Origin: Anaeroplasmataceae bacterium
GTDB lineage: Bacteria; Bacillota_I; Bacilli_A; Acholeplasmatales; Anaeroplasmataceae
Reading direction: 5' to 3'
Length of the DNA stretch: 64,000 nt
NCBI GenBank assembly: GCA_045127955.1
Contig: JBGVRA010000062.1
Location: forward strand, 1,428 to 65,427
In this document: in pieces, positions 1-64,000 of the stretch
Position numbering within the stretch: the stretch's first letter is position 1
How the letters are laid out: each line of letters opens with the position of its first letter
The notes under the pieces: generated by a model
The model's input: only the letters and a program-made list of their open reading frames with translations
Database searches by the model: none
Told to the model about the DNA's origin: nothing
Program-made: the position numbers and the translations under genes

Positions 1-1
1 T

Positions 2-331
2 TATAATTCTATGAAAGAAAAATACGGTGATAAGCGAATAATTGTCATTTTTGAACCTCATACTATTAGTAGATTAGAGGCTTATTTAGATAAGTTTAAA
101 GAGGTGTTATCTTTATTTAATGAGTGTTATTTGTATTCTTTATTTAGTAGTATTAGAGAATATAGTTTATTATCTAAAGAAGAGGAGTTATATAATTATT
201 TAGGCTTTAAAAGGGTTGATGAAGATGTTTTAGAATATATATTTAAAAAAGATAATATTGTTGTTTGTTTTTTAGGGGCTGGAAAAATCGATAAATTATA
301 TGAAAAATATAAATTTAAAATATTAAAATAA
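2..331 (+). CDS. Mur ligase family protein, C-terminal fragment (5' end lies outside the window)
   Basis: The reading frame is open from the window edge. 'IIVIFEPHTISR' resembles the MurC/Mpl 'FQPHRYSR' C-domain motif. TAA stop at 329-331. Confidence 0.5.
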   Translation, partial: YNSMKEKYGDKRIIVIFEPHTISRLEAYLDKFKEVLSLFNECYLYSLFSSIREYSLLSKEEELYNYLGFKRVDEDVLEYIFKKDNIVVCFLGAGKIDKLYEKYKFKILK

Positions 332-374
332 TATTTTATATATAATTATTGCAAAAGTATGTAAAATCTTGTAT

Positions 375-394
375 AACGTTTTCATGAAAACGAT
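375..394. promoter_or_regulatory. cre-like / LacI-type palindromic operator upstream of ccpA
   Basis: 'AACGTTTTCA|TGAAAACGAT' has 9/10 symmetric half-sites. The TGAAAACG core matches the cre consensus TGWAANCG. It abuts the -35 box. Confidence 0.45.
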
Positions 395-422
395 TGAAAG
401 TTGATTTTTTTTGTGATATAAT
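394..422 (+). promoter_or_regulatory. sigma-A type promoter of ccpA
   Basis: TTGAAA (394-399), 17-nt spacer, TG-extended TATAAT (414-415 and 417-422). Confidence 0.6.
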
Positions 423-447
423 GTATAAAGAATGCGAGGCGATTTTG

Positions 448-1449
448 ATGGCTAACACAACAATTTATGATGTTGCTGGTGCTGCAAAGGTATCTTTAGC
501 AACTGTAAGTAGAGTAATGAATAATCCTGAAAAGGTTAATCCTGAAACTAGGGAAAAAGTATTAAGAGTTATAAAAGAACTTGGATATCGTCCTAATGCA
601 ATAGCTAGAGGACTTGCAAGTCGTAAGACTACAACTGTAGGTATTGTTATGGCGGATGTTTCAAGAGCTTCTACTGCTCAATTATTAGGTGGTATTATTG
701 ATATCGCTAAAAAATATGAATATTCAATTAAGATTTTTACAATCGGTGAAAATGAAGATATCCAAGATGCAATGAGAATTGTTGCTGCTGAACAAGTTGA
801 TGGTATTTTATTCTTAAATGATGAATTAGATGCTGCTAGAATGAAAGAAGCAATGGACTGTATCAAAGAAGCTCAAATTCCTGTTGTTTTATCTAATGTT
901 ATTTATGAGGAAGAAGATATTCCTTCTGTAGCTATTGATTACGAAACTGCAACTTATGAAATTACTAAACGTATGATGGCTAGTGGTAGAAAAGATATTT
1001 ATATGTTCTCTACTGTTCGTCGTTATTCTATTAATAATAAGAAGGTTGCTGGATATGTTAATGCTATGACAGAGGCTGGTTTAGAACCTAAGATTTTAAG
1101 AACTAGCGGTGATGTTTCTATTAATAGACTTCATTTTGAAGAGTTTATTAAAAATAACAATGTAGATGGTGTTTTAGCTGTTCGTGATAGTATTGCTATT
1201 AGTTTTATGAATGTTGCTATTGCTCATAATAAAAAAGTTCCAGAGGAACTTGGAATTGTAGGTTTACAAAATACTAAATATGCGATTTTGGCTAGACCTA
1301 ATTTAACTTGTGTTGATACACCGGTTTATGATATTGGTGCTGTTTCAATGAGATTGTTAACAAAATATATGAAACAAGAAGAAGTTAAGGATAATAAGAT
1401 TTTATTACCTTATCGTATTATTGAAAGAGGATCTACTACAAAAGAATAA
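448..1449 (+). CDS. ccpA: LacI-family catabolite control protein A-like regulator
   Basis: N-terminal HTH 'TIYDVAGAAKVSLATVSRVMNN' and the CcpA-like 'RPNAIARGLASRKTTTVGIVMADVS'. Start moved from the track's 394 to ATG 448, which has GAGG 8 nt upstream; the promoter occupies 394-422. Confidence 0.8.
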   Translation: MANTTIYDVAGAAKVSLATVSRVMNNPEKVNPETREKVLRVIKELGYRPNAIARGLASRKTTTVGIVMADVSRASTAQLLGGIIDIAKKYEYSIKIFTIGENEDIQDAMRIVAAEQVDGILFLNDELDAARMKEAMDCIKEAQIPVVLSNVIYEEEDIPSVAIDYETATYEITKRMMASGRKDIYMFSTVRRYSINNKKVAGYVNAMTEAGLEPKILRTSGDVSINRLHFEEFIKNNNVDGVLAVRDSIAISFMNVAIAHNKKVPEELGIVGLQNTKYAILARPNLTCVDTPVYDIGAVSMRLLTKYMKQEEVKDNKILLPYRIIERGSTTKE

Positions 1450-1487
1450 TTTCTATGATTAAAGAAAAGTAGAAATAAGATTGTTGA

Positions 1488-1640
1488 TTTTAGAGAGTCT
1501 ATGGTTGGTGTAAATAGATATAACGCTTATTTTGAATTACACTTTAGGAGAAATGTTTGTTATTGAGGGCTGTATTTTTATACAGAACTAAGGTGGTACC
1601 GCGCTTATTTAGCGTCCTTAGATTTAAGGGCGCTTTTTAT
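1488..1640 (+). promoter_or_regulatory. T-box leader (tyrosine specifier) controlling tyrS
   Basis: AGAGAG at 1492-1497. Specifier-loop GAAT-TAC-A with UAC at 1538-1540. Conserved T-box 'AACTAAGGTGGTACCGCG' at 1586-1603. Terminator AGCGTCCTT/AAGGGCGCT plus T-run at 1611-1640. Confidence 0.9.
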
Positions 1641-1667
1641 ATTATTTAAAAAAAGAAAAGGAGATTA

Positions 1668-2894
1668 TTGAAAATGGGTATTTATGAAGAATTAGAATGG
1701 AGAGGGTTAGTAAAGGATGTATCTGACCCATCACTTAAAGAAAAATTAAATAAAGGAGGAATGACTTTCTATATTGGTACTGACCCAACAGGGGATAGTT
1801 TACATATTGGACATTTTTCTAGTTTTTTAATTTGTAAAAGATTAAAAGAAGCAGGACATCATCCTATCGTATTAGTTGGTGGTGCAACAGGTCTTATTGG
1901 GGATCCAAAACCTGATAGTGAACGTCCAATGATCACTAAGGAAACTGTTGATCATAATTTTGAGTGTTTAAAGAATCAATTAACTAAGTTATTTGGTTGT
2001 GAAGTTGTTAATAACTATGATTGGAGTAAAGACATTAACTTCATTGATTTTTTAAGAGATTTTGGTAAATATTTTAATGTTAATTATATGTTACAAAAAG
2101 ATATTATTGCTAGACGTTTAGATGCTGGTATTACATATACTGAGTTTTCTTATATGATTATGCAAGCTCTTGATTTCTGGTATTTAAATAAACATAAGAA
2201 TGTTACTTTACAAGTAGCTGGACAAGACCAATGGGGTAATATTACTGCTGGTATTGAATTATGTCGTAAGAAAGACCAAAAAGAAGTATATGGTTTTACT
2301 ATGCCTTTATTAACTAAGAGTGATGGTTCTAAGTTTGGTAAGACTAATGGTAAGGCTATATGGTTAGATATTAATAAAACTTCTGCATATGAAATGTATC
2401 AATTCTTTATTAATTCTGAAGATAGTAAAGTTATTGATTACTTAAAATTCTTAACATTCTTATCTAAAGAAGAAATTGAAGCATTAGAAGTTAAACATAA
2501 TGAAGCTCCTCATTTAAGAGAAGCTCATAAAGCTTTAGCTCATGAAGTTATTACATTCTTACATACTGAAGAAGATTACGAACAAGCGTTGAGAATATCT
2601 GAGGCGTTATTCTCTGGTGATATTAAGAAATTAACAGCTAAAGAAATTGAAATGGGATTTAATGATTTACCATGTACTGAAGGTCATAATTCTACTTTAG
2701 TTGATGGCTTGATTGAGGTTGGTTTAGCATCTTCTAAAAGAGAAGCTAGAGAATTTATTAGAAATGGTGCAGTAACATTAAATGGTGAAAAGGTTACTGA
2801 TGAAGCATTTGTTTTAAGTAGTGAGGCTGCGATTGAAGGCAAGTTTATTGTTTTACGTAGAGGTAAAAAGAAATACGCTTTAATTAAATTTTAA
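1668..2894 (+). CDS. tyrS: tyrosine--tRNA ligase
   Basis: Class I 'HIGH' (SLHIGHF) and 'KFGKT' motifs with a C-terminal S4-like domain. A Tyr T-box lies upstream. The start is either TTG 1668 or ATG 1674. Confidence 0.95.
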   Translation: MKMGIYEELEWRGLVKDVSDPSLKEKLNKGGMTFYIGTDPTGDSLHIGHFSSFLICKRLKEAGHHPIVLVGGATGLIGDPKPDSERPMITKETVDHNFECLKNQLTKLFGCEVVNNYDWSKDINFIDFLRDFGKYFNVNYMLQKDIIARRLDAGITYTEFSYMIMQALDFWYLNKHKNVTLQVAGQDQWGNITAGIELCRKKDQKEVYGFTMPLLTKSDGSKFGKTNGKAIWLDINKTSAYEMYQFFINSEDSKVIDYLKFLTFLSKEEIEALEVKHNEAPHLREAHKALAHEVITFLHTEEDYEQALRISEALFSGDIKKLTAKEIEMGFNDLPCTEGHNSTLVDGLIEVGLASSKREAREFIRNGAVTLNGEKVTDEAFVLSSEAAIEGKFIVLRRGKKKYALIKF

Positions 2895-2905
2895 TTAGTA
2901 AACGG

Positions 2906-2940
2906 AAAAAGGCTCATCATCACGACGAGCCTTTTCCTTA
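2906..2940 (+). terminator. rho-independent terminator after tyrS
   Basis: AAAGGCTC ... GAGCCTTT hairpin followed by TTTCCTT. Confidence 0.6.
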
Positions 2941-3099
2941 TGTTTTTTGGGAGAGATTATTTGAAAAGTTATATTTTCTAAAACTATAATAACACTTATG
3001 AAAGCGCTTGTCAAGACTATTTTTGAATAAAAAAATGTTATAATTGTAAAAAAATAATAAATATGTTAGAATGTATTATGAGTTTTAGAGGTGATAATT

Positions 3100-3504
3100 A
3101 TGGGTCGTAAAGAGACTATCATGGAGATGAGAGTTAATAGATTGCTTAAGGGGAAGAAACCTTGTTATGTATATTTAAGACAAAATATTGGCCAAATATA
3201 TGAAGGTGGACAAAGTGATTTTATTATGTCTATTACTAATAATTTTATCCATTTCCAAAAATTATCTTTCTTTTTAAGAAGATATAAACCAGAGAAAGAT
3301 TTAAAAGTAGATAGAAAAAGTATAAAAAGTTACACCCATTATAATATGAATATTGCTACTATGACTTTAATTTTGTATACTTATGATAAGAAATATATTC
3401 AAATATTTTATAATACTGGTATTGCTGATACTGCTGAAACTGAAAATAATATTTTAGGTATTATTAATATGTTGAAAGAACAAGGAGTTAAAGAACATAA
3501 ATGA
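3100..3504 (+). CDS. hypothetical protein (possibly PH-like fold)
   Basis: ORF with AGAGGTG 6 nt upstream of ATG 3100. Its stop overlaps the next start (ATGA). Confidence 0.6.
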   Translation: MGRKETIMEMRVNRLLKGKKPCYVYLRQNIGQIYEGGQSDFIMSITNNFIHFQKLSFFLRRYKPEKDLKVDRKSIKSYTHYNMNIATMTLILYTYDKKYIQIFYNTGIADTAETENNILGIINMLKEQGVKEHK

Positions 3505-3644
3505 AAGATTTAACTACTAAGGAAAAAGAATTAATAAAAAAATTTGAACAAAAGAAAAAAAGTCCTAAAAAAACATTTACAGAACGTAAAGAAATGTATT
3601 TAAAACAAACAGATAGAAATTATAAGGATGGGGATCGAAATTGA
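3501..3644 (+). CDS. 47-aa lysine-rich micro-protein (not in the ORF track)
   Basis: Sequence is MKDLTTKEKELIKKFEQKKKSPKKTFTERKEMYLKQTDRNYKDGDRN. ATGA overlap with the upstream stop and TTGA overlap with the cvfB start suggest translational coupling. Confidence 0.4.
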   Translation: MKDLTTKEKELIKKFEQKKKSPKKTFTERKEMYLKQTDRNYKDGDRN

Positions 3645-4486
3645 TAGAGATTGGTAAAATAAACAATTTAAAGGTTTTAAGAAAATCAGATTTAGGGTAT
3701 ATGCTTACTTCTAATGATGAAGAAGTGTTGATGCATTTTAAACAAGCAAGTAGAGAACTTAATAACGGTGAAGAGGTTAGTGTTTATATTTATACAGATA
3801 AAGAAAATAGAAAAACAGCAACGATGCAAGAACCTGTTTTATTAATTGATAAGCCTAATTTTGCAAGTGTTGTTCAAGTTATTCCGGGGATTGGTGTTTT
3901 TGTTAATAATAATACACCTAAAGATTTATTTGTGTCAAAAGATTATTTACCTTATGATAGTAATTTATGGCCTTTAGTTGATGATTTAATTTTTGTAGAA
4001 GCTAAGGTTAAGAAAAATGCATTAGTTGCTAAACCTGTCAATAGATTTGATGTTATTGCTTTAAGTAATAATGTTAGGTATGCTGAAGGTGAAAAGAAGG
4101 ATGCATATGTTTTAAGAATTGCTGAAAAGGGTATTGGTTTAATAACTAAAGATTTGGTTTATGTTTTTGTGCCTAAACATCAATTAAGAAGAAATTATCG
4201 TTTAGGAGAAGAAGTATCTGTTACGATAACTAAGATGGTAGATAAAGAGGCATATGGTACTTTAAATGAACATAAAGAAATACTAATGGATACTGATAAA
4301 GAAATTATTTTAGATTATTTAAATAAACACCATGGTGTTATGAAGCTTACTGCTAAGAGTTCTTCTGAAGAAGTAGAAAAGGTATTTGGCATTTCTAGAA
4401 AGGCTTTTAAAAGGGCGTATGGAGCTTTATATAAAGAAGAATTAATAAGTTTTGATGATGAAAAGACTTATTTAATTAAGAAATAA
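3641..4486 (+). CDS. cvfB: S1-like RNA-binding protein CvfB/YitL family
   Basis: The C-terminus 'SSSEEVEKVFGISRKAFKRAYGALYKEELISFDDEKTYLIKK' closely parallels the CvfB winged-helix tail. S1-like repeats lie upstream. Confidence 0.8.
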   Translation: MIEIGKINNLKVLRKSDLGYMLTSNDEEVLMHFKQASRELNNGEEVSVYIYTDKENRKTATMQEPVLLIDKPNFASVVQVIPGIGVFVNNNTPKDLFVSKDYLPYDSNLWPLVDDLIFVEAKVKKNALVAKPVNRFDVIALSNNVRYAEGEKKDAYVLRIAEKGIGLITKDLVYVFVPKHQLRRNYRLGEEVSVTITKMVDKEAYGTLNEHKEILMDTDKEIILDYLNKHHGVMKLTAKSSSEEVEKVFGISRKAFKRAYGALYKEELISFDDEKTYLIKK

Positions 4487-4588
4487 TGAAGATGCTTATT
4501 TGCATCTTTTTTATTTTTTAAAATTTTTATGAATTCTATTGAATTTTTTAAAATTTGTGAGTATAATAATATTAAAGGAGGTTTTCTA

Positions 4589-4966
4589 ATGTTAGAATTT
4601 TTTGAATATGATGATAATGCAGGATCTGCTAGTATTTACGATAGTCATATTACATTTAATAAAGCTCTATTAAGATATTTTAAAGATGCATATCGTGTTA
4701 GACTTGCTGTTGATAGAGTTAATAAAGATGTGTATATATATGTTGTAAATAAAGATTATGCATTAAGTGGAGAGTTAAAAGAATCTTCTTTATTAAATGT
4801 TTCTATTTCAAAAACATACGCTAGAGTTTGTTCTAGACCTGCAGTTGAATATATTTGTAGTGTGTTTGGATTAGAAATAGAAAAAAAGGAGTTTAAACGC
4901 TTCAAAGCTCGTTATGATGATGAGAAAAAGGTTATAGTTATTGATATGAAGGGAGATGGACAGTAG
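4589..4966 (+). CDS. hypothetical protein
   Basis: AAAGGAGG lies 7 nt upstream of ATG 4589, so the track's N-terminal extension from 4529 is unlikely. 1-nt overlap with the NfeD start. Confidence 0.6.
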   Translation: MLEFFEYDDNAGSASIYDSHITFNKALLRYFKDAYRVRLAVDRVNKDVYIYVVNKDYALSGELKESSLLNVSISKTYARVCSRPAVEYICSVFGLEIEKKEFKRFKARYDDEKKVIVIDMKGDGQ

Positions 4967-5409
4967 TGGAAAACTATATGGTCTGGGTATGGTTAGGAGT
5001 TTTCTTATTTACTATACTTATTGAAGCTTTGTCACAAGATTTGATTGCGATATGGTTTTCTTTAGGTTCACTTATTTCTTTGGTACTTTCAGCTGTACCT
5101 AATTTAGCATGGTACATTGAATTAATAGTATTTGCTTTAGTTTCTTTATTTGTAATGTTCTTAACTAGACCCTTTGCTAAGAGATTATTGTTAAATGCTA
5201 CAAGGTATACTAATATTGATGAATACGTTGGAAAAAGAGTAAGTGTAATTAAAGAAATCTCTAAATACGAAAACGGAGAAATTAAAATTAATGGTATTAT
5301 TTACCAAGCTTGCTTATTGGAAGAAGAATATGATCCAATCAAAGCAAATGAGATTGTAGAAATCGTTACTTTTAAGGGTAATAAAGTTATTGTTAGAAGA
5401 TTAGGTTAG
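4966..5409 (+). CDS. NfeD-family membrane protein (SPFH partner)
   Basis: Three N-terminal TM helices plus a C-terminal OB-like 'GKRVSVIKEI...GEIKINGIIYQA...VEIVTFKGNKVIV'. It sits immediately upstream of the stomatin gene. Confidence 0.8.
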   Translation: MENYMVWVWLGVFLFTILIEALSQDLIAIWFSLGSLISLVLSAVPNLAWYIELIVFALVSLFVMFLTRPFAKRLLLNATRYTNIDEYVGKRVSVIKEISKYENGEIKINGIIYQACLLEEEYDPIKANEIVEIVTFKGNKVIVRRLG

Positions 5410-5421
5410 GAGGATATATTT

Positions 5422-6357
5422 ATGAACCCTGGTGTTGTTGTTGCTGTTGTATTAAGCGTTATTGCTTTAGCTATTGTTTTATTATTAATTACAAGAATTA
5501 AAATTGTACGTCAAACTCAAAAAATTATTGTTGAAAGATTAGGTGCTTATCATGCTACTTGGAGCGTTGGTTTCCATTTCTTATTTCCTTTTATTGATAG
5601 AATTGCTAAAAATGTATCAATGAAGGAACAAGTTAATGATTTTGCTCCACAACCAGTTATCACAAAAGATAATGTAACAATGCAAATTGATACTATTGTC
5701 TTTTTCCAAATTACAGACCCTAAGTTATATTCTTATGGTGTTGAAAATCCTGATGCTGCGTTAGAAAGTTTAACTTCTACTACATTACGTAATATCATTG
5801 GTGAATTAGACTTAGATGAAACATTAACATCACGTGATTTAATTAATACTAAGATGCGTTCAATCTTAGATGAAGCTACAGACCCTTGGGGAATCAAGGT
5901 TAATCGTGTTGAAGTAAAGAATATTTTACCACCAAAAGATATTAGAGATGCGATGGAACGTCAAATGCGTGCTGAACGTGAAAGACGTGAAAAAATCTTA
6001 TTAGCTGAGGGTGAAAAGAAGAGTGCTATTTTACTTGCTGAAGGTGAAAAAGAATCTCAAATTTTAAGAGCTGAAGCTGATAAACAAGCTATGATTCGTA
6101 AGGCTGAAGGTGAAGCTGAGTCTATCTTAAAGGTTAAAACTGCTGAAGCAGAAGGTACAAGATTAACTCGTCAAGCTCAAGCTGATGGTTATAAGATGTT
6201 AGTAGAAGCAGGATTAACTAAAGAAGTATTAGCTATTAAGTCATTTGAATCTTTAGAAAAAGTTGCAGATGGTCAAGCAACAAAGATTATTGTTCCATCT
6301 GATATGCAAAATTTAGCTGCTACTGTAAGTAGTATTGCAGAAGTTGCTAAAAAATAA
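5422..6357 (+). CDS. SPFH/band-7 stomatin-like protein
   Basis: N-terminal TM, an SPFH core ('ERLGAYHATW...VITKDNV...IDTIVFFQI'), and a coiled 'AEGEK' repeat tail. Confidence 0.9.
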   Translation: MNPGVVVAVVLSVIALAIVLLLITRIKIVRQTQKIIVERLGAYHATWSVGFHFLFPFIDRIAKNVSMKEQVNDFAPQPVITKDNVTMQIDTIVFFQITDPKLYSYGVENPDAALESLTSTTLRNIIGELDLDETLTSRDLINTKMRSILDEATDPWGIKVNRVEVKNILPPKDIRDAMERQMRAERERREKILLAEGEKKSAILLAEGEKESQILRAEADKQAMIRKAEGEAESILKVKTAEAEGTRLTRQAQADGYKMLVEAGLTKEVLAIKSFESLEKVADGQATKIIVPSDMQNLAATVSSIAEVAKK

Positions 6358-6377
6358 AAAAGTATAATATTAGATAG

Positions 6378-6407
6378 AGACTATGTGAAAAAGCATAGTC
6401 TTTTTTT
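6378..6407 (+). terminator. rho-independent terminator after the SPFH gene
   Basis: AGACTATG-loop-CATAGTCT followed by T7. Confidence 0.75.
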
Positions 6408-6455
6408 GACGAAAAAGTGTCGAACGATTTTTAAAATATGTATGTTTATTGGTAA

Positions 6456-7006
6456 ATCGAAGGATATAAGTTTGATAAGAAAGGTAATATTACCTTAAGA
6501 AAAGAATAAAATTATAGTTTAGATATTAGTCTATTAAATCCAAATAAAATAGATAAATTCACATATGGATTAAAAAATGAATTATTAAAATATACTGATG
6601 AAGAATGTGTATATTATAGTATGGGAAGACCTACTACATATAGAGGTATGACAACGAGTTGGAATAGTGATGGAACACTAGCTAATATGGGAGGAAAATA
6701 TTCATATAATAGAAGAACCTTTGATGGAATGATTTAATTGAAGAAGGAACTCATCTATATCTTGTTAGTAATACTATTACAGATGGCAATAAGATATTAG
6801 TAGATAATGGATTAACATTTATGTATATTCTTGATAAGTTAGTAGGATTTATGTATAATGAAAATAGATACTACTATCAAAGAAATATATTAGGAGATAT
6901 CACACATATATATAGTGAAGATGGAGTATTAGTAGCTAAATATGTATATGATGCGATATTTGGAAATCCTGATTATGATAAATGGATTGTGTTTGACAAA
7001 AATTGA
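6456..7006 (+). pseudogene. decayed RHS/YD-repeat core remnant
   Basis: YD-type repeats ('YKFDKKGNITL', 'GRPTTYRGMTTSWNSDGTLA', 'YYYQRNILGDITHIYSEDGVLVAKYVYDAIFGN') parallel residues ~1560-1670 of the intact RHS at 44526. In-frame TAA at 6507-6509, a frameshift near 6730, and an end before the DPxG motif. Confidence 0.75.
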
Positions 7007-7144
7007 TTTCTAAATTGGTAAATCATAATTTTGTAATAAAAAAATACCGAATAAAACCAAAAAGTAATATTAATGTTTGATATAATATTAAAATTCAAAA
7101 GAGTATATTATAACAGGAAGTTTTTACGTTCAGGAGATATTAGT

Positions 7145-7330
7145 ATGAAAAAGTTTATACAAAGCTTATTAGAATATTGTATGGAAGTGCTTTTACTATT
7201 GCTAGGGGAATGTGCATTTTCAAATGGTAATGTAGATGAAAGTGATATAAAATTTATTATTATATTAGCGATAGTTTTAGGTATTATATATATTATCATA
7301 GAATTGATTAAGTATAGTAAACAAAAATAA
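7145..7330 (+). CDS. small two-TM membrane protein
   Basis: AGGAGA 7 nt upstream of ATG 7145. Two hydrophobic helices. Confidence 0.45.
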   Translation: MKKFIQSLLEYCMEVLLLLLGECAFSNGNVDESDIKFIIILAIVLGIIYIIIELIKYSKQK

Positions 7331-7576
7331 TTATATATTAAAATTCAATATGCTAAAAAGCTAAATTTTATATAAGTGTTAAAAGTGGTTCTAAAAAAAT
7401 ATAAAATGATAATTATTAATCCCAACATTATATGATGCTAATAAATTAAATATATATAAAAAAATAATGGGAAATATGGCTATTTTCCAGCAGGGATATT
7501 ATCTATTATGACAGAGGCAACTTGTAATTTTTTTTCATTGATATTAGATTTATTAGATGAATTAAAGGAGGCATAA

Positions 7577-7990
7577 ATGGTGAAGAAACATGTTAGATTT
7601 TTTATTAATTGCATAGAGTGTATTGGTATAACATTAACATTTTCAGCAATTTTTTTGCCGTTAATAATCTATTTTTTATTTAATGATATATTATTTTGTT
7701 TTGTATTAATATTGCTGTTAATTTATCCATTAGTGGTGGGAATAGAAAAGAATATATATTATTTATCTTACTATGTATCTTTTGATGATGAACAAATTAT
7801 CTTCTATCATAGAAATAAAGTTATAAAGATATATAGTAAATATGAGATAAGTTATATTATTAAATGTATTGATAAAAGAACTAAAATTTTTTCCATTTGC
7901 ACATATGATGGAGATGCAGAAATTATAGGATATACAAAAAAAATTGAGAACGAATTGAGAAAAATAAAGAATATTACTAATCAGATATAA
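7577..7990 (+). CDS. membrane protein (2 TM plus small C-terminal beta-rich domain), candidate orphan immunity protein
   Basis: AAAGGAGG upstream of ATG 7577. Same architecture as 51394-51855. Confidence 0.6.
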   Translation: MVKKHVRFFINCIECIGITLTFSAIFLPLIIYFLFNDILFCFVLILLLIYPLVVGIEKNIYYLSYYVSFDDEQIIFYHRNKVIKIYSKYEISYIIKCIDKRTKIFSICTYDGDAEIIGYTKKIENELRKIKNITNQI

Positions 7991-8148
7991 ATTGTAATGG
8001 CATAAAAGATGTTGACAAATACTTGTGCTCAATTACATGTTCAAGAGACAAGTTTGCCATTTATAATTCACTTTTAAAATATAAATCAAACGGGTATAGA
8101 TATATTATAACTCGAGTTTTACAGTTGTTATGCTACAAAAGCCTGTAA

Positions 8149-8343
8149 ATGTCAACATTAAAATACCATTTATAACATCATCCATATGGTAGATATGGGA
8201 GTAAAATAAAGATATATGTTCCTATTCAAATTTCAGAACATAAATTGATTCATAAACAATTTGGTTATGGACGTGGTTCAGGTGGATTTAATCAATATTA
8301 TAAATTTAATAATATATGGGAGTGGTTAAGAAGTGTGGTTTAA
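8149..8343 (+). pseudogene. possible HNH/beta-beta-alpha-Me nuclease toxin C-terminal remnant
   Basis: 'MSTLKYHL*HHPYGRYGSKIKIYVPIQISEHKLIHKQFGYGRG' shows an HH ... H-x3-H layout like the colicin-DNase 'LHHEKP...RHIDIH'. An in-frame TAA at 8173-8175 lies directly before HH. Confidence 0.3.
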
Positions 8344-8974
8344 AGTTTTTTTTAAAAAAAGAAAAAAAGAAGAGTTTACTGTTGATGAACTTGAAATGAT
8401 TGAATTCATGAAAAAATTTGCTGAGGGTCAAATTACAGTATATGAATTTTGGGAAGAATATAATAAAAATAAATTATTATACGATATAATTAATAATGAT
8501 GATAAATTACCAGAAAAGAACAAACCATTTTTATATGATAATTTAAATTTAAATAAATTATATCATAGATGTGAAATATTTAGAGTTGTAAAATGTTTTT
8601 TTCTAAGAAGAAATATGGATTTATCTTTTTATAATGAAGATTCAAAAATATATTCTGAAATGCTTTCGATTGTACCTAGGTATATTGAGACTAATCAATG
8701 GTTTATTGATAATGTTTGGAATTGTTTACCAGTAGATGTTTCTGACAATAAGAAAAAGAAAGAATTAAAAATAATTATAGCCGAAAAGTATAAATATATT
8801 AATTATCCACCAAAATGGCTTCAAGGAGCAGAGTGGCCAATTATAAATAATGTACCCGCAATTTTTATTAAGCAAAACGTATTCCCTAATAATATGACAT
8901 GGGATATTGATGAAATAGAATATTATTTTAGGGATATAGAAGGAAACGATATTGTGGTAAAACAATCTACATGA
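8333..8974 (+). CDS. hypothetical protein, candidate immunity protein
   Basis: GGGAGTGG 7 nt upstream of GTG 8333. It overlaps the end of the toxin remnant by 11 nt. Confidence 0.6.
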   Translation: MWFKVFFKKRKKEEFTVDELEMIEFMKKFAEGQITVYEFWEEYNKNKLLYDIINNDDKLPEKNKPFLYDNLNLNKLYHRCEIFRVVKCFFLRRNMDLSFYNEDSKIYSEMLSIVPRYIETNQWFIDNVWNCLPVDVSDNKKKKELKIIIAEKYKYINYPPKWLQGAEWPIINNVPAIFIKQNVFPNNMTWDIDEIEYYFRDIEGNDIVVKQST

Positions 8975-9052
8975 CCATAGGTAGTTACCAACCTTATAAT
9001 TTAAGAGAACTAAGACAAATTTAATAAAAGCCTTAAAAAAAGAGGTGGTTAA

Positions 9053-9090
9053 TAGCCCTGTAGTTTAAGTAGCTATAGGGCTATTTTTAT
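9053..9090 (+). terminator. hairpin terminator
   Basis: TAGCCCTGTAG ... CTATAGGGCTA followed by a T-run. Confidence 0.5.
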
Positions 9091-9162
9091 ATCCAACTAA
9101 ATTATCACCTCCAATTTTTCTTTTTTCTAGTTTTTCTTGGAATTTTGGTAGTGTCGACTTGT

Positions 9163-9714
9163 TTGATTGTATAATACCTATTTATGATATGCCAGATGAA
9201 GAAAAGGTTTGTGAATGTGGTTCTACCATGGTAAAAATAGGTGAAATTATATCATATAAATTAAAATATGAACTAGCTAAATTAATAAAAGAAAAACATA
9301 TATCTAACATATAAATGTGAAGAATGTTATAAGGATGATATTACGAATATATTGAAAGTACCATATGATTTAGCTTTCCCTAAATCTATGGCTTCATCTA
9401 GCTTAGTAGCTAATATTATTACAAATAAATTTGTTAAATATCTACCAGTATATAGACAAGAAAAATTGTTTAGAAATGTGGGACTTGATATATCTAGAGC
9501 TAATATGAGTGTGTTGCTTATAGTATTGTTGAAACTGCATTAGCTAAAATAAACATGTTGATAACTTGAGAAAGTTATTGCCATATTCAAATGATTTGCT
9601 TGAATATTTAAAGGTTAAAAAGTAAAAAAACTGGACTTATTCCAGTTTTTGGTATTACCTACAATCGGCTCCTAGAAATAGGAGCTTTTTCTACGTTTCA
9701 TTTTTGACGCTTAC
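9163..9714 (+). mobile_element. truncated IS66-family element (transposase pseudogene plus right terminal repeat)
   Basis: Zn-finger 'CECGSTMVKIGEIISYKL', 'YKCEEC' in a shifted frame, 'VKYLPVYRQEKLFRNVGLDISRANMS', and a C-terminal 'EKLLPYSNDLLEYL' remnant. The terminus reads GTAAGCGTC on the minus strand at 9706-9714. No left end was found. Confidence 0.7.
9624..9650. terminator. bidirectional hairpin terminator
   Basis: A7-CTGGA-CTTAT-TCCAG-T5. Confidence 0.55.
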
Positions 9715-9722
9715 CTAATTTT

Positions 9723-10343
9723 TTATCTTTCGTCTATTATTTCTTTAATTTTTGATACTATTACATCAACCGCAACATCATGTTTATTATCATTTGGAAT
9801 GATGATGTCAGCATATCTTTTTGTTGGCTTAATAAAAGAGTGATACATTGGTTTAACTGTTGTTAAATATTGATCTATTACATTTTCTAGTGAACGACCT
9901 CTTTCATTTATATCTCTTAATAATCTTCTAATAAATCTAATATCATCATCTGATTCAACAAATAATTTAATATCAGCTAAATCTCTAATTCTTTCATCTT
10001 CTAAGATTAGGATTCCTTCTAGGATAATAACTTTAGTTGGTTTTATATGTCTTGTGATTTGGCTCCTAGTGTGAATTTTAAAATCATATGTTGGACAATC
10101 TATTTCTTGATTATTTAGTAATAAATTTAAGTGTTCATATAGTAAATCATTATCTAATGCGTTGGGATGATCATAGTTTACTTTTACTCTATCTTCTAAT
10201 GAAACATTAGCTTGATCTTTATAGTAATCATCGTGACGAATTACTGTAACATAGATAGAATTTAATTTGTTTTGAATTTTATCTACTACTGTAGATTTAC
10301 CTGAAGCAGAACCTCCAGCTATAAGTATTAATACTGGTTTCAT
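9723..10343 (-). CDS. udk: uridine kinase
   Basis: P-loop 'IAGGSASGKST', 'IRHDDYYKD', 'NYDHPNALD'. Confidence 0.9.
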   Translation of the reverse strand: MKPVLILIAGGSASGKSTVVDKIQNKLNSIYVTVIRHDDYYKDQANVSLEDRVKVNYDHPNALDNDLLYEHLNLLLNNQEIDCPTYDFKIHTRSQITRHIKPTKVIILEGILILEDERIRDLADIKLFVESDDDIRFIRRLLRDINERGRSLENVIDQYLTTVKPMYHSFIKPTKRYADIIIPNDNKHDVAVDVIVSKIKEIIDER

Positions 10344-10351
10344 ATAAACTC

Positions 10352-10972
10352 CTATTCTAACTCATCTAGATTTTTCATTGGTTCTATTGTTGAAATATTA
10401 TCATTATAATTTAGTGTTTCATGAATTTGTTTAGCAATGCCACCTAAAATGTGAATGGTAATAAAGCCTTCAGCTACTTCGATAGTTATTTTATCGTTTT
10501 GCATTTTTTTGTGCATACTTGTAGCAGCGATAGCTCCAAAAGCAGCTCCACCTAAAAATGTTAAAGCTGAAGTAGATTCTTTAATTTTTGTGTCTGTTAC
10601 GTCGATATCTTCAATATCTTGTTTTGATATTTTTAATGTATTATTTTTTGGTAAATATTTTGCAAATATTTCTTCTATTGTTATATTTTCATATTCTTTT
10701 TTAGGGATTAGTTCAAATGCTATATTCTCAAAATACATATTTTGATCTAGATAATAAATATAGGCATTTTTTACTGACAATAATTTTATTGATGCTGCAA
10801 CTAAACCAAGAGTAAGTAATCCTGTAATTATTGTTAATGCTATTGATTCAGCATCTTTTAAATCTAGATATATTATAGAAATAACAAATAGTGGTGAAAA
10901 TAATATACCTAGAACTAATAATGCAATTCCTGGTGCTTTAGATGTTTGGCATAATACTGTTTTTTCGTTCAT
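10352..10972 (-). CDS. membrane protein, hypothetical
   Basis: Two N-terminal TM helices. Lies in an operon with udk and patB. Confidence 0.6.
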   Translation of the reverse strand: MNEKTVLCQTSKAPGIALLVLGILFSPLFVISIIYLDLKDAESIALTIITGLLTLGLVAASIKLLSVKNAYIYYLDQNMYFENIAFELIPKKEYENITIEEIFAKYLPKNNTLKISKQDIEDIDVTDTKIKESTSALTFLGGAAFGAIAATSMHKKMQNDKITIEVAEGFITIHILGGIAKQIHETLNYNDNISTIEPMKNLDELE

Positions 10973-12122
10973 ATAATTTTATTCCTTCTTTTAATCTATT
11001 TAATCCATCTTTTAATCTTTCTTTTGGGCAAGCTATATTCATTCTTATAAATGTTTTTCCTGTTGTTCCGTACTGAGTTCCATTTGATAAAAATAATCCT
11101 GTTTTTTCTTTGATGAAAGAAGTAAGGTCTTTAGAATCATTTGTTACTTTACTACAATCTAACCACAAAAGATATGTAGCTTCGCTTGGAACAAGGTGAA
11201 TTTGATTAAGGTTTTCTTTTAAGAAATCTTTTACGATTTGTTTGTTTTCATAAATATATTGTTTTAATTCATCTAACCATGGTTTTCCTTTTGAAAACGC
11301 AGCTGTTGCAGCTATTGTGGCAAAACAATTTGGTTCAGCAACTTCATCAGTGTTTATTCCTCTATTAACTTTATGTCTTAGGACTTCATTTGGGACAAAT
11401 ATGGCTGCAGATTGTAAACCTGCAAGATTAAATGTTTTTGTTGGAGCAATACATGTTATTGAATTATTTTTACATTCTTCATTAACACTTGCAAAAGGGA
11501 CATATTCTTTATCTGGATCTGTTAAATCACAGTGGATTTCATCTGATAAGACCACTACATTATGTTTTTTACATAGATGGCCAATTTTAGCTAAAGTATT
11601 TCTATCCCATATTTTTCCGATTGGATTATGAGGATTACATAAAATCATTAATGTTGTTTGAGGATTAGCTAATTTTTGTTCTAAATCTACAAAATCAATA
11701 TGATAATGACCATCTTTATAAATCAATGGACTTTCTAAAATGTTTCTACCATTATTGTAAATTGAATTAAAGAAGATATTATATACTGGTGTTTGTAAAA
11801 CTACATTTTCAGCTATGTTTGTGATTTTTCTTACGATAGATGAAATAGCTGGAACTACACCTGTACAAAACATCAACCATTCTTTTTCAATTTTGAAGTG
11901 ATGGTTTTCTTCCCACCAATTAGAAATAGAAGTATACCAATCATCATCAATTTCTGTATAACCAAATATTTTATGTTTTACTCTTTTTTCTAATTCAGAA
12001 ACTATTTCATTTGAGGTTTCAAAATCCATATCTGCAACCCACATAGGTAATTCATTTTCTTTTACATTCCATTTGATAGAAGAAGTATTAAATCTGTTTG
12101 TTGGTTTATCGAAATTATACAT
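10938..12122 (-). CDS. patB: MalY/PatB-type cystathionine beta-lyase (class I/II aminotransferase fold)
   Basis: 'NRFNTSSIKWN...LPMWVADMDFETSNEI' and 'LCNPHNPIGKIW' are typical of PatB/MalY C-S lyases. Confidence 0.8.
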   Translation of the reverse strand: MYNFDKPTNRFNTSSIKWNVKENELPMWVADMDFETSNEIVSELEKRVKHKIFGYTEIDDDWYTSISNWWEENHHFKIEKEWLMFCTGVVPAISSIVRKITNIAENVVLQTPVYNIFFNSIYNNGRNILESPLIYKDGHYHIDFVDLEQKLANPQTTLMILCNPHNPIGKIWDRNTLAKIGHLCKKHNVVVLSDEIHCDLTDPDKEYVPFASVNEECKNNSITCIAPTKTFNLAGLQSAAIFVPNEVLRHKVNRGINTDEVAEPNCFATIAATAAFSKGKPWLDELKQYIYENKQIVKDFLKENLNQIHLVPSEATYLLWLDCSKVTNDSKDLTSFIKEKTGLFLSNGTQYGTTGKTFIRMNIACPKERLKDGLNRLKEGIKLYERKNSIMPNI

Positions 12123-12963
12123 TCTTTTCCACCTCGATTATTGTTGTTTTAGTTGGATCTATTTTATCATCTTCTAAGATTAATTTTCCTATTTTATCAG
12201 CTGTTATCATACCTTTGGTTGGATTTAAAATACTATCAATTGAGCCTGTAATTTGCGCATTAACGCTTGAATATTCGAAGGCTAGGGTTGTGTTGATAGT
12301 TTTACAATTTATTAATACTAAATTATCTATATAACACATTCCTTGAAGTGATTCTAAAGTACAATTTATAAATGTTATGTTTTTAGAGTTCCAACCAAGG
12401 TATTCTCCTGATATATAAGAATTATATACAGTTACATTTTCTGCGTTCCAGAATGCATCTTTACTTAATAGTTTTGAATTTCTTATTTCTATGTTTTTAG
12501 CACCATCGAATGAATAATTACCAAATAATGTTAAGTTTTCTATTATTATATTTTTACTATTAAAACAGAAATAATCTCCTTTAGCTGTAACATTTGTTAA
12601 ATCTATTTTGTCACAATTCCAAAATGTTTCTAAAGCATTTGGTAAAGGTGTGTTAATTAACTTGATATTAGTTGATCTTCTAAATGTTTTTGGGGCCTCA
12701 ATTAGGGAGTTTTCAATTGTTATGTTATTAGTATACCAAATCCCTGATCTTGCAGTATCGGTTAGTACTGAGTTTGTTACTTTAATATTATTGCTGTACC
12801 AAAGAGGATATTTCCATTTGAATGAACAATTATCTATTATTATGTTACTACTTTCTTTTAATGGTGATTCTCCATCAGAAAAAGTAGAATAATATATTTC
12901 TGTATTTTCTTGTTTAAATAAGGCTCTTTCACCTGTTAAATGTTTTTCATATATTTTTTCCAT
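12115..12963 (-). CDS. parallel beta-helix repeat protein (DUF3737-like)
   Basis: Repeated 'N..I.N' rungs and 'LTGERALFKQ' at the N-terminus. The family name is from memory. Confidence 0.6.
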   Translation of the reverse strand: MEKIYEKHLTGERALFKQENTEIYYSTFSDGESPLKESSNIIIDNCSFKWKYPLWYSNNIKVTNSVLTDTARSGIWYTNNITIENSLIEAPKTFRRSTNIKLINTPLPNALETFWNCDKIDLTNVTAKGDYFCFNSKNIIIENLTLFGNYSFDGAKNIEIRNSKLLSKDAFWNAENVTVYNSYISGEYLGWNSKNITFINCTLESLQGMCYIDNLVLINCKTINTTLAFEYSSVNAQITGSIDSILNPTKGMITADKIGKLILEDDKIDPTKTTIIEVEKNV

Positions 12964-12964
12964 A

Positions 12965-13405
12965 TTAACCTCTTATATTTTTTATTTGTTCAATTATTTT
13001 AGATATTATATTATCTTGATAATAATCTAATGGATAATTTGGATATACTGTAAACATTCTTATTAGATATGTTCCAAGTAATAATGTTAAAATTATTGAC
13101 CAAAATATTTTAGATTTATATAGTTTTCCTTCTAGTTTTTTTTCTTTAAATACTATTACCCAACATACAATAGGGAATAAAAAGATACAGGGATTAAAGA
13201 AGATTGCGCTTTTAAAGTCTAATCTTAATACTGAAAATCCAGCTCTTGTCATACCGCAAGCAGGGCAAGGTAGTCCAAAGATTACTTTTGTTATACAATT
13301 AGGGATTTTGAATAGATATGTAATTGATATATAAGAAGAAAATAGAAGAATAATTATGTAATTTTTTTTGATAAATTTAATTAATAGTTTTAGATATTCT
13401 TTCAT
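12965..13405 (-). CDS. DUF2752-like membrane protein
   Basis: 'CPACGMTRA' motif after the first TM helix. Confidence 0.65.
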   Translation of the reverse strand: MKEYLKLLIKFIKKNYIIILLFSSYISITYLFKIPNCITKVIFGLPCPACGMTRAGFSVLRLDFKSAIFFNPCIFLFPIVCWVIVFKEKKLEGKLYKSKIFWSIILTLLLGTYLIRMFTVYPNYPLDYYQDNIISKIIEQIKNIRG

Positions 13406-13460
13406 GATTAATAATAAATAAGGAAAGCCAAGAGGTTTTCCTTATATTCCTTAGTAATTT

Positions 13461-13778
13461 TTACATTTCATTTATTGAATTTTGAGCAATAGCTACACCG
13501 ATTAATGGAGAAACTAACAATGATAACAAGAAGCATAATAATAAGTTATCTTTAGCAGTTATATAGTCTAATTTTTGATAGAATTTATACTCCCAGTAAA
13601 TAAGATAAATACCACATGTTACAAATCCTAATAGTATTGCTAGAAGATAGTTCATTAATGGCTCTCTTGGATCTTCTAAATTCATTTCTTCAGCTGTTAC
13701 ATACATCCAATATATTTGGTAAATACCACATGTGAAAATCGATAATAAAATTACTACTACAATTTCTCTTTTTGTCAT
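13461..13778 (-). CDS. DUF4234-like membrane protein
   Basis: Duplicated 'TCGIYQIYWMY' / 'TCGIYLIYWEY' motifs. Confidence 0.65.
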   Translation of the reverse strand: MTKREIVVVILLSIFTCGIYQIYWMYVTAEEMNLEDPREPLMNYLLAILLGFVTCGIYLIYWEYKFYQKLDYITAKDNLLLCFLLSLLVSPLIGVAIAQNSINEM

Positions 13779-13823
13779 AATGCATTCCCCCTTAATAATA
13801 TTTTACAACAATAAGTATAAAAA

Positions 13824-14420
13824 TCAACATATTTCGATTGTGTATTTGTTATATTTTATGATTCCTTTGTTTTTAAGATTTATTAATTCTCTTGATAAAG
13901 ATGGTCTTGGGATATTTAATAATTTGGCTAATGTTTCTTTATTTTGGATAGGTATTTTGTTGGTGTTTAATTGTTTTTGTTTAGTTTTTAAGTAAAACAT
14001 TATTCTATCTTCAATTGATTTTTGGCTATATAGTTTTAGTTTTTGTCTTAATTTTGTGTTTTTATCTGAAATTAGGATTAGATAGTTTTCTAAGATTGTT
14101 TTATTTTCAAATAATTTAAAAAGATTATTTTTATTTATTAGTATTATTTTAGTATCGTTTGTAACGATGAAATCTCCTAGGTATTCATTTTTTTTAGCAA
14201 ATAGTAGGTTTTCACCGAAGATATCATTTTTGTGGAGTGTAGATATTATATATTCTTTATCATTTGTTAATGTAGAAATTATGATTTCTCCAGATATAAC
14301 TAAGCCTATTTCTTTACAAATATCTCCTTCATTAAATATAATACTTCCTTTTTTATATTCTTTTATTTTAAATAAATGGTTATATTTTTCATAATTTATT
14401 TTATTAAAAAATGGATGCAT
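13824..14420 (-). CDS. Crp/Fnr-family transcriptional regulator
   Basis: cNMP-binding-like N-domain ('GSIIFNEGD...GLVISGEI') and a C-terminal HTH ('ETLAKLLNIPRPSLSRELINLK'). Confidence 0.8.
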   Translation of the reverse strand: MHPFFNKINYEKYNHLFKIKEYKKGSIIFNEGDICKEIGLVISGEIIISTLTNDKEYIISTLHKNDIFGENLLFAKKNEYLGDFIVTNDTKIILINKNNLFKLFENKTILENYLILISDKNTKLRQKLKLYSQKSIEDRIMFYLKTKQKQLNTNKIPIQNKETLAKLLNIPRPSLSRELINLKNKGIIKYNKYTIEIC

Positions 14421-14447
14421 ACGTTTTCACCTTTTTTTATTATTTTT

Positions 14448-14463
14448 CGTAACATTTGTTACG
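14448..14463. promoter_or_regulatory. CGTAAC-N4-GTTACG palindrome, candidate Crp/Fnr-type operator
   Basis: Perfect 6-4-6 inverted repeat centred about 41.5 nt upstream of the TSS predicted from TATAAT at 14485-14490. It lies between the divergent regulator and ABC genes. Confidence 0.4.
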
Positions 14464-14523
14464 ATATTTATATTATAAATCATTTATAATATATTCGCAA
14501 GTAAGAAAAGAGGTTGATTATTT

Positions 14524-15435
14524 ATGAAAAAAATATTAAGTTTTATATTATTAAGTGTTTTAGGATTATCATTATTTTCTTGTAATAATGATATTAAATT
14601 AGAAAATGAAATTAGTGTTATTGCTCCTATGGGGACTCCATATTTAGCATTAGGGGGATTATTAGAAGAAGAAAATGTTAAAATTGATGGTGTTCAAGGT
14701 GCTGATCCTTTAAAGGCAGCTTTAGTAGCTGGTGAATATGATGTTGTTGTAGCTCCTATTAATTTAGCTGCTCAATTATTTAATAAGGGAAATTCAAAAT
14801 ATGTTATTGATGCATATATTACTATGAATAATGCTTATATTGTTACTGATAGTTCTAATAAATTAGATTCTATTAGTGATTTAGAAGGACAAAATGTTGT
14901 TGGTTTTGGTCAAACTGGTATTCCTGGTAGTGTTTTAAAGAAGGTTTATGCTGATAATAATTTAGATGCTAGTTTGATTGATTTTTCTTTAGCTAGTAGT
15001 AGTGCTGTATATGCTGCATATGCTGGTGGATCTATTGATGCTAAATATGTGTTAATGAGTGAACCTGAAATTTCTAAATTAGTTATTAATAACAAAAAGA
15101 ATATTAAGACTTTAGATTTAACTAGTATTTTAGGTGTTGATGTTCCTCAAGCATGTATTTTAGTCAATCCTAATAGTGAAAAACAAGATGATATTAATAA
15201 TTTCTTAAAGTTAGTTGATAAGAATATTAAATCATTAAATGAAAATCCAGAAAAATATGCTGATTTAATTATTCCATTAGATAGAAGTTTTGAAGCTATG
15301 ACTAAGGATGTTATTGTTAGAAGTATTCCTTTAACTAATATTGTTTATAAGAAAGCTACTTCTAATAAGAGCGCAATTGAAAATATTTTAAGTATTTTAG
15401 GAGTTGGGTTACCTAGTGAAGAATTCTATCGCTAA
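14524..15435 (+). CDS. ABC transporter substrate-binding lipoprotein (NMT1/SsuA-like)
   Basis: Lipobox 'LSLFSC'. Followed by a permease gene. Confidence 0.7.
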   Translation: MKKILSFILLSVLGLSLFSCNNDIKLENEISVIAPMGTPYLALGGLLEEENVKIDGVQGADPLKAALVAGEYDVVVAPINLAAQLFNKGNSKYVIDAYITMNNAYIVTDSSNKLDSISDLEGQNVVGFGQTGIPGSVLKKVYADNNLDASLIDFSLASSSAVYAAYAGGSIDAKYVLMSEPEISKLVINNKKNIKTLDLTSILGVDVPQACILVNPNSEKQDDINNFLKLVDKNIKSLNENPEKYADLIIPLDRSFEAMTKDVIVRSIPLTNIVYKKATSNKSAIENILSILGVGLPSEEFYR

Positions 15436-16168
15436 AAAAACTAGTTTTGTTTTAGGGATATTATTTATATTTATTGTTTGGATAATAGGAGAAGCTATTG
15501 TTAATAATTCTTATATTATTCCTTCTGTTGGTGATACTTTTAAAGCTTTAATTGATTTATTTTCTAAAGCTCATACATATAAGGTTTTAGGACATACTTT
15601 ATTAAGATTATTAATTAGTATTGTTTCTTGTTTTGTTTTAGGTGTTGTTTTAGCGCTTTTGGCGTATAAGTTTAGAAATTTTAAGTGGTTTGTTAAACCT
15701 AGTGTTTCTCTTTTTAAAACTTTACCTATTGCGGTGGTTATTTTATTGTTATGGGTTTTATTAAAAAAAGATTTAGCTCCATATTATATTGTTGGTGTTG
15801 TTGTTTTACCTGTTGTGTATGAGGCTGTATTAATTGGTTTAGAAAATATTAGTTCTGATATATTAGATGAAGTTAAACTTAGTTGTGGGGTTACTCCTAA
15901 GGTTATATTTAAAGTTCTTTTACCTTTAGTTTTCCCTGCTATTTTAACAGCTTTGGTCCAATCTATTGGTTTAGGACTTAAGGTTTTAGTGATGGCTGAA
16001 TATATTATGAACACTGAATATTCTATAGGTAATGAATTTATTTATTATAAGGATTTAGCAATGGATATGGAATATTTATATGCTTGGAGTATCATATTAA
16101 TAATATTTGTATTATCTTCTGAAATTTTAATTTCATTTTTCTCTAAGAAGAAGGACCTTGTATTATAG
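15404..16168 (+). CDS. ABC transporter permease (SsuC/TauC-like)
   Basis: Six TM helices and an EAA-like loop. The start may instead be GTG 15416. Confidence 0.75.
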   Translation: MGYLVKNSIAKKTSFVLGILFIFIVWIIGEAIVNNSYIIPSVGDTFKALIDLFSKAHTYKVLGHTLLRLLISIVSCFVLGVVLALLAYKFRNFKWFVKPSVSLFKTLPIAVVILLLWVLLKKDLAPYYIVGVVVLPVVYEAVLIGLENISSDILDEVKLSCGVTPKVIFKVLLPLVFPAILTALVQSIGLGLKVLVMAEYIMNTEYSIGNEFIYYKDLAMDMEYLYAWSIILIIFVLSSEILISFFSKKKDLVL

Positions 16169-16191
16169 GTTCTTTTTCTTTTTTAAAAAAC

Positions 16192-16216
16192 AAAAAAAGC
16201 AGCGTTTAGCTGCTTG
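16192..16216 (-). terminator. terminator of the tRNA operon
   Basis: AGCAGC-GTTTA-GCTGCT hairpin followed by T7 on the minus strand. Confidence 0.6.
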
Positions 16217-16227
16217 TTATTATCTTA

Positions 16228-16304
16228 TGGCGCATCCAAGAGGACTCGAACCCCTAACCTTTTGATCCGTAGTCAAACGATCTATCCAATTGATCTATGG
16301 ATGC
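16228..16304 (-). tRNA. tRNA-Arg (anticodon ACG)
   Basis: Hand-folded cloverleaf: acceptor GCATCCA/TGGATGC, anticodon loop CTACGGA, T-loop GGTTCGAGTCC, encoded CCA. Confidence 0.85.
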
Positions 16305-16309
16305 GTGAA

Positions 16310-16385
16310 TGGCGGTTCGGACGGGACTTGAACCCGCGATCTCCAGTGTGACAGACTAGCATGTTAACCACTACACCACCGAACC
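16310..16385 (-). tRNA. tRNA-Asp (anticodon GTC)
   Basis: Acceptor GGTTCGG/CCGAACC, anticodon loop CTGTCAC, T-loop GGTTCAAGTCC, encoded CCA. Confidence 0.85.
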
Positions 16386-16402
16386 ATATTCAATGCTTGT
16401 TT

Positions 16403-16431
16403 ATTATACCAAACTCTTTAACAAAATACAA
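16403..16431 (-). promoter_or_regulatory. promoter of the tRNA-Asp/Arg operon
   Basis: On the minus strand: TTGTAT, 17-nt spacer, TGG-TATAAT. Confidence 0.55.
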
Positions 16432-16533
16432 GCATTTTTATTTTTTTATTTAAAATAATTTTCTAAATGTTAATTTTCTTGTGGTAAGAAAAGAATTGGA
16501 GTATAATAAATCTATGTGAATGGAGTGATATTT

Positions 16534-17562
16534 GTGAATTTAGATTTTGTTAAAGAAATTGCGTTAGAGTTATTTAATACTGATTCTCCTACTGGATATA
16601 TTAATTTAGTAGATGAGTTTTTAATTAAAACTTTAAGTAATATTGGCTATGAAGCTAGTATTACTAATAAGGGTAATGTTAAAGTGTTTATTAAAGGAAG
16701 ATGTAGTGATAAGGTTGTTGCTACAAGTGCGCATGTTGATACATTAGGATTAATGGTAAGATCTATTAATGGAGATGGCACTTTAAGTGTTACTAATGTT
16801 GGTGGTCCATCTATTCCAACTTTAGATGGTGAGTATTGTAAGGTTGTTACTAGAGATGGTAAGTTATATAGTGGAACTATTTTATGTAAGAGTGCATCTG
16901 TACATGTCTATGAGGATGCAAAAAGTAGAAGTCGTGATTTAGATTCTATGATGATTAGAATTGATGAACGTGTTAATAGTAGAGTAGATGTTGAAAAATT
17001 AGGTATTCAAAATGGTGATTATATTTTTATTGATCCTAAAACAGTTATTACTGATAGTGGTTTTTTAAAGAGTAGATTTATTGATGATAAGGGTAGTGTA
17101 TGTGCTATTTTGGGTGTTTTAAAAGAATTAAAAGATACTAATACTTTACCTATGTATGACACTTATGTGTATTTTGTTAATCAAGAAGAAGTAGGTCATG
17201 GGGCTGCTACTGTTGATACTAAAATTGATGAATTTGTTACTGTTGATATGGGATGTATTGGTAAGGATCTAGCAGGTAATGAATATGCCGTTTCTATTTG
17301 TGCTAAGGATTCAGGGGGACCATATAGTTATGATTTAACTACTAAGTTAATTAATTTAGCTAAGGATAATAATGTTAATTATGTTGTTGATATTTTCCCT
17401 TATTATGGTTCTGATATTGGTGCTGCTTGGAGAAGTGGTGTTGATTGTGCTGGGGCTTTAATTGGGCCTGGTGTTCACGCTAGTCATGGTATGGAGCGTA
17501 CTCATTTAGACGCTATAGATAATACTATGAAGTTGTTATTTGCTTATTTAACAGTTGAGTAA
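16534..17562 (+). CDS. M42-family aminopeptidase (PepA/FrvX-like)
   Basis: 'ATSAHVDTLGLMV', 'DDKGSVCAIL', 'NQEEVGHGAA'. GGAG lies 8 nt upstream of GTG 16534; the track start is 16516. Confidence 0.8.
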   Translation: MNLDFVKEIALELFNTDSPTGYINLVDEFLIKTLSNIGYEASITNKGNVKVFIKGRCSDKVVATSAHVDTLGLMVRSINGDGTLSVTNVGGPSIPTLDGEYCKVVTRDGKLYSGTILCKSASVHVYEDAKSRSRDLDSMMIRIDERVNSRVDVEKLGIQNGDYIFIDPKTVITDSGFLKSRFIDDKGSVCAILGVLKELKDTNTLPMYDTYVYFVNQEEVGHGAATVDTKIDEFVTVDMGCIGKDLAGNEYAVSICAKDSGGPYSYDLTTKLINLAKDNNVNYVVDIFPYYGSDIGAAWRSGVDCAGALIGPGVHASHGMERTHLDAIDNTMKLLFAYLTVE

Positions 17563-17574
17563 GAGGTGGTTATT

Positions 17575-18390
17575 TTGAAAAGAATTTGTACAATTCAAGA
17601 TATATCTTGTTTAGGGCAATGTTCGTTAACTGTTGCTTTACCTATTATTTCTGCTGCAGGGATTGAAGCTTCAATTATTCCTACTGCAGTTTTATCTACT
17701 CATACAGGCGGATTTAAGAATTTTACTTTTTGTGATTTAACTGAAGAGATGCCTAAGATTGAGGCGCATTGGGTAAGTGAGGGGCTTAAATTTGATGGTT
17801 TTTATACAGGGTATGTAGGTAGTATTAAACAAATAGATTATATTATGTCTATTATGGATTCTTGTAAGAATGATAATGCTATTAATGTTGTTGATCCTTG
17901 TATGGCTGATAATGGTAAGTTATATGTAGGATTTAGTGAAGATTTTCCTAGTGAAATGTTGAGATTATGCAAAAAGGCTGACTATATTGTGCCTAATTTG
18001 ACTGAAGCATCTTTATTGTTAGGTAGAGTTTACAAAGAAAAATATACAAAAGAAGAAATTGAAGATATTGTTATTTCTCTAAATCATTTAACTGATGCTG
18101 CGGTTGTTTTAACTGGTGTTAGTTTTGAAGATGATAAGCTTGGCTGTTGTTGTTATAAAGGTGGTAAAATAGAATATTATTTTACTAAAAAAATTCCTCA
18201 TTCATTCCATGGTACTGGTGATTGTTTTGCTGCTAGTTTTTTTGCTGGTATTATTAAGGGGCTTGATATATTAGAAGCATGTAAACTTGCTTGTCATTTT
18301 ACTGTTTTAGCTATGGAAAATACTTATGATGTTAGAGATGAACATTGGTATGGTGTTTATTTTGAGAAAGCTTTATCAATGTTAGTATAG
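17575..18390 (+). CDS. pdxK: pyridoxal/pyridoxamine kinase family protein
   Basis: 'IQDISCLGQCSLTVALPIISAAGIE', 'DPCMADNGKLY', 'GTGDCFAASF'. The start is TTG 17575 (GAGGTG upstream) or GTG 17566. Confidence 0.7.
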   Translation: MKRICTIQDISCLGQCSLTVALPIISAAGIEASIIPTAVLSTHTGGFKNFTFCDLTEEMPKIEAHWVSEGLKFDGFYTGYVGSIKQIDYIMSIMDSCKNDNAINVVDPCMADNGKLYVGFSEDFPSEMLRLCKKADYIVPNLTEASLLLGRVYKEKYTKEEIEDIVISLNHLTDAAVVLTGVSFEDDKLGCCCYKGGKIEYYFTKKIPHSFHGTGDCFAASFFAGIIKGLDILEACKLACHFTVLAMENTYDVRDEHWYGVYFEKALSMLV

Positions 18391-18399
18391 GAGTAGTAT

Positions 18400-18918
18400 A
18401 TGGCGAAGGTATCTAAAAAAGATAATAAATCTATTTATCAATTAACTAGAGAAGAGTTAGGATTATCTAGAGAAAGGGTAAGTGAATTAACTAATTTACC
18501 TCCTGAAAGAATAGAAAGATGTGAAACTGGTAAAGTATATTTACAACCGGGCGATGTTATTGAGCTTGCTATATGTTATAATAAACCGGAGTTATGTAAT
18601 CATTATTGTAATACTGAGTGTCCTATTGGTCAAAAATATGTTCCTGAAATTAAAAGTGAAGGTATTGAAAGTACAGTATTAAAAATGATTTCTTCTTTAA
18701 ATTCTATGAGTAAGAAAAAAGATAGACTTATAGAAATCATTGAAGATGGCAAGGTTACTAAAGATGAAATTGAAGATTTTATTATTATTCAAGAATCTTT
18801 AGAAAAGATTTCTATTACTGTGGAAACTTTACAGTTATGGGTGGAAAAGATGTTAGCCACTGGTAAAATAGATAATGCTTTATATCAAAAATATTTAAAA
18901 GAACATAATAATTTATAA
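18400..18918 (+). CDS. XRE-type HTH domain protein
   Basis: 'IYQLTREELGLSRERVSELTNLPPERIERCETG' HTH, then a Cys-rich linker and a helical C-terminus. Confidence 0.6.
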   Translation: MAKVSKKDNKSIYQLTREELGLSRERVSELTNLPPERIERCETGKVYLQPGDVIELAICYNKPELCNHYCNTECPIGQKYVPEIKSEGIESTVLKMISSLNSMSKKKDRLIEIIEDGKVTKDEIEDFIIIQESLEKISITVETLQLWVEKMLATGKIDNALYQKYLKEHNNL

Positions 18919-18940
18919 GCACTTTAAATAGTGCTTTTTA
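18918..18940 (+). terminator. rho-independent terminator
   Basis: AAGCACT-TTAAAT-AGTGCTT followed by a T-run. Confidence 0.65.
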
Positions 18941-19155
18941 ATTTGCATAATATGTAAAAATTTATTATATTTTTTTGCAGGTATTGTCATTTAATTTTTA
19001 ATATATATAAATTAAAATGGTATTGTAATGATTTGCTATAGATATTATCGTATAATTTAACAATTTTCAGCACTAAGTATTTATATGATTAATTATTTGT
19101 AGTATAATCTATTTAGATAAATAATATATTTAATTGAAAATTAGGAGGTTTTTTT

Positions 19156-20661
19156 ATGAATCCAGGAACAGTTATTTTAATTGTGTTGTTAGTGATTTTA
19201 TTGGCTATTATTGTAATAGCTGCAGTGTATGTAAAAGCAGGGCCAGACACTGCAATTATGGTTTCAGGTGCTGGTAAAAGAAAGATTATGATCGGTAGTG
19301 CTGGCGTTAGAATTCCATTCTTCCAAAGAACAGATAAATTATCTTTAAAGGCATTCCAAGTAGATATTAAGACAGAGGAAGCAATTCCAACTAAAGAATT
19401 TATTAATATCAATGTTGATGGTGTTGCCAACCTTAAGATATCATCTGATCCGGAATTATTAAACAAGGCATTTGAATCTATTTTACATATGCCTGAAGCA
19501 GAATTAATTAAGCAATTACAACAAGTATTACAAGGTAATATGCGTGAAATCGTTGGTACTGTTGAAATTAAGGAATTAGTTCGTGATCGTCAAGGTGTTG
19601 CTAATAAGGTTAAGGAAAATGTAGTTCCAGATATGGCTAAGTTAGGTATTGAGGTTGTTAATTTTAATATTCAATCTTTCTCAGATGATAATAAAGTTAT
19701 TGAAAATCTAGGTATTGATAATATTAGCCAAATTTCTAAGGATGCTGCAATTGCTAGAGCAAACGCTGAAAGAGACGTTGCTATTGCATCTGCTGCTGCT
19801 AATGAAGCTGCAAATAAGGCTAAGGTTGAATCTCAAATGAAGATTGTTCAACAAAATACTGATTATGAATTACAAGCGTCTGCTTTAAAACAAAAATCAG
19901 ATACTGCTAAGGCTGTTGCTGATGCTGCGTATGATATTGAAAAGCAAAAACGTTTAGAAGAAATTAACGTTGCTGAAGTTAATGCTAATATTGCTAAACG
20001 TGAACGTGAAGTTGAACTTGGTAATCGTGAAGTTGAATTAAAAGAAAAGCAATTACAAGCTGAAATTAATAAGGTTGCTGACTCTAAGAAGTATGCTGCT
20101 CAAATGGAAGCAGAAGCTGATTTATTCACTCGTCAAAAGGCTGCAGAAGCTAAGAAGTATGAATTAGAACAAGAAGCTGAAATGCAAAAGATTAAAGCTG
20201 AAGCTGATAAGATTGCTGTACAAAAAGCTGCAGAAGCATTAAAGATTCAAGCGGATTTAGAAGCTGCTGCATTAATTGCTAAAGCAACTGCTGATAAGGA
20301 AGCTGCACTTGCTGAAGCACAAGGTATTGAAGCTAAAGGTCGTGCTGAGGCTGATGCTATTAAGGCTAAGGCTGATGCGATGAAACAATATGGTGAAGCT
20401 GCTACATTACAATTAATTTTAGATTCTGGTGTTTTACCTGAAATTGTTAAGGCTTACTCTGAACCTGTTGCTAGTGCTATGTCTAAGATTGATAGTATTA
20501 CAATGTATGGTGAAGGTAATACAGCTAAGCTTACAGAAGAAATTTCTAAGAATGGTACACAAATTTTTGCTGGCTTAGAAAAAGCTACTGGTTTAGATAT
20601 TAAATCATTACTTGCTGGATATTTAGGTGGCAAGTTAATTGATAAAGCTAAAGAAGAATAA
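19156..20661 (+). CDS. flotillin-like SPFH protein (FloT/YuaG type)
   Basis: N-terminal TM, an SPFH domain, a long Ala/Glu/Lys coiled region, and a flotillin C-terminus. AGGAGG RBS. Confidence 0.9.
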   Translation: MNPGTVILIVLLVILLAIIVIAAVYVKAGPDTAIMVSGAGKRKIMIGSAGVRIPFFQRTDKLSLKAFQVDIKTEEAIPTKEFININVDGVANLKISSDPELLNKAFESILHMPEAELIKQLQQVLQGNMREIVGTVEIKELVRDRQGVANKVKENVVPDMAKLGIEVVNFNIQSFSDDNKVIENLGIDNISQISKDAAIARANAERDVAIASAAANEAANKAKVESQMKIVQQNTDYELQASALKQKSDTAKAVADAAYDIEKQKRLEEINVAEVNANIAKREREVELGNREVELKEKQLQAEINKVADSKKYAAQMEAEADLFTRQKAAEAKKYELEQEAEMQKIKAEADKIAVQKAAEALKIQADLEAAALIAKATADKEAALAEAQGIEAKGRAEADAIKAKADAMKQYGEAATLQLILDSGVLPEIVKAYSEPVASAMSKIDSITMYGEGNTAKLTEEISKNGTQIFAGLEKATGLDIKSLLAGYLGGKLIDKAKEE

Positions 20662-20670
20662 TGTGATAGA

Positions 20671-20699
20671 AGAGTTCAGTTTTTTGAACTCTTTTTTTC
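20671..20699 (+). terminator. rho-independent terminator
   Basis: AGAGTTCA-loop-TGAACTCT followed by T7. Confidence 0.75.
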
Positions 20700-20728
20700 T
20701 TGTTAAAAAAAAAAGAGAGTTTCCTCTC

Positions 20729-21565
20729 TTAACTTCTTAATGGTCTTGTTGGACCTATATGTTTTAAACTGTTTAGATATTCCATATCTTCATCACTTAT
20801 TACAAAATCAATATCTAAGTTAGCTTTAATTCTTTCTTTATTAACTGATTTTGGAAGTGGATTACATCCTCTTTGATAACAATATCTTATACAAATTTTT
20901 GGAATGGTAGTATTGTATTTTACTGCCATTTCTTTTAATAATTCGTTATCTAAAATATTTCCTGTTGCCATAGGAGAATAAGCTTGGATTAAGATATCAT
21001 TTTCTTGGCAGTATTTAGTGATTGCTTCTTGAGTATTACCAATAAAAAATCTAATTTGATTTACCATTGGTTTTACATTAGTAGCTTCTATTAATGTTAT
21101 GATGTTTTCTTTATGGAAGTTTGATACACCTATAGCTCTTACTTTTTTTTCATTATATAGTTTTATAAATGCTTTCCATACTTCAATATTACCTTCTGTA
21201 CAGTCTTGGCCTACATTACTCCATGGCCATGGAGCGTGAATTAAGTATAAATCTATATAATCTGTATCTAGGTTTTTAAGTGATTTATCAAAATATTCTA
21301 TTGCACCATCATATGTCTTAATATCTGCTGGTAGTTTTGTTGTGATAAATATATCTTTACGATCTATTTTTGAGTCTTTAATGGCTTTGGCTACACTTAC
21401 TTCATTTTCATAGATGTAGGCTGTGTCTATATGTCTGTATCCTGCTTCTAATGCCCATAAAACGGAATTATATGCTTCATCTCCGTTTGATACTTGCCAT
21501 GTTCCAAGTCCTAGGGCTGGAATGTCTACACCATTATATAGTTTGAATTTATTATCTTTAACCAT
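20729..21565 (-). CDS. aldo/keto reductase
   Basis: 'PALGLGTW', 'GYRHIDTAYIYENE', 'IHAPWPW', 'VSNF'. Confidence 0.9.
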   Translation of the reverse strand: MVKDNKFKLYNGVDIPALGLGTWQVSNGDEAYNSVLWALEAGYRHIDTAYIYENEVSVAKAIKDSKIDRKDIFITTKLPADIKTYDGAIEYFDKSLKNLDTDYIDLYLIHAPWPWSNVGQDCTEGNIEVWKAFIKLYNEKKVRAIGVSNFHKENIITLIEATNVKPMVNQIRFFIGNTQEAITKYCQENDILIQAYSPMATGNILDNELLKEMAVKYNTTIPKICIRYCYQRGCNPLPKSVNKERIKANLDIDFVISDEDMEYLNSLKHIGPTRPLRS

Positions 21566-21671
21566 AATTTAACCTTCTTTCTTTCATATGGTTATATTGT
21601 AACATAATTTTGGGTGTATTGAAAAGTATTATTTATTGGAGTAAAATATATAATATGAAGTGGGTGAATTT

Positions 21672-22781
21672 ATGGATAAATTAGCTTTAAAAAATGAAAA
21701 ATTAATTGAAGAATTTGATGTTAAATATTATTTAGATAATAAGAATTATCCTGTTGCTTCTGCATTATCAGCTTTAGAGACTACTAATGAGATTCAAAAA
21801 AGTTATTTTAAGAGAGTTGATAATCTTGATTTATCTGATAATGTTTTAAGGTTATATGCATTATTACAGGGGTTATTTGTCTCTATTGATTCACTATATG
21901 CTTTGGCTTATTCTTTAACTAAGAGTAAAAGTTTTATTAATATAAATTTAAATCAAAATCTTCGAGAACTAAAATATATTAGAAATGATGTTGTTGGGCA
22001 TCCTGCTAATAGGGTTTTAGATTCTGATAGTTTAGCTTATTGTATTTTAGATAATGAAAGTATTACTCCGAATGAATTTAGTTATTATATTTATTCTAAA
22101 GATGAGGTTAATAAAAAGGTTATTAATGTTAATGATATTGTTAGTGCTTATTATTTGGAATGTAATAATTATTTAGAACAAATTAAAAAGATTGCTAATA
22201 CTTTGAAAAATCAAAGTCAGTTAGAAAAAATAGCTATTAGATGTTTTGATTGTTACCAAATGAAAGGTGATTATATAAGTGCTTTAAATGAATTAAAAGA
22301 GGAATATTTAAAACAATATCCTAATGCTAAACCTAGTGGTCATCGTGTTTTATGGCGTATTAATTTAATTAATGAACTTATTGGGTTTAGTTCTATAGAT
22401 AGTGATGTTTTAGATTTGTGTAATTATTGTATTGGTTTAGAAATTGTTAAGATTTTAGAGCTTTTATCTGATGTTAATTATAAGATTAATTTAGATAGAA
22501 AAACACCTTTTTTACTTTCAAATTTTTATAGATTTTTAAATAAAAATGAAAATATGATTTTATATGTTGATAAGATTTTAGATATTAAGAATCCTTTATT
22601 TAGATCTTCTATTAATTATTTATTAGATATGGCTAATAAAAAGAAGGTTAACGGAGTGATTAGATATTTAAGTTTATTGTTAGATTTATTTAATAAAGGT
22701 GAAGATTCATTGGTTTATGCTTTGGCTTTACCTTTAAAAGAATATAAGAAAAAGAAAAAAAAATATAGTATTATTCTTTGA
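21672..22781 (+). CDS. hypothetical helical protein with an R-x5-H (HEPN-like) motif
   Basis: ORF. 'LKYIRNDVVGHPANR' at 21981-22001. ATG 21672 is preferred over GTG 21660. Confidence 0.55.
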   Translation: MDKLALKNEKLIEEFDVKYYLDNKNYPVASALSALETTNEIQKSYFKRVDNLDLSDNVLRLYALLQGLFVSIDSLYALAYSLTKSKSFININLNQNLRELKYIRNDVVGHPANRVLDSDSLAYCILDNESITPNEFSYYIYSKDEVNKKVINVNDIVSAYYLECNNYLEQIKKIANTLKNQSQLEKIAIRCFDCYQMKGDYISALNELKEEYLKQYPNAKPSGHRVLWRINLINELIGFSSIDSDVLDLCNYCIGLEIVKILELLSDVNYKINLDRKTPFLLSNFYRFLNKNENMILYVDKILDIKNPLFRSSINYLLDMANKKKVNGVIRYLSLLLDLFNKGEDSLVYALALPLKEYKKKKKKYSIIL

Positions 22782-22818
22782 TTTTTGATATAATTTTAAT
22801 GTTTTGGAGGTTAGTTTT

Positions 22819-24651
22819 ATGGATATTAGAAATGTTGCTATTATAGCCCATGTTGACCATGGTAAAACTACATTAGTAGATAAATTATTAAGAAGTTCTC
22901 ACACGTTTAGAGATAATCAAGTTGTTCAAGATAGAGTTATGGATTCTAATGCTATTGAGCGTGAAAGAGGTATTACAATTTTAGCTAAGAATACTGCAAT
23001 TACATATAAGAATACTAAAATCAATATTTTAGATACTCCTGGTCATGCTGATTTTTCTGGTGAAGTTGAAAGAATTATGAAGATGGTTGATGGTGTTGTT
23101 TTAGTGGTTGATGCTTATGAAGGAACTATGCCTCAAACTAGATTTGTTTTAAAGAAAGCTTTTGAAGCTCACTTAAAACCTATTGTTGTTATTAATAAAG
23201 TTGATAAACCTTCAGCTAGACCTATGGAAGTTATTGATGAAGTTTTAGAATTGTTTATCGATTTAGGTTGTGATGAAGATGAACTTGATTTCCCTGTTTG
23301 TTTTGCATCAGCTGTAAATAATACATGTTCATTAGATAGTGATTTATCTACTCAAAAGAGTGGAATGGGGCCTTTACTTGATATGATTATTAATGAAATT
23401 CCTGCTCCTAAAATGGATAAGGATGCTTCATTACAACTTCAACCTGCATTGCTTGATTATACTGATTTTGTTGGTCGTATCGGTATTGGTAGAATTGCTA
23501 GAGGTACTATTAAATCTGGAGAAGTTGTTTCATGTTGTAGATTAGATGGATCTATTAAAACTTTTAGAGTTCAAAAATTGTATGGATTTTTAGGGTTAGA
23601 TAGAATTGAAGTTCATGAAGCATATGCTGGTGAGGTTGTGGCTGTTGCGGGACTTGGAGATATTTCAGTTGGTGAAACTATTTGTAATGTTGGTATGGAA
23701 GAACCATTAGAAAAAATCCATATTTCTGAACCTACTGTGCAAATGACTTTTGGTACTAATACATCTCCATTTGTTGGCAAAGATGGTAAAGCCGTTACTG
23801 CTACTAAATTAGAAGAAAGATTATTTAGAGAAGTTCAAAAGGATGTTTCACTTCGCGTTGAAAGAATTGATAAAGCAGAAGAATGGTTAGTATCTGGACG
23901 TGGTGAATTACATTTAAGTATTTTAATTGAAAATATGAGAAGAGAAGGTTATGAATTCCAAGTTTCTAGACCTAGAGTTATTATGAAAGAAATTGATGGG
24001 GTTGTTTGTGAACCTTATGAATATTGTGTTATTGATGTTCCTAGTGAATGTGCTGGTTCTGTTATTGAGATTATGGGTAATAGAAGAGGTACATTAGAAA
24101 CCATGAGTAATACCGAAACTCAATCAAGAATTGTTTATACTATTCCTTCACGTGGTCTTATTGGGTTTAATACCGATTTTATGACTGTTACTAAGGGGTA
24201 TGGTATTATTAATCATAGTTTCTTAGAGTATAAACCTATGGAAAGTATGAATATTGCTGAAAGAACAAGTGGTGTTTTAGTTTCTATGGCTCAAGGGCAA
24301 TCTACTGCATATTCTATTGGTGCATTAGAAGATAGAGGTGTTATGTTTATTTCACCTGGTGAAGAAATATATGAGGGTATGATTGTTGGGGAAGCTAATA
24401 AGGGGCTTGATTTAGCTGTAAATGTTGTTAGAGCTAAACAACAAACTAATACTAGATCTTCTAATAAAGATACTACTGTTGTTTTAAAGACTCCTAAGGT
24501 TTTAACTTTAGAAAATTGTTTGGAATTTATTAATGAAGATGAATTAGTTGAGATTACTCCTAAGCATGTACGTTTACGTAAGAAGATATTAGATACTGTT
24601 GAACGTAAAAAGTATGATGCAAAGGTTAGAAATTTAAAAGAAGAAAATTAG
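22819..24651 (+). CDS. typA: translational GTPase TypA/BipA
   Basis: 'IRNVAIIAHVDHGKTTLVD', 'DTPGHADF', 'NKVD'. GGAGG lies 8 nt upstream of ATG 22819. Confidence 0.95.
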   Translation: MDIRNVAIIAHVDHGKTTLVDKLLRSSHTFRDNQVVQDRVMDSNAIERERGITILAKNTAITYKNTKINILDTPGHADFSGEVERIMKMVDGVVLVVDAYEGTMPQTRFVLKKAFEAHLKPIVVINKVDKPSARPMEVIDEVLELFIDLGCDEDELDFPVCFASAVNNTCSLDSDLSTQKSGMGPLLDMIINEIPAPKMDKDASLQLQPALLDYTDFVGRIGIGRIARGTIKSGEVVSCCRLDGSIKTFRVQKLYGFLGLDRIEVHEAYAGEVVAVAGLGDISVGETICNVGMEEPLEKIHISEPTVQMTFGTNTSPFVGKDGKAVTATKLEERLFREVQKDVSLRVERIDKAEEWLVSGRGELHLSILIENMRREGYEFQVSRPRVIMKEIDGVVCEPYEYCVIDVPSECAGSVIEIMGNRRGTLETMSNTETQSRIVYTIPSRGLIGFNTDFMTVTKGYGIINHSFLEYKPMESMNIAERTSGVLVSMAQGQSTAYSIGALEDRGVMFISPGEEIYEGMIVGEANKGLDLAVNVVRAKQQTNTRSSNKDTTVVLKTPKVLTLENCLEFINEDELVEITPKHVRLRKKILDTVERKKYDAKVRNLKEEN

Positions 24652-24675
24652 GGAAAAATTTTTTCCCTTTTTTTG
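24651..24675 (+). terminator. rho-independent terminator after typA
   Basis: GGGAAAAA/TTTTTCCC hairpin followed by T7. Confidence 0.7.
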
Positions 24676-24720
24676 TCACCTTATTTAATTGTTGTTTGTT
24701 TTATTGGTAGAGGTGATACT

Positions 24721-26208
24721 ATGAAAAAGATGTTTTTATTTGTTTTTAGTTTTTTAATTATTGGTTTATGTGGCTGTTCTAGCAATACTATGAAAAATGA
24801 CGGTGAGTTTTATGAACCTGAAGTAGAAGGTGGAATGATGGTCCCTGAGGCTGGAGCAGTTGATGATGCAGTAGGTGAAGGGTATATTGAAATTTTAGAA
24901 GGTGGATTTATTTCTCCAGACAATAATCCATTATCTAATTTTTCTTTAGATTCTTCTAGTTATGCTTATTCTAATCTTCGTAGATTAATTAAGAATAATA
25001 ATTTTATTAGTAAAGACGCTGTAAATATTGAGCATATGCTTAATTATTTTAATTATTCATATAAGAATAATACTAGTGATGCTTTAAGTAGTTCAATTGA
25101 AATTGCTTCATGTCCTTGGAATAGTGAAAATCATTTAGCTTTAATTAGTGTTAATTCTAAGGATGTTGAAATTGTTGATTCAAAGAATAATTTTGTGTTT
25201 TTAGTTGATATTTCTGGTTCTATGAATAGTGAAAATAAATTAGGTTTATTTAAGGAATCTTTTAGATTATTTATGGATAATATATCTGAAGATGATATTG
25301 TTTCAATTGTTACTTATGCAAGTGGTGTAAGAGTTATTGCTGATGGAATTAGCGGAGGTAATAAAAAAGAATTAATTGAAGTTATTGATGAACTTTCTGC
25401 AAGAGGTGCAACTAACGGTAGTGCAGGTATTCAAACTGCTTATGATCTTGCTAGTAAACACTTTATTGATGGTGGTAATAATCGAGTTTTAATTGCTACT
25501 GATGGTGATTTTAATGTTGGTATTAAAGGTGAAAATGAATTAAATGAATTTATTTCTAGTAAGAGAGAAACTGGTGTTTATTTATCTATTTTTGGATATG
25601 GTGTTGGTAATACTAAGCATAATATTATGGAAACTTTAGCTAATAATGGTAATGGTAATGCATATTATATTGATGATATTTTAGAGGCTAAGAGAGTTTT
25701 TGTTAGTGAACTTGGGTCAGTTTTAAATACTGTTGCTAAGGATTGTAAGATTCAAGTTGAGTTTAATCCTAATGTTGTTTTTAAATATCGTTTGATTGGT
25801 TATGAAAATAAAAGATTAACTGATGATGAATTTGAAGATAGTAATACTGATGCTGGTGAGATTGGTGCTAGTCATACTACTATTGCAATGTATGAGATTT
25901 GTTTAAAAGAAGATGTTAAAAATGAATATATTTTAAGAACTAAATTAAGATATAATGATGTTGCTAGTGGGTTAGATACTGAGGTTATTAATGCTGTTTA
26001 TGGGTTATCTATTCCTAGTAATGACTTTATGTTTGCATGTGCTGTTGTTGAATTTGGATTGATTTTAAGAGAGTCAGATTTTAAGGGTGATTCATCATTT
26101 GAACATTTGATTTTGTTATTAGAAGAAGTAGAATTTGATGATGTTTATAAACAAGAATTTAAGGAACTTGTTTTACTTGCATTTCAAAATCAAGAGTTAA
26201 ACAAGTAG
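24721..26208 (+). CDS. vWA-domain lipoprotein (YfbK-like)
   Basis: Lipobox 'LCGC'. N-terminal 'LSNFSLDSSSYAYSNLRRLI...VNIEHMLNYFNYSY'. vWA MIDAS 'DISGSM'. Confidence 0.8.
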   Translation: MKKMFLFVFSFLIIGLCGCSSNTMKNDGEFYEPEVEGGMMVPEAGAVDDAVGEGYIEILEGGFISPDNNPLSNFSLDSSSYAYSNLRRLIKNNNFISKDAVNIEHMLNYFNYSYKNNTSDALSSSIEIASCPWNSENHLALISVNSKDVEIVDSKNNFVFLVDISGSMNSENKLGLFKESFRLFMDNISEDDIVSIVTYASGVRVIADGISGGNKKELIEVIDELSARGATNGSAGIQTAYDLASKHFIDGGNNRVLIATDGDFNVGIKGENELNEFISSKRETGVYLSIFGYGVGNTKHNIMETLANNGNGNAYYIDDILEAKRVFVSELGSVLNTVAKDCKIQVEFNPNVVFKYRLIGYENKRLTDDEFEDSNTDAGEIGASHTTIAMYEICLKEDVKNEYILRTKLRYNDVASGLDTEVINAVYGLSIPSNDFMFACAVVEFGLILRESDFKGDSSFEHLILLLEEVEFDDVYKQEFKELVLLAFQNQELNK

Positions 26209-26265
26209 ATTATTTATTATAGTAATGGTATAATTTAATTATTATTTCATTATTAGGAGTTTAGT

Positions 26266-26757
26266 ATGGGAAGTTTGAGTGAGGTTGTATTTGAAACTAA
26301 ATATAAATTATATGCTCAAGAGCTTATGAATGTTTGTTATGGTTATACTAAGGATAAGTATGCCTCAGAAGACCTTGTTCAAAATGTTTTTATTAAATAT
26401 ATTAATTGTAATAAAGAGTTTTCTAATTTAAATGAAGAAAAGTATTGGTTAATTAGAGTAGCAATTAATGAATGTAAGAATTATTTAAAGAAACGAAAAA
26501 GAATTGTTTTAAATGAGGAGATTATTGAATATATTTCTCCTAAGGTTGATAAAAATGATGATGTTTATGTTGTTTCTAGGATTGTTAAGGAACTTCCTTT
26601 AAAATATAAGGCTGTTATTGTTTTGTTTTATTATGATTCTTTATCTATAAAAGATATTAGTTTGACACTTAAAATAAGTTGTGATGCTGTTAAAAAAAGA
26701 TTAGAAAGAGCTAGAAAAATGATTAAAGATATGATGGAGGATGGTTATGTTAGATAA
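26266..26757 (+). CDS. ECF-type RNA polymerase sigma factor
   Basis: Region 2 ('DLVQNVFIKY', 'WLIRVAINECKNYLKK') and region 4 ('LSIKDISLTLKISCDAVKKRLERARK'). Confidence 0.8.
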   Translation: MGSLSEVVFETKYKLYAQELMNVCYGYTKDKYASEDLVQNVFIKYINCNKEFSNLNEEKYWLIRVAINECKNYLKKRKRIVLNEEIIEYISPKVDKNDDVYVVSRIVKELPLKYKAVIVLFYYDSLSIKDISLTLKISCDAVKKRLERARKMIKDMMEDGYVR

Positions 26758-27331
26758 ATTAAAGGATATTGTTCCTGAAGTTGATGAAAATAAAGCCAAT
26801 TTCATATATGAAAAAAGTAAGGTTAGTAAGACTAAAATTAGTTTTAGTTTTAATTATAAACTCGTTTTAAGATTTGCATGTTTGTTACTTGTTTTAATTC
26901 CTGTTATTGTTATTGTTAGTATGAAACCTACTAATAATAAGTCTGAGGCAGGTCCTAATATGGCTCCAACAATTAATGAAGGAGAAGTGATGGAACCAGA
27001 GGCGCCAGAGGCGGGAGGAGAGGCGGCTAAACCCGGATTAGATGATGAGTTAGATTATTATAATTATTCTTTTGATAAGAACAGTGGGATACTTGAATTA
27101 TATTTTTATGATTATTATAGTGTTTATTATATAAAAGAACATAATGATTACAATATTGTTTCAGTTTTTCAAAATGAAGAAGAAGTGATTAGTAATGATT
27201 TTGTTTATTGTGTTAATTCTTTAGTTAAGGTTTATGTATTATTTGATTTAGAAGATAGTGATAACAAAATATTGATATCTATTTCTAATGATAATATAAA
27301 TTTTCAAGATTATTGTATATATGTAGAGTAA
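26741..27331 (+). CDS. single-pass membrane protein, putative anti-sigma factor
   Basis: Overlaps the sigma gene by 17 nt and has one TM helix ('LLVLIPVIVIVS'). Confidence 0.5.
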   Translation: MVMLDKLKDIVPEVDENKANFIYEKSKVSKTKISFSFNYKLVLRFACLLLVLIPVIVIVSMKPTNNKSEAGPNMAPTINEGEVMEPEAPEAGGEAAKPGLDDELDYYNYSFDKNSGILELYFYDYYSVYYIKEHNDYNIVSVFQNEEEVISNDFVYCVNSLVKVYVLFDLEDSDNKILISISNDNINFQDYCIYVE

Positions 27332-27356
27332 AAGGCGTCTTATGACGCCTTTGTTA
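27332..27356. terminator. bidirectional terminator hairpin
   Basis: AAGGCGTC-TTAT-GACGCCTT between convergent genes. Confidence 0.65.
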
Positions 27357-28554
27357 TTTCTATTAAGATTTGTACAACTTGTTCCATTTCTTCTAAGCAT
27401 GCCATTTCGTATGGACCATGGCAGTTATATCCACCTGTTCCAAGGTTTGGACAGTTTAAGCCCATATATGTTAGTCTTGCTCCATCTGTTCCACCTCTTA
27501 TAGGTGAAGTATTTGGTGTTAATCCTAGTGTTTTAATTGCTGTTAGGGCTTTGTCGATGCATCTTGGATCTTTATTTATTAATTCTGACATATTTGAATA
27601 ACTATCTTTAATGATTAGTGTTACTGTATCAGGGTTGTATTTAGAATTTAGATAGTTTTTAGCTTGTTCCATGATTTGTTTTTTCTTTTCTAATTTAGTT
27701 TTATCATGGTCTCTTAAAATATAATGCATTTTAGCTTCGCCTACAACGCCTGTTATATTTGTTAAATGATAGAATCCTTCGTAGTTATCAGTGTATTCTG
27801 GTTTTTGTTCTTGTGGTAGAAGGCTATTGTATTCCATTGCGATTAGACTTGCGTTTAACATTTGATTTTTCGCACTACCTGGATGGATATCTAATCCTTT
27901 AACTGTTACTAATGCACTAGCTGCATTGAAGTTTTCATAGTTGATTTCATTTGGTGCTCCGCCATCAACTGTGTAAGCATAATCACATGGAAATTTTGAT
28001 AAATCGAATTTCTCAATACCTTCACCTATTTCTTCATCTGGTGTAAATGCAACATGAATTTCTACGTGGGGAGCATTTGTTTGTTTGTAGTAGTATAGCA
28101 TTGCCATGATATTTGCAATTCCTGCTTTATCATCTGCTCCTAGGACTGTTGTTCCATCTGTTGTGATTAGGGTTTTACCTTTTAATGATGGTAGGTACGG
28201 AAATTGTGTAGGATTCAATTCGATTCCATTAAGTTTGATTGTATTACCATCATAATTATTTATTACTTGAGGATTTACGTTTGTTCCGCTAAATCCAGGT
28301 ATTGTATCCATATGAGCAATGAATCCTATTGATAGGGAGTTACCTTCGATATTTGATGGTAAAGTTGCTGTAACGAAGCAGTTGTTTGAAACTTCGATGT
28401 TTGTTAATCCTAAATCATTTAATTCATCTGCTAAAATATGTGCTAAATTAAATTGTTTTTGGGTTGATGGTGTTTGGTTTGTGTCTTCTTTTGACATAGT
28501 ATCAACTTTTACATATCTTATAAATGTATCTAATATATATTTTTTTAAATTCAT
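27340..28554 (-). CDS. pepT: peptidase T (tripeptide aminopeptidase, M20B)
   Basis: 'FIRYVKVDT', 'HMDT', 'LGADDKAGIA', 'TPDEEIG', 'GGTDGA'. AAGGAAGG RBS for ATG 28554. Confidence 0.9.
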   Translation of the reverse strand: MNLKKYILDTFIRYVKVDTMSKEDTNQTPSTQKQFNLAHILADELNDLGLTNIEVSNNCFVTATLPSNIEGNSLSIGFIAHMDTIPGFSGTNVNPQVINNYDGNTIKLNGIELNPTQFPYLPSLKGKTLITTDGTTVLGADDKAGIANIMAMLYYYKQTNAPHVEIHVAFTPDEEIGEGIEKFDLSKFPCDYAYTVDGGAPNEINYENFNAASALVTVKGLDIHPGSAKNQMLNASLIAMEYNSLLPQEQKPEYTDNYEGFYHLTNITGVVGEAKMHYILRDHDKTKLEKKKQIMEQAKNYLNSKYNPDTVTLIIKDSYSNMSELINKDPRCIDKALTAIKTLGLTPNTSPIRGGTDGARLTYMGLNCPNLGTGGYNCHGPYEMACLEEMEQVVQILIEITKAS

Positions 28555-28631
28555 AATTATTACCTTCCTTTTTAAACAATTATACACTAAAATGAAGAAG
28601 TGTGCTATAATTATTTCGTTTAGGTGATAAT

Positions 28632-29816
28632 ATGGAAGAGAAATTTGTTAATAGGAAATATAATTTTTTGAAATTATTGTTTTTATTTGTTTATATTGCT
28701 GATGCATTATATTATTCTTATACATCTTTATTTTTATCGTCTTTAGATTTTAAAGAGGGGATTATTGGGGTTATTGCATCTATTACGACGATTACTTATT
28801 TAGTGGTTAATCCTATTTGGAATATTTTTGCTAAGAATAATAAGATTATTAAATATATGCTTATGGGGATTGCGCTTGCATCTGGTGTGATTATTATTTT
28901 ATACGGTAATGCTTCAACTGTTGAAGTGATTATGCTTTTAACTGGTATGCTTGCTTGTGTGATTGCTCCTTTTTATTCTTTGTTAGATAGCCATGCAACT
29001 GTTTTTTGTAATAAGTATAATAAGGAATATTCTAATATTAGAGTGATGGGATCTATTGCCTATATTATTGGTAGTGGAATTGGTGGAGTATTGGTTGACT
29101 ATATTGGTTATTCAAATATGTTTATTATTTCAGGTACTATTTTTATTCTGTGTTCAGTTTTTATATTGTTTTTAAAGACTGAAAAAATGGAAAAGGGAGA
29201 AGAAAAAAGGGATTTTAAAGCTATTTTGAAAAATAAATGGTTTTACGCATATTCTCTGTTTTATTTATTTTTAGTTACACTAAATAATGTTGGAGATAGT
29301 TTTGTTCCGTTATTGTTTAGTAAAATTAAAGGTTTATCTGCTTCTGATTATGGTTTTATTGCAGCTTTATTTGTGTTTGTTGAAGTTGTTGTTATGTTTG
29401 TTTTAGCTAAATATTTTAGAAAGATTAGAGATTTATATTTGCTTATATTGGTTGTATTAGGATATTTTTTAAAGACTTTCTTACTTAGTTTTACTAACCT
29501 TCCTACTCCTGTTTTAATTGTAGCTGCTTGTTTTAGGGGCGTTGGTTGGGGAACTTTACTTTTTGTTCATATGAAATATTTGGTTAAACTTGTTGGTATT
29601 CATAATGTTACTTCAGCTAGTTTGGTTTTAGTATTTTTTTCTTCGGTTTTTCAATTTTTAGGATCTAATTTGTTTGGGTATTTATTTGAAAATATTGGGT
29701 ATGATTTTTCTTTTAGGTTGATTAGTATCTTAAGTATTAGTGTTGGGGCTTTATTTATTGTTTCTAGATTTATTTTTGAAAGAGCAAGTTCTTGTAAATA
29801 TCTTGAAGAATTTTAG
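28632..29816 (+). CDS. MFS transporter
   Basis: About 12 hydrophobic helices in a 6+6 layout with a central charged loop. Confidence 0.7.
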   Translation: MEEKFVNRKYNFLKLLFLFVYIADALYYSYTSLFLSSLDFKEGIIGVIASITTITYLVVNPIWNIFAKNNKIIKYMLMGIALASGVIIILYGNASTVEVIMLLTGMLACVIAPFYSLLDSHATVFCNKYNKEYSNIRVMGSIAYIIGSGIGGVLVDYIGYSNMFIISGTIFILCSVFILFLKTEKMEKGEEKRDFKAILKNKWFYAYSLFYLFLVTLNNVGDSFVPLLFSKIKGLSASDYGFIAALFVFVEVVVMFVLAKYFRKIRDLYLLILVVLGYFLKTFLLSFTNLPTPVLIVAACFRGVGWGTLLFVHMKYLVKLVGIHNVTSASLVLVFFSSVFQFLGSNLFGYLFENIGYDFSFRLISILSISVGALFIVSRFIFERASSCKYLEEF

Positions 29817-29863
29817 ATTTTAGGTTATAATAATATAAAGGTTGGTTTGAAAGGAGTTTACTC

Positions 29864-30064
29864 ATGAAGGGAAAAGTTAAATGGTTTAATGCCGAAAAGG
29901 GTTATGGCTTTATTATTGATGAAGAAGGCAAAGAAGTTTTCGTTCATTTTAGTGCTATTAAAGTTGACGGCTATAAAACATTAAATGAGGGTGAGGAAGT
30001 TACTTTTGAAGTTGTTCAAGGTGACCGTGGCCCATTAGCTAAAGATGTTCAAAGAACAGCTTAA
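29864..30064 (+). CDS. cold-shock protein (CspA family)
   Basis: '[15 protein letters not shown]' (RNP1) and 'VFVHFS' (RNP2). Confidence 0.95.
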
Positions 30065-30071
30065 TAATGTT

Positions 30072-30098
30072 AGGATCTGATTTTCAGGTCCTTTTTAT
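30072..30098 (+). terminator. rho-independent terminator after csp
   Basis: AGGATCTG-ATTTT-CAGGTCCT followed by T5. Confidence 0.7.
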
Positions 30099-30133
30099 TT
30101 TGTTTTGCATATTATAATCTAGGGGTGAATTTG

Positions 30134-31009
30134 ATGATTAAAGGAAGTATTGTTGCTTTAGTGACACCTTTTGATTCTTATAATAAGATTGATTTTAATG
30201 AAATTGATAGATTGTTAGATTATCATATTGAAAATAAAACTGATGGAATTTTACTTTTGGGTACGACTGCAGAGGCTGAGAGTTTAAGTGATGATGAAAA
30301 GGTTCGATTAGTTAAGCACGTTGTTTGTTATTTAGATGGTAAGATTAAGGTTATGGTTGGCTTAATTGCTAATGTAACAGAAGAAGTTATTAGATTAAGT
30401 GATTTGTTTAAGGAAATTGTTTTTGATAGTTATTTAGTTATTGTTCCATATTATATTAAAAGTAATACTTCGGGTTTGATTAAACATTTTACTAAAATTG
30501 CTGATTATGTTGATAAACCTATTGTTTTATATAATGTTCCTAAAAGATGTGGTTTTGGATTAGATTTGGATGTTGTTAAGATTTTATCTTATCATCCTAA
30601 TATTATTGGGATTAAAGAAGCTAGTGGAGATATTAATTATCAAAGTAAGATTGCAGCATTTTGTAGTGATGGTTTTTTGTTATATTGTGGTGATGATTTT
30701 AGTATTTTAGGTAGTTTGGGTGTTGGAGCTAGTGGTGTTATTTCTGTGATTGGGAATTGTTTTCCTAAAGAGGTCAAGATTATTATTGATTCTTTTAAGA
30801 AAAATATTGATATTTCTAGGTCCACTTTTTTTATGATTTTACCACTTATTAATGTTATTTATTTAGAGGTTTCTCCTATTTGTTGTAAGTATTTAATGTA
30901 TTTAATGGGGTTTAAAACTAAAAAATATAGAATGCCTTTAGATGAACCTTCTTTAGAAAGTAAAAGATTGATAGAAGAAGTTGCATATTGTTTTTTTGAA
31001 GAAGAGTAA
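30134..31009 (+). CDS. dapA: 4-hydroxy-tetrahydrodipicolinate synthase family (DHDPS/NAL) protein
   Basis: 'GSIVALVTPF', 'GTTAEAESLS', 'LYNVPKR', Schiff-base 'GIKEASGD'. AGGGGTG upstream of ATG 30134. Confidence 0.65.
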   Translation: MIKGSIVALVTPFDSYNKIDFNEIDRLLDYHIENKTDGILLLGTTAEAESLSDDEKVRLVKHVVCYLDGKIKVMVGLIANVTEEVIRLSDLFKEIVFDSYLVIVPYYIKSNTSGLIKHFTKIADYVDKPIVLYNVPKRCGFGLDLDVVKILSYHPNIIGIKEASGDINYQSKIAAFCSDGFLLYCGDDFSILGSLGVGASGVISVIGNCFPKEVKIIIDSFKKNIDISRSTFFMILPLINVIYLEVSPICCKYLMYLMGFKTKKYRMPLDEPSLESKRLIEEVAYCFFEEE

Positions 31010-31073
31010 AAATATTTACAAGTCTTTTATTTTATGATAAATTATAGGTGATATTTAGCTTGGAGGACACCAT

Positions 31074-34000
31074 ATGAAGAAGATTATTTATATATTATTA
31101 TTGATGTTGGTTTTGGTTCCTATTACATCATGTAAACCTAGTAAAAGGCCAACACCTACTGTAGAGACTTTAGAATATGTCGTTAGTTTTGAGTCTAATG
31201 GTGGTAGTAGCGTCTCTTCTGTTACTGTAGTTAGCGGAGAAAAAGTTAATAAACCAAGTGATCCTGTTTATGAAGGATTTGTTTTTGATGGTTGGTATAC
31301 TGATAGTGCTTTAACTTTAGAATATGATTTTAATGATGTTGTTGATAATAATCTTGTTTTATATGCTAAGTGGGTTGTTGTTGTCGATGAAAAGACTCAA
31401 GCTAAGGAAGAATTGATTGGTTTTGTTGAAGATATTAAAAGAGAATATGATGATGCTGAACTTATTAATCAAATAGATGAAATTAAGAATAGTGGTTTAA
31501 TTAAGATTGATAATGCTATAGATGTTAGTAGTTGTTTAAATGAAATTAAAGATGAAATTTTAGAGATTATTGAGTTATTTGGTAATGGTAAGGTAGAAGG
31601 ACAAATTGAATTTACTAATTATGAAGGTTTAAATGAGGCTGCAGTTATTGAATTTAATTTAAATGGTGCTAGTTCGTATAATGTTTATGTTAAAGGAAAT
31701 GATTATGAAGATTATACTTTATTAGATTATAAGAATGCTTATTATAGAAGTTTTACTGATGTTGGTCGTTTTGATTTAATTGGTTTTGAAAAAGGAGAAT
31801 ATTTCTTTAAGGTTGTTCCTGTTTTAAAAAATGAAGAATATGATTTACAGTCTGCTGTTTGTAAGGTTAGTATAGATGCTTATGATAGATCAGGATATGC
31901 TCATTATAATTATAGTGATGGTGTTGGCGCATATAATGATGATGGTACTCTAAAAGATAATGCGATTGTTATTTATGTAACTGATGAAAATAAGGATTAT
32001 GTTATGGGGAGTGTTGATGAGGTTTCATCAGTTATGTTTGATATTCCTGGTGTTGGAGGTAAGGCTTTAGGTATTGGATGGTGGCTTAATAACACTCAAT
32101 ATTCTAAGCAAGGATCTAATACTTATGATAGTAATGGTAGTAAACTTGGTTTTGATTCTTTAAATGATAGTCATCCTATTGTTATTCGTTTTGTTGGTAC
32201 TGTGACGGCACCTTTAGGGTTGACAGCTTATGATTCTACTGAATTTGGTGGTACTGTTGGTGATAATGGTAATATGGCTAGAATGAAGAATTTAAAGAAT
32301 GTTACTATTGAAGGTGTTGGTGATGATGCTGTTATTGAAGGCTGGGGATTCCACTTTATTTCTTCTGATACTACTGGTAATCGTGGTAAGAGTTTTGAGG
32401 CTCGCAATTTAACATTTAGTAAATATAGTGAAGATGCGTTAGGTATGGAAGGTGTCCAAGAAGGTGGTAAGTTAACTTCTCCTGTTCTAAGATGTTGGGT
32501 TCATCATATTACTTTCTTACCTGGATATTGTGCTAATCCTGCTGAATCTGATAAGAGTGAAGGCGATGGTTCTTGTGATTTTAAGCGTGGTATGTATTAT
32601 ACTATGGCGTATTGTTATTATGAATATTGCCATAAAACTAATTTGATTGGTTCTAGTGATGATTCACTTCAATTTAATATTAGTTTCCATCATAATATTT
32701 GGTATAATTGTGGTTCTCGTATTCCGTTATTAAGACAAGCTAATGTTCATTTTTATAATAATTATGTTTATGCTGATATTAATGATAGTAAAGCTGAGTT
32801 AAGTTATGTAGCTTCTTTAAGAGCAAATTGTTATATGTTTGCTGAAAATAATTATTTTGAAGGTTGTAAAAATGTCTATCAACAAAAGAGTGGTGTTGGT
32901 AAAGAATTTGGTAATACATATGTTCAATGTTATGGCGATTTTGATGTTGTTAAGGCAACTTCTAGAGATGAAAGTGTAAGTAGTTCTTGTGGATATAATG
33001 GAACAAGTTATGCTAATTTTGATACTAATAGTAGTTTATTTTATTATGATAGTGTTAATAAGAAAAGTGCTTGTTATATCACTGATAGTGTTACTGCAAG
33101 ACTTGAATGTTTAAAGGAATCTGGTTCTTATTATCGAACTAAACTTAATAAAACATCTTGTAGTATTGATCGTGTTTCTAATTTATATGATGTTGATGAG
33201 ACTATTAGTTTAACTGATGAAGTTTTAAATGTAAGTATTGGAACAAATATTTCAGGTATTCATTTTAGTAATAGTGGTAAGAATAAATTTAAGAATCAAG
33301 GTGTTACTTTTAGACTTGCTGACGTTGCGAAGGTTAGTATTAATATTGTTGGTAATTCTAGTGCAGCTTTAAATGATGGTTATTTGATTAGTTCAAATGG
33401 TGAAGTAATGCTTGTTGGTAGTGGAAGTGTTGTTTTAAATCCTGGTGTTTATTATATTGCTTCTTGTCAAATGGATAAAGAATCTACGTTAAATTCTTTA
33501 TCTTTTGAAAGGGTTAATTCAGAAGAATTTAATGAACAAAGAATTAAAGAATATAATGAATTAGTTTCTAAGATTGGCCAAATTAGTTATTCTTTAGATT
33601 GTTATAATCGTATTAAAGATTGTATGGATTATTATAAGGGATTAGGAGATTTACAAGCTAGTGTTGATTATAGTGTTGTTGATAATGCTTATAGTAGTTA
33701 TTTAGAACTTGGTGTTACTTATGTTAGTTCTTTAATTGATAATATTGGTGTTGTTGATAAGACGAGTGGTAGTAGTATTTATTTAGCAAGAACTGAATAT
33801 GATAAGTTAGTTAGTAAAGATGGTAGTGTTGTTGTTCCTAATTATGATGTTTTAGTTCAAGCTGAGGCTAGTTTTGAAGGTTTTGCGGTTAGTTCTTGTA
33901 TTGATAAGATTAATGATATCGGTGTTGTTGATTTAAATAGTGGTAATAAGATTATGACTGCTAGAGGTGAATATGATTTACTTAGTGTAAGTCAAAAAGA

Positions 34001-34793
34001 GCTTATTACTAATTATAATGTTTTAGTTCAAGCTGAGATTGAGTTTAATGATTTGGTTTTAATTAATGAAGTTGATGTGTTAATTAAGAATGTTAATTTA
34101 GATAATATTGATTCAATAGAAGAAGTTATTAATGGTTATAATGAGTTAAGTGATAGTAATAAAAATAGAATAGCTGATAAAGATAAATATTCTAATATTT
34201 TAGTTACTTATGTTATTAAACTAATTGATAATATTGGTGTTGTTACTAATAAATCTGGTGATGATATTAATAAAGCGTTAGCTGCATATAATAATTTAAG
34301 TGATTTGGAAAAAGAACTTATCACTAATTATGATGTTTTAGTTAGAGCTTTAGAAGATTTTAGTAATATGGTTATTGAATATAATATTAGCTGGTCTTAT
34401 AGTAGTGAAGCTGTAGCTGAAAAACCTAAGACTGGTACTACTAAAGATGGATTTGAATATAATATGAATAAGATTAGTGGTAATAGTATTTGTATTAAAC
34501 AAGGGTCTGGTCAATATGTTAAGAGTCCTGTTTTAGAATCTAGTAATGTTAGTATTACTTTTACAGTAAAAGCTATTGATACTAGCAATATTATTACTTT
34601 AGATGTTTTAGTTGTTTATACTGATGGTAGTAGTGAAGTTATTTATGTTGAGTTACCTGAAGATAAGAAGGCGTTAACTAAGACTATTGAATTTTCTGGT
34701 AAGGAAATTAGTACTGTTACTTTGAATGGTTCATCAAGCCATACATCTAAAAATGTTGGTGTTGAGGAGTTTAGTATTACTTATTTTAAATAA
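31074..34793 (+). CDS. surface lipoprotein with a Listeria/Bacteroides-type repeat, a PL1 pectate-lyase domain and C-terminal helical repeats
   Basis: Lipobox 'ITSC'. 'YVVSFESNGGS...FDGWYTD'. PL1 signature 'WVHHITF...DGSCDFKRG...HKTNLIGSSD...SFHHNIWYNCGSRIPLLRQANVHFYNNY'. Confidence 0.85.
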   Translation: MKKIIYILLLMLVLVPITSCKPSKRPTPTVETLEYVVSFESNGGSSVSSVTVVSGEKVNKPSDPVYEGFVFDGWYTDSALTLEYDFNDVVDNNLVLYAKWVVVVDEKTQAKEELIGFVEDIKREYDDAELINQIDEIKNSGLIKIDNAIDVSSCLNEIKDEILEIIELFGNGKVEGQIEFTNYEGLNEAAVIEFNLNGASSYNVYVKGNDYEDYTLLDYKNAYYRSFTDVGRFDLIGFEKGEYFFKVVPVLKNEEYDLQSAVCKVSIDAYDRSGYAHYNYSDGVGAYNDDGTLKDNAIVIYVTDENKDYVMGSVDEVSSVMFDIPGVGGKALGIGWWLNNTQYSKQGSNTYDSNGSKLGFDSLNDSHPIVIRFVGTVTAPLGLTAYDSTEFGGTVGDNGNMARMKNLKNVTIEGVGDDAVIEGWGFHFISSDTTGNRGKSFEARNLTFSKYSEDALGMEGVQEGGKLTSPVLRCWVHHITFLPGYCANPAESDKSEGDGSCDFKRGMYYTMAYCYYEYCHKTNLIGSSDDSLQFNISFHHNIWYNCGSRIPLLRQANVHFYNNYVYADINDSKAELSYVASLRANCYMFAENNYFEGCKNVYQQKSGVGKEFGNTYVQCYGDFDVVKATSRDESVSSSCGYNGTSYANFDTNSSLFYYDSVNKKSACYITDSVTARLECLKESGSYYRTKLNKTSCSIDRVSNLYDVDETISLTDEVLNVSIGTNISGIHFSNSGKNKFKNQGVTFRLADVAKVSINIVGNSSAALNDGYLISSNGEVMLVGSGSVVLNPGVYYIASCQMDKESTLNSLSFERVNSEEFNEQRIKEYNELVSKIGQISYSLDCYNRIKDCMDYYKGLGDLQASVDYSVVDNAYSSYLELGVTYVSSLIDNIGVVDKTSGSSIYLARTEYDKLVSKDGSVVVPNYDVLVQAEASFEGFAVSSCIDKINDIGVVDLNSGNKIMTARGEYDLLSVSQKELITNYNVLVQAEIEFNDLVLINEVDVLIKNVNLDNIDSIEEVINGYNELSDSNKNRIADKDKYSNILVTYVIKLIDNIGVVTNKSGDDINKALAAYNNLSDLEKELITNYDVLVRALEDFSNMVIEYNISWSYSSEAVAEKPKTGTTKDGFEYNMNKISGNSICIKQGSGQYVKSPVLESSNVSITFTVKAIDTSNIITLDVLVVYTDGSSEVIYVELPEDKKALTKTIEFSGKEISTVTLNGSSSHTSKNVGVEEFSITYFK

Positions 34794-34800
34794 TTATAAG

Positions 34801-34840
34801 ATAGGAAATTGCTTTTTTTGGTGATTTCCTATTTATTTTT
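34801..34840 (+). terminator. rho-independent terminator
   Basis: ATAGGAAAT ... ATTTCCTAT followed by a T-run. Confidence 0.7.
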
Positions 34841-34981
34841 TTTGCTTATTTATTGAAAATAAATAGTTTTTTAGCGTTATATAGGCGAATTCTTTGTTTT
34901 TTGGCTTTTGTTCTATTGATTATTTTTTGTAAAAGTTTTATAATATAGAGTGAAAATTATTGGACTCATTAGGAGGAAATT

Positions 34982-37900
34982 ATGAGCGAAAAAATGAAAC
35001 GTATGGCGATAGATGGTAACTACGCTGCTGCATATTCTTCATATGCATTCACAGAAGTAGCTGGTATCTATCCAATCACTCCATCATCACCTATGGCGGA
35101 GTACACAGATGAATGGGCATCTCAAGGTAAGAAGAACTTATTTGGTATGCCTGTAAAAGTAGTTGAAATGCAATCAGAAGGAGGAGCTGCTGGTACTGTT
35201 CATGGTTCATTACAAGCAGGTGCCTTAACTACAACTTATACTGCATCTCAAGGGTTATTATTAAAGGTTCCTAACATGTATAAGATTGCTGGTGAATGTT
35301 TACCAGGTGTTATTCATGTTTCAGCACGTACAATCGCTGCTCAAAGTTTAGCAATCTTTGGTGATCACCAAGACGTTATGGCATGCCGTCAAACTGGTTT
35401 TGCTATGTTATGTGCTGGTTCAGTACAAGAAACTATGGATTTAGCTGGTGTTGCTCACTTATCAGCAATTAAGACTAGTATTCCATTCTTACATTTCTTT
35501 GATGGTTTTAGAACTTCTCACGAAGTTAATACAATCGAACCAGTTGATTATGCTGTATTCGATAAGTTATTAGACAGAGAAGCTGTAGCTAAATTCAGAG
35601 CTGAAGCTTTAAGTCCATTACATCCAAAGACTCGTGGTACTGCACAAAACGATGACGTTTACTTCCAAACTAGAGAACTTCAAAACCACAAGTATGAAGG
35701 TGTTTCTGATGTAGTAGAATATTATATGGATGAAATTGCTAAGGCAACTGGTCGTCAATATAAGCCATTCAGCTACTATGGTGCACCAGATGCAGAAAAC
35801 GTAATTATTTGTATGGGTTCTGTTACTGAATGTGCTGAAGAAGTTGTTGAATATTTAACAGCTAAGGGCGAAAAAGTTGGTGTATTAAAGGTACATTTAT
35901 ATCGTCCATTCGATACTAAGAAATTCTTAGCATCTATGCCAGCAACTGTTAAGAAGATTGCTGTTTTAGACCGTACAATTGAACAAGGTGCTTTATATGA
36001 ACCATTATGCTTAGATGTTCAATCTGTATATTACAATGCTGCAAACGCTCCATTAATCGTTGGTGGACGTTATGGTTTATCTTCAAAAGATACTACTCCA
36101 GATTTAATCAATGCAGTATTTAATAACTTAAAGAAGGATCAACCTAAGGATCATTTCACATTAGGTATTAACGATGATATTAAGCATACTTCATTAGAAG
36201 TTACTGAATCTATCGACGTTGCTGATCCAACTACAACTGAATTATTATTCTTCGGTTTAGGTTCTGATGGTACAGTAGGTGCTTGTAAGAACATTTCTAA
36301 GATCGTTGGTGACTATACTGAATTCTATTCTCAAAGCTATGCAGCTTATGACTCTAAGAAATCAGGTGGTTCTACAAGATTACATTTACGTTTCTCTAAG
36401 AAACCTATCCGTTCAACTTATTTAGTTAACCAACCTCACTTCGTATCTTGTTCATTAGATGCATATCTAGACAAGTTCGATATGATTGATGGTTTACGTA
36501 ATGGTGGTACTTTCTTACTTAATACAGTATTAGATGCTAACCAAATCGTTGACCGTTTACCTAATAAATATAAGAGATTATTAGCACAAAAGAATGCTAA
36601 GTTCTACATTATTGGTGCAAATGCTGCAGCTAGAGAATGTGGATTCCGTCCAGGCTTAGGTGTTAATACTATTATGCAATCAGCATTCTTCAAATTAAAT
36701 GAACAAATCATGGATTATGAAGAAGCTAAACAACACATGAAAGAATTCGCAACAAAGACTTACTTAAAGAAGGGTCAAGATATTGTTGATCAAAACCATA
36801 AGGCTATCGATATGGGTGGTACAAGATTAGTTGCTGTTGCTGTTGATCCAGCTTGGGCTACATTAGAAGACGATGTAAAGAGTGTTGATATGTCTCGTCC
36901 AAAATTCGTTAGAGAAATTGCTGACGTTATTAACTCAATTAAGGGTGATAGCTTACCACTTTCTGCATTTGCTCAATTTGGTGATGACTGTCATATGCCT
37001 CAAGGTACAGCTGCATATGAAAAACGTGGTGTAGCTTCAGATGTTCCTCTATGGACTCCTGAAAACTGTATCCAATGTAACCAATGTGCATTCGTATGTC
37101 CACATGCTTGTTTACGTCCATTCTTATGTACTGAAGAAGAAGTTGCTAATGCACCTGAAGGTTCTAAGTTCTTAGATGCTACAGGATTCAAGGGCTATAA
37201 GTATACTCTTCAAGTTTCTACATTAGACTGTACAGGTTGTGGTGTATGTTTAACTGTATGTCCTGGTAAGCCTAAGAAAGCTGCTGATGGTACAGTTACT
37301 AAGGCTCCTGCTTTAACTGCACATTCAATGGTTGCATCTAAAGAAGCTAAGGAAGCAGAAATCGCTGCTTACTTCTATGATCATGTAACATATAAGAGTG
37401 AAGTTGCTGGTCAAAACAACGTTAAGAATTTACAATTCACTAAGCCATTATTTGAATTCTCTGGTGCTTGTGGTGGATGTGGTGAAACTCCTTATGTTAA
37501 GGCTGTTTCTCAATTATTCGGTGATCGTATGATGGTTGCTAATGCAACAGGTTGTACATCAATTTATTCTGGTTCTTATCCATCAAGCCCATATACTACA
37601 GATGCTAATGGTCATGGTCCAGCATGGGCTAACTCATTATTCGAAGACAATGCTGAATTTGGTTTCGGTATGAGAATGGCTGTTGAAACATTACGTGATA
37701 GATTACAAAACGTTATGGCTTGTAATTTAGCTGAAATGCCAGAAGAAGCAGCTGCTTTATGTACTAAGTGGATGGAAAACAGAACATCTGGTTTAGTAAC
37801 TAAAGAATTAGCTCCTCAAATCGTGGCTGCTATGGAAGCTATCGATGCACCATATGCTAGAGAAATCTTATCATTAAAGGATTACTTAATTAAGGTTTCT

Positions 37901-38560
37901 CAATGGATCATCGGTGGTGATGGTTGGGCTTACGATATCGGTTATGGTGGTTTAGACCATGTAATCGCTAATGACCAAGATGTTAATATCTTAGTAGTAG
38001 ATACAGAAGTTTACTCTAATACAGGTGGTCAATCTTCTAAGTCTTCTAGAACAGGTTCTATCGCTAAGTTTACTGCAGCAGGTAAGCCTCAAACTAAGAA
38101 GGATTTAGCTTCTATTGCTATGGCTTATGGTCATGTATATGTTGCTCAAGTATCTCATGGTGCTAACCCTAACCAAGTAATTAAGGCGTTAAAGGAAGCA
38201 GAAGCTTACAATGGTCCATCTATCGTAATTTGTTATGCTCCATGTATCGCTCATAACATTAAGAAGGGTCTATTCATGTCTCAAATCGAAGCTAAGAAGG
38301 CTACTGAATGTGGTTACTGGCCAACATTCCGTTATAACCCTGATTTAGCATTAGAAGGCAAGAACCCAATGCAAATGGATTCTAAGGAACCAGATTGGTC
38401 TAAGTATCAAGACTTCTTAATGAATGAAGGTCGTTATGCTCAATTAGTTAAGGTTAATCCAACTAGAGCTCAAGAATTATTCGATACTAATATTAGAGAT
38501 GCTAAGAAGCGTTATGCTAACTACACTCGTTTAGCTAATATCGAATTCCCAAATAAGTAA
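34982..38560 (+). CDS. nifJ: pyruvate:ferredoxin (flavodoxin) oxidoreductase
   Basis: Single-chain PFOR of 1192 aa. Two 4Fe-4S motifs 'CIQCNQCAFVCP' and 'CTGCGVCLTVCP'. TPP motif 'GGDGWAYDIGYGGLDH'. Confidence 0.95.
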   Translation: MSEKMKRMAIDGNYAAAYSSYAFTEVAGIYPITPSSPMAEYTDEWASQGKKNLFGMPVKVVEMQSEGGAAGTVHGSLQAGALTTTYTASQGLLLKVPNMYKIAGECLPGVIHVSARTIAAQSLAIFGDHQDVMACRQTGFAMLCAGSVQETMDLAGVAHLSAIKTSIPFLHFFDGFRTSHEVNTIEPVDYAVFDKLLDREAVAKFRAEALSPLHPKTRGTAQNDDVYFQTRELQNHKYEGVSDVVEYYMDEIAKATGRQYKPFSYYGAPDAENVIICMGSVTECAEEVVEYLTAKGEKVGVLKVHLYRPFDTKKFLASMPATVKKIAVLDRTIEQGALYEPLCLDVQSVYYNAANAPLIVGGRYGLSSKDTTPDLINAVFNNLKKDQPKDHFTLGINDDIKHTSLEVTESIDVADPTTTELLFFGLGSDGTVGACKNISKIVGDYTEFYSQSYAAYDSKKSGGSTRLHLRFSKKPIRSTYLVNQPHFVSCSLDAYLDKFDMIDGLRNGGTFLLNTVLDANQIVDRLPNKYKRLLAQKNAKFYIIGANAAARECGFRPGLGVNTIMQSAFFKLNEQIMDYEEAKQHMKEFATKTYLKKGQDIVDQNHKAIDMGGTRLVAVAVDPAWATLEDDVKSVDMSRPKFVREIADVINSIKGDSLPLSAFAQFGDDCHMPQGTAAYEKRGVASDVPLWTPENCIQCNQCAFVCPHACLRPFLCTEEEVANAPEGSKFLDATGFKGYKYTLQVSTLDCTGCGVCLTVCPGKPKKAADGTVTKAPALTAHSMVASKEAKEAEIAAYFYDHVTYKSEVAGQNNVKNLQFTKPLFEFSGACGGCGETPYVKAVSQLFGDRMMVANATGCTSIYSGSYPSSPYTTDANGHGPAWANSLFEDNAEFGFGMRMAVETLRDRLQNVMACNLAEMPEEAAALCTKWMENRTSGLVTKELAPQIVAAMEAIDAPYAREILSLKDYLIKVSQWIIGGDGWAYDIGYGGLDHVIANDQDVNILVVDTEVYSNTGGQSSKSSRTGSIAKFTAAGKPQTKKDLASIAMAYGHVYVAQVSHGANPNQVIKALKEAEAYNGPSIVICYAPCIAHNIKKGLFMSQIEAKKATECGYWPTFRYNPDLALEGKNPMQMDSKEPDWSKYQDFLMNEGRYAQLVKVNPTRAQELFDTNIRDAKKRYANYTRLANIEFPNK

Positions 38561-38583
38561 TATTTAAATTAATATAATAATAT

Positions 38584-38616
38584 AAGCCATTTGCTATTTA
38601 GTAGATGGCTTTTTAT
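38584..38616 (+). terminator. rho-independent terminator after PFOR
   Basis: AAGCCAT ... ATGGCTT followed by T5. Confidence 0.7.
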
Positions 38617-38745
38617 TATGCATAAAGTGTAAAAATAATAGAGTATATTTTGCTTATAATGTTATTTTAAAAAATAAAATAATGATATATAATTATATTG
38701 TAGTAAAAAGTAGAGATTACTACTTAATTAAAGGAGAAGAAATAT

Positions 38746-39756
38746 ATGTCATTATTATTTACAAGTATTATTGTATCAATTGTTTTAGTTATTTTAATTT
38801 TTGGTTGTATCTATGGATATAATAAAAATAGTAAAAGAAGATTGCCAAAGAAAATGTATTATTGCTCATTATTAGGTTTATTTGGTTTTGGCATTATTTT
38901 AACTGGTATGTTTACTAAAGTTGAAGCTAACCAAGTTGGTATTGTTTATGATGAATTAAATGGTGGTATTCAAGATCAAACTTATGGTGAAGGTCTTCAT
39001 GTTAAGTCTATTTTTGAAAGTATAACTCAAATCTCAACTGCTAATAGAAGTGCTGCCTTAACTACTACTGGTCAAACAAATGATGGACAATATGCTACAT
39101 TTGAGATTTCTGTAATTTATAAGATAAAAAAAGAAGATGCTGGTAGATTCTATAGAATAACAAACCAAACAGATATTCCAAATGCTGCATTAAATACTAT
39201 TGTTAAGTCAAGTCTTCAAAGTTCAACTATTAAATATAATATTTTTGAATTATTATCTACAGGTTTAGAAACTGCACGTTTAGATTTCTTAAATGATTTA
39301 GCTAATACCTTATATGAAACTTATTATATTACATTAGTTAATGTATCTTTTGATGAAATCGATGGTGGTGAAAATGTTGAAGCTATTCTACAACAAAAGG
39401 CTGAGGCTGAACAAAAGATTGAAGTAGCACAGTTAGAAGCTGAAGCATCTTTAATTACAGCAACCAACCAAGCTGAAATTGAAAAAACATTAGCCGATGC
39501 TGAGGCTTATGCTATTAGAGTTGAAGGTGAAGCAAGTGGTGAGGCTGCAAGTGCTTATATTACAGAGGTTGAAGCCATGATTAATAATTTATATAATAAT
39601 TTAAATAATACTTTAACCTATGCTGAATGTACTGATTTAGTTTTATCTATAATTTTTTATGATACTTGGGATGGAAAACTTCCTGAAGTTTTAACTAGTG
39701 ATTCATTATCTGGTATGATTGGTGGATTACTTGCTAAAGATGAAACAAAAAATTAA
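38746..39756 (+). CDS. SPFH/prohibitin-like membrane protein
   Basis: Two N-terminal TM helices, 'VEANQVGIVYDELNGGI' SPFH onset, and a coiled Ala/Glu tail. Confidence 0.8.
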   Translation: MSLLFTSIIVSIVLVILIFGCIYGYNKNSKRRLPKKMYYCSLLGLFGFGIILTGMFTKVEANQVGIVYDELNGGIQDQTYGEGLHVKSIFESITQISTANRSAALTTTGQTNDGQYATFEISVIYKIKKEDAGRFYRITNQTDIPNAALNTIVKSSLQSSTIKYNIFELLSTGLETARLDFLNDLANTLYETYYITLVNVSFDEIDGGENVEAILQQKAEAEQKIEVAQLEAEASLITATNQAEIEKTLADAEAYAIRVEGEASGEAASAYITEVEAMINNLYNNLNNTLTYAECTDLVLSIIFYDTWDGKLPEVLTSDSLSGMIGGLLAKDETKN

Positions 39757-39780
39757 TTATTAATTAAATAAATTTAATGA

Positions 39781-39809
39781 GCTTAAGTTTGCTGCTTAAG
39801 CTTTTTTTC
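39781..39809 (+). terminator. rho-independent terminator
   Basis: AGCTTAAG-loop-CTTAAGCT followed by T7. Confidence 0.75.
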
Positions 39810-39851
39810 ATGTAATAATTTGCTTAAATGTAAGAAGAATAATTTGAAGAA

Positions 39852-39868
39852 ATATATATATATATATA
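39852..39868. repeat. (AT)8 dinucleotide microsatellite
   Basis: Read directly: 'atatatatatatatata'. Confidence 0.95.
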
Positions 39869-39878
39869 ATGTAGCTTA

Positions 39879-39907
39879 TTGACATGTTTTATATACTTAT
39901 ATATAAT
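39879..39907 (+). promoter_or_regulatory. consensus sigma-A promoter
   Basis: TTGACA (39879-39884), 17-nt spacer, TATAAT (39902-39907). Confidence 0.7.
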
Positions 39908-39943
39908 AGTTTCATTAAAATACATTTTAGGGGAGTGGGAAAG

Positions 39944-41923
39944 ATGAGAAAAATAAATGTTTTATTATTAATTTGTTTATCGTTATTATTTGTTTCATGT
40001 GATAATAAAAATGTTAAGGATGAAAATTCTGATCGTATTTTTAATATTGCTTTAAATAGTAAACATAATATGCAACAAGGTAATATGTATGCTGCTCCTA
40101 TATTAGAAAATATCGGATACAACCAGGCTTTAGAACAAGCAACTATAACTAGTTTATATATTCAAGATTCATCTGATAAAAATTTTTTACCTTATATGGC
40201 TAAAGAGATGCCTGTAGATGTTAGTAAAGATTATACCAATGGTCCAATAATCCAATGTGAGTATGGGATGGCATGGAAGATAGAACTTAGAAATGATTTA
40301 TGTTGGGAAAACGGTGAAAAGATAACAGCAGTTGACTTTATTAACACTATTGTTATTACTAAATCATGTTCTATAGGTGTGGTAAATGCACATAGGTATT
40401 ATCCAGCAAATATCGATGCAGGTATAATAGATATAAGTGATTTGGGTATTAAGGTTGAAGGGAATTCTCTTATTTTAATTTATTCTGAACCTAAAACGGT
40501 AGAAGAAATATGTGACAAGTTAGCTCAAACTGATTTCAACTTAGTAAATGAAAAAATTTATAATAATTGTTTTGTTGAAAAAGATGGAGTACTTCAAAAT
40601 ATTTATGGAAGTTCTCCTGAAAATTACTTAAGCTATGGTCCATATAAATTAATAAAATTAGATGAGGCAGGAATTCATCTGGTTAGAAATGAAAATTGGT
40701 TTGGTTATTCTATATGGAAAGAAGATTATTATCAAACAAAAGAAATAGTAGTTGATTATTTAGAAGATTATTCTAAAAGTTATGATTTATTAGTTGATGG
40801 TAAATACGATTTTGTAGATTTACAATATTATTTAGAGGCATGTGATGAGGATTTATTTGATTTAGTTGATAAGAAATATTTAAAAAAAAGATATAACTAT
40901 AATCCTCAATCTAAGATACTATATTTTAATTCTAATTATGATTCTTTGTTAAAAATGCAAGAAAGAGTAAATGAGAAAAAAGATGTTAATTATAATTATA
41001 CAATATTTTCAATTTTGGAATTTAGGAAAGCATTAACATATGCATTAGAACTAAATTCATTAATAAAAGACTTAGAGTCTATAAGTAAGAGTATGTATTA
41101 TGAGAAACATCCATCTTATACAACAAGAAGAGCAATTAATAAGTACACTGGAGAGTCTTTTTATAATAGTAAAGAATTTGAAGAAATAAAAGAAAATTAT
41201 TTTAAAGAAATCAATGGCGATGTTGATTGCAAACAACTTGTAAAAGATCTCTTTAATGAGGCTTATACTATAGCATTAAACAATGGATATTTAACAGAAA
41301 ATGATATAATAAGTATCAATTTTGGAAACCAACTTCGCGTTGGGGATGAAGGAAGTGTGTTTGTTGCTAAGTGGCAAGAAGCTATGAAAGGAACTTTACT
41401 TGAAGGAAAAGTTAAATTTTATTATTCAGCATCGGAGTTCATTACATTTTATCATGGTTTTCAATATTTTAATATTTTCTGGTCATATCCTGATACTGCT
41501 ACTGATAAAGAGAGTTTGACTATAGAATATGCTTTAACAAATATGGAAAACTTAGGTTTTACAGAATTTAAAGATGAGGAAATTACAATTGAATTTGCTA
41601 AAGTTATTGATATATCTGGTCAGGAATATAATAATGTATCTTTGACTACATCTATTAGTAATTGGATCAATGGATTTAGTGATAAGAAAGTAAATGCTAG
41701 TGTAGTTTTAGATGGCAAAAAAATAACGTTATTATATAAAGATAATGCTGATATAACTAATAAAATATTAGCAGAGTGTGAAAAATTTTTACTTAATGAT
41801 TTTAGTATGATTCCTACCTTAGATAGATATGATTTTGATCTTATTAGCGATAAGGTTAATTTGAATTATGATACAGAAAGTCATATGTTCTTTTATGATT
41901 TTAGATATATAACTTATAATTAA
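39944..41923 (+). CDS. family-5 (OppA-like) solute-binding lipoprotein, orphan
   Basis: Lipobox 'LFVSC'. 'WKIELRNDLCWENGEKITAVDFINT' is the SBP_bac_5 hallmark. ATG 39944 with a GGGGAG RBS; the track's 39884 start lies inside the promoter. Confidence 0.7.
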   Translation: MRKINVLLLICLSLLFVSCDNKNVKDENSDRIFNIALNSKHNMQQGNMYAAPILENIGYNQALEQATITSLYIQDSSDKNFLPYMAKEMPVDVSKDYTNGPIIQCEYGMAWKIELRNDLCWENGEKITAVDFINTIVITKSCSIGVVNAHRYYPANIDAGIIDISDLGIKVEGNSLILIYSEPKTVEEICDKLAQTDFNLVNEKIYNNCFVEKDGVLQNIYGSSPENYLSYGPYKLIKLDEAGIHLVRNENWFGYSIWKEDYYQTKEIVVDYLEDYSKSYDLLVDGKYDFVDLQYYLEACDEDLFDLVDKKYLKKRYNYNPQSKILYFNSNYDSLLKMQERVNEKKDVNYNYTIFSILEFRKALTYALELNSLIKDLESISKSMYYEKHPSYTTRRAINKYTGESFYNSKEFEEIKENYFKEINGDVDCKQLVKDLFNEAYTIALNNGYLTENDIISINFGNQLRVGDEGSVFVAKWQEAMKGTLLEGKVKFYYSASEFITFYHGFQYFNIFWSYPDTATDKESLTIEYALTNMENLGFTEFKDEEITIEFAKVIDISGQEYNNVSLTTSISNWINGFSDKKVNASVVLDGKKITLLYKDNADITNKILAECEKFLLNDFSMIPTLDRYDFDLISDKVNLNYDTESHMFFYDFRYITYN

Positions 41924-41939
41924 TATTTTATTAAATATA

Positions 41940-41976
41940 GACTATTACTAATTATTTTAAGTAGTAGTCTTTTTTC
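41940..41976 (+). terminator. rho-independent terminator
   Basis: AGACTATTACT ... AGTAGTAGTCT followed by T6. Confidence 0.7.
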
Positions 41977-42060
41977 TTGCAAGAAAGTATATTAAATGTT
42001 ATAATCCTTTTGGAAGTTATGTAAATAACTTTAATATACTATTTATAATGGAGACTTTTT

Positions 42061-42792
42061 ATGAATTATACGCATAAGTACGCTATGCAATTAAATGAAG
42101 AAATTGTCTCTCATGAAGATACATATAATATTATTTTAGATAGCCAAAAGCTATATGTGCTTAGATTTGATGGAGTTAAAATGACAAAGAACTTTTTAGG
42201 AAATCCAGATTCAAGAACTCCATTTTTTAAAACAATGAAAGAAACACTTCAATGTTTTATGGAAAATAATTTAAATTTAAAATTTGCATATTCTTTTAGT
42301 GATGAAATTTCTATTTTTTTAACTAAAGAATCATTAGAAGAATATAAGTATCGATTAGAAAAAATTATTTCTATTTATTCAAGCCAAATGGGGTTCATTT
42401 TTGCTGCTATTGCTACCAAAAATAAATTAAATCTTGATGGGAAAATTAGAGCATTTGATTGTAGAATTATCGAGTTCGATAATATGTATGAAATTAGGGA
42501 ATATTTTGTTTCAAGACAAGTATTCCAAATTTCGAGTCATTTTCTAAGATTGAAATATTTATATTTACCTAAGCTAAAAGCAACCAATACTGATATTATT
42601 AAGGTTAATTTAAAGAGTCATGGAATAGATTATGATAAATTAAGTAAATCAGAAAAATACGGTTTTTTATATGTTGAAGATTGTTTTCAACAAATATATG
42701 AGTTTTTAGAAAATAGAGATAAGTTAATGCATCAATTAGAGCTTAATCCTCAATTTGTCTATATGAAAAAACTAGAAAAGAGAAGAAAATAA
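42061..42792 (+). CDS. Thg1-like protein (tRNA-His guanylyltransferase family, 3'-5' nucleotidyltransferase)
   Basis: 'YVLRFDGVKMTKNF' and 'FAYSFSDEISIFL' carry the Thg1 palm-domain carboxylates (D ... DE). Confidence 0.65.
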   Translation: MNYTHKYAMQLNEEIVSHEDTYNIILDSQKLYVLRFDGVKMTKNFLGNPDSRTPFFKTMKETLQCFMENNLNLKFAYSFSDEISIFLTKESLEEYKYRLEKIISIYSSQMGFIFAAIATKNKLNLDGKIRAFDCRIIEFDNMYEIREYFVSRQVFQISSHFLRLKYLYLPKLKATNTDIIKVNLKSHGIDYDKLSKSEKYGFLYVEDCFQQIYEFLENRDKLMHQLELNPQFVYMKKLEKRRK

Positions 42793-43622
42793 TGTTTAAA
42801 ATAGGATGTCATTTATCAATTAGTAATGGCTTTTTGAAAGCTGCTAAAAATATTATTTCCTTAGGTGGAAACACATATCAATACTTTTCAAGAAATCCTC
42901 AAGGTGGTAAAGCTAAACCATGGAATCAAAAAGATTTTGAAGGTTTTATGGAATATGCTAAAACAGTTGGAATTGAAGTTTTATTATGTCACGCACCATA
43001 TACTTTAAATGCTTGTTCAGCTAATCCTGATACTAGAGAATTTGCTAGAATGGTTATGAAATCAGATATAGAAATGTTAGAACATTTTCCTAATGCTTTA
43101 TATAATTTTCATCCAGGAAGTCATACAGGACAAGGTGTAGAAGTAGGTATTAATCAAATTGTAGAAATACTTAATGAGGTATTATATCCTGAAATGAAGA
43201 CTACAGTGTTACTTGAATGTATGGCTGGCAAAGGTAGTGAAATTGGTAGAAGTTTTGAGGAAATAAAAGATATTATTTCTAAGGTTAATCTAAATGAAAA
43301 ATTAGGTGTTTGTTTAGATACTTGTCATGTTTATTCTGCTGGATATGATATAGTAAATAACCTAGATGGTGTATTAGATGAATTTGATAGAGTTATTGGT
43401 TTAGATAGATTAAAGGCTATACATTTAAATGATTCATTAATGCCTTTTAATTCTAATAAAGATAGACATGCTAAAATTGGTGAAGGTAGTATTGGTAGTG
43501 AGGCTATAATTAGGATTATTAATCATCCAAAACTTTCACATTTACCATTTTATTTAGAAACTCCTAATGAAGATGAGGGTTATAAACAAGAAATTGAATT
43601 TTTAAAACAAAGTAGAAGATAA
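42792..43622 (+). CDS. nfo: endonuclease IV
   Basis: 'IGCHLS', 'HAPYTLN', 'NFHPGSH', 'CLDTCH', 'IHLNDS', 'DRHAKIGEG'. ATGA-type junction with the upstream gene. Confidence 0.9.
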   Translation: MFKIGCHLSISNGFLKAAKNIISLGGNTYQYFSRNPQGGKAKPWNQKDFEGFMEYAKTVGIEVLLCHAPYTLNACSANPDTREFARMVMKSDIEMLEHFPNALYNFHPGSHTGQGVEVGINQIVEILNEVLYPEMKTTVLLECMAGKGSEIGRSFEEIKDIISKVNLNEKLGVCLDTCHVYSAGYDIVNNLDGVLDEFDRVIGLDRLKAIHLNDSLMPFNSNKDRHAKIGEGSIGSEAIIRIINHPKLSHLPFYLETPNEDEGYKQEIEFLKQSRR

Positions 43623-43754
43623 TGCTAAAAAATCAAATAGTTTTTTTAACAAAAAAATAGAATATAATAAAAGTATAGTCAAGATATTTGAGGTTATTAT
43701 TACAACCTCAAGTACATTGACTTTTTTTTATAGCCAAGAATATGAGAGGAAATC

Positions 43755-44141
43755 ATGAAAAAACAAGAAATAAGACATTATCTACAAATATTAAGAAAGA
43801 ATAAATACTTAGAAAAAAATAGTAAAGGTATATATAAAGTAAATATATATAAAAGAAAAAAAGAAATAGAGATCCCCAAATGGGTATTTATGGTTTTTAA
43901 CTATTTAAAAGAAGTCATTAAAAATAGTAAGGATTTATTAATTAAAGGAATTATTAAAATGTATTATTTTGATAATTTAAAGGATTTAGAGATTATATCT
44001 AAGTTACCAATAAGTGAAACATTATACTACAAATATAAAAGAAGTATTGAAGATAATATATATCATGTACTTATTTATGAAGGATTTGTAACAAAAAAAG
44101 AAATAGAAATGGAGGTGAAAATAGATGGATATGATAATTGA
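43755..44141 (+). CDS. small basic protein with a sigma-region-4/ArpU-RinA-like C-terminal HTH (putative locus regulator)
   Basis: GAGAGGA RBS. '...IKMYYFDNLKDLEIISKLPISETLYYKYKRSIEDNIY...'. The family assignment is inferred by eye. Confidence 0.45.
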   Translation: MKKQEIRHYLQILRKNKYLEKNSKGIYKVNIYKRKKEIEIPKWVFMVFNYLKEVIKNSKDLLIKGIIKMYYFDNLKDLEIISKLPISETLYYKYKRSIEDNIYHVLIYEGFVTKKEIEMEVKIDGYDN

Positions 44142-44523
44142 TTTAGTTAATAAATATGGATTAAATACTGTAATATTAGCATTAATAATAAATATATTAA
44201 CTCAAGTATTAAAACTACCAATTACGAAAATAACTGATGATAAAAATATAACAAGATTTATAGTGTTTATGCCTATAATAATAGGATTTATAGTTACATA
44301 TTTATTTAAACTTATTATTTATAAAGAAGTAGTATTTAATCAAGAGTTTATGAATTTATATATTAGATCAACAAGCTTAAGCCTATCATTTTATGCGATA
44401 TTTGAAAAAATATTTCCTAAAAAGAAAATAGAAGATGGAACTATAGAAGCAAGCCAAGAAGTAATAAACATGCTAAATAAAGTAATTGAAGAAGAAAAGA
44501 TAGTATTAAAGGGGAAAAGGTAA
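44125..44523 (+). CDS. holin-like small membrane protein
   Basis: GGAGGTG 7 nt upstream. Two or three hydrophobic helices followed by a highly charged C-tail. It ends 2 nt before the RHS start. Confidence 0.5.
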   Translation: MDMIIDLVNKYGLNTVILALIINILTQVLKLPITKITDDKNITRFIVFMPIIIGFIVTYLFKLIIYKEVVFNQEFMNLYIRSTSLSLSFYAIFEKIFPKKKIEDGTIEASQEVINMLNKVIEEEKIVLKGKR

Positions 44524-44525
44524 GT

Positions 44526-47500
44526 ATGGGAATAATAAAATTAAATAAGAAAAAAGAAGAACAAATAGTATATGAAAAAGAAAATCTTCCTGTTAAAAAA
44601 GAAAAGAAGAAATATGATAATAAGAAGGTAGTATGTGAAGTAGAAGAAAAGAAAAATGAATATGTAAGTACATATTTATTAAATGATGGGACATATGAAC
44701 AAATAATAACAAGTGAAGCATCAAATTATTATGATGAAGAAGAAAAGAAATATAAGAGTATAGATAATGAATTATTCTTAGATGGTGATGTATATAAAAA
44801 TAAAGAAGGAAAATATAGATTTGAGATATTAAAACCTGAAAAGGGTAATAATGTAAAAATTAGTAAAAAGGATATAAGTATATCTTGGGAATATTTAGGG
44901 AAGAAGAACTCTAGAAATGAATTAGTATTAAATCAGAAGTTAGATATTAAAAATAATAATAAGAAAAATAGTAAAGTTAGATATGAAAATATAGAAGTTG
45001 ATTCAGATATTGAATATGTCTTAAGTGGAAATAATATCAAAGAAAATATAATAGTAAAAGAAAAAAGTAGCCAATATGAATATTCTTTTATGCTAGATAT
45101 AAAAGATATGGTATTAAAATTATCTAGTGATAAGACAAAAATAGAAATATATAAGGGTGAAGAAAAAGAATTTGAAATCCCAGCCCCATATATGTATGAC
45201 AGCACAGGAGAAGTAAGTGATGAAGTATATTATGAAGTAGAACCAACAAGTGATGGAAAATATGTATTTAGTGTAATTGCCGAAGCTAGTTGGATTAATG
45301 ATAACAAAAGAGTCTTACCAGTTACAATTGATCCACAAATTGAAGTAGAAAGTAATAAGATAATAAGCTGGAAAACAGAAAAAAGAGTAGTAAATATAGT
45401 AGGTGGCAAAGAAGAATATGGAGTATGGGAAGAAGTAACACAACCAATGTTAAGAGTATATAAGGGAGGAGGTTTAGAATATAGGAGTATAATAACAATT
45501 AATAAAGCCTTAATTAATGGATATGTAGGAGAATTTTGTAATGCAAGATTAAATATAAAAGCAGATAGAGTATACATAGGAAGTATGTTAGTAAATGGAA
45601 AAAATGTAGATGTTAAAACAATTAATTTATCTATTGATGTAATATCAGATGATTATGAAAAAGCAATAGATAAATTAGATATTATCTTAACAAGTAATTG
45701 TAGTGAAAATATATATTTTGATGTTAATAATAATCCGCCTACCTTTACAATTAATTACATAGAAAATGAACATATAAATCATGTTAAAAAGACATTTAAT
45801 TTAGCTAATATAGCTACATCAGAACTTGATTTAGTAACAGGAGATTTAGTAACTAGTATACCTACAGTATTATCAGATTTAACTTTAGGTGTTCCTATTT
45901 ATCATGTTTATAAAAAGGGAGTAGATGATTATAATTTAGGATGTAATTTCAAATTAAATTTACATGAAAAATTAATTAAAAACGAAGGATTATATTATAC
46001 ATATATTGATTCAAATGGTTATAAGCATATAGTAAGAGAATTTAATTACTATAATGATATAAATGATAATAAGGTATATATAAGTGACAAAGAAAATATA
46101 GAAGTAAGTATAGATGGAAGTTTAAAATATAATTCAAATGGAATATATTATAATGTATATAGAGAATATAAATCAATAACAGGATTAGAATTAATAACTA
46201 AGTTAAGTGATTATAAAAATATAGAATTTGTTGAACAAAGAACAGAAGAGATTAAGACTTTAGAAGAACAAATAAAAGCATATGAAAAAGTATTGAAAGA
46301 ATATAGTATTTACAAAATAAAACAACGTAACAATGAATATGTTATAGATGAAAATTGGTATTCAACTATTGTGAATTTAGAAGCATATTTAAATAGTGCA
46401 GATAAAATAAAAGAATTTTTAGAAGTGTTAAGTGTTTCATATGATTATTATTTACTAAGTAAAAATGAATTTGAAACATATTATTCATTAGAGGTTCAAA
46501 ATGAAGGTTTATGGCTACAAGATGAGTTATTGACTATAGAATATAATAATAATTCAAATGTAGTAGAAAAAGAATATAGTCTAGCAAAGAAAAATAATAA
46601 TTCTGGTCAACTGTTAATAGTTATTAATCAACAACAAAAGATATTAAATCAAAGTCTAGAAAATGTTCAAATAATTAAAGATTACTATAAAGAATATAGT
46701 TTATTAAAAGACAAATTAAATCAATTATATTTAACAACCCCAGAAAATTATTTAACAAATGGAAAAATATTAAAAGGATTTAACAGGGATGGAGATTTAA
46801 TAGTAATATATGATATGTATGAAAATTATGTAGTAATAGAATATGAAAGCTATTTACTTAATGATAATACATATCAAAAAAGAATAGGTAGAGTATATGA
46901 TAATTATAATAGATGTGTAATATTAAATTATTCTAATGATTCACACATGTTATTATCAATAACTGACACAAAAGGAAGAAAAACAAGCTTTGGATATATT
47001 GATGGTTATTTAAATAATATTACCTATGATACAGGCGAATATATTGTATTATCATATTATGATGATAATATTACGTCAGTAATAGAAGATAAAAGATGTT
47101 TTAAGACTACAATATCATATATTTATGGTAGACCAGTAAGTTTTAAAAACGAATCATACATCAAAACCATTAGTAAAAATGTTTTAACTAAAGAATTTAT
47201 GGAAATATCTAAAATGTCATTATCATATTCCCCAATTGATATGTATCCAGTTAAGGGTGTCACAATAACAAATAATTTGAATAAAGAAACATATATTTTT
47301 GATAATACAGGATTTAATACAGAATATAGATTATATGAAAATAATAAAGTAGTTAAAGCTTTAAGATATGAATATATACCATATTGGAAAGGTGGAGTAG
47401 CTCAAAATAATCCTAGATCTGTAGTTACATCTACAACTAAGGATTCATTATATAAGTCTTCATTTATATTTACTACAGGAGATGTAGTAACAACAACATT

Positions 47501-50225
47501 AAATGAAGATAATAAAGCTAGTGTTGTATCAACATCAAATATAGCTATATCAGACTCATTTAAAGAACAAATAACAATTTATTATACATATGATAATAAA
47601 AAATTAACTAAAGAGGTTACAGTAATTAATTATTTGGATAATACTGATACTATTTTTAAAACAATAACACATATAAAAAATTATTATTATAATTTAGCTT
47701 TTGATATAATTAAAACAGTAAGTTATGTTGAAGGTGAAGAATTAATAAATGGTAAAATGGTTGAAGAAGTAGTTTATGATAATAAAGGAAATATTATTCA
47801 ATCATTTAGTTATAATACATTAGATCCAACTAATAAATTCTATAAAGAAAGTGAATATAATGAATTAGGACAAGTAATTAAAGAATTAGACCAATTAGGT
47901 ATTCATAAGAAATTATATGAATATTTTAATAATACGAATATTATTAAAAATATGGTATTACCAAACGGAAGTATAATATCATATGGATGTGATATTGACG
48001 ATACTATTACATCCATCACAGCATCAACAACAGAAGGTGAAGAAAACTGTAATAACCAAGTATTAAGATGTGGTGAAGTAGTTGAGGTAAATAGTGGAAA
48101 TAACAACATTAAGTATAAGCTAGATCATAAGCGAAGAATTATCAGTGTAGATGTTAATGGTGTAGTTGATTATGTGGTTAATACATATGAAGAAACAACA
48201 TCAAATGGAGTTATTACAGAAACTAAGGTGACATCTTCATATAAAGATGGAACAACAGTTATTAAAAGATATGATGGATTAGGGAAACTAATAGATTCAA
48301 CAGAACATGGAAATTTACATTTATCTTTTGATGAAAAAGGAAGAGTAACAAATATAAGTGATGCAAGTTTATATCAATCAACAACATTAACATATGATGA
48401 ATTTGATAATATTGAAGTTTATGAATTAAAAGATATGAATGGTCTTCCTATAATCCAGGAAACTAATACATATGATGGATATGGCAATTTATCCACAAGT
48501 ACATATAGAGGCTATGTAAATCATGTCTATAGTATGATGTATAGTGAAGATTCAGTAAAAAGATTAAGAAGAATTGGATTTAGTAAAAGCTATAATAATT
48601 ATTCTTTTGAAGCATTAGTAGATAAATTAGGAAGAAATATAGGAAAAAGAATATATGATGATTTAGATGTTGTTTTAGAAGAAAAAATATCATATTTAAA
48701 ACAAGGAGATCATACAACTAACATTGTCCAATCTATTACATTTGTTAGAACAAATGATAATATAAGATATGCCTTTGATAATATGGGAAATATTACAAAG
48801 GTATATGAAAATAAAGAACTAGCAGTAAGATATTTATATGATAATCTAAATAGATTAATAAGAGAAGATAATAAGGTATTAAATAAAACAATACTAATAG
48901 CATATGATTCAAATGGAAATATAATAAATAAAAGAAAAACAGGATTTACATTAAAAGATAATATATTAGTAGAAGAATTAGAAACAAGTGATGTAGCTTA
49001 TATTTATAATGGAGATAAATTATTATCATATGGTAATCAATCTATTACATACGATGTATTAGGAAGACCTACAAGCTTTATGGGTAAAACTATAACATGG
49101 GTAAAGGTAAATCAAATCACTAAAATAGATAATTTAGAATTTAAGTATGATAGTTTAGGAAGAAGAGTTAAAAAAGGAAATATTGATTTTATCTATGATA
49201 GTAACAATAGACTAATCAAACAAGGTGATTTAGAATTTATTTATGATCATACAGGATTAGCAGGAATAATAAATGGAATCACCGGATATTTCTATAGAAA
49301 AAATGCCCAAGGTGATATTATAGCATTAGTTGACAGAAGTGGAAATGTTGTAGTAAAATATGTATATGATGCATGGGGTAATCATAAGATATTTGATAAT
49401 GATGGTAATGAAATTACTTCATCAACACATATTGGTGTTATTAATCCATTTAGATATAGAGGATATTATTATGATGAGGAAACTCAGCTTTATTGGGTAT
49501 CCTCACGTTACTATTCGCCTGAATTATGCAGATGGATTTCACCGGATTCAATCGAATATTTAGATCCTGAAAGTATCAATGGATTAAACTTATACTGCTA
49601 CTGCATGAATAATCCGATTATGTACTACGATCCTAGTGGACATTCGCCAGAATGGTGGCAATGGGCATTATTTGGAGTCGGAGCTGCTTTGGTTGTAGTA
49701 GCTGCTGGAATGGCTATTCTAGGAACTGGTGGTATCGCAGCTTTTGGTTTAGGAGCTTTAATAGGTTCTTTAGGTTTAGGAGCAGGAGGAGCTGTAGTCG
49801 GTGGAGCCATTGGTTATGCCGTTGATGGTGTTGATGGTATATTAGGTGGAGCGTTAGCGGGATTTGGCATTGGAGCTATCGTAGGATTTGTAGTTGGTGG
49901 AACAATAGGTTATTATAATTCGCTTGTCAAGGTAGATATAAGAAAATTTACAGAATATGTATTAGAACCATCAAATAGTAAAGGAAAAGATGTCATATTT
50001 AAAAATTTAGGTTATGATAAAACAAACGCAAAATCATTAGTGCGACTATATAAAAGACAAGGTGTAAAAAACCTAGTTTTTAAAAGTTACAAACTTGGTA
50101 AGTTGGATATACACGGTCAAAGAATCAACATGGCAATAAGAATTGGAAATAAAGTCTTGAATAGTGCGTGGATACAGGTAGGAAAAGGTATCAGATTAGT
50201 TTCACCATTTGTTGGATTTTTATAG
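44526..50225 (+). CDS. RHS/YD-repeat polymorphic toxin (1,899 aa)
   Basis: Dozens of YD repeats (e.g. 'YDGLGKLIDS', 'YDVLGRPTSF', 'YDSLGRRVKK'). RHS-associated core 'VKYVYDAWGN...FRYRGYYYDEETQLYWVSSRYYSPELCRWISPDS...NNPIMYYDPSGH'. Variable C-terminal tip. No signal peptide. Confidence 0.95.
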   Translation: MGIIKLNKKKEEQIVYEKENLPVKKEKKKYDNKKVVCEVEEKKNEYVSTYLLNDGTYEQIITSEASNYYDEEEKKYKSIDNELFLDGDVYKNKEGKYRFEILKPEKGNNVKISKKDISISWEYLGKKNSRNELVLNQKLDIKNNNKKNSKVRYENIEVDSDIEYVLSGNNIKENIIVKEKSSQYEYSFMLDIKDMVLKLSSDKTKIEIYKGEEKEFEIPAPYMYDSTGEVSDEVYYEVEPTSDGKYVFSVIAEASWINDNKRVLPVTIDPQIEVESNKIISWKTEKRVVNIVGGKEEYGVWEEVTQPMLRVYKGGGLEYRSIITINKALINGYVGEFCNARLNIKADRVYIGSMLVNGKNVDVKTINLSIDVISDDYEKAIDKLDIILTSNCSENIYFDVNNNPPTFTINYIENEHINHVKKTFNLANIATSELDLVTGDLVTSIPTVLSDLTLGVPIYHVYKKGVDDYNLGCNFKLNLHEKLIKNEGLYYTYIDSNGYKHIVREFNYYNDINDNKVYISDKENIEVSIDGSLKYNSNGIYYNVYREYKSITGLELITKLSDYKNIEFVEQRTEEIKTLEEQIKAYEKVLKEYSIYKIKQRNNEYVIDENWYSTIVNLEAYLNSADKIKEFLEVLSVSYDYYLLSKNEFETYYSLEVQNEGLWLQDELLTIEYNNNSNVVEKEYSLAKKNNNSGQLLIVINQQQKILNQSLENVQIIKDYYKEYSLLKDKLNQLYLTTPENYLTNGKILKGFNRDGDLIVIYDMYENYVVIEYESYLLNDNTYQKRIGRVYDNYNRCVILNYSNDSHMLLSITDTKGRKTSFGYIDGYLNNITYDTGEYIVLSYYDDNITSVIEDKRCFKTTISYIYGRPVSFKNESYIKTISKNVLTKEFMEISKMSLSYSPIDMYPVKGVTITNNLNKETYIFDNTGFNTEYRLYENNKVVKALRYEYIPYWKGGVAQNNPRSVVTSTTKDSLYKSSFIFTTGDVVTTTLNEDNKASVVSTSNIAISDSFKEQITIYYTYDNKKLTKEVTVINYLDNTDTIFKTITHIKNYYYNLAFDIIKTVSYVEGEELINGKMVEEVVYDNKGNIIQSFSYNTLDPTNKFYKESEYNELGQVIKELDQLGIHKKLYEYFNNTNIIKNMVLPNGSIISYGCDIDDTITSITASTTEGEENCNNQVLRCGEVVEVNSGNNNIKYKLDHKRRIISVDVNGVVDYVVNTYEETTSNGVITETKVTSSYKDGTTVIKRYDGLGKLIDSTEHGNLHLSFDEKGRVTNISDASLYQSTTLTYDEFDNIEVYELKDMNGLPIIQETNTYDGYGNLSTSTYRGYVNHVYSMMYSEDSVKRLRRIGFSKSYNNYSFEALVDKLGRNIGKRIYDDLDVVLEEKISYLKQGDHTTNIVQSITFVRTNDNIRYAFDNMGNITKVYENKELAVRYLYDNLNRLIREDNKVLNKTILIAYDSNGNIINKRKTGFTLKDNILVEELETSDVAYIYNGDKLLSYGNQSITYDVLGRPTSFMGKTITWVKVNQITKIDNLEFKYDSLGRRVKKGNIDFIYDSNNRLIKQGDLEFIYDHTGLAGIINGITGYFYRKNAQGDIIALVDRSGNVVVKYVYDAWGNHKIFDNDGNEITSSTHIGVINPFRYRGYYYDEETQLYWVSSRYYSPELCRWISPDSIEYLDPESINGLNLYCYCMNNPIMYYDPSGHSPEWWQWALFGVGAALVVVAAGMAILGTGGIAAFGLGALIGSLGLGAGGAVVGGAIGYAVDGVDGILGGALAGFGIGAIVGFVVGGTIGYYNSLVKVDIRKFTEYVLEPSNSKGKDVIFKNLGYDKTNAKSLVRLYKRQGVKNLVFKSYKLGKLDIHGQRINMAIRIGNKVLNSAWIQVGKGIRLVSPFVGFL
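49479..49568 (+). repeat. 90-bp RHS-core homology block, copy 1 (in the main gene)
   Basis: 84/90 identical to 50632-50721. The first 39 nt are identical. Confidence 0.9.
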
Positions 50226-50240
50226 GAGTGATAGTGTTAT

Positions 50241-50438
50241 ATGGGAAAAATAGAATTATATCAAACAGTAAAACTTATAACTAATGAGTATGAGGATAGT
50301 GGGTTAAAAAAAGGATCAATAGGGACAATTTTAGAAATCTATGATGAAAAAACCTTTGAAATTGAATGGTACGATTTATTAGGTAATGTAATTTATATGT
50401 GTGCTTTTAATATTAATGATTTTGAAGTTATTAGTTAA
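50241..50438 (+). CDS. DUF4926-like small protein, candidate cognate immunity protein
   Basis: 65 aa: 'LYQTVKLITNEYEDSGLKKGSIGTILEIYDEKTFEIEWYDLLGN' (SH3-like). AGGAGTG RBS. Starts 15 nt after the RHS stop. Confidence 0.6.
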   Translation: MGKIELYQTVKLITNEYEDSGLKKGSIGTILEIYDEKTFEIEWYDLLGNVIYMCAFNINDFEVIS

Positions 50439-50508
50439 ATTTAAAGTTAAATAAATGTAGAAATTTAGGAGAATGTAATAAATTATTATTTAAATTAGTA
50501 AGAACATA

Positions 50509-50538
50509 AGGAGAATATTATTTTATAATATTTCTCCA
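50509..50538 (+). terminator. hairpin (weak terminator) after the immunity gene
   Basis: GGAGAATATT ... AATATTTCTCC with one bulge. Confidence 0.35.
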
Positions 50539-50589
50539 AGTACTTAATTATGCAAATTGGATACCAATTTCATTACTAACACATTATAA

Positions 50590-51378
50590 TTAAGATATGG
50601 TTATTATGAGGATACTCGTAATAGCCCTGTCGAAACTCAGCTTTATTGGGTATCCTCACGTTACTATTCGTCTGAATTATGTCGTTGGATTTCACCAGAT
50701 TCAATCGAATATCTAGATCCTCAAAATATTAATGGTTTAAACTTATATGCGTACTGTGGCAATGATCCAATTAACAAATACGATCCTACAGGACACTTTG
50801 GAATCGGATTAACATTACTAATTGCTACTGGCGTTGGTTTAGCTTTTGGTTTTGGTATAGAAGTTGTAAAACAAGCATCTGATGGTGGTAAATTTTGGGA
50901 TTTAAGCACATGGAACTGGAATTTAAGTACGTGGAATTGGTGGGAAATTGGTAAGGCGTCGCTGATAGGAGCAGCAACAGGTTTTGCATATGGTTTAGGC
51001 GGTGTGGCCGGAGGCATTGTAAAAGGATCATTCAAGGCACTAACTATTGCCGGCAAAGCTTTAACGGTTTCACAATCTGTTGGATTGCTATTAGGAACCG
51101 CAGCAGCCACTAATTTCGTTGCTGGAGTTGCTGGATATGCGATGCATACTGCTGGTTCTGAAACTGAAAGTTTTAATATTTTAAAAGGGATTTCAGAAGG
51201 AATTGGTCAAACTGGTAAAGGAGTATTATCATTCTTTACTGCTGGAATGTATGTTGGTTCTGGAGTATGGAAAGTTGGAGTTGGTGCAAAAAATACTTTT
51301 TCATCAATTTTAGGAAGAGCCGCCAGTAAATTTATAGTTAATTACGTACCAAACTATATGTTTGAAAATTTATTCTAA
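50590..51378 (+). CDS. orphan RHS C-terminal cassette (core end plus alternative glycine-rich membrane toxin tip), no start codon
   Basis: The frame is open from 50590. 'YGYYEDTRNSPVETQLYWVSSRYYSSELCRWISPDSIEYLDPQNINGLNLYAYCGNDPINKYDPTGH', then about 193 aa of Gly-rich hydrophobic sequence. The track shows only its 3' part (51004-51378). Confidence 0.8.
   Translation, partial: LRYGYYEDTRNSPVETQLYWVSSRYYSSELCRWISPDSIEYLDPQNINGLNLYAYCGNDPINKYDPTGHFGIGLTLLIATGVGLAFGFGIEVVKQASDGGKFWDLSTWNWNLSTWNWWEIGKASLIGAATGFAYGLGGVAGGIVKGSFKALTIAGKALTVSQSVGLLLGTAAATNFVAGVAGYAMHTAGSETESFNILKGISEGIGQTGKGVLSFFTAGMYVGSGVWKVGVGAKNTFSSILGRAASKFIVNYVPNYMFENLF
50632..50721 (+). repeat. 90-bp RHS-core homology block, copy 2 (in the orphan cassette)
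   Basis: 84/90 identical to 49479-49568. Confidence 0.9.
50902..50943 (+). repeat. 21-nt tandem duplication inside the orphan toxin (LSTWNWN / LSTWNWW)
   Basis: 'ttaagcacatggaactggaat' and 'ttaagtacgtggaattggtgg' are adjacent and in frame. Confidence 0.85.
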
Positions 51379-51393
51379 TAAAGGAGAATCTTG

Positions 51394-51855
51394 ATGGTTA
51401 AAATTAAATTGAAATTATTTGAATCTATAGTCGGTGCTATATTATTGCCAAATATAGGATTGTTTTTTACAACGTTATTATTAATCATCTCATTAATAGT
51501 TAAACAAGAACCGATTGTATATAAAGGAATTCTAATTTCATATATAGTTTGCTTATCTTTGATGATTTTTACTTTAGTTAGCTGTTTTTTAGTAAATAAA
51601 AAAAGCATAAAAGAATTTGTTTTAAAAGATAGTGAAATTGAATTTCTTAATCATACTTATCTAACAGATCAAGTAAGTTCTTGTGAATATTATGTATGTA
51701 AATGGTATGCATTGCCGATAGCACTAATCTATAAACAACAAGCGGCGGGATTAATTACCTTTAAATTCAATTCTGGTGAAAAAATTCAATTTAAAATATT
51801 CTATAAAGATTATCTAAAATTAAAAAATAAATTTAAAAATATTATTGTAAAATAG
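51394..51855 (+). CDS. membrane protein (2 TM plus C-terminal beta-rich domain), candidate immunity protein for the orphan toxin
   Basis: AGGAG 7 nt upstream of ATG 51394. Starts 16 nt after the orphan cassette stop. Confidence 0.6.
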   Translation: MVKIKLKLFESIVGAILLPNIGLFFTTLLLIISLIVKQEPIVYKGILISYIVCLSLMIFTLVSCFLVNKKSIKEFVLKDSEIEFLNHTYLTDQVSSCEYYVCKWYALPIALIYKQQAAGLITFKFNSGEKIQFKIFYKDYLKLKNKFKNIIVK

Positions 51856-51879
51856 CAAATTACTTTCACAAGCAAAACT

Positions 51880-51915
51880 GGGTAAGTTTACTCTATGGGT
51901 AGGCTTACCTTTTAT
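51880..51915 (+). terminator. rho-independent terminator
   Basis: GGGTAAG ... CTTACC followed by TTTTATTT. Confidence 0.55.
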
Positions 51916-52455
51916 TTAATCTATATTAATAGATTATTTGATAGAAAAATGTTATATTAAAGTATAAATTTATGAAAGGCATATGAACAAGAAAAAAGAA
52001 TTTAATGTTTTAAGAATTTTATATATTTGTTGGTCTATCATCATTGTTGCAAATGTTATCTCATTTAGCATTTCAAAGGAAACTAAAACACTGTATTAGA
52101 AGGTTAAAAGACATTTATATTACAAAATAATAATTTAATAGAAGTAATACCTAATTTTACACAAGAATCTCAAAGAAGAAATATAATAAAATACATTGGT
52201 TCAAAGAAAATATAGCAGGAAAAGAATTAATTTTAGAATTATCATATGATTTTTTTTTGATTACTCTTATTTTACTATTAACATAAATGTATTTAATTCT
52301 ATTTAGGAGGGAATTTAAATGAAGAAATTGATACTTATTTTGAAAATGAATTTGTAGAAGAGTTTTTTTCTATTGATAATTTAATTGAATATGATAAAGA
52401 TATAGTTAAATTAATTGAAAGTGATAAATATATTTGTGCATATTTAAGTAATGAA

Positions 52456-52839
52456 GTGAAAGATGTTTTAGATAATATTACGACAAAAGAGTCTAATTAT
52501 TTATCGATGGGTATTGATAATTATTTAGAAAAGTATGAATATGCAACTCATAATAATTTTATAGATAGAGATAAATATTTATTAGCTTGGTATGAGTTTA
52601 ATAATGAAGGTGATATAGTTGATGAATTAAATGGCTATTTTTTAGTTTGTGTTGGGAAAACTTTTAATTTAAATAATAAAATTGTATGTGTAGATATTAA
52701 TTCTTCAGTATATAAAGAGATTAGTGATAGTGATTATTTATATTTAGGTGATATAATTAATTGTGATGCTGTTTTATTATATTCATTAATGAATAATTTA
52801 TTTAAGTTTAAAACTATTGATAATGAAATTTATATTTGA
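52456..52839 (+). CDS. acidic hypothetical protein (upstream half of a TGA-interrupted frame)
   Basis: The frame is open from 52297 without a start codon. GTG 52456 lacks an RBS, and the RBS-linked ATG 52319 is out of frame. Confidence 0.35.
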   Translation: MKDVLDNITTKESNYLSMGIDNYLEKYEYATHNNFIDRDKYLLAWYEFNNEGDIVDELNGYFLVCVGKTFNLNNKIVCVDINSSVYKEISDSDYLYLGDIINCDAVLLYSLMNNLFKFKTIDNEIYI

Positions 52840-53010
52840 TTAGATGAAGAAATTAGACCTTGTGAATGTAAGGTAATTGATGATGAAAATTATTACAAAT
52901 TAAATGATATTTATGATATTAAATCTAGAGAATATAAAACTATTGAATTATCTAATAAATTAATAGTTGAATTAGATGAATTTCTTTATTCTTCTTTAGG
53001 TGAATACTCA

Positions 53011-53676
53011 TTGCCTCCAACATCTTTTGAAATAAAAATTAATAGAGTAAAAAATGGTGAAGATTTAATGTATGTTAAGTATGATAATGATAATTATTAT
53101 TATGCTTGTGCATATTATAATTCTTCTCATACAGAAGAATATCGTTATTGTTGTAAAGATAAATATGTTTGGGTTGGATATGAAAGTGAAGAAGATATTC
53201 AAAAATATTATAAAGGTAATGAATTAGTGGTTTCTTTCCAAATTAATAAAGCTTTAGATAAGGTTGATTTATTAACTGGTAAAAATATAGATTTTAATGT
53301 AGAACATTATCAAATTTATCAAGTAGAATTTAATGAAGATAATTATAATATATCTTCAAAGATTGAATTTAATGATTATTTCATTATGATAACTGATTTA
53401 TCTGATGATGCATATTATTCTAAAGATATTTTCTATCATATTTTAGTTAATTTTGATTGTGTTGAATTAGATGGTAAAATATATATTATGTCATGGCTTG
53501 GTTTTAAAGATGGTGATGGTTATACCCAAAGCTTACAGGATGAATTTGGGAAGTATTATGATGTGTTACTAGAGTTTATGCTAGATGATATATATAGTTA
53601 TACTAATAAAAGTGGAATTGTAGAGTACTATGGTTTATTTGAAGTAGAAGATATTGTTAATTTAATAAACGGATAA
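53011..53676 (+). CDS. acidic hypothetical protein (downstream half of the same frame)
   Basis: Same frame as 52456-52839 and open from 52840. TTG 53011 has AGGTGA 7 nt upstream. Confidence 0.45.
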   Translation: MPPTSFEIKINRVKNGEDLMYVKYDNDNYYYACAYYNSSHTEEYRYCCKDKYVWVGYESEEDIQKYYKGNELVVSFQINKALDKVDLLTGKNIDFNVEHYQIYQVEFNEDNYNISSKIEFNDYFIMITDLSDDAYYSKDIFYHILVNFDCVELDGKIYIMSWLGFKDGDGYTQSLQDEFGKYYDVLLEFMLDDIYSYTNKSGIVEYYGLFEVEDIVNLING

Positions 53677-53778
53677 AGTTTTAGGATATTCAGTCGAATA
53701 TCCTTTTCTTTGTGTTAATTTTTCCTTTTTATTTTCGTTAAAAAGGTATATACTTAATAATATAGTGAGGTGAGGGAT

Positions 53779-55527
53779 ATGATAAATTTCATTAAAAGTT
53801 TATGGTGGTTTATATCAAAGAATTGGTATAGATATGTTCTTATTGTGGTAGTTGGTTTAATGCTTACTGTTTTGAACTTAATTCCTGCATCACTTGTTAA
53901 AACTTTAACTGAAACTATTGATAGTGGTAATAGTATTACTGTTGATTTTCTTTTATCTATGGTTGTTATTCCTTATTTGATTACGATTGTTGTTTTATAT
54001 GTGGTTAATACTACAAAAAGAGTTATGCAAAATAGATTAAAGGTTAAGTTATATTATGCTTTACAAGTTAGATATATGGAAAATATTTTAGTTCAAGATG
54101 CTACTTTTTTTGAAAGATTTCAATCAGGTGATCTATTAACTAGAGCTTTAGGTGATGTTAAGAGTGTTAATTTTAGTGGTGGTAACCGTTTATTAAATAT
54201 CTTTTTGGAATTTATGACTGTTGTTGTGACTTTTGTTGCGATGATGTTAATTAATCCTGTTTTAAGTATTTTATGTATGATTCCTCTTAGTTGTATTTTC
54301 TTTGCTAATTTATTTTTAAGAAGAAAGGTTAAAGAAAATTGGAAGCGTGTTAGAGAAAAATCTTCTATTATGGGGAATGTTATTTTAGAAAGTATTACTA
54401 ATGTTAGAACGATTAGAGCTTTTTCTAAGGAAGAAGAAAATTATAATAAAAACTTAAAATATTCTAATGAAACTTATGATGTTGAAAAGAAAAACTTAAA
54501 AGTTAATGTTATATTTTTCCCTATGTTTCAATCTATTGTTGCTGTAGCAACTATTATTGCTTATGGATTAGGTGCTTATTTTTGCTATAATGGAGAACTA
54601 ACAGTTCCTGAACTTGTTCAGTTTACACTTTATTTAAATTTATTCCAAGGTCCTTTAACTAATATCGGTAATATGATTAATAATTTCTATCAATCTTTGA
54701 TTTCTGCTGATAGATTAAATGAAATATATGATTCTAAGAGTAGAGTTATAGATAAGAATAATGAGGATTTAAAAGAGATTAGAACTATTGAATTTAGAGA
54801 TTTTTCTTTTAGATATGATGGAGATAATGAAGATGTTTTAAAGAACATTGATTTAAAGATTGAAGAAGGTAAAACCTTAGGTATTGTTGGTAAAACTGGT
54901 AGTGGTAAATCTACTTTAGTTAGACAACTTATGAGACAGCTTCCGATTGAGTCTGGTAAGTTATATATTAATGGTGAAGAGATTGAAGATTTCAATCAAC
55001 AAACTGTTAGAAAAAATATTGGATATGTTCCTCAAGAACATGTGTTGTTTTCTAGATCTGTTTTAAAGAATGTTTTAATTGGTGATTCAAAAGCCACAGA
55101 AGAAGATATTAATAATGCTGTTAGTTTAGCTGATTTTGAAAAAGATATTGATATGTTAGCTAATGGTTATGACACGATTGTTGGAGAGTATGGTGTTACT
55201 TTGTCTGGTGGACAAAAACAAAGACTTGCGATTGCTAGAGCTTTTTTGAAAAATGCTGATGTTTTGATTTTGGATGATTCTTTATCTGCTGTTGATGGTA
55301 AGACTGAAGCTAATATTATTAAATCGTTAAAAACTCATCGTTCTAATCGTACTAATATTATTGTTGCTCACAGACTTTCTGCGGTAATGCACGCTGATTT
55401 GATTATTGTTATGGATAATGGTGAGATTGTTGAACGTGGTACACATGAATCACTAATGAGTGAAAAGGGTTGGTATTATGATCAATTCTTAGCTCAAGCT
55501 ATGGAGGAGGTTGCTTCTCATGAGTAA
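53779..55527 (+). CDS. ABC transporter permease/ATPase (type I exporter, half-transporter A)
   Basis: Six TM helices plus an NBD. Walker A 'GKTGSGKST', signature 'LSGGQKQR', Walker B 'ILILDD'. Confidence 0.9.
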   Translation: MINFIKSLWWFISKNWYRYVLIVVVGLMLTVLNLIPASLVKTLTETIDSGNSITVDFLLSMVVIPYLITIVVLYVVNTTKRVMQNRLKVKLYYALQVRYMENILVQDATFFERFQSGDLLTRALGDVKSVNFSGGNRLLNIFLEFMTVVVTFVAMMLINPVLSILCMIPLSCIFFANLFLRRKVKENWKRVREKSSIMGNVILESITNVRTIRAFSKEEENYNKNLKYSNETYDVEKKNLKVNVIFFPMFQSIVAVATIIAYGLGAYFCYNGELTVPELVQFTLYLNLFQGPLTNIGNMINNFYQSLISADRLNEIYDSKSRVIDKNNEDLKEIRTIEFRDFSFRYDGDNEDVLKNIDLKIEEGKTLGIVGKTGSGKSTLVRQLMRQLPIESGKLYINGEEIEDFNQQTVRKNIGYVPQEHVLFSRSVLKNVLIGDSKATEEDINNAVSLADFEKDIDMLANGYDTIVGEYGVTLSGGQKQRLAIARAFLKNADVLILDDSLSAVDGKTEANIIKSLKTHRSNRTNIIVAHRLSAVMHADLIIVMDNGEIVERGTHESLMSEKGWYYDQFLAQAMEEVASHE

Positions 55528-57286
55528 AAAGAAAAATGAATATTCTAAGGGAATGTTATTTAAAAAGACTTTACCTTATATTTTTAAAGAGAAAAAACTT
55601 GTTATTATTACTTTGGTTTTAAGTTTGTTTGTTGCGGGGATTACTACTATTACTCCACTTTTGACTAAGGAAATATTAGATGAATTTATTCCTAATAAAG
55701 ATTTAGATAAGGTATGGTTGTATTTAATATATTATTTGATTTTGACTGTTGTTATTGTTATAATGCGTTATGCTTTACAGTATTTACAGACTTTAACTGG
55801 TATGCATATTGAGAAAAATATTAGAGAAAAAGCTATAAAGAAGGTAAATGATTTACCTGTTGATTATTTTTCTTTAGAACCTGATGGTAAGATTGTTGCT
55901 AAGATTACTAGTGATAGTACTGGTGTTAGAACATTCTATATGACTATGTTTTCGATTGTTAATGCCTTAACTAATATTGGGATTGTATATGTTGGTTTAA
56001 TTATTTTAGAACCAATGCTTGGTCTTATTATTTTAGCTTTACTTCCTATTATTATAGTTTGGATTACTGTGTATAGAAGAAAGGTACATAGCTATTATTT
56101 AGATTTAAGAGAAACTGGTTCTCGTATTACTGGTAAATTAAATGAGCTTATTAGCGGTGCTTTAATTATTCAAGATTTTAATCAAGAAGAAGAGATGTTA
56201 GGTGAGTATAAAGATTTAGTTAATTTTTATAACTATAATGATAAAAGAGCTAATACGATTAATATTTATTTTGGTTGGGAATTATTGATAGCCTTAAAAA
56301 GATTAGCTGAAGTTGGGATTTTATTCTTTTTAGGATTTGAGGCTACTACGGTTGGTGGAGTCGTTATTACTGCTGGTTTAATAACTACATTCTTAACATA
56401 TTTAGATCGTATGATTAATCCTATTAATGCTATTTTTAATAATTTAAATGAACTTGAGGATTCACTTGTTGCTGCTAATCGTGTGTTTATGTTTATTGAT
56501 GAGGAAAATGATACTAGAATTGATAGTGGAAATGAAGCACCGTTAGAATTAAAAGGTGAAGTTGAATTTAAGAATATTAGATTTGCGTATGTTAATGATA
56601 CTTATGTTCTAGATGGTGTTTCTTTACATGTGGAGGCTGGAAAAAAGATTGGTATTGTTGGTCATACAGGTAGTGGTAAATCTAGTTTAATGAATCTATT
56701 ACTAGCGTATAATGACTATCAAGAAGGGTCTTTACTTGTTGATGGTGTTGATATTAAATCTTATAATAAAGCATCTTACAGAAAGAATTTAGGTATTGTT
56801 TTACAAACTCCAGCTTTATTTGCAGGTACAATTAAATCTAATGTAACAATGGAAAGAGATTATCCTGATGAAGAGGTTATTAAGGTTTTAGAAGAAGTTG
56901 GGGCTTCTTATATGCTTAAGAAAAATGAGCTTGGACTTGATACACCTATTTCTTTTAAAGGTGATAACTTATCTTTAGGTGAAAAACAATTATTATCTTT
57001 TGCAAGAATTTTACTTAGAAAACCTAAGATTTTAGTATTAGATGAAGCTACAGCTAATATTGATTCTGATACTGAAACTAAGATTAAAAATGCTATGGAT
57101 GTTGTTGCTAAGGGAAGAACTACATTTATTATTGCTCATAGATTATCTACGATTAAAGATGCTGATGAGATTATTGTTTTAGACCATGGAAAGATTGTTG
57201 GTAAGGGTAGTCATAATCATTTATATAATACTTGTGATATTTATAAAGATATGTATGATTCACAATTTGAAAATAGTAAGAAATAA
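55520..57286 (+). CDS. ABC transporter permease/ATPase (half-transporter B)
   Basis: Walker A 'GHTGSGKSS', signature 'LSLGEKQL', Walker B 'ILVLDEA'. GGAGGAGG RBS. 8-nt overlap with the partner gene. Confidence 0.9.
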   Translation: MSKKKNEYSKGMLFKKTLPYIFKEKKLVIITLVLSLFVAGITTITPLLTKEILDEFIPNKDLDKVWLYLIYYLILTVVIVIMRYALQYLQTLTGMHIEKNIREKAIKKVNDLPVDYFSLEPDGKIVAKITSDSTGVRTFYMTMFSIVNALTNIGIVYVGLIILEPMLGLIILALLPIIIVWITVYRRKVHSYYLDLRETGSRITGKLNELISGALIIQDFNQEEEMLGEYKDLVNFYNYNDKRANTINIYFGWELLIALKRLAEVGILFFLGFEATTVGGVVITAGLITTFLTYLDRMINPINAIFNNLNELEDSLVAANRVFMFIDEENDTRIDSGNEAPLELKGEVEFKNIRFAYVNDTYVLDGVSLHVEAGKKIGIVGHTGSGKSSLMNLLLAYNDYQEGSLLVDGVDIKSYNKASYRKNLGIVLQTPALFAGTIKSNVTMERDYPDEEVIKVLEEVGASYMLKKNELGLDTPISFKGDNLSLGEKQLLSFARILLRKPKILVLDEATANIDSDTETKIKNAMDVVAKGRTTFIIAHRLSTIKDADEIIVLDHGKIVGKGSHNHLYNTCDIYKDMYDSQFENSKK

Positions 57287-57298
57287 ATAATAAAAAAC

Positions 57299-57345
57299 GG
57301 TGAAAAAGTAGTTTGTATACTATTGTTTTCACCTTTTATTTTTAT
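57299..57345 (+). terminator. rho-independent terminator after the ABC pair
   Basis: GGTGAAAA ... TTTTCACC followed by a T-run. Confidence 0.65.
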
Positions 57346-57509
57346 TAAAATTTGAAATAAGTGTTATATTTGTGTTTTTATACAAATATTACTCCATTTT
57401 TTTGTTTATTATTTCAAGATATTGACTTTTTTTGAAATTTGATATATCATAGTATAATCAACTAATTTAACGAGTCGAATATTAGTTGATAAAAAAAGGA
57501 GAGGAATAA

Positions 57510-58907
57510 ATGAAAAAGATATTGGTTTTATTTGGTTTGATTTTTATTTTATGTTCTTGTACTTCATATGATATTAATTCAACAATTAAATATGTTAATA
57601 CAGATTTTAATTCAAACTATTTATATAGAATAGAAAGTACGGATGGTTATAATTATATTAATAATTCTGGCGATGTAATTTTAGAATTTGAAAAAGACGA
57701 AGATTTACCTAAGCTAATACTTAAAGAAAATGGTTTTCTTCATTATAAAGGTAAAAATTATCAGTATGTTAATGAAAAATTAATAGAAATAGATAAAAGA
57801 TATTATCCTATTATTTTTGATGATACTATTTATTTTTATAAAGGTGAACTTTATGAATATTTTGATCTTGATTTCAGACCTATAAAACATTTATTTGGTC
57901 ATACAATTTCTAATTTTTGCACTGGTGTGTTATCTTTGAGTGCTGATAAAAAAACATCATGTGTTGTTGGTGTAAATGGGAAAAGATTAATAGATGATAT
58001 AAAGAATGATGTTGGAAATCTGCCTGAGTTATATCGGGTTAATATATATTATAGAAATGTAAAAATTAATAATGTTAATACTAATTTTGTATTTGTGAAA
58101 AGAAATAATAAATTATATGTTTTAAATGAAAAATTAGAAAAAATATGTAAAGTTGATAATGTTTTAGATATATACCAAATTAGTTTTGAATCAAAAGATA
58201 ATAATGCTTGTGCTATAAATATTACTGCAAATAATTCAAAATATAGATATGATTTATCTTCACATAAGTTATCAAAGGTTGAAGATTTTTATGATTATAG
58301 TTTTTCTAATGGAAGCTATTATAATAGAAATTCAGCTTATATTAAAGATATTGGAAGTATTGAAGATATAGATGCTTGGGTAATTAGAGGTACTCACTAT
58401 ATTAAATATTTATCTGATTCAAATAAGGTTATAATATTAGAATTAGCTAGTAGTGGAGATATATTAAGAACTGTTGAATTTAATGAAGATGGTAATTATA
58501 CAGTTGATTTAATTACTAAAGAAATTGTTAAAAATTCTAATTATCAATATACTATTGATGATGTGATTTATAATGTCAAGCAGATGATGGTTATAAATTT
58601 AGGTGAAAGCTTTATAATTCATGATAAAGAAAATAACAAAATAGTTAGTTCATGTTCTGGAAAGATTGAAATGATGGATTCTACTTTAAGTGTTTTATCA
58701 ACAGATGTGTATACTTACTGTCAATTTGGAAATAAGTTGATAACTTTTAATAGAATTAATTTTGAAATAGATAGTTTTAACTTAGATAATAATTATGTAA
58801 TTAGTAAAGTATTTGATGATATAGTTTTCTTATCGTATAACTATCATACAATTGGTATAAAAAATAATAAAATTATATTAGAATTTAATGGAAATATTTC
58901 CTTTTAA
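57510..58907 (+). CDS. lipoprotein, hypothetical
   Basis: Signal/lipobox 'FILCSC'. GGAGAGG RBS. Confidence 0.7.
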   Translation: MKKILVLFGLIFILCSCTSYDINSTIKYVNTDFNSNYLYRIESTDGYNYINNSGDVILEFEKDEDLPKLILKENGFLHYKGKNYQYVNEKLIEIDKRYYPIIFDDTIYFYKGELYEYFDLDFRPIKHLFGHTISNFCTGVLSLSADKKTSCVVGVNGKRLIDDIKNDVGNLPELYRVNIYYRNVKINNVNTNFVFVKRNNKLYVLNEKLEKICKVDNVLDIYQISFESKDNNACAINITANNSKYRYDLSSHKLSKVEDFYDYSFSNGSYYNRNSAYIKDIGSIEDIDAWVIRGTHYIKYLSDSNKVIILELASSGDILRTVEFNEDGNYTVDLITKEIVKNSNYQYTIDDVIYNVKQMMVINLGESFIIHDKENNKIVSSCSGKIEMMDSTLSVLSTDVYTYCQFGNKLITFNRINFEIDSFNLDNNYVISKVFDDIVFLSYNYHTIGIKNNKIILEFNGNISF

Positions 58908-58912
58908 TTAAG

Positions 58913-58935
58913 GCCGCTTTTAAGCGGCTTTTACT
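58913..58935 (+). terminator. rho-independent terminator
   Basis: GCCGC-loop-GCGGC followed by TTTTACTTTT. Confidence 0.6.
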
Positions 58936-58940
58936 TTTCG

Positions 58941-58969
58941 TTGAAAGTGATTTATTCATATGTTATAAT
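58941..58969 (+). promoter_or_regulatory. promoter of the aromatic amino-acid operon
   Basis: TTGAAA (58941-58946), 17-nt spacer, TATAAT (58964-58969). Confidence 0.6.
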
Positions 58970-59009
58970 TATAGAATAATCTATGTAATAGATTAAATGG
59001 GTGGTTATT

Positions 59010-59837
59010 ATGAAAATATTAGTTGTTGGTTTAGGTTTAATAGGAGGATCTTATGCTGCATCTTTAAGTAATAAGGGTCATAAGGTCTATGGTGTTGATA
59101 TTAATAATGAATCATTAGATTATGCTTTAAATAAGAAATGGATTGTTAGTGGAGCTAGTGATGCTGGCTATTTTATTAGTGATATGGATATGATTATTAT
59201 TTGTTTATATCCAAAACTTATTTTAGAGTTTTTAGTTAAGTATTCTAAGTATTTTAAAGAAGGACAAATTATTACTGATGTTTGTGGGGTTAAGAGTTCT
59301 TTTGTAGAAGAAGCTACTAAGCTAGCTTATCCTGCAACTTATCTTTCTCACCATCCTATGGCTGGTAAAGAAAAAGTTGGTATTAAATATTCTGATAGTA
59401 GAATTTTTATTGGTGCTAATTTTTTAATTACTCCTTTTAGTGATAATGATCAAGCAATAGAGGTCTTAAAAAAGATGGCTATTGAGATGGGATTTGGTCG
59501 TATTACTGTTATGAGTCCTAAACGTCACGATCAAATGATTGGTTTTACTTCTCAGCTTACTCACGCTATTGCGGTATCGCTTGTTAATAGTGATCATGAT
59601 AATGAAACTAAGAATTTTATTGGTGATTCTTATCGTGATTTAACTAGAATTGCGATGATTAATGAAAGTTTATGGAGTGAATTATTTTTAGAGAATAAAG
59701 AGGCTTTACTTACTCATATTGAGTCTTTCGAAAATGAATTAAATGTATTAAAAAATGCATTATATGAAGATGATAAAGATAGATTAAATGAATTATTTAG
59801 AAGTTCAACTAAGATTAGAAAAGAGATGGAAAAGTGA
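59010..59837 (+). CDS. tyrA: prephenate dehydrogenase
   Basis: Rossmann 'VVGLGLIGGS', 'SHHPMAG', 'HDQMIGFTSQLTH'. Confidence 0.9.
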   Translation: MKILVVGLGLIGGSYAASLSNKGHKVYGVDINNESLDYALNKKWIVSGASDAGYFISDMDMIIICLYPKLILEFLVKYSKYFKEGQIITDVCGVKSSFVEEATKLAYPATYLSHHPMAGKEKVGIKYSDSRIFIGANFLITPFSDNDQAIEVLKKMAIEMGFGRITVMSPKRHDQMIGFTSQLTHAIAVSLVNSDHDNETKNFIGDSYRDLTRIAMINESLWSELFLENKEALLTHIESFENELNVLKNALYEDDKDRLNELFRSSTKIRKEMEK

Positions 59838-60850
59838 GAAAATTAAATATAGAATTAAAGGATCATTCTTATGATATTTTTATAGAAGAAGGTTTACTTT
59901 TTCATTTAAATAAATATATTAAGAATGTTTATAAAGAGAAGAAAATATTTATAATCACTGATGATAAAGTAGCTTCATTTTATTTAAATACTGTTGTTAA
60001 TTCTTTATCTAGTGATTATGAGGTTGATTATGTTATTATTCCAAACGGTGAAGAGTCAAAAAACATTAATGTTTATGCTGATGTTTGTGAAAAATTAATA
60101 AGCAAGGGAATTAGAAGAAATTATTTATTACTGGCTTTAGGTGGTGGTGTGATAGGTGATTTAACTGGTTTTATTGCCTCAACATTATTTAGGGGATTAC
60201 CTTATATTGGTGTTCCTACTTCATTACTTGCCCAAATGGATTCATCTATTGGTGGTAAGACTGGTATAGATTTTAATGGTAGAAAAAATATTATTGGAGC
60301 TTTTAAACAACCTTTAATGGTACTAATTGACCCTAATACTTTAAATACATTAGAGAAATGTGAATTTAATAATGGTATGGGAGAACTTATTAAGCACGGA
60401 GCTATTGGTAATGAAAGATTGTTAAAGATGTTGCTTGATAAGCCAGATATTAATGAAGATATTATTTATGAGAGTTTAACTGTAAAAAAGAAATTGGTTG
60501 AACTTGATGAATTTGATTTAAAAGAAAGAATGTTTTTAAATTTTGGTCATACTTTTGGCCATGCTGTTGAGCTTAAGTATGGTTATAAACATGGAGAAGC
60601 TGTTGCTGTTGGGATGGTAATGGCTTTGAAAATGGGGATTGATTTAGGTATTACTAATAGTGAATGTTTGAATTTAATAGAAAGTATTATTAAACTATAT
60701 GATTTACCATTAGAGGTATTAAATTATAAAGATTATTTAAAAGATAGTGTTTATGATAAGAAAAATATTGCTGGTAAAGTTAGGTTTATTTTGATTGAAG
60801 ATATTGGTAAACCTATTATGTATGAAATAAGAGAGGATGAGCTTTTGTGA
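59834..60850 (+). CDS. aroB: 3-dehydroquinate synthase
   Basis: 'LALGGGVIGDLTGF', 'VPTSLLAQMDSSIGGKTGI', 'FGHTFGHA'. GTGA overlap with tyrA. Confidence 0.9.
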   Translation: MRKLNIELKDHSYDIFIEEGLLFHLNKYIKNVYKEKKIFIITDDKVASFYLNTVVNSLSSDYEVDYVIIPNGEESKNINVYADVCEKLISKGIRRNYLLLALGGGVIGDLTGFIASTLFRGLPYIGVPTSLLAQMDSSIGGKTGIDFNGRKNIIGAFKQPLMVLIDPNTLNTLEKCEFNNGMGELIKHGAIGNERLLKMLLDKPDINEDIIYESLTVKKKLVELDEFDLKERMFLNFGHTFGHAVELKYGYKHGEAVAVGMVMALKMGIDLGITNSECLNLIESIIKLYDLPLEVLNYKDYLKDSVYDKKNIAGKVRFILIEDIGKPIMYEIREDELL

Positions 60851-62115
60851 ATGTAATTATTCGTCCTAAAAAATTAAGTGGAGAAATTATTATTCCTCCA
60901 TCAAAGAGTTTATCACATAGAGCTATTATTGCTGCTAGTTTAGCAAATGGAAAAAGTGTGATTTCTAATGTTTTATTTTCTAAAGATATTATCGCAACTA
61001 TTGAAGCGATGAGAGCTTGTGGAGCTATTATTGAACAAAAGGAAAATTCACTTATTATTTATGGAAGTAAAGTAAGAAGAGCTAAACATGAGTTAAACGC
61101 AAATGAGTCTGGATCTACAATTAGATTTATGATTCCTATTGCTTTAGTTTGTGAAGATTTAATGGTTTTTAAAGGAGAAAATCATTTAGTTAATAGACCT
61201 TTAGATACATATTATGAGATTTTTGATAAACTAGGTATTAAGTATTCTCATCCTAGTGATGCTTATTTACCTTTAGAAACTAAAGGTGGATTAAAAGCTT
61301 CAGATTATGAGATTAGAGGAGATATTTCTTCACAATTTATTACTGGCTTATTATATGCTTTACCAATGTTAGATGGAGACAGTAGACTTATTATTACTAC
61401 TAAATTAGAATCTAAGGGGTATGTTGATTTAACTTTAGATATTTTATCTAAATTTGGAATAAGTATTATTAATAAAGATTATAAAGAATTTATAATTAAA
61501 GGTAATCAAGAATATAAACCTTGTGATTATACTATTGAAGGCGATTATTCACAATCTGCTTTCTTTTTACTTGCTGATGCATTAGGATCTAATGTGGTAT
61601 TAAAAGCTATGAATCCAGATAGCTTTCAAGGAGATAAAAAGATTATTAACGATATGAAAGATTTTGGGTGTGAGTGTTATATTACAAATGATGAAATTAG
61701 ATGTGTTGGTAATGATTTACATGGTGCTGTTATCGATTTTGCTCAATCACCTGATTTAGGACCAGCTTTAGCTGTTTTAGCTTCTTTAGCAAGTGGAAAA
61801 AGTGAGTTTATTAATGCTGGTCGTTTACGTATTAAAGAATGTGATCGAATTACGTGTATGCGAGTTGAACTAGAAAAGATGGGGGCTAATATTATTGAAA
61901 GTGAAGAGGGTATGCAGTTTGTAGGTGTTTCTAATTTACATGGTGCTTGTGTTTCATCACATAATGACCATAGAGTTGCGATGGCAATTGCGATGGCGGC
62001 TACTGTTGCTACTTCTGAAACTAAGATATTAAATGCTTCTTGTGTTTCTAAGTCTTTTCCGCATTTTTGGGAATGTTTTGAGGCGTTAGGAGGAGATGTT
62101 TCTTATGAAGAATAA
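60847..62115 (+). CDS. aroA: 3-phosphoshikimate 1-carboxyvinyltransferase (EPSP synthase)
   Basis: 'PPSKSLSHRA', 'NANESGSTIRF', 'LRIKECDRI', 'NDHRVAMA'. Confidence 0.95.
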   Translation: MNVIIRPKKLSGEIIIPPSKSLSHRAIIAASLANGKSVISNVLFSKDIIATIEAMRACGAIIEQKENSLIIYGSKVRRAKHELNANESGSTIRFMIPIALVCEDLMVFKGENHLVNRPLDTYYEIFDKLGIKYSHPSDAYLPLETKGGLKASDYEIRGDISSQFITGLLYALPMLDGDSRLIITTKLESKGYVDLTLDILSKFGISIINKDYKEFIIKGNQEYKPCDYTIEGDYSQSAFFLLADALGSNVVLKAMNPDSFQGDKKIINDMKDFGCECYITNDEIRCVGNDLHGAVIDFAQSPDLGPALAVLASLASGKSEFINAGRLRIKECDRITCMRVELEKMGANIIESEEGMQFVGVSNLHGACVSSHNDHRVAMAIAMAATVATSETKILNASCVSKSFPHFWECFEALGGDVSYEE

Positions 62116-62377
62116 GTTAGATATTGCTAGAGAAATAATTAATATTATTGATTTAGAGATGATTGAATTATTTAAAAAAAGAATGGAAGCCGCTAAGATG
62201 GTTGCTGAATTTAAAAAAGAAAATAATAAGCCTATTTTTGATCAAAAAAGAGAAGAAGAACTTATTAAGAGAAATATTTCTTGTTTAAATGATGAAGAGT
62301 TAGAAAAATATTATAAGATATTTATTGAAGGGGTTTTAGAAGCTTCTAAAACATATCAAAAGGATTTGATAAAATGA
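62105..62377 (+). CDS. chorismate mutase (AroQ-type)
   Basis: 'LDIAREIINIIDLEMIELFKKRMEAAKMVAEFK...PIFDQKREEE'. Confidence 0.8.
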   Translation: MKNKLDIAREIINIIDLEMIELFKKRMEAAKMVAEFKKENNKPIFDQKREEELIKRNISCLNDEELEKYYKIFIEGVLEASKTYQKDLIK

Positions 62378-63147
62378 AAAAATTTGGGTTATTAGGAGAA
62401 AAACTTTCTCATAGTTGGTCTCCTTTAATACATAATATTATTTATGAAAAATATAATATTGATGCTTCATATGATTTATTAGAATGTAATGAAGAAGATT
62501 TAGGTAAATATATAAAATTACTTAAAGATGGATATTATAGTGGATTAAATGTTACAATCCCTTATAAGAAAACAATAATGAAATATTTAGATGAAATTAG
62601 TATTGAAGCTAAAGAAATTGGTAGTGTTAATACTATTTATATTAAAGAAGGTAAAGTTATTGGGACAAACACTGATTATTATGGTTTTTTAGAAGAAATA
62701 AAATACTATAATATTGAATGCAAAGATAAATTTGCTTATGTTTTAGGTACTGGTGGAGCATCTTTAGCTATTTTTAAAGTACTTAAAGACTTAAGTAGTA
62801 ATGTGTGTTTTGTTTCTAGAAATCCTGATGAATTTAGTATTTCTTATCAAGAATTAGAAAGTAAAGATAATATAGATATTATGGTTAATACAACACCTGT
62901 AGGAATGTATCCTAAAATGGGTGTTTCACCGGTTTCTAGCGATGTTTGTAAGAAAGCTAAGGTTGTTATTGATATTATCTTTAATCCGCTTAAAACTAAG
63001 CTTTTAGAGGATGCTTGTAGTGATTATCATGGGCTTTTTATGCTTGTTGGTCAAGCTATTGAATCAGAACGTATCTGGTTAAATAGTAATTTAGATATTG
63101 ATATATCTTTCATTGTTGATAAGGTTATTGAAGAAAAGAGGTTATAG
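62374..63147 (+). CDS. aroE: shikimate dehydrogenase
   Basis: 'LGEKLSHSWSP', 'NVTIPYK', 'SVNT', 'GTNTDYYGF', 'GTGGAS'. Confidence 0.9.
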   Translation: MKKFGLLGEKLSHSWSPLIHNIIYEKYNIDASYDLLECNEEDLGKYIKLLKDGYYSGLNVTIPYKKTIMKYLDEISIEAKEIGSVNTIYIKEGKVIGTNTDYYGFLEEIKYYNIECKDKFAYVLGTGGASLAIFKVLKDLSSNVCFVSRNPDEFSISYQELESKDNIDIMVNTTPVGMYPKMGVSPVSSDVCKKAKVVIDIIFNPLKTKLLEDACSDYHGLFMLVGQAIESERIWLNSNLDIDISFIVDKVIEEKRL

Positions 63148-63148
63148 T

Positions 63149-63940
63149 ATGAGCGAGATTGATAAGTTGTTTGATGAAAACAATAACGAAAATATTATTT
63201 TATTTAATGAAAAAGGGGAGGAAATAGCATTTGAACAAATTGCTATTATTCCTATTAAAGAAAGAATTTTTTGTATATTAAAACCTGTTATTCTTATTTC
63301 TGGAATGGATCCTGCTGAAGGTCTTGTTTTTGAGGTTGTAACAGAAAATGAAGAAGAAAAAATAGTTCTTGTTACAGATGAAACAATTATTGATGAGGTA
63401 TTTGATATTTATCTTGGATTATTTGAAAAAGATGATGAAATTTTTGATATTCAAGATACAACAGGAAGATTGATTATTTATAAGGAAATGAAAATTTTTA
63501 ATGTTCGTGGTAAAAGATATGGATTGGTAGTTCCGCTTAATTTTGAAAGCGATGAACCATTAGTTTTAGAGATTAAAGTTGATACTTGTGATATTTTATA
63601 TACACCTGTTAGTGATTTAGAAATAATTAATCATATTTATGCGTTAGAAGAAAATAGAAAAGAAATTCATGATTTATGTTGTGATGAAGAAAAAGAAAGT
63701 ATTTTCTTATGTTTATCTAGTGGAATTAGAGCTGAATTTAAAGAAATAGCTTATAAGTTATATAATAATAAAGCTTATACAATATTAAAACCAGTAGAAT
63801 ATTTAGAAGAATTAGAACCATATGGATTGTTAATTTTAGAAGTTGTTGTTGATAATGATGTTGAATATATTACTCCAGTTTTAGATAATAATATTATAAA
63901 AGAAGTATATGAGCTTTATTGTAATGAAATAGAAGGATAG
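63149..63940 (+). CDS. DUF1292-like protein with three internal repeats
   Basis: Three units of about 80 aa with the pattern '..F..IA.I......Y.ILKP........L.LE........L.PV.D...I..V..LY'. ATG 63149 with an AAGAGG RBS. Confidence 0.6.
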   Translation: MSEIDKLFDENNNENIILFNEKGEEIAFEQIAIIPIKERIFCILKPVILISGMDPAEGLVFEVVTENEEEKIVLVTDETIIDEVFDIYLGLFEKDDEIFDIQDTTGRLIIYKEMKIFNVRGKRYGLVVPLNFESDEPLVLEIKVDTCDILYTPVSDLEIINHIYALEENRKEIHDLCCDEEKESIFLCLSSGIRAEFKEIAYKLYNNKAYTILKPVEYLEELEPYGLLILEVVVDNDVEYITPVLDNNIIKEVYELYCNEIEG

Positions 63941-63948
63941 TGATTAAT

Positions 63949-64000
63949 TTGAATAGTTTTGGTAGATTATTTAGAGTAAGTATTTATGGTGAAAGTCATG
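63949..64000 (+). CDS. aroC: chorismate synthase, N-terminal fragment (runs off the window)
   Basis: '(M)NSFGRLFRVSIYGESH' matches the AroC N-terminus 'FG..FR...GESHG'. TTG start. Confidence 0.75.
   Translation, partial: MNSFGRLFRVSIYGESH

Follow-up and report, generated by a model that had tools for sequence, protein, structure and literature searches.

A compact RHS polymorphic-toxin operon of gut Mollicutes and Clostridia with a small membrane protein as putative export partner

To our knowledge, the exit of large signal-less toxins from the cell has been outlined only for the clostridial glucosylating toxins, with their TcdE-type holins, and for T7SS substrates. The loci with which we compare ours are PaLoc (TcdR–TcdE–TcdA/B), TcsL/TcsE of P. 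sordellii, TpeL/TpeE of C. perfringens and BCN5 with UviA/UviB; each, like the locus described here, places a very large signal-less toxin together with a dedicated transcription factor and a small membrane protein. Clostridia are without Tat, and holin-type transport has been proposed there for folded, Sec-incompatible toxins (PMC9527704). An RHS cage also leaves the cell with the help of a holin in Yersinia, where the Tc toxins (TcB/TcC forming the cage) are released by a holin/endolysin/spanin T10SS (PMC10847048). An earlier note on the DNA analysed here had regarded release of an RHS toxin by a holin route as undescribed; the Tc toxins are a precedent for the route, and for the particular system reported below we found no prior description in the literature.

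The window, as we call the whole stretch of 64,000 nucleotides analysed, carries four co-directional, tightly packed genes on the forward strand, at exactly the positions of the ORF list. The first, g1 (43755–44141), encodes a basic HTH protein of 128 aa belonging to the DUF1492/LtrB (Ltr late-activator) family; g2 (44125–44523) encodes a small membrane protein of 132 aa whose family is uncharacterised; g3 (44526–50225) an RHS polymorphic toxin of 1899 aa without a signal peptide; and g4 (50241–50438) a DUF4926 immunity protein of 65 aa. The spacing noted earlier was reproduced: g1 and g2 overlap by 17 nt, g2 and g3 are 2 nt apart, and 15 nt separate g3 from g4. A good Shine–Dalgarno sequence precedes each of the four genes. 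An orphan toxin/immunity cassette lies 3′ of g4. It comprises a 5′-truncated RHS C-terminal cassette (50590–51378, forward strand), recognised by comparing the frame translation with the main RHS C-terminus, in which a core remnant (ETQLYWVSSRYYSSELCRWISPD...YDPTGH) is followed by a Gly-rich C-terminal domain unlike that of the main RHS. The neighbouring gene (51391–51855, forward strand) encodes a hydrophobic protein of 154 aa which, judged by its position, is the probable immunity protein for the orphan C-terminal domain; a terminator is located 3′ of it, at 51880–51910. The orphan-cassette proteins gave no family match, even in a relaxed Pfam scan. BipA from the window is about 90% identical to Anaeroplasmataceae homologues, with which the host clusters. 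Two window ORFs of 1.2 kaa were considered as rpoB/rpoC and rejected; they encode a surface protein and PFOR.

The cassette begins with a leader (43627–43754, forward strand), delineated by its conservation in the related locus L003 and by RNA folding. Nucleotide identity to L003 of about 81% starts at 43627, and the genes upstream differ between the window and L003. Within the leader are a conserved −10-like GAATATAAT box (43660–43668) and a long hairpin (43677–43722) with U8 directly after it (43723–43730); part of the 5′ arm of this hairpin recurs at 43733–43740, and the g1 ribosome-binding site follows. The predicted fold has an MFE of −25.6 kcal/mol (z = −5.5), and the leaders of L003 and L033 share the same architecture. 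The hairpin was flagged as terminator-like. The reading of this hairpin, there delimited as 43685–43714, as simply the nfo terminator was rejected, because it travels with the cassette in L003. An Rfam scan of the locus returned no match, and a promoter consensus scan of this AT-rich DNA gave 86 sites against 89 expected.

The RHS gene is intact. Its product matches RHS_repeat (E = 1.8e-12) and Rhs_assc_core (74.7 bits) and contains YD repeats, and the C-terminal core matches Rhs and Tc (TcC) proteins in the PDB. The domains described below are all encoded on the forward strand. The N-terminus consists of the motif MGIIKLNK and a Lys/Glu-rich disordered linker (residues 1–34, nt 44526–44627), with AlphaFold2 (AF2) pLDDT below 50 for residues 1–27. 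Nearly every RHS homologue of the clade retains the pattern M-[GSA]-x-[IL]-K-[LIMF]-[KN], and the motif (M-G-x-I-K-x-K) is a candidate targeting signal. Two β-sandwich domains follow (residues 35–415, nt 44628–45770), modelled with pLDDT of about 85–90; the first is common to the RHS proteins and to Sec-secreted ‘DNRLRE domain’ proteins. Foldseek matched the modelled N-domain to the carbohydrate-binding module (CBM) 8wab (prob 1.0) and to the GH98 enzyme 9h6h (E 5e-5), and the predicted fold is CBM-like and glycan-binding-like. By AF2 secondary structure, a long helical, coiled-coil-like region (residues 574–737, nt 46245–46736) is positioned ahead of the YD-repeat shell and RHS core (residues 740–1706, nt 46743–49643). 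The core ends in PIMYYDPSGH (residues 1697–1706, nt 49614–49643).

Beyond this core cleavage motif lies a Gly-rich, hydrophobic ‘glycine-zipper’ region (residues 1713–1800, nt 49662–49925; 31% Gly). By comparison with the glycine-zipper effectors of the T6SS (PMC10240207), this region is probably the membrane-translocation segment of the released toxin. The C-terminal toxin domain (residues 1801–1899, nt 49926–50222) matches Pfam DUF6883 weakly (E = 0.0018; 19 bits where the cut-off is 27), and g4 matches DUF4926 with 42.3 bits (cut-off 29.1). A DUF6883–DUF4926 toxin/immunity pairing has been described (bioRxiv 10.64898/2026.08.28.747851). The C-terminal domain is probably a BECR-Tox3/DUF6883-type RNase, a reading that gains support from g4, the cognate DUF4926 gene on its 3′ side. 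The protein has a YD shell, a core that closes with a motif of the PxxxxDPxG[LH] type and, within the limits of the weak DUF6883 match, a variable C-terminal toxin with cognate immunity and an orphan cassette, as expected of RHS polymorphic toxins.

The highest 12-residue Kyte–Doolittle mean within the first 70 residues of the window RHS is −0.04, and the protein therefore has no signal-peptide core. A hydrophobic N-terminal core was likewise absent from all 33 clade RHS ORFs scored (12-residue maximum below 1.0 in each). The N-domain paralogues provide a positive contrast: all seven with complete N-termini have Sec signal peptides. Because its paralogues carry classical Sec signal peptides, the N-domain itself would be expected to function outside the cell. 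In the RHS clade, MGxIKxK and the disordered linker sit at the position of the paralogues' Sec signal. Hydropathy and sequence and fold searches agree with the earlier view of g3 as a protein without Sec signal, LXG/WXG head or PAAR. A PAAR, LXG or TPS domain was not detected anywhere in the RHS protein by sequence or fold search, and as an N-terminal trafficking domain each was ruled out by Pfam, AF2 and Foldseek; the N-terminus is instead a disordered tail leading into CBM-like β-sandwiches. The RHS protein accordingly has neither the N-terminal Sec signal peptide of Sec-dependent, WapA-type proteins nor the LXG/WXG match of a T7SSb substrate, its N-terminus being disordered and then β-rich.

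Pfam scans of some 25 window ORFs other than those of the RHS locus found no gene for a T6SS, T7SS, TPS or lysin. This set includes the largest ORFs, and its members are housekeeping, surface or transport proteins or have no match; the statement that the 64 kb hold no secretion or endolysin gene stands for these ORFs and is checked to that extent. An EssC-like gene is missing from the scanned window ORFs and from the conserved portion of every locus. The combination of a holin with a peptidoglycan hydrolase (and, in diderms, a spanin) that characterises Type 10 secretion was not found among the scanned window ORFs or in the conserved operon. Anaeroplasmataceae are a wall-less family, and the window host is probably wall-less.

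The small membrane protein g2 has hydrophobic segments at about residues 11–34 and 41–71. In the AF2 model (mean pLDDT 75.8) there are helices at 13–36 (H1), 40–66 (H2), 73–96 (H3) and 104–122; H1 and H2 are strongly hydrophobic, H3 is weakly so and the last is a charged tail helix. The 36-aa tail contains eight K/R and seven D/E. Hydropathy and model bear out the holin-like topology proposed earlier, in which a small protein is integrated into the membrane by one TM helix or more and its C-terminal tail is hydrophilic and charged. With its two strongly hydrophobic helices, weaker third helix and charged tail, g2 fits the description of polytopic toxin-export holins (PMC9527704). The charge bias of g2 indicated no clear membrane orientation. 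Topologies of this kind are common to many small membrane proteins.

Searches placed g2 in no established holin family (TcdE/Phage_holin_4_1, BhlA/UviB/TpeE or others), and the match to a non-holin family that would have spoken against the earlier proposal did not appear: no family was matched at all. Against Pfam, PHROGs, NCBIfam and PADLOC the window protein gave sub-threshold noise only, and 85 diverse relatives searched against Pfam and PHROGs gave scattered single matches and no holin family. The best PHROG holin match in the g2 searches had E = 0.26. The TcdE (TCDB 1.E.19) and BhlA/TpeE (1.E.27) families were both unmatched. Foldseek of the model against the PDB returned nothing with E < 2, tblastn of a g2 relative against 50,697 phage records gave no match, and the g2 profile found no relative in IMG/VR. 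No linkage to an endolysin or phage lysis cassette was seen in the scanned window ORFs or the conserved operon. As g2 has no detectable homology to a holin family, a solved fold or a phage or viral protein, ‘holin-like’ here describes topology. The g2 family comprises about 254 clusters at 50% identity, with a conserved C-terminal motif K-I-[IV]-L-[KR]-G and further conserved features TRFIVFxPIxxGF and SLSLxFYAxxEK. This is more sequence conservation than would be expected of a holin, and the motifs suggest that g2 engages in specific contacts between proteins instead of simply forming a hole.

With a pI of 9.46 and a C-terminal part matching an HTH family, g1 is basic and HTH-like, as had been anticipated. 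It matches Pfam DUF1492 with 23.5 bits (cut-off 21.5), an assignment to a DNA-binding family; DUF1492 is matched by 9 of 13 members of the g1 family. Weak matches to ArpU (NCBIfam) and to phrog_248 ‘transcriptional activator’ were also obtained, and the profile gave only a weak HTH match against PDB sequences. DUF1492 corresponds to LtrB, a family of late activators that act on the packaging and lysis modules of phages; the Ltr superfamily (RinA, ArpU, LtrA/Sigma70_r4, LtrB/DUF1492, LtrC) binds direct repeats and switches on packaging/lysis operons (PMC3753634). The suggestion that g1 is a TcdR/UviA-type sigma factor did not survive. Pfam detects no Sigma70_r2 (region 2) in g1 where the group-5 sigma-70 regulators (TcdR/UviA/BotR/TetR family) have regions 2 and 4, DUF1492 is matched instead, and a marginal Sigma70_ECF match (E = 0.088) occurs in only one of 13 relatives. 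On sequence grounds g1 is a probable activator of the operon. It is usually present beside the g2/RHS pair; in L034 its position is taken by a Sigma70_r4 protein (28 bits) of LtrA type, and in L014, L036, L037 and L051 it is absent.

Related loci were sought with an alignment of 12 g2 sequences. One operon encodes both g2 and an RHS protein of this clade in about 25 of 26 decidable loci, so the arrangement, whose conservation had been in question, is conserved. Identity of g2 across the g2–RHS loci ranges from 34 to 100%, and the carriers include low-GC Mollicute-like contigs, Anaeroplasmataceae, Christensenellaceae, Ca. Scatosoma, Pumilibacter muris and Lachnospiraceae. The cassette occurs in two different chromosomal contexts. 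In L034 and the four g1-less loci g2 is still next to the RHS gene. For two RHS relatives, L015 and L019, g2 was not found within the upstream sequence available; upstream in L015 is a gene for an anti-sigma-like protein of 229 aa with a single TM helix. It is the constant N-terminal region of the RHS protein that g2 accompanies, and not the variable toxin/immunity end, a behaviour typical of trafficking partners in polymorphic toxin systems.

Most Clostridia have a 12-gene long form of the operon, and the window has a short, minimal three-gene form. In the long form one gene (F6, 417 aa) lies between g1 and g2, and eight genes for enzymes or proteins of no assigned function lie between g2 and RHS. 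The long-form genes encode a dTMP-kinase-like protein and an NTP_transf_5 protein, as well as two acyl carrier proteins (ACPs), an acyl-AMP ligase and a BtrH-like acyltransferase, these last four located between g2 and RHS. Acyl-pathway genes are absent from the whole 64-kb window. An F6 profile found nothing among PDB sequences, and relaxed Pfam scans of F6, F8 and F11 were equally empty.

We favour, with slightly more doubt than conviction, the view that the locus represents, in a minimal version of three genes, a conserved, uncharacterised RHS polymorphic-toxin operon of gut Clostridia and Mollicutes in which g2 exports the RHS protein. In this scheme g1, an Ltr-type HTH activator like those of phage late/lysis genes, would turn on the operon behind its structured leader. 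The toxin, devoid of a Sec signal, would be synthesised in the cytoplasm, and its glycan-binding-type N-domain and antibacterial payload, comprising the Gly-zipper and the probable RNase, would have to act outside; g4 would neutralise the RNase in the producer. With two to three helices and a putatively cytoplasmic charged tail, g2 is very probably a dedicated RHS trafficking partner, and as the proposed exporter it would carry the toxin across or out of the single membrane independently of Sec. The most likely mechanism would be holin-like local membrane permeabilisation, lytic or non-lytic, which the topology makes plausible. The N-terminal M-G-x-I-K-x-K would probably be the recognition tag. 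In a wall-less Anaeroplasmataceae host no endolysin would be required.

The conserved motifs and the lack of similarity to any holin would also suit g2 acting as a membrane docking, anchoring or assembly factor, or as the membrane component of an acyl transfer (compare the small membrane partners in D-alanylation), holding or modifying the RHS protein at the surface, with exit from the cytoplasm by another route such as subpopulation lysis or some other machine. The presence of the ACPs, acyl-AMP ligase and BtrH-like acyltransferase between g2 and RHS in the long form points this way, as does the resemblance of the C-terminal KIxLKG strand of g2 to the GIIKLK of the RHS N-terminus; the two deviate together in L036, L037 and L051. 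We nevertheless consider it unlikely, as the short form retains g2 in a 64-kb stretch devoid of acyl-pathway genes, no alternative export machinery is seen near any locus and an anchored RHS protein must still cross the membrane first. Another reading starts from the 17-nt overlap and co-transcription of g1 and g2, and takes them as an activator and its membrane-bound anti-activator or sensor, in the manner of a sigma/anti-sigma pair, that would time RHS expression and have no part in export. The sigma-region-4-like character of g1, its Sigma70_r4 replacement in L034, the anti-sigma-like protein upstream in L015 and a structured leader suggestive of tight control all fit; however, g2 is directly upstream of RHS where no g1 is within reach (L014, L036, L037 and L051), the 417-aa gene parts g1 from g2 in the long form, and g2 has no recognisable anti-sigma or sensor domain. 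To us this is less probable still.

Bacillota Rhs toxins can be T7SSb-associated (PMC10327511), and our search for machinery covered 64 kb of the genome. Export by a machine encoded elsewhere, such as a T7SSb as for Listeria Rhs, with g2 as an accessory that might guard the producer's membrane from the Gly-zipper, would nonetheless have to contend with an RHS N-terminus that is disordered and then all-β rather than helical in the LXG/WXG manner, with the lack of an EssC-like gene in the scanned window ORFs and conserved locus parts, and with the co-variation of g2 with the constant N-terminal part rather than the variable C-terminal domain; we judge it improbable. Least credible, and in our estimation very improbable, is an intracellular conflict or abortive-infection module in which the RHS protein is not secreted and g2 is a co-triggered membrane-disrupting effector. 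A phage-type activator, a holin-like membrane protein and a missing signal peptide would suit such a module, but the immunity gene, the orphan cassette and the glycan-binding-type N-domain with its Sec-secreted paralogues are hallmarks of an inter-bacterial toxin. PADLOC finds nothing at the locus, and an anti-phage defence system was ruled out on that basis.

The make-up of the long form points, tentatively, to a more complex biogenesis, and the part of g2 in it might differ from export. An extension of the export reading, possible but doubtful in our eyes, is that g2 and the MGxIKxK tag represent an unrecognised, dedicated system for RHS biogenesis and secretion in gut Clostridia and Mollicutes. 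Walled species would add to it a β-helix protein, a P-loop kinase-like protein, a nucleotidyltransferase and an ACP/acyl-AMP-ligase/BtrH-like pathway that modifies, for example by acylation, the toxin or the envelope for passage or anchoring; the window would hold the stripped-down core. Such a system would serve one cargo class by compact, conserved means, namely a tag and a regulator besides the 132-aa membrane protein, and would be widespread in gut commensals, Christensenellaceae included. It would also extend polymorphic-toxin warfare to Mollicutes, and it places an RHS toxin beside an acyl-carrier/acyltransferase pathway, an association for which there is no ready explanation. As the cultured Pumilibacter muris CLA-AA-M08 carries the long form at L027, the question of export is directly testable.

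The specific analogy to TcdR/TcdE or UviA/UviB, drawn in the earlier note, fails on homology, for both g1 and g2, and on architecture, owing to the long form. The PaLoc-type and BCN5 loci share with ours, beyond their composition, hosts without Tat for which Sec-independent, possibly non-lytic release has been proposed (PMC9527704, PMC8878733). Their regulator is a group-5 sigma factor, whereas ours is an LtrB/DUF1492 HTH protein; g2 stands outside the TcdE and BhlA/TpeE families; and the cargo here is an antibacterial RHS protein with immunity, there a glucosylating toxin or a bacteriocin. A large signal-less toxin is encoded next to the membrane protein in the short form, but eight genes intervene in the long form, and PaLoc and BCN5 have nothing like the nine extra operon genes of most g2–RHS relatives. 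The Ltr late activators are represented by g1, above the DUF1492 cut-off, and by its LtrA-type substitute in L034; the g1 locus differs in being outside a prophage and in having a toxin operon as its target, the operator and DNA binding of g1 being putative. Ltr proteins bind direct repeats, and the cassette leader does contain a repeated arm sequence.

The Yersinia entomophaga T10SS is alike in the holin-dependent release of an RHS-cage toxin without a signal peptide (PMC10847048). It operates in a Gram-negative host with a full phage lysis cassette (holin, endolysin and spanin) and lyses a specialised subpopulation, whereas our locus has no endolysin or spanin, a single-polypeptide toxin, an unrelated membrane protein and a wall-less or Gram-positive host. 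The adaptors of T6SS Rhs proteins (Eag/DUF1795, prePAAR) and the Listeria T7SSb Rhs offer a parallel in the small upstream gene that co-varies with the effector N-terminus (PMC7773334, PMC10327511). Unlike prePAAR and T7SSb effectors, this RHS protein has no PAAR, prePAAR or LXG domain; adaptors of the Eag/DUF1795 type are soluble proteins that deliver to a large machine with genes of its own elsewhere, whereas g2 is an integral membrane protein and no machine is visible. WapA of B. subtilis and S. suis and the bacterial teneurin-like proteins have in common with our toxin the YD shell, the polymorphic toxin with immunity and an N-terminal region that binds surfaces or glycans (PMC12704120, PMC13018210). 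Those proteins carry Sec signal peptides; this clade has MGxIKxK and a disordered linker instead, together with g2.

Four co-directional genes lie on the forward strand at 43755–50438, with the overlap and gaps reported in the earlier note, and a Shine-Dalgarno sequence precedes each of them. The first, g1 (43755–44141), encodes a basic protein (pI 9.5) matching DUF1492; g2 (44125–44523) encodes a small membrane protein with a charged tail, g3 (44526–50225) an intact RHS protein and g4 (50241–50438) a DUF4926 protein (Pfam, 42 bits). The description of g3 as an RHS toxin lacking a Sec signal was borne out: it has RHS_repeat and Rhs_assc_core matches, its core ends in the motif PIMYYDPSGH at residue 1697 and matches Rhs and TcC proteins in the PDB, and no stretch within its first 70 residues is hydrophobic. 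After the core motif come an 88-residue hydrophobic region (31% glycine) and a 99-residue C-terminal domain with a weak Pfam match to DUF6883. A 2026 preprint identifies DUF6883 with the BECR-Tox3 RNase family and describes DUF4926 as conserved downstream partner (bioRxiv 10.64898/2026.08.28.747851), which is exactly the pairing in the window. Downstream on the same strand sits a 5′-truncated orphan RHS cassette (50590–51378), comprising a core remnant and a different Gly-rich C-terminal domain, followed by a gene for a 154-residue membrane protein (51391–51855), likely its immunity protein, and a terminator (51880–51910). This is a classical polymorphic-toxin architecture. Of about 25 further window ORFs outside the locus that were scanned with Pfam, some have no match and the others serve housekeeping, surface or transport functions; as had been claimed, T6SS, T7SS, TPS and lysin genes are absent among them.

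Genomic context provides the strongest evidence for a partnership between g2 and the RHS protein. Neighbourhoods were drawn from exact homologues, from 19 loci among GTDB species representatives and from 18 loci of a metagenome scan, and operon genes were mapped with purpose-built HMMs; the genome-collection scan reaches only g2 relatives keeping the TRFIVF or SLSLxFYA motifs. The consistent pairing that the earlier note proposed to check is found, for g2, in about 25 of the 26 loci with enough flanking sequence, where g2 and an RHS gene with the shared N-domain form one operon. The only exception, L050 (121–579), has at the edge of its contig a g2-like gene that lacks the C-terminal KIxLKG motif and is followed by PcrA, LigA, UvrA and HprK genes with no RHS. 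For two RHS relatives (L015 and L019) no g2 was present in the short upstream sequence at hand. We note that in L015 (110–2552) the RHS gene, with the N-terminus MGTIKLKK, is preceded by genes for an F11-like protein, a weakly g1-like 125-residue protein, a 229-residue single-TM protein and a 209-residue protein; these may represent an alternative partner set.

The operon occurs in two forms. The short form, g1-g2-RHS or g2-RHS, is found in the window and in L003, L007, L033 and L053 (GC 0.22–0.27, Mollicute-like), as well as in L014, L034, L036, L037 and L051. The long form is found in walled Clostridia, among them Christensenellaceae, Ca. Scatosoma and the cultured Pumilibacter muris (L020–L027, L030, L031, L035, L038–L040, L043 and L046; for example L026:8280–20385). 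Its order is g1-F6-g2-F5-F7-F8-ACP-F9-ACP-F10-F11-RHS, where F6 (417 residues) shows by eye repeats of beta-helix-like appearance, F5 resembles dTMP kinases and F7 belongs to NTP_transf_5. F9, flanked by the two ACPs, is an acyl-AMP ligase and F10 a BtrH-like acyltransferase, and F8 (275 residues) and F11 (185 residues) have no family match. The order in L012, g2-F5-RHS, is intermediate; L038 has its RHS gene upstream of g1. HMM mapping located none of F4–F11 in the 64-kb window. One possible role of the acyl-transfer pathway tied to the RHS toxin is modification of that toxin or of the envelope.

All members of the RHS clade start with M-[G/S/A]-x-[I/L]-K-[L/I/M/F]-[K/N] and a charged linker. 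In AF2 models, of moderate confidence overall, the linker is predicted to be disordered and is followed by two confident beta-sandwich domains, whose best structural matches in Foldseek are carbohydrate-binding or CAZyme accessory modules, with no trafficking domain among them. The first of these domains is common to ‘DNRLRE domain’ proteins of Clostridia, and in all seven inspected with complete N-termini it directly follows a classical Sec signal peptide, indicating that the domain works outside the cell. The RHS clade has swapped this signal peptide for an MGxIKxK tag, concurrent with linkage to g2, and would need a non-Sec route.

The membrane protein g2 has hydrophobic segments at residues ~11–34 and 41–71, and its AF2 model (mean pLDDT 75.8, moderate confidence) has helices at 13–36, 40–66, 73–96 and 104–122. 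A word-indexed search gave only 16 clusters of relatives; an exhaustive profile search raised this to 254 representatives (50% identity), of which 130 had E ≤ 1e-10, pointing to a real, uncharacterised family. Helix 2 bears a conserved TRFIVFxPIxxGF and helix 3 a conserved SLSLxFYAxxEK; the C-terminus has a conserved K-I-[IV]-L-[KR]-G. Pfam and PHROGs had no family covering g2 or any of 85 diverse relatives, and NCBIfam and PADLOC returned nothing for the window g2. Neither Foldseek of the model against the PDB, nor tblastn of a relative against 50,697 phage genomes, nor the profile against IMG/VR gave a match. The holin-like label proposed earlier therefore stands for topology only, and g2 was rejected as a recognisable holin. 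We also note that at all loci the g2 C-terminal motif (window 44503–44520) resembles the RHS N-terminal G-[IT]-I-K-[LIM]-K (window 44526–44549), both being short basic/aliphatic strands. In L036, L037 and L051 the two motifs deviate together (TIILTN in g2 with GTLKFN in RHS), which may reflect direct g2-RHS recognition.

The basic, HTH-type character ascribed to g1 was upheld: g1 and 9 of 13 relatives exceed the Pfam cut-off for DUF1492. Within the Ltr superfamily (RinA, ArpU, LtrA/Sigma70_r4, LtrB, LtrC), DUF1492 corresponds to LtrB; members of the superfamily are phage proteins that bind direct repeats and switch on late packaging and lysis operons (PMC3753634). A TcdR/UviA-type sigma factor, the analogy raised in the earlier note, was rejected, and g1 is a credible candidate activator of the operon. 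In L034 (165–596, Lachnospiraceae) the slot upstream of g2-RHS holds a 143-residue Sigma70_r4 protein (28 bits); this replacement by a non-orthologous protein supports the g1 position as that of a regulator.

A leader precedes the cassette (window 43627–43754; L003:9504–9630; L033:2300–2435), consisting of a conserved GAATATAAT box, a long hairpin, U8 directly after it (fold z −5.5 to −7.6), a repeat of the hairpin 5′-arm and the g1 RBS. The L033 leader has the same architecture with unrelated sequence, and no Rfam family matched. The leader may act as attenuator, insulator or Ltr operator. From 43627 in the window and 9504 in L003 the g1-g2-RHS cassette is ~81% identical in nucleotides, whereas the upstream gene is endonuclease IV in the former and a DHH-family gene in the latter; this places the cassette in at least two contexts and implies its insertion or mobility. 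GC is 0.22–0.24 over 44–48 kb of the window against 0.25–0.30 in the flanks. Two genes ahead of the cassette, directly before the endonuclease IV gene, is a Thg1-family (tRNA-His guanylyltransferase-like) gene (42061–42792), assigned from the Pfam listing for L001. The window BipA (22804–24651) shares ~90% identity with proteins carrying an Anaeroplasmataceae label and 87–88% with those of Anaeroplasma sp. and Ca. Avacholeplasma, identifying the host as an Anaeroplasmataceae-type Mollicute. This lineage comprises wall-less Mollicutes. A large protein of 1239 residues with a Listeria-Bacteroides repeat (Flg_new) and a pectate-lyase domain (31074–34793) is surface-located or secreted in this putatively wall-less organism. 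No account of an RHS polymorphic toxin from a Mollicute was present in the literature searched.

Drawing on the observed gene content, family assignments, synteny and signal-peptide contrast, the best-supported reading, to which we give slightly less than an even chance, is that g1 would activate the operon, g2 would act as a dedicated membrane partner moving the signal-less RHS protein out of the cytoplasm, the N-terminal tag would serve as recognition element and g4 would protect the producer. The route would probably be holin-like membrane permeabilisation, and a wall-less host would require nothing further. Clostridia lack Tat, and for folded toxins incompatible with Sec a holin-type route has been proposed in them (PMC9527704). 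The absent homology, the unusually strong g2 conservation and the long-form acyl-transfer enzymes, a set found in no holin-toxin locus, weigh against a simple holin. An anchor, assembly factor or membrane component of the acyl pathway is an unlikely alternative for g2.

That g1 and g2 form a regulator and membrane anti-regulator pair is quite improbable, since loci without g1 still keep g2 beside RHS and, in the long form, F6 lies between g1 and g2. Export of RHS by a T7SS encoded elsewhere is harder still to credit, the RHS N-terminus being non-helical. An intracellular defence module seems barely plausible given the polymorphic-toxin hallmarks of the locus and the empty PADLOC result.

Among known systems, the regulator-holin-toxin loci of PaLoc (C. 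difficile TcdA/TcdB), TpeL and BCN5 are closest in overall working; the analogy drawn in the earlier note fails for both protein families concerned, that of the regulator and that of the holin. Literature on holins with Rhs/YD-repeat toxins, Rhs in Christensenellaceae or Mollicutes and Bacillota Rhs signal peptides contained no description of the operon. The novelty suggested for it would hold for the operon itself and not for holin-dependent release of RHS-cage toxins, as Tc toxins of Yersinia leave the cell in that way through a T10SS (PMC10847048). The Yersinia T10SS is a complete lysis cassette, belongs to a diderm and consists of proteins unrelated to those of the window locus. We regard the locus as a variant of Sec-independent large-toxin export assisted by a small membrane protein, with a real though clearly less than even chance that it represents a separate system for RHS biogenesis and secretion.

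Follow-up and report, generated by a model that had tools for sequence, protein, structure and literature searches.

A two-part C-terminal region in an RHS polymorphic toxin: a glycine-rich hydrophobic module, a DUF6883-like tip and a DUF4926 gene downstream

The window, i.e. the whole stretch of 64,000 nucleotides analysed in this study, encodes a giant RHS/YD-repeat protein. Its host is a very AT-rich bacterium that is kin to uncultured gut Bacillota. The features of the locus are collected in Table 1. In profile searches the RHS protein matched PF05593 RHS_repeat in three stretches (47.7 bits, cut-off 22), TIGR01643 (24.9 bits, cut-off 15.8) and, at the end of the RHS core, TIGR03696 Rhs_assc_core (74.7 bits, cut-off 32.5). 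The latter match is closed by DPSGH (aa 1702-1706, nt 49629-49643), and the core end fits PxxxxDPxG[LH], so that the aspartyl autoproteolysis motif lies where the earlier note had placed it. Release of the C-terminal toxin (CT) by cleavage behind the core motif is family knowledge for RHS/TcC proteins, and DPSGH is presumed by analogy to be the site at which the CT is set free. A recognised wall-binding domain was not found in the RHS protein by profile search. With its repeats, core end motif, variable CT, adjoining immunity gene and core-sharing orphan cassettes, the system is an RHS polymorphic toxin.

Two small genes lie directly upstream. The first encodes a 128-aa DUF1492/ArpU-like regulator (PF07374, 23.5 bits, cut-off 21.5), the second a 132-aa protein of holin-like shape with two transmembrane (TM) segments and a charged tail, and this second gene ends three bases before the RHS start codon. 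The pair also gave weak phrog_248 and TIGR01637 matches. Homologues of the two genes were found neither beside related RHS loci nor in viral contigs, and it is uncertain whether the pair is part of the toxin system. On the other side of the RHS gene, behind the immunity gene, lies an orphan cassette with about 69 codons of core end (...DPTGH), followed from nt 50797 by a Gly-rich hydrophobic CT of 193 aa (50797-51375) that has no soluble tip. A direct repeat of 164 nt (49479-49642 and 50632-50795) with 84% identity was detected. The 154-aa protein encoded next, a candidate immunity protein for the orphan CT, is weakly similar to an ORF of the related locus L016.

Table 1. Features of the RHS toxin locus, with positions counted from the first letter of the window.
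Feature	Position (nt)	Strand	Evidence
Further terminator-like hairpin, upstream of the unit	43685-43714		Pattern match only
Two small genes directly 5' of the RHS gene	43755-44523	+	PF07374, TM segments
RHS/YD-repeat polymorphic toxin gene, 1899 aa	44526-50225	+	ORF, PF05593, TIGR03696
RHS-associated core end, aa 1614-1706, terminating ...NNPIMYYDPSGH	49365-49643	+	TIGR03696; DPSGH motif
Pre-toxin hydrophobic module, aa 1707-1797 (91 aa)	49644-49916	+	Composition, uncharged runs, related loci
Basic toxin tip, 102 aa, DUF6883-like, predicted RNase	49917-50222	+	PF21814, HMMER relatives, AF2, charge
Putative cognate immunity gene, 65 aa, DUF4926	50241-50438	+	PF16277, AF2, Foldseek, conserved downstream position
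Orphan RHS-CT cassette without its own start codon	50590-51378	+	Translation, direct repeat, CT catalogue
154-aa protein, two TM segments, candidate membrane immunity for the orphan CT	51391-51855	+	ORF, TM segments, L006 analogy
Terminator-like hairpin closing the unit	51880-51910	+	Pattern match only

The CT of the RHS protein begins with a hydrophobic module, in which a SPEWWQW junction is followed by three Gly/Ala-rich hydrophobic stretches. Its composition (30% Gly, 18% Ala, 3% charged residues) differs strongly from that of the core (5% Gly, 2% Ala, 27% charged). No uncharged run of the protein is longer than the 57 aa that begin at aa 1710; at the charged-residue frequency of the core, the chance of such a run is about 2e-8 per given position. 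In the third hydrophobic stretch, Gly residues at CT positions 65/69/73/77/81/85 form a perfect GxxxG x5 zipper, so that one hydrophobic helix carries the in-register series of (G/A/S)xxxG repeats that defines a glycine zipper. Glycines at a spacing of eight are enriched in the module (p ~0.007), whereas GxxxG motifs are not enriched over composition in the module as a whole (10 observed vs 7.9 +/- 2.0 expected). Therefore, of the GxxxG-rich hydrophobic sequence of about 90 residues described before, the extent and the zipper of the third stretch hold, but not an overall GxxxG count above composition. The module matched no family in Pfam or NCBIfam at E<=1, including the Pfam Gly-zipper families.

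The soluble domain that had been noticed behind the hydrophobic part is the tip, and its assignment to DUF6883 in the earlier note is borne out by the profile search: the isolated tip aligned with positions 8-107 of the 110 positions of PF21814 (E=2e-5, 25.2 bits). This is just under the gathering score of 27, and within the full protein the match drops to 19.0 bits. The closest relative, P0002, likewise stays below the threshold (25.5 bits). With the tip as query, HMMER retrieved 180 representative clusters at E<=1e-3, and 127 of the 145 relatives scanned matched DUF6883 at E<=1e-3 (best E=1.9e-11). Since homology covers the whole domain while the score remains below the gathering threshold, we treat the tip as a divergent DUF6883 relative rather than a curated member. 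The small, divergent clade in which it falls is without the 8-residue insertion between beta2 and beta3. In full-length HMMER matches the domain forms the C-terminal end, and it is preceded by RHS, PT-HINT, PT-TG, PT-VENN/DUF637, PAAR, WXG100-like or Phage_Mu_F modules. Such an arrangement is characteristic of the tips of polymorphic toxins. The residues K10, F11, Y14, G23, K24, G32, Y33, L41, G67, Q68, W85, P97, F98 and G100, which are invariant in set A3 (Y33 and F98 fall below 90% in the wider set of 145 sequences), are all kept in the window tip, and so are Q48 and R69, which are nearly invariant. In many relatives the invariant GK is preceded by a His (xHGK), where the window tip has SKGKD. 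As this His is not conserved across the family, it is in our view not essential; if it were catalytic, the window copy would differ.

The AF2 model of the tip (pLDDT 96.9) contains three helices (H9-15, H24-30, H35-54) and four antiparallel strands (E59-64, E67-76, E79-88, E91-101), and the domain is strongly basic (net charge +14). A Foldseek search of the PDB with this model gave no significant match (best E=0.33, TM about 0.42-0.45), and the top, non-significant neighbours were ParE toxins (6xrw, 8c26), with HigB and RelE behind them (TM 0.37-0.45 for the three). ParE, HigB and RelE are BECR-fold toxins. A profile search of the tip against PDB sequences likewise returned no relevant match. 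In a 2026 preprint, DUF6883 was renamed 'BECR-Tox3' and assigned to the colicin-like RNase fold, with DUF4926 as its conserved downstream immunity partner; profile networks put the family in the colicin-like RNase branch (bioRxiv 10.64898/2026.08.28.747851). The predicted topology of the window tip agrees with the '[pre-alpha + alpha-beta1-4]' given there for colicin-like BECR RNases. The BECR assignment is computational, and the literature searched held no biochemical data on DUF6883/BECR-Tox3 or DUF4926 members. The earlier note gave the activity as unknown; by prediction, the family now counts as BECR-fold RNases. The tip would most likely cleave RNA in the cytoplasm, and by analogy its substrate would probably be tRNA or another small RNA.

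The gene directly downstream, for which DUF4926 had been proposed, encodes a full-length DUF4926 protein (PF16277, E=4.8e-11, 42.3 bits against a cut-off of 29.1, profile positions 1-57 of 57). It starts 15 nt after the RHS stop codon, with a GGAG about 10 nt before its ATG. The 65-aa protein is acidic (net charge -7), lacks a TM segment and is modelled as an SH3-like barrel (pLDDT 93.2) whose best Foldseek matches are SH3 and KOW barrels (TM ~0.7). It probably binds the tip. The neighbourhood of DUF6883 and DUF4926 named in the earlier note has been reported independently (bioRxiv 10.64898/2026.08.28.747851), and we observed the same pairing at the loci of the three closest relatives, L015, L016 and L022; in all, a DUF4926 gene stands 3' of the tip in the window, L015, L016, L019-21 and L022-24. 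The L015 protein is 63% identical, and the L016 protein, a sub-threshold match (E=4.9e-5), bears a C-terminal TM anchor that would fit a toxin emerging at the membrane.

Comparison of related loci separates the module from the tip. The module is 79-88% identical in L022, L006 and L004. In L022, the same CT and immunity cassette is joined to another RHS backbone (2261 aa), and in L019 it occurs as an orphan. In contrast, the module of the L006 main CT (84% identity) precedes a tip that is unrelated (21%), and the 104-aa gene behind that CT is unrelated as well. In the L004 orphan the module (79%) likewise stands before an unrelated tip (21%), and a gene for 118 aa follows; DUF4926 is absent behind both. 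Between the window, L006 and L004 the module is thus shared, while neither the three tips nor the three small genes behind them are related to one another, and immunity co-varies with the tip. An uncharged Gly/Ala-rich hydrophobic stretch directly follows DPxGH in all 15 distinct catalogued CTs of this RHS lineage, often with the SPEWWQW junction, and several of these CTs, including the window orphan, are wholly hydrophobic. Both all-hydrophobic CTs whose neighbours were read, the window orphan and the L006 orphan (a 184-aa hydrophobic CT, then a 197-aa hydrophobic protein), are followed by a hydrophobic TM-type protein. Unrelated, tip-bearing RHS proteins of other lineages have spacers of 68-193 aa, which are hydrophobic in 6/15. 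Because the immunity gene changes with the tip and not with the module, the module is favoured as a membrane-insertion or entry device over a lethal activity. A pore-former and an entry or translocation module had both been left open before; this comparison leans towards entry or insertion.

We propose, with a probability of roughly 0.55, that the RHS protein carries as its CT a two-part interbacterial toxin in which a membrane-entry module precedes an RNase-like tip that is neutralised by the DUF4926 protein. As we infer from the family, the RHS shell would cleave itself after DPSGH and release a CT of 193 aa. The first 91 residues, SPEWWQW and three Gly/Ala helices of which the last is the zipper, would insert into the cytoplasmic membrane of the target and carry, or let through, the basic C-terminal domain of 102 aa, which would then most likely cut RNA in the target cytoplasm. 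Producer and kin would be guarded by the SH3-like DUF4926 protein. The orphan CT, which is promoterless and has a putative membrane immunity gene of its own, could replace the resident CT by recombination through the core-end repeat.

An alternative, which we consider unlikely, is that the glycine-zipper module itself is lethal, forming pores or depolarising the membrane like EsxX, TelE or Tse5-CT, with the tip as an accessory domain or a further toxin. Membranes are indeed depolarised by C-terminal glycine-zipper domains of LXG and Rhs toxins (PMC12744356, PMC10684867), the zipper region of Tde1 reportedly gives DNase-independent growth inhibition (PMC10240207), and the purely hydrophobic CTs of the lineage speak in the same direction. 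However, the three cassettes that have one module in common share nothing that could protect against a common pore-former. Moreover, the modelled protein behind the window main CT is soluble, acidic and SH3-like, unlike the TM-type proteins behind both all-hydrophobic CTs, and the tip has retained all family-invariant residues.

The two other explanations concern the target of the tip and the side on which the module works. That the tip is RelE/ParE-like in fold yet no RNase, poisoning gyrase like ParE or hitting another cytoplasmic target, is improbable in our view, even though ParE toxins lead the non-significant structural neighbours and no RNase activity is reported for DUF6883 members in the literature searched. 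The invariant polar and basic residues K10, Y14, K24, Q48, Q68 and R69 resemble an enzyme site, placed in the model on the pre-helix, along the long helix and at the edges of the strands, and both the strong positive charge and the position of the family in the preprint networks argue for an RNase. It also seems quite unlikely that the module acts on the producer side instead of in target entry, by keeping the CT unfolded or packed in the RHS shell, or by anchoring or export, perhaps together with the 132-aa membrane protein. The holin-shaped gene so close to the RHS start codon would suit such a role, and the hydrophobic start of every CT in the lineage, often SPEWWQW, could reflect a constraint of the shell or the cleavage site. 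An N-terminal hydrophobic signal sequence was not found in the first 80 aa of the RHS protein, which also favours a producer-side role and, as regards exit from the producer, is counted against the reading preferred here. In contrast, the related L007 RHS protein, with the same junction, carries a signal-like hydrophobic segment at its N-terminus and lacks such a gene upstream, and the spacers of the other lineages are found in RHS proteins with the tip as well. The module is also distal to the cleavage site and would therefore depart with the toxin.

The system, a two-part CT with putative entry and RNase-like parts, is of a known kind with one modestly new feature: in the related loci, one hydrophobic module is exchanged as a unit between unrelated tips, each with an unrelated immunity gene. 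The tip and its partner resemble the described DUF6883/DUF4926 pairs in the near-full profile alignment, the DUF4926 gene directly downstream and the AF2 topology, but the tip scores below the Pfam gathering score and falls into a divergent clade. The preprint on these pairs covers stand-alone pairs and Phage_Mu_F fusions and does not mention Rhs, transmembrane or glycine segments (bioRxiv 10.64898/2026.08.28.747851). CdiA-CTs are likewise bipartite, with an exchangeable N-terminal cytoplasm-entry domain and a C-terminal nuclease or ionophore (PMC11630599). In both systems the two parts follow a conserved junction motif and recombine independently, and immunity is specific for the toxic part. 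However, the window carrier is the RHS shell of a low-GC Bacillota and not a two-partner-secretion filament, and its putative entry part is short, an uncharged bundle of Gly/Ala helices, whereas the folded entry domain of CdiA hijacks one particular protein of the inner membrane. In the Agrobacterium T6SS DNase Tde1 a nuclease-type toxin also follows consecutive GxxxG motifs, and the zipper is needed for membrane permeabilisation and delivery into prey (PMC10240207). Tde1 differs in being a small PAAR/adaptor-loaded effector of a diderm and not an RHS protein, and the Tde1 zipper, which lies at the N-terminus of the whole protein, also serves as adaptor-binding region. The window module showed no homology to any family described so far.

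Segments with a glycine zipper can themselves kill, as in EsxX of S. aureus (PMC12744356) and in Tse5-CT, the fragment of a P. aeruginosa Rhs toxin that an RHS shell encloses and brings to the membrane (PMC10684867). These share with the window a hydrophobic Gly-rich C-terminal toxin fragment, and the orphan CT with its TM neighbour looks like this type. The window main CT, in contrast, adds a conserved soluble enzyme-like tip, and its immunity protein is soluble and not a membrane protein. The tips of B. subtilis WapA are tRNases. RHS toxins of the WapA type in Bacillota (B. subtilis, S. suis; PMC12704120) agree with the window in being monoderm YD/RHS-repeat proteins with a polymorphic CT and an adjoining immunity gene, but the window protein lacks a signal peptide and a recognised wall-binding domain. 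The window CT carries the hydrophobic pre-toxin module.

It is tempting to speculate, though only tentatively, that the SPEWWQW-Gly/Ala module is an autonomous, exchangeable and self-translocating cassette that brings any soluble toxin of about 100 aa across the monoderm cytoplasmic membrane without a dedicated receptor or injection machine. If so, the module would be a Gram-positive, lipid-acting counterpart of the CdiA entry domains in RHS proteins of uncultured low-GC gut Bacillota, and the mostly unannotated tips of this lineage would be a reservoir of new cytoplasmic toxins.

The C-terminal toxin part (CT) of the 1899-aa RHS protein consists of a hydrophobic module and a basic tip, and across related loci the downstream immunity gene tracks the tip and not the module. 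Pfam detects RHS repeats in the protein (PF05593, 47.7 bits), followed by an RHS-associated core, which TIGR03696 matches over aa 1614-1706 (74.7 bits, cut-off 32.5) and which terminates in NNPIMYYDPSGH. The earlier note had placed the core end at DPSGH (nt 49629-49643), and both the sequence and the TIGR03696 match through aa 1706 agree with this. The best RHS relatives among GTDB representatives, a set without the window's own genome, are 25-66% identical and belong to gut Bacilli/Firmicutes MAGs.

Features of the toxin unit and its surroundings (window coordinates unless a locus is named)
Feature	Position	Strand	Description
Terminator-like hairpins	43685-43714 and 51880-51910		bracket the co-oriented gene set
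DUF1492/ArpU-like small regulator	43755..44141		128 aa; co-oriented with RHS gene
Two-TM protein	44125..44523		132 aa; charged C-terminal tail (holin-like shape); co-oriented with RHS gene
RHS gene	44526..50225	+	ORF, 1899 aa
Hydrophobic module	49644-49916	+	91 aa; from composition and uncharged runs
Tip	49917-50222	+	102 aa; strongly basic, 20 K+R vs 6 D+E
Candidate immunity gene	50241..50438	+	65 aa; acidic, net charge -7
Orphan CT	open frame 50590-51378, CT from 50797	+	no start codon
Membrane partner of orphan	51391..51855	+	154 aa; two TM segments
Acidic ORF	52456..52839		127 aa; net -11; no family match
Acidic ORF	53011..53676		221 aa; net -23; no family match
Hydrophobic protein behind all-hydrophobic CT	L006 922..1515		197 aa

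Behind the core, the composition changes from 5% Gly, 2% Ala and 27% charged residues to 30% Gly, 18% Ala and 3% charged residues. The two longest uncharged runs of the whole RHS protein (57 and 31 aa) both lie within the module; at the charged-residue frequency of the core, the longer one has a chance of about 2e-8 per given position. The description of this segment as GxxxG-rich holds for its third hydrophobic stretch, where Gly at CT positions 65, 69, 73, 77, 81 and 85 forms a perfect zipper. Counted over all of the module, GxxxG pairs are at chance level (10 observed against 7.9 +/- 2.0 expected at 31% Gly). The module has no NCBIfam match. An antisense 61-aa ORF overlapping it (49625-49810, minus strand) was dismissed as a gene; it is Pro/Ala-rich because Gly (GGN) codons are read in reverse.

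The isolated tip matches DUF6883 (Pfam PF21814, profile positions 8-107 of 110) with E=2e-5 and 25.2 bits, slightly below the gathering score of 27. Therefore, homology was examined transitively with HMMER, run exhaustively against 1.84 billion representative proteins, and 180 clusters passed E<=1e-3, 46 of them also E<=1e-10; a word-indexed close-relative search had returned one fragment only. DUF6883 was matched by 127 of the 145 scanned relatives (best E=1.9e-11, Pfam), which upholds the family proposed in the earlier note. In full-length relatives the match ends a few residues from the C terminus of the protein, behind N-terminal modules as varied as RHS, PT-HINT, PT-TG, PT-VENN/DUF637, PAAR, WXG100-like or Phage_Mu_F, an arrangement characteristic of polymorphic toxin tips. 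The more distant RHS-type carriers always have a spacer of 68-193 aa between core end and tip, which is TM-like in 6/15. Invariant in an alignment of 21 tip sequences are K10, F11, Y14, G23, K24, G32, Y33, L41, G67, Q68, W85, P97, F98 and G100, of which Y33 and F98 are under 90% conserved in the wider set of 145. The window tip retains all of them, plus the nearly invariant Q48 and R69, and belongs to a small clade in which strands 2 and 3 are joined without an 8-residue insertion. Because of the sub-threshold score, the transitive homology and the retained residues, we treat the tip as an intact but divergent relative of DUF6883 rather than a curated member. An inactive remnant was rejected, since all family-invariant residues are kept and an 84-88% identical cassette sits on another intact RHS gene. 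Searches of NCBIfam and PHROGs with the tip gave no match.

The RHS gene and the 65-aa ORF are separated by a 15-nt spacer containing GGAG. The encoded protein, in which no hydrophobic segment was found, aligns end to end with DUF4926 (PF16277), and its 42.3 bits against a cut-off of 29.1 bear out the family suggested earlier. A model built from 11 close sequences (pLDDT 93.2) is a five-stranded barrel with SH3 domains and KOW-type barrels as best PDB neighbours (TM 0.65-0.73, E from 7e-3). Sequence searches gave no relevant PDB match (phmmer, profile search) and no PHROGs or NCBIfam match.

A module and tip 88% and 84% identical to those of the window form the main CT of a 2261-aa RHS protein with Laminin_G_3 (L022/L024), which is followed by a 65-aa DUF4926 gene. 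At L015 (module 74%, tip 59%) the downstream 65-aa DUF4926 protein is 63% identical to that of the window, and an orphan CT ending an orphan array (L019-21) also precedes a 65-aa DUF4926 gene. At L016 (module 39%, tip 43%) a 118-aa product with a sub-threshold DUF4926 match (E=4.9e-5) follows. Two further cassettes were recovered by a search with the hydrophobic module alone. The main CT of L006 has a module 84% identical to that of the window, an unrelated tip (21%) and an unrelated 104-aa downstream gene; the orphan CT of L004 has a 79% identical module, an unrelated tip (21%) and a 118-aa downstream gene without DUF4926 match. At L016, the downstream product (4826-5182, behind toxin P0004) has its DUF4926-like domain joined by a charged linker to a C-terminal TM helix and is thus a form of the immunity protein anchored in the membrane. 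Another RHS gene and a serine recombinase precede a degraded copy of the window cassette (L002 6644-7313 and L003 276-945); its truncated toxin P0001 consists of the module and half of the tip, and a stretch is 84% identical to immunity protein residues 20-63.

We catalogued the CTs behind all RHS core-end motifs of the window and of the related loci retrieved; these loci derive from MAGs of gut Bacilli/Firmicutes, 'Staphylococcus sp. CAG:324' among them. An uncharged Gly/Ala-rich stretch opens 15/15 distinct CTs, and in about half of the 15 the opening is (S/A/D)PEWWQW or a sequence close to it. A recognisable soluble tip is missing from some CTs, including the window orphan (nt 50797-51375). 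Most soluble tips in the catalogue are unmatched in Pfam (L004, L006, L007, L010, L011, L012, L015, L016), with motifs such as 'VPVYRGGNS', 'HFVKHGSEFG', 'ELHHIVEQ', 'NHPNRWK' and 'HPNGKYGPHYHP'. Apart from one sub-threshold DUF4160 match, the eight other soluble tips of this RHS lineage gave no Pfam match, and the lineage seems to contain a reservoir of unclassified toxin domains.

Read most simply, the CT is bipartite: the hydrophobic module would serve generally for membrane insertion or entry, the soluble tip would be the lethal part acting in the cytoplasm, and the SH3-like protein would be an immunity factor specific to the tip. Similar arrangements are known from the Agrobacterium DNase Tde1, whose GxxxG zipper is needed for membrane permeabilisation and prey delivery (PMC10240207), and from the exchangeable entry domains of CdiA-CTs (PMC11630599). 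Alternatively, the module itself might kill as a pore-former, for which EsxX (PMC12744356) and the Rhs toxin Tse5 (PMC10684867) are precedents. If the module were the killer, a common immunity function would be expected among the three cassettes that carry it, and they share none. Both all-hydrophobic CTs with neighbours read (window orphan, L006) are followed by a hydrophobic TM-type protein, as expected for immunity to a membrane toxin, whereas the 65-aa protein is soluble in type. By analogy with Tde1, whose zipper region is reported to have some toxicity of its own (PMC10240207), the module may well add some toxicity to that of the tip. A producer-side role of the module, in packing or export, is a further possibility because no signal peptide was found in the RHS protein. 

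Concerning the activity of the tip within the bipartite CT, a preprint of August 2026 (bioRxiv 10.64898/2026.08.28.747851) introduced DUF6883 as the new profile 'BECR-Tox3', put it in the colicin-like branch of BECR-fold ribonucleases and recorded fusions to Phage_Mu_F. It also described a DUF4926 gene that is conserved downstream and presumed to provide immunity, so that the neighbourhood named in the earlier note is supported both there and by the DUF4926 genes of L022/L024, L015, L016 (sub-threshold) and L019-21. Thus, the pairing and the BECR assignment are already known; the preprint contains no biochemistry for DUF6883 and no mention of Rhs, transmembrane or glycine segments, and the literature searched reported no biochemistry for the family. 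Our AF2 model of the tip, built from a 74-sequence alignment (pLDDT 96.9, pTM 0.88), comprises a short strand, helices 9-15, 24-30 and 35-54, and then four antiparallel strands, in agreement with the '[pre-alpha + alpha-beta1-beta2-beta3-beta4]' topology given for the colicin-like group. Of the conserved residues, K10 and Y14 map to the pre-helix and T/S96-P97-F98 to the last strand, the active-site locations of that group according to the same preprint. Foldseek gave no significant PDB match (best ParE, HigB and RelE toxins, E at least 0.33, TM ~0.4), PDB chain sequences gave no relevant match (phmmer, profile search), and the sole significant BFVD match was to a further member of the family, in fusion with a viral 'metallopeptidase'. 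Since the model topology fits but independent structural confirmation failed, the BECR fold class is plausible and the RNase activity putative.

The toxin unit is surrounded by chromosomal housekeeping genes (PFOR, DapA, shikimate pathway, ABC exporters) in a region of ~20-30% GC, in which the Gly-rich CT segments reach 42%. The two-TM gene ends with its stop codon three bases ahead of the RHS ATG. It was rejected as a phage holin (no family match, no relative in viral contigs). A holin-type export route has been proposed for large clostridial toxins, and by analogy the two-TM protein could serve the RHS protein in this way. In L007 (5267..11596), a related RHS protein carries a hydrophobic segment at its N terminus, and its gene has neither the regulator nor the two-TM gene as neighbour. 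Downstream, the orphan CT consists only of Gly-rich hydrophobic sequence with a repeated 'LSTWNW' motif; it is probably a toxin that acts on membranes, with the 154-aa partner as its membrane immunity protein, and the pair is separate from the main cassette. The RHS core end (49479-49642) and the orphan (50632-50795) share a direct repeat of 164 nt (84% identical), and such a core-end repeat is the usual substrate for CT displacement. Past the terminator at 51880, the segment 51900-53676 contains short broken reading frames and the two very acidic ORFs, which might represent orphan immunity genes or what is left of earlier cassettes. Directly upstream of the toxin unit, within 42061-43622, lies a gene for a Thg1-like protein of the tRNA-His guanylyltransferase family (PF04446, 49.6 bits), followed by a 276-aa ORF (42792..43622). 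Bacterial Thg1-like proteins repair tRNA 5' ends, and that this gene lies close to one for a predicted tRNA-type RNase toxin may be a coincidence. A 1239-aa protein with a Listeria-Bacteroides repeat and a pectate-lyase-like domain (31074-34793) is probably located at the surface or secreted, and unrelated to the toxin.

RHS toxin-immunity cassettes with orphan modules are textbook knowledge, and the window cassette otherwise fits; to our knowledge, RHS toxins of Gram-positive and uncultured gut bacteria have been little studied. The literature searched contained neither an association of this tip with RHS shells nor an exchangeable SPEWWQW/Gly-zipper pre-toxin module common to unrelated tips in a low-GC gut Bacillota RHS lineage. 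With its SH3-like partner, the 102-aa window tip is a compact, well-modelled representative of DUF6883/BECR-Tox3. The window and its relatives form a natural domain-swap series, in which one module is combined with three unrelated tips and their three likewise unrelated immunity genes, and therefore make it directly testable how a cytoplasm-acting toxin would cross the membrane after release from the RHS shell.
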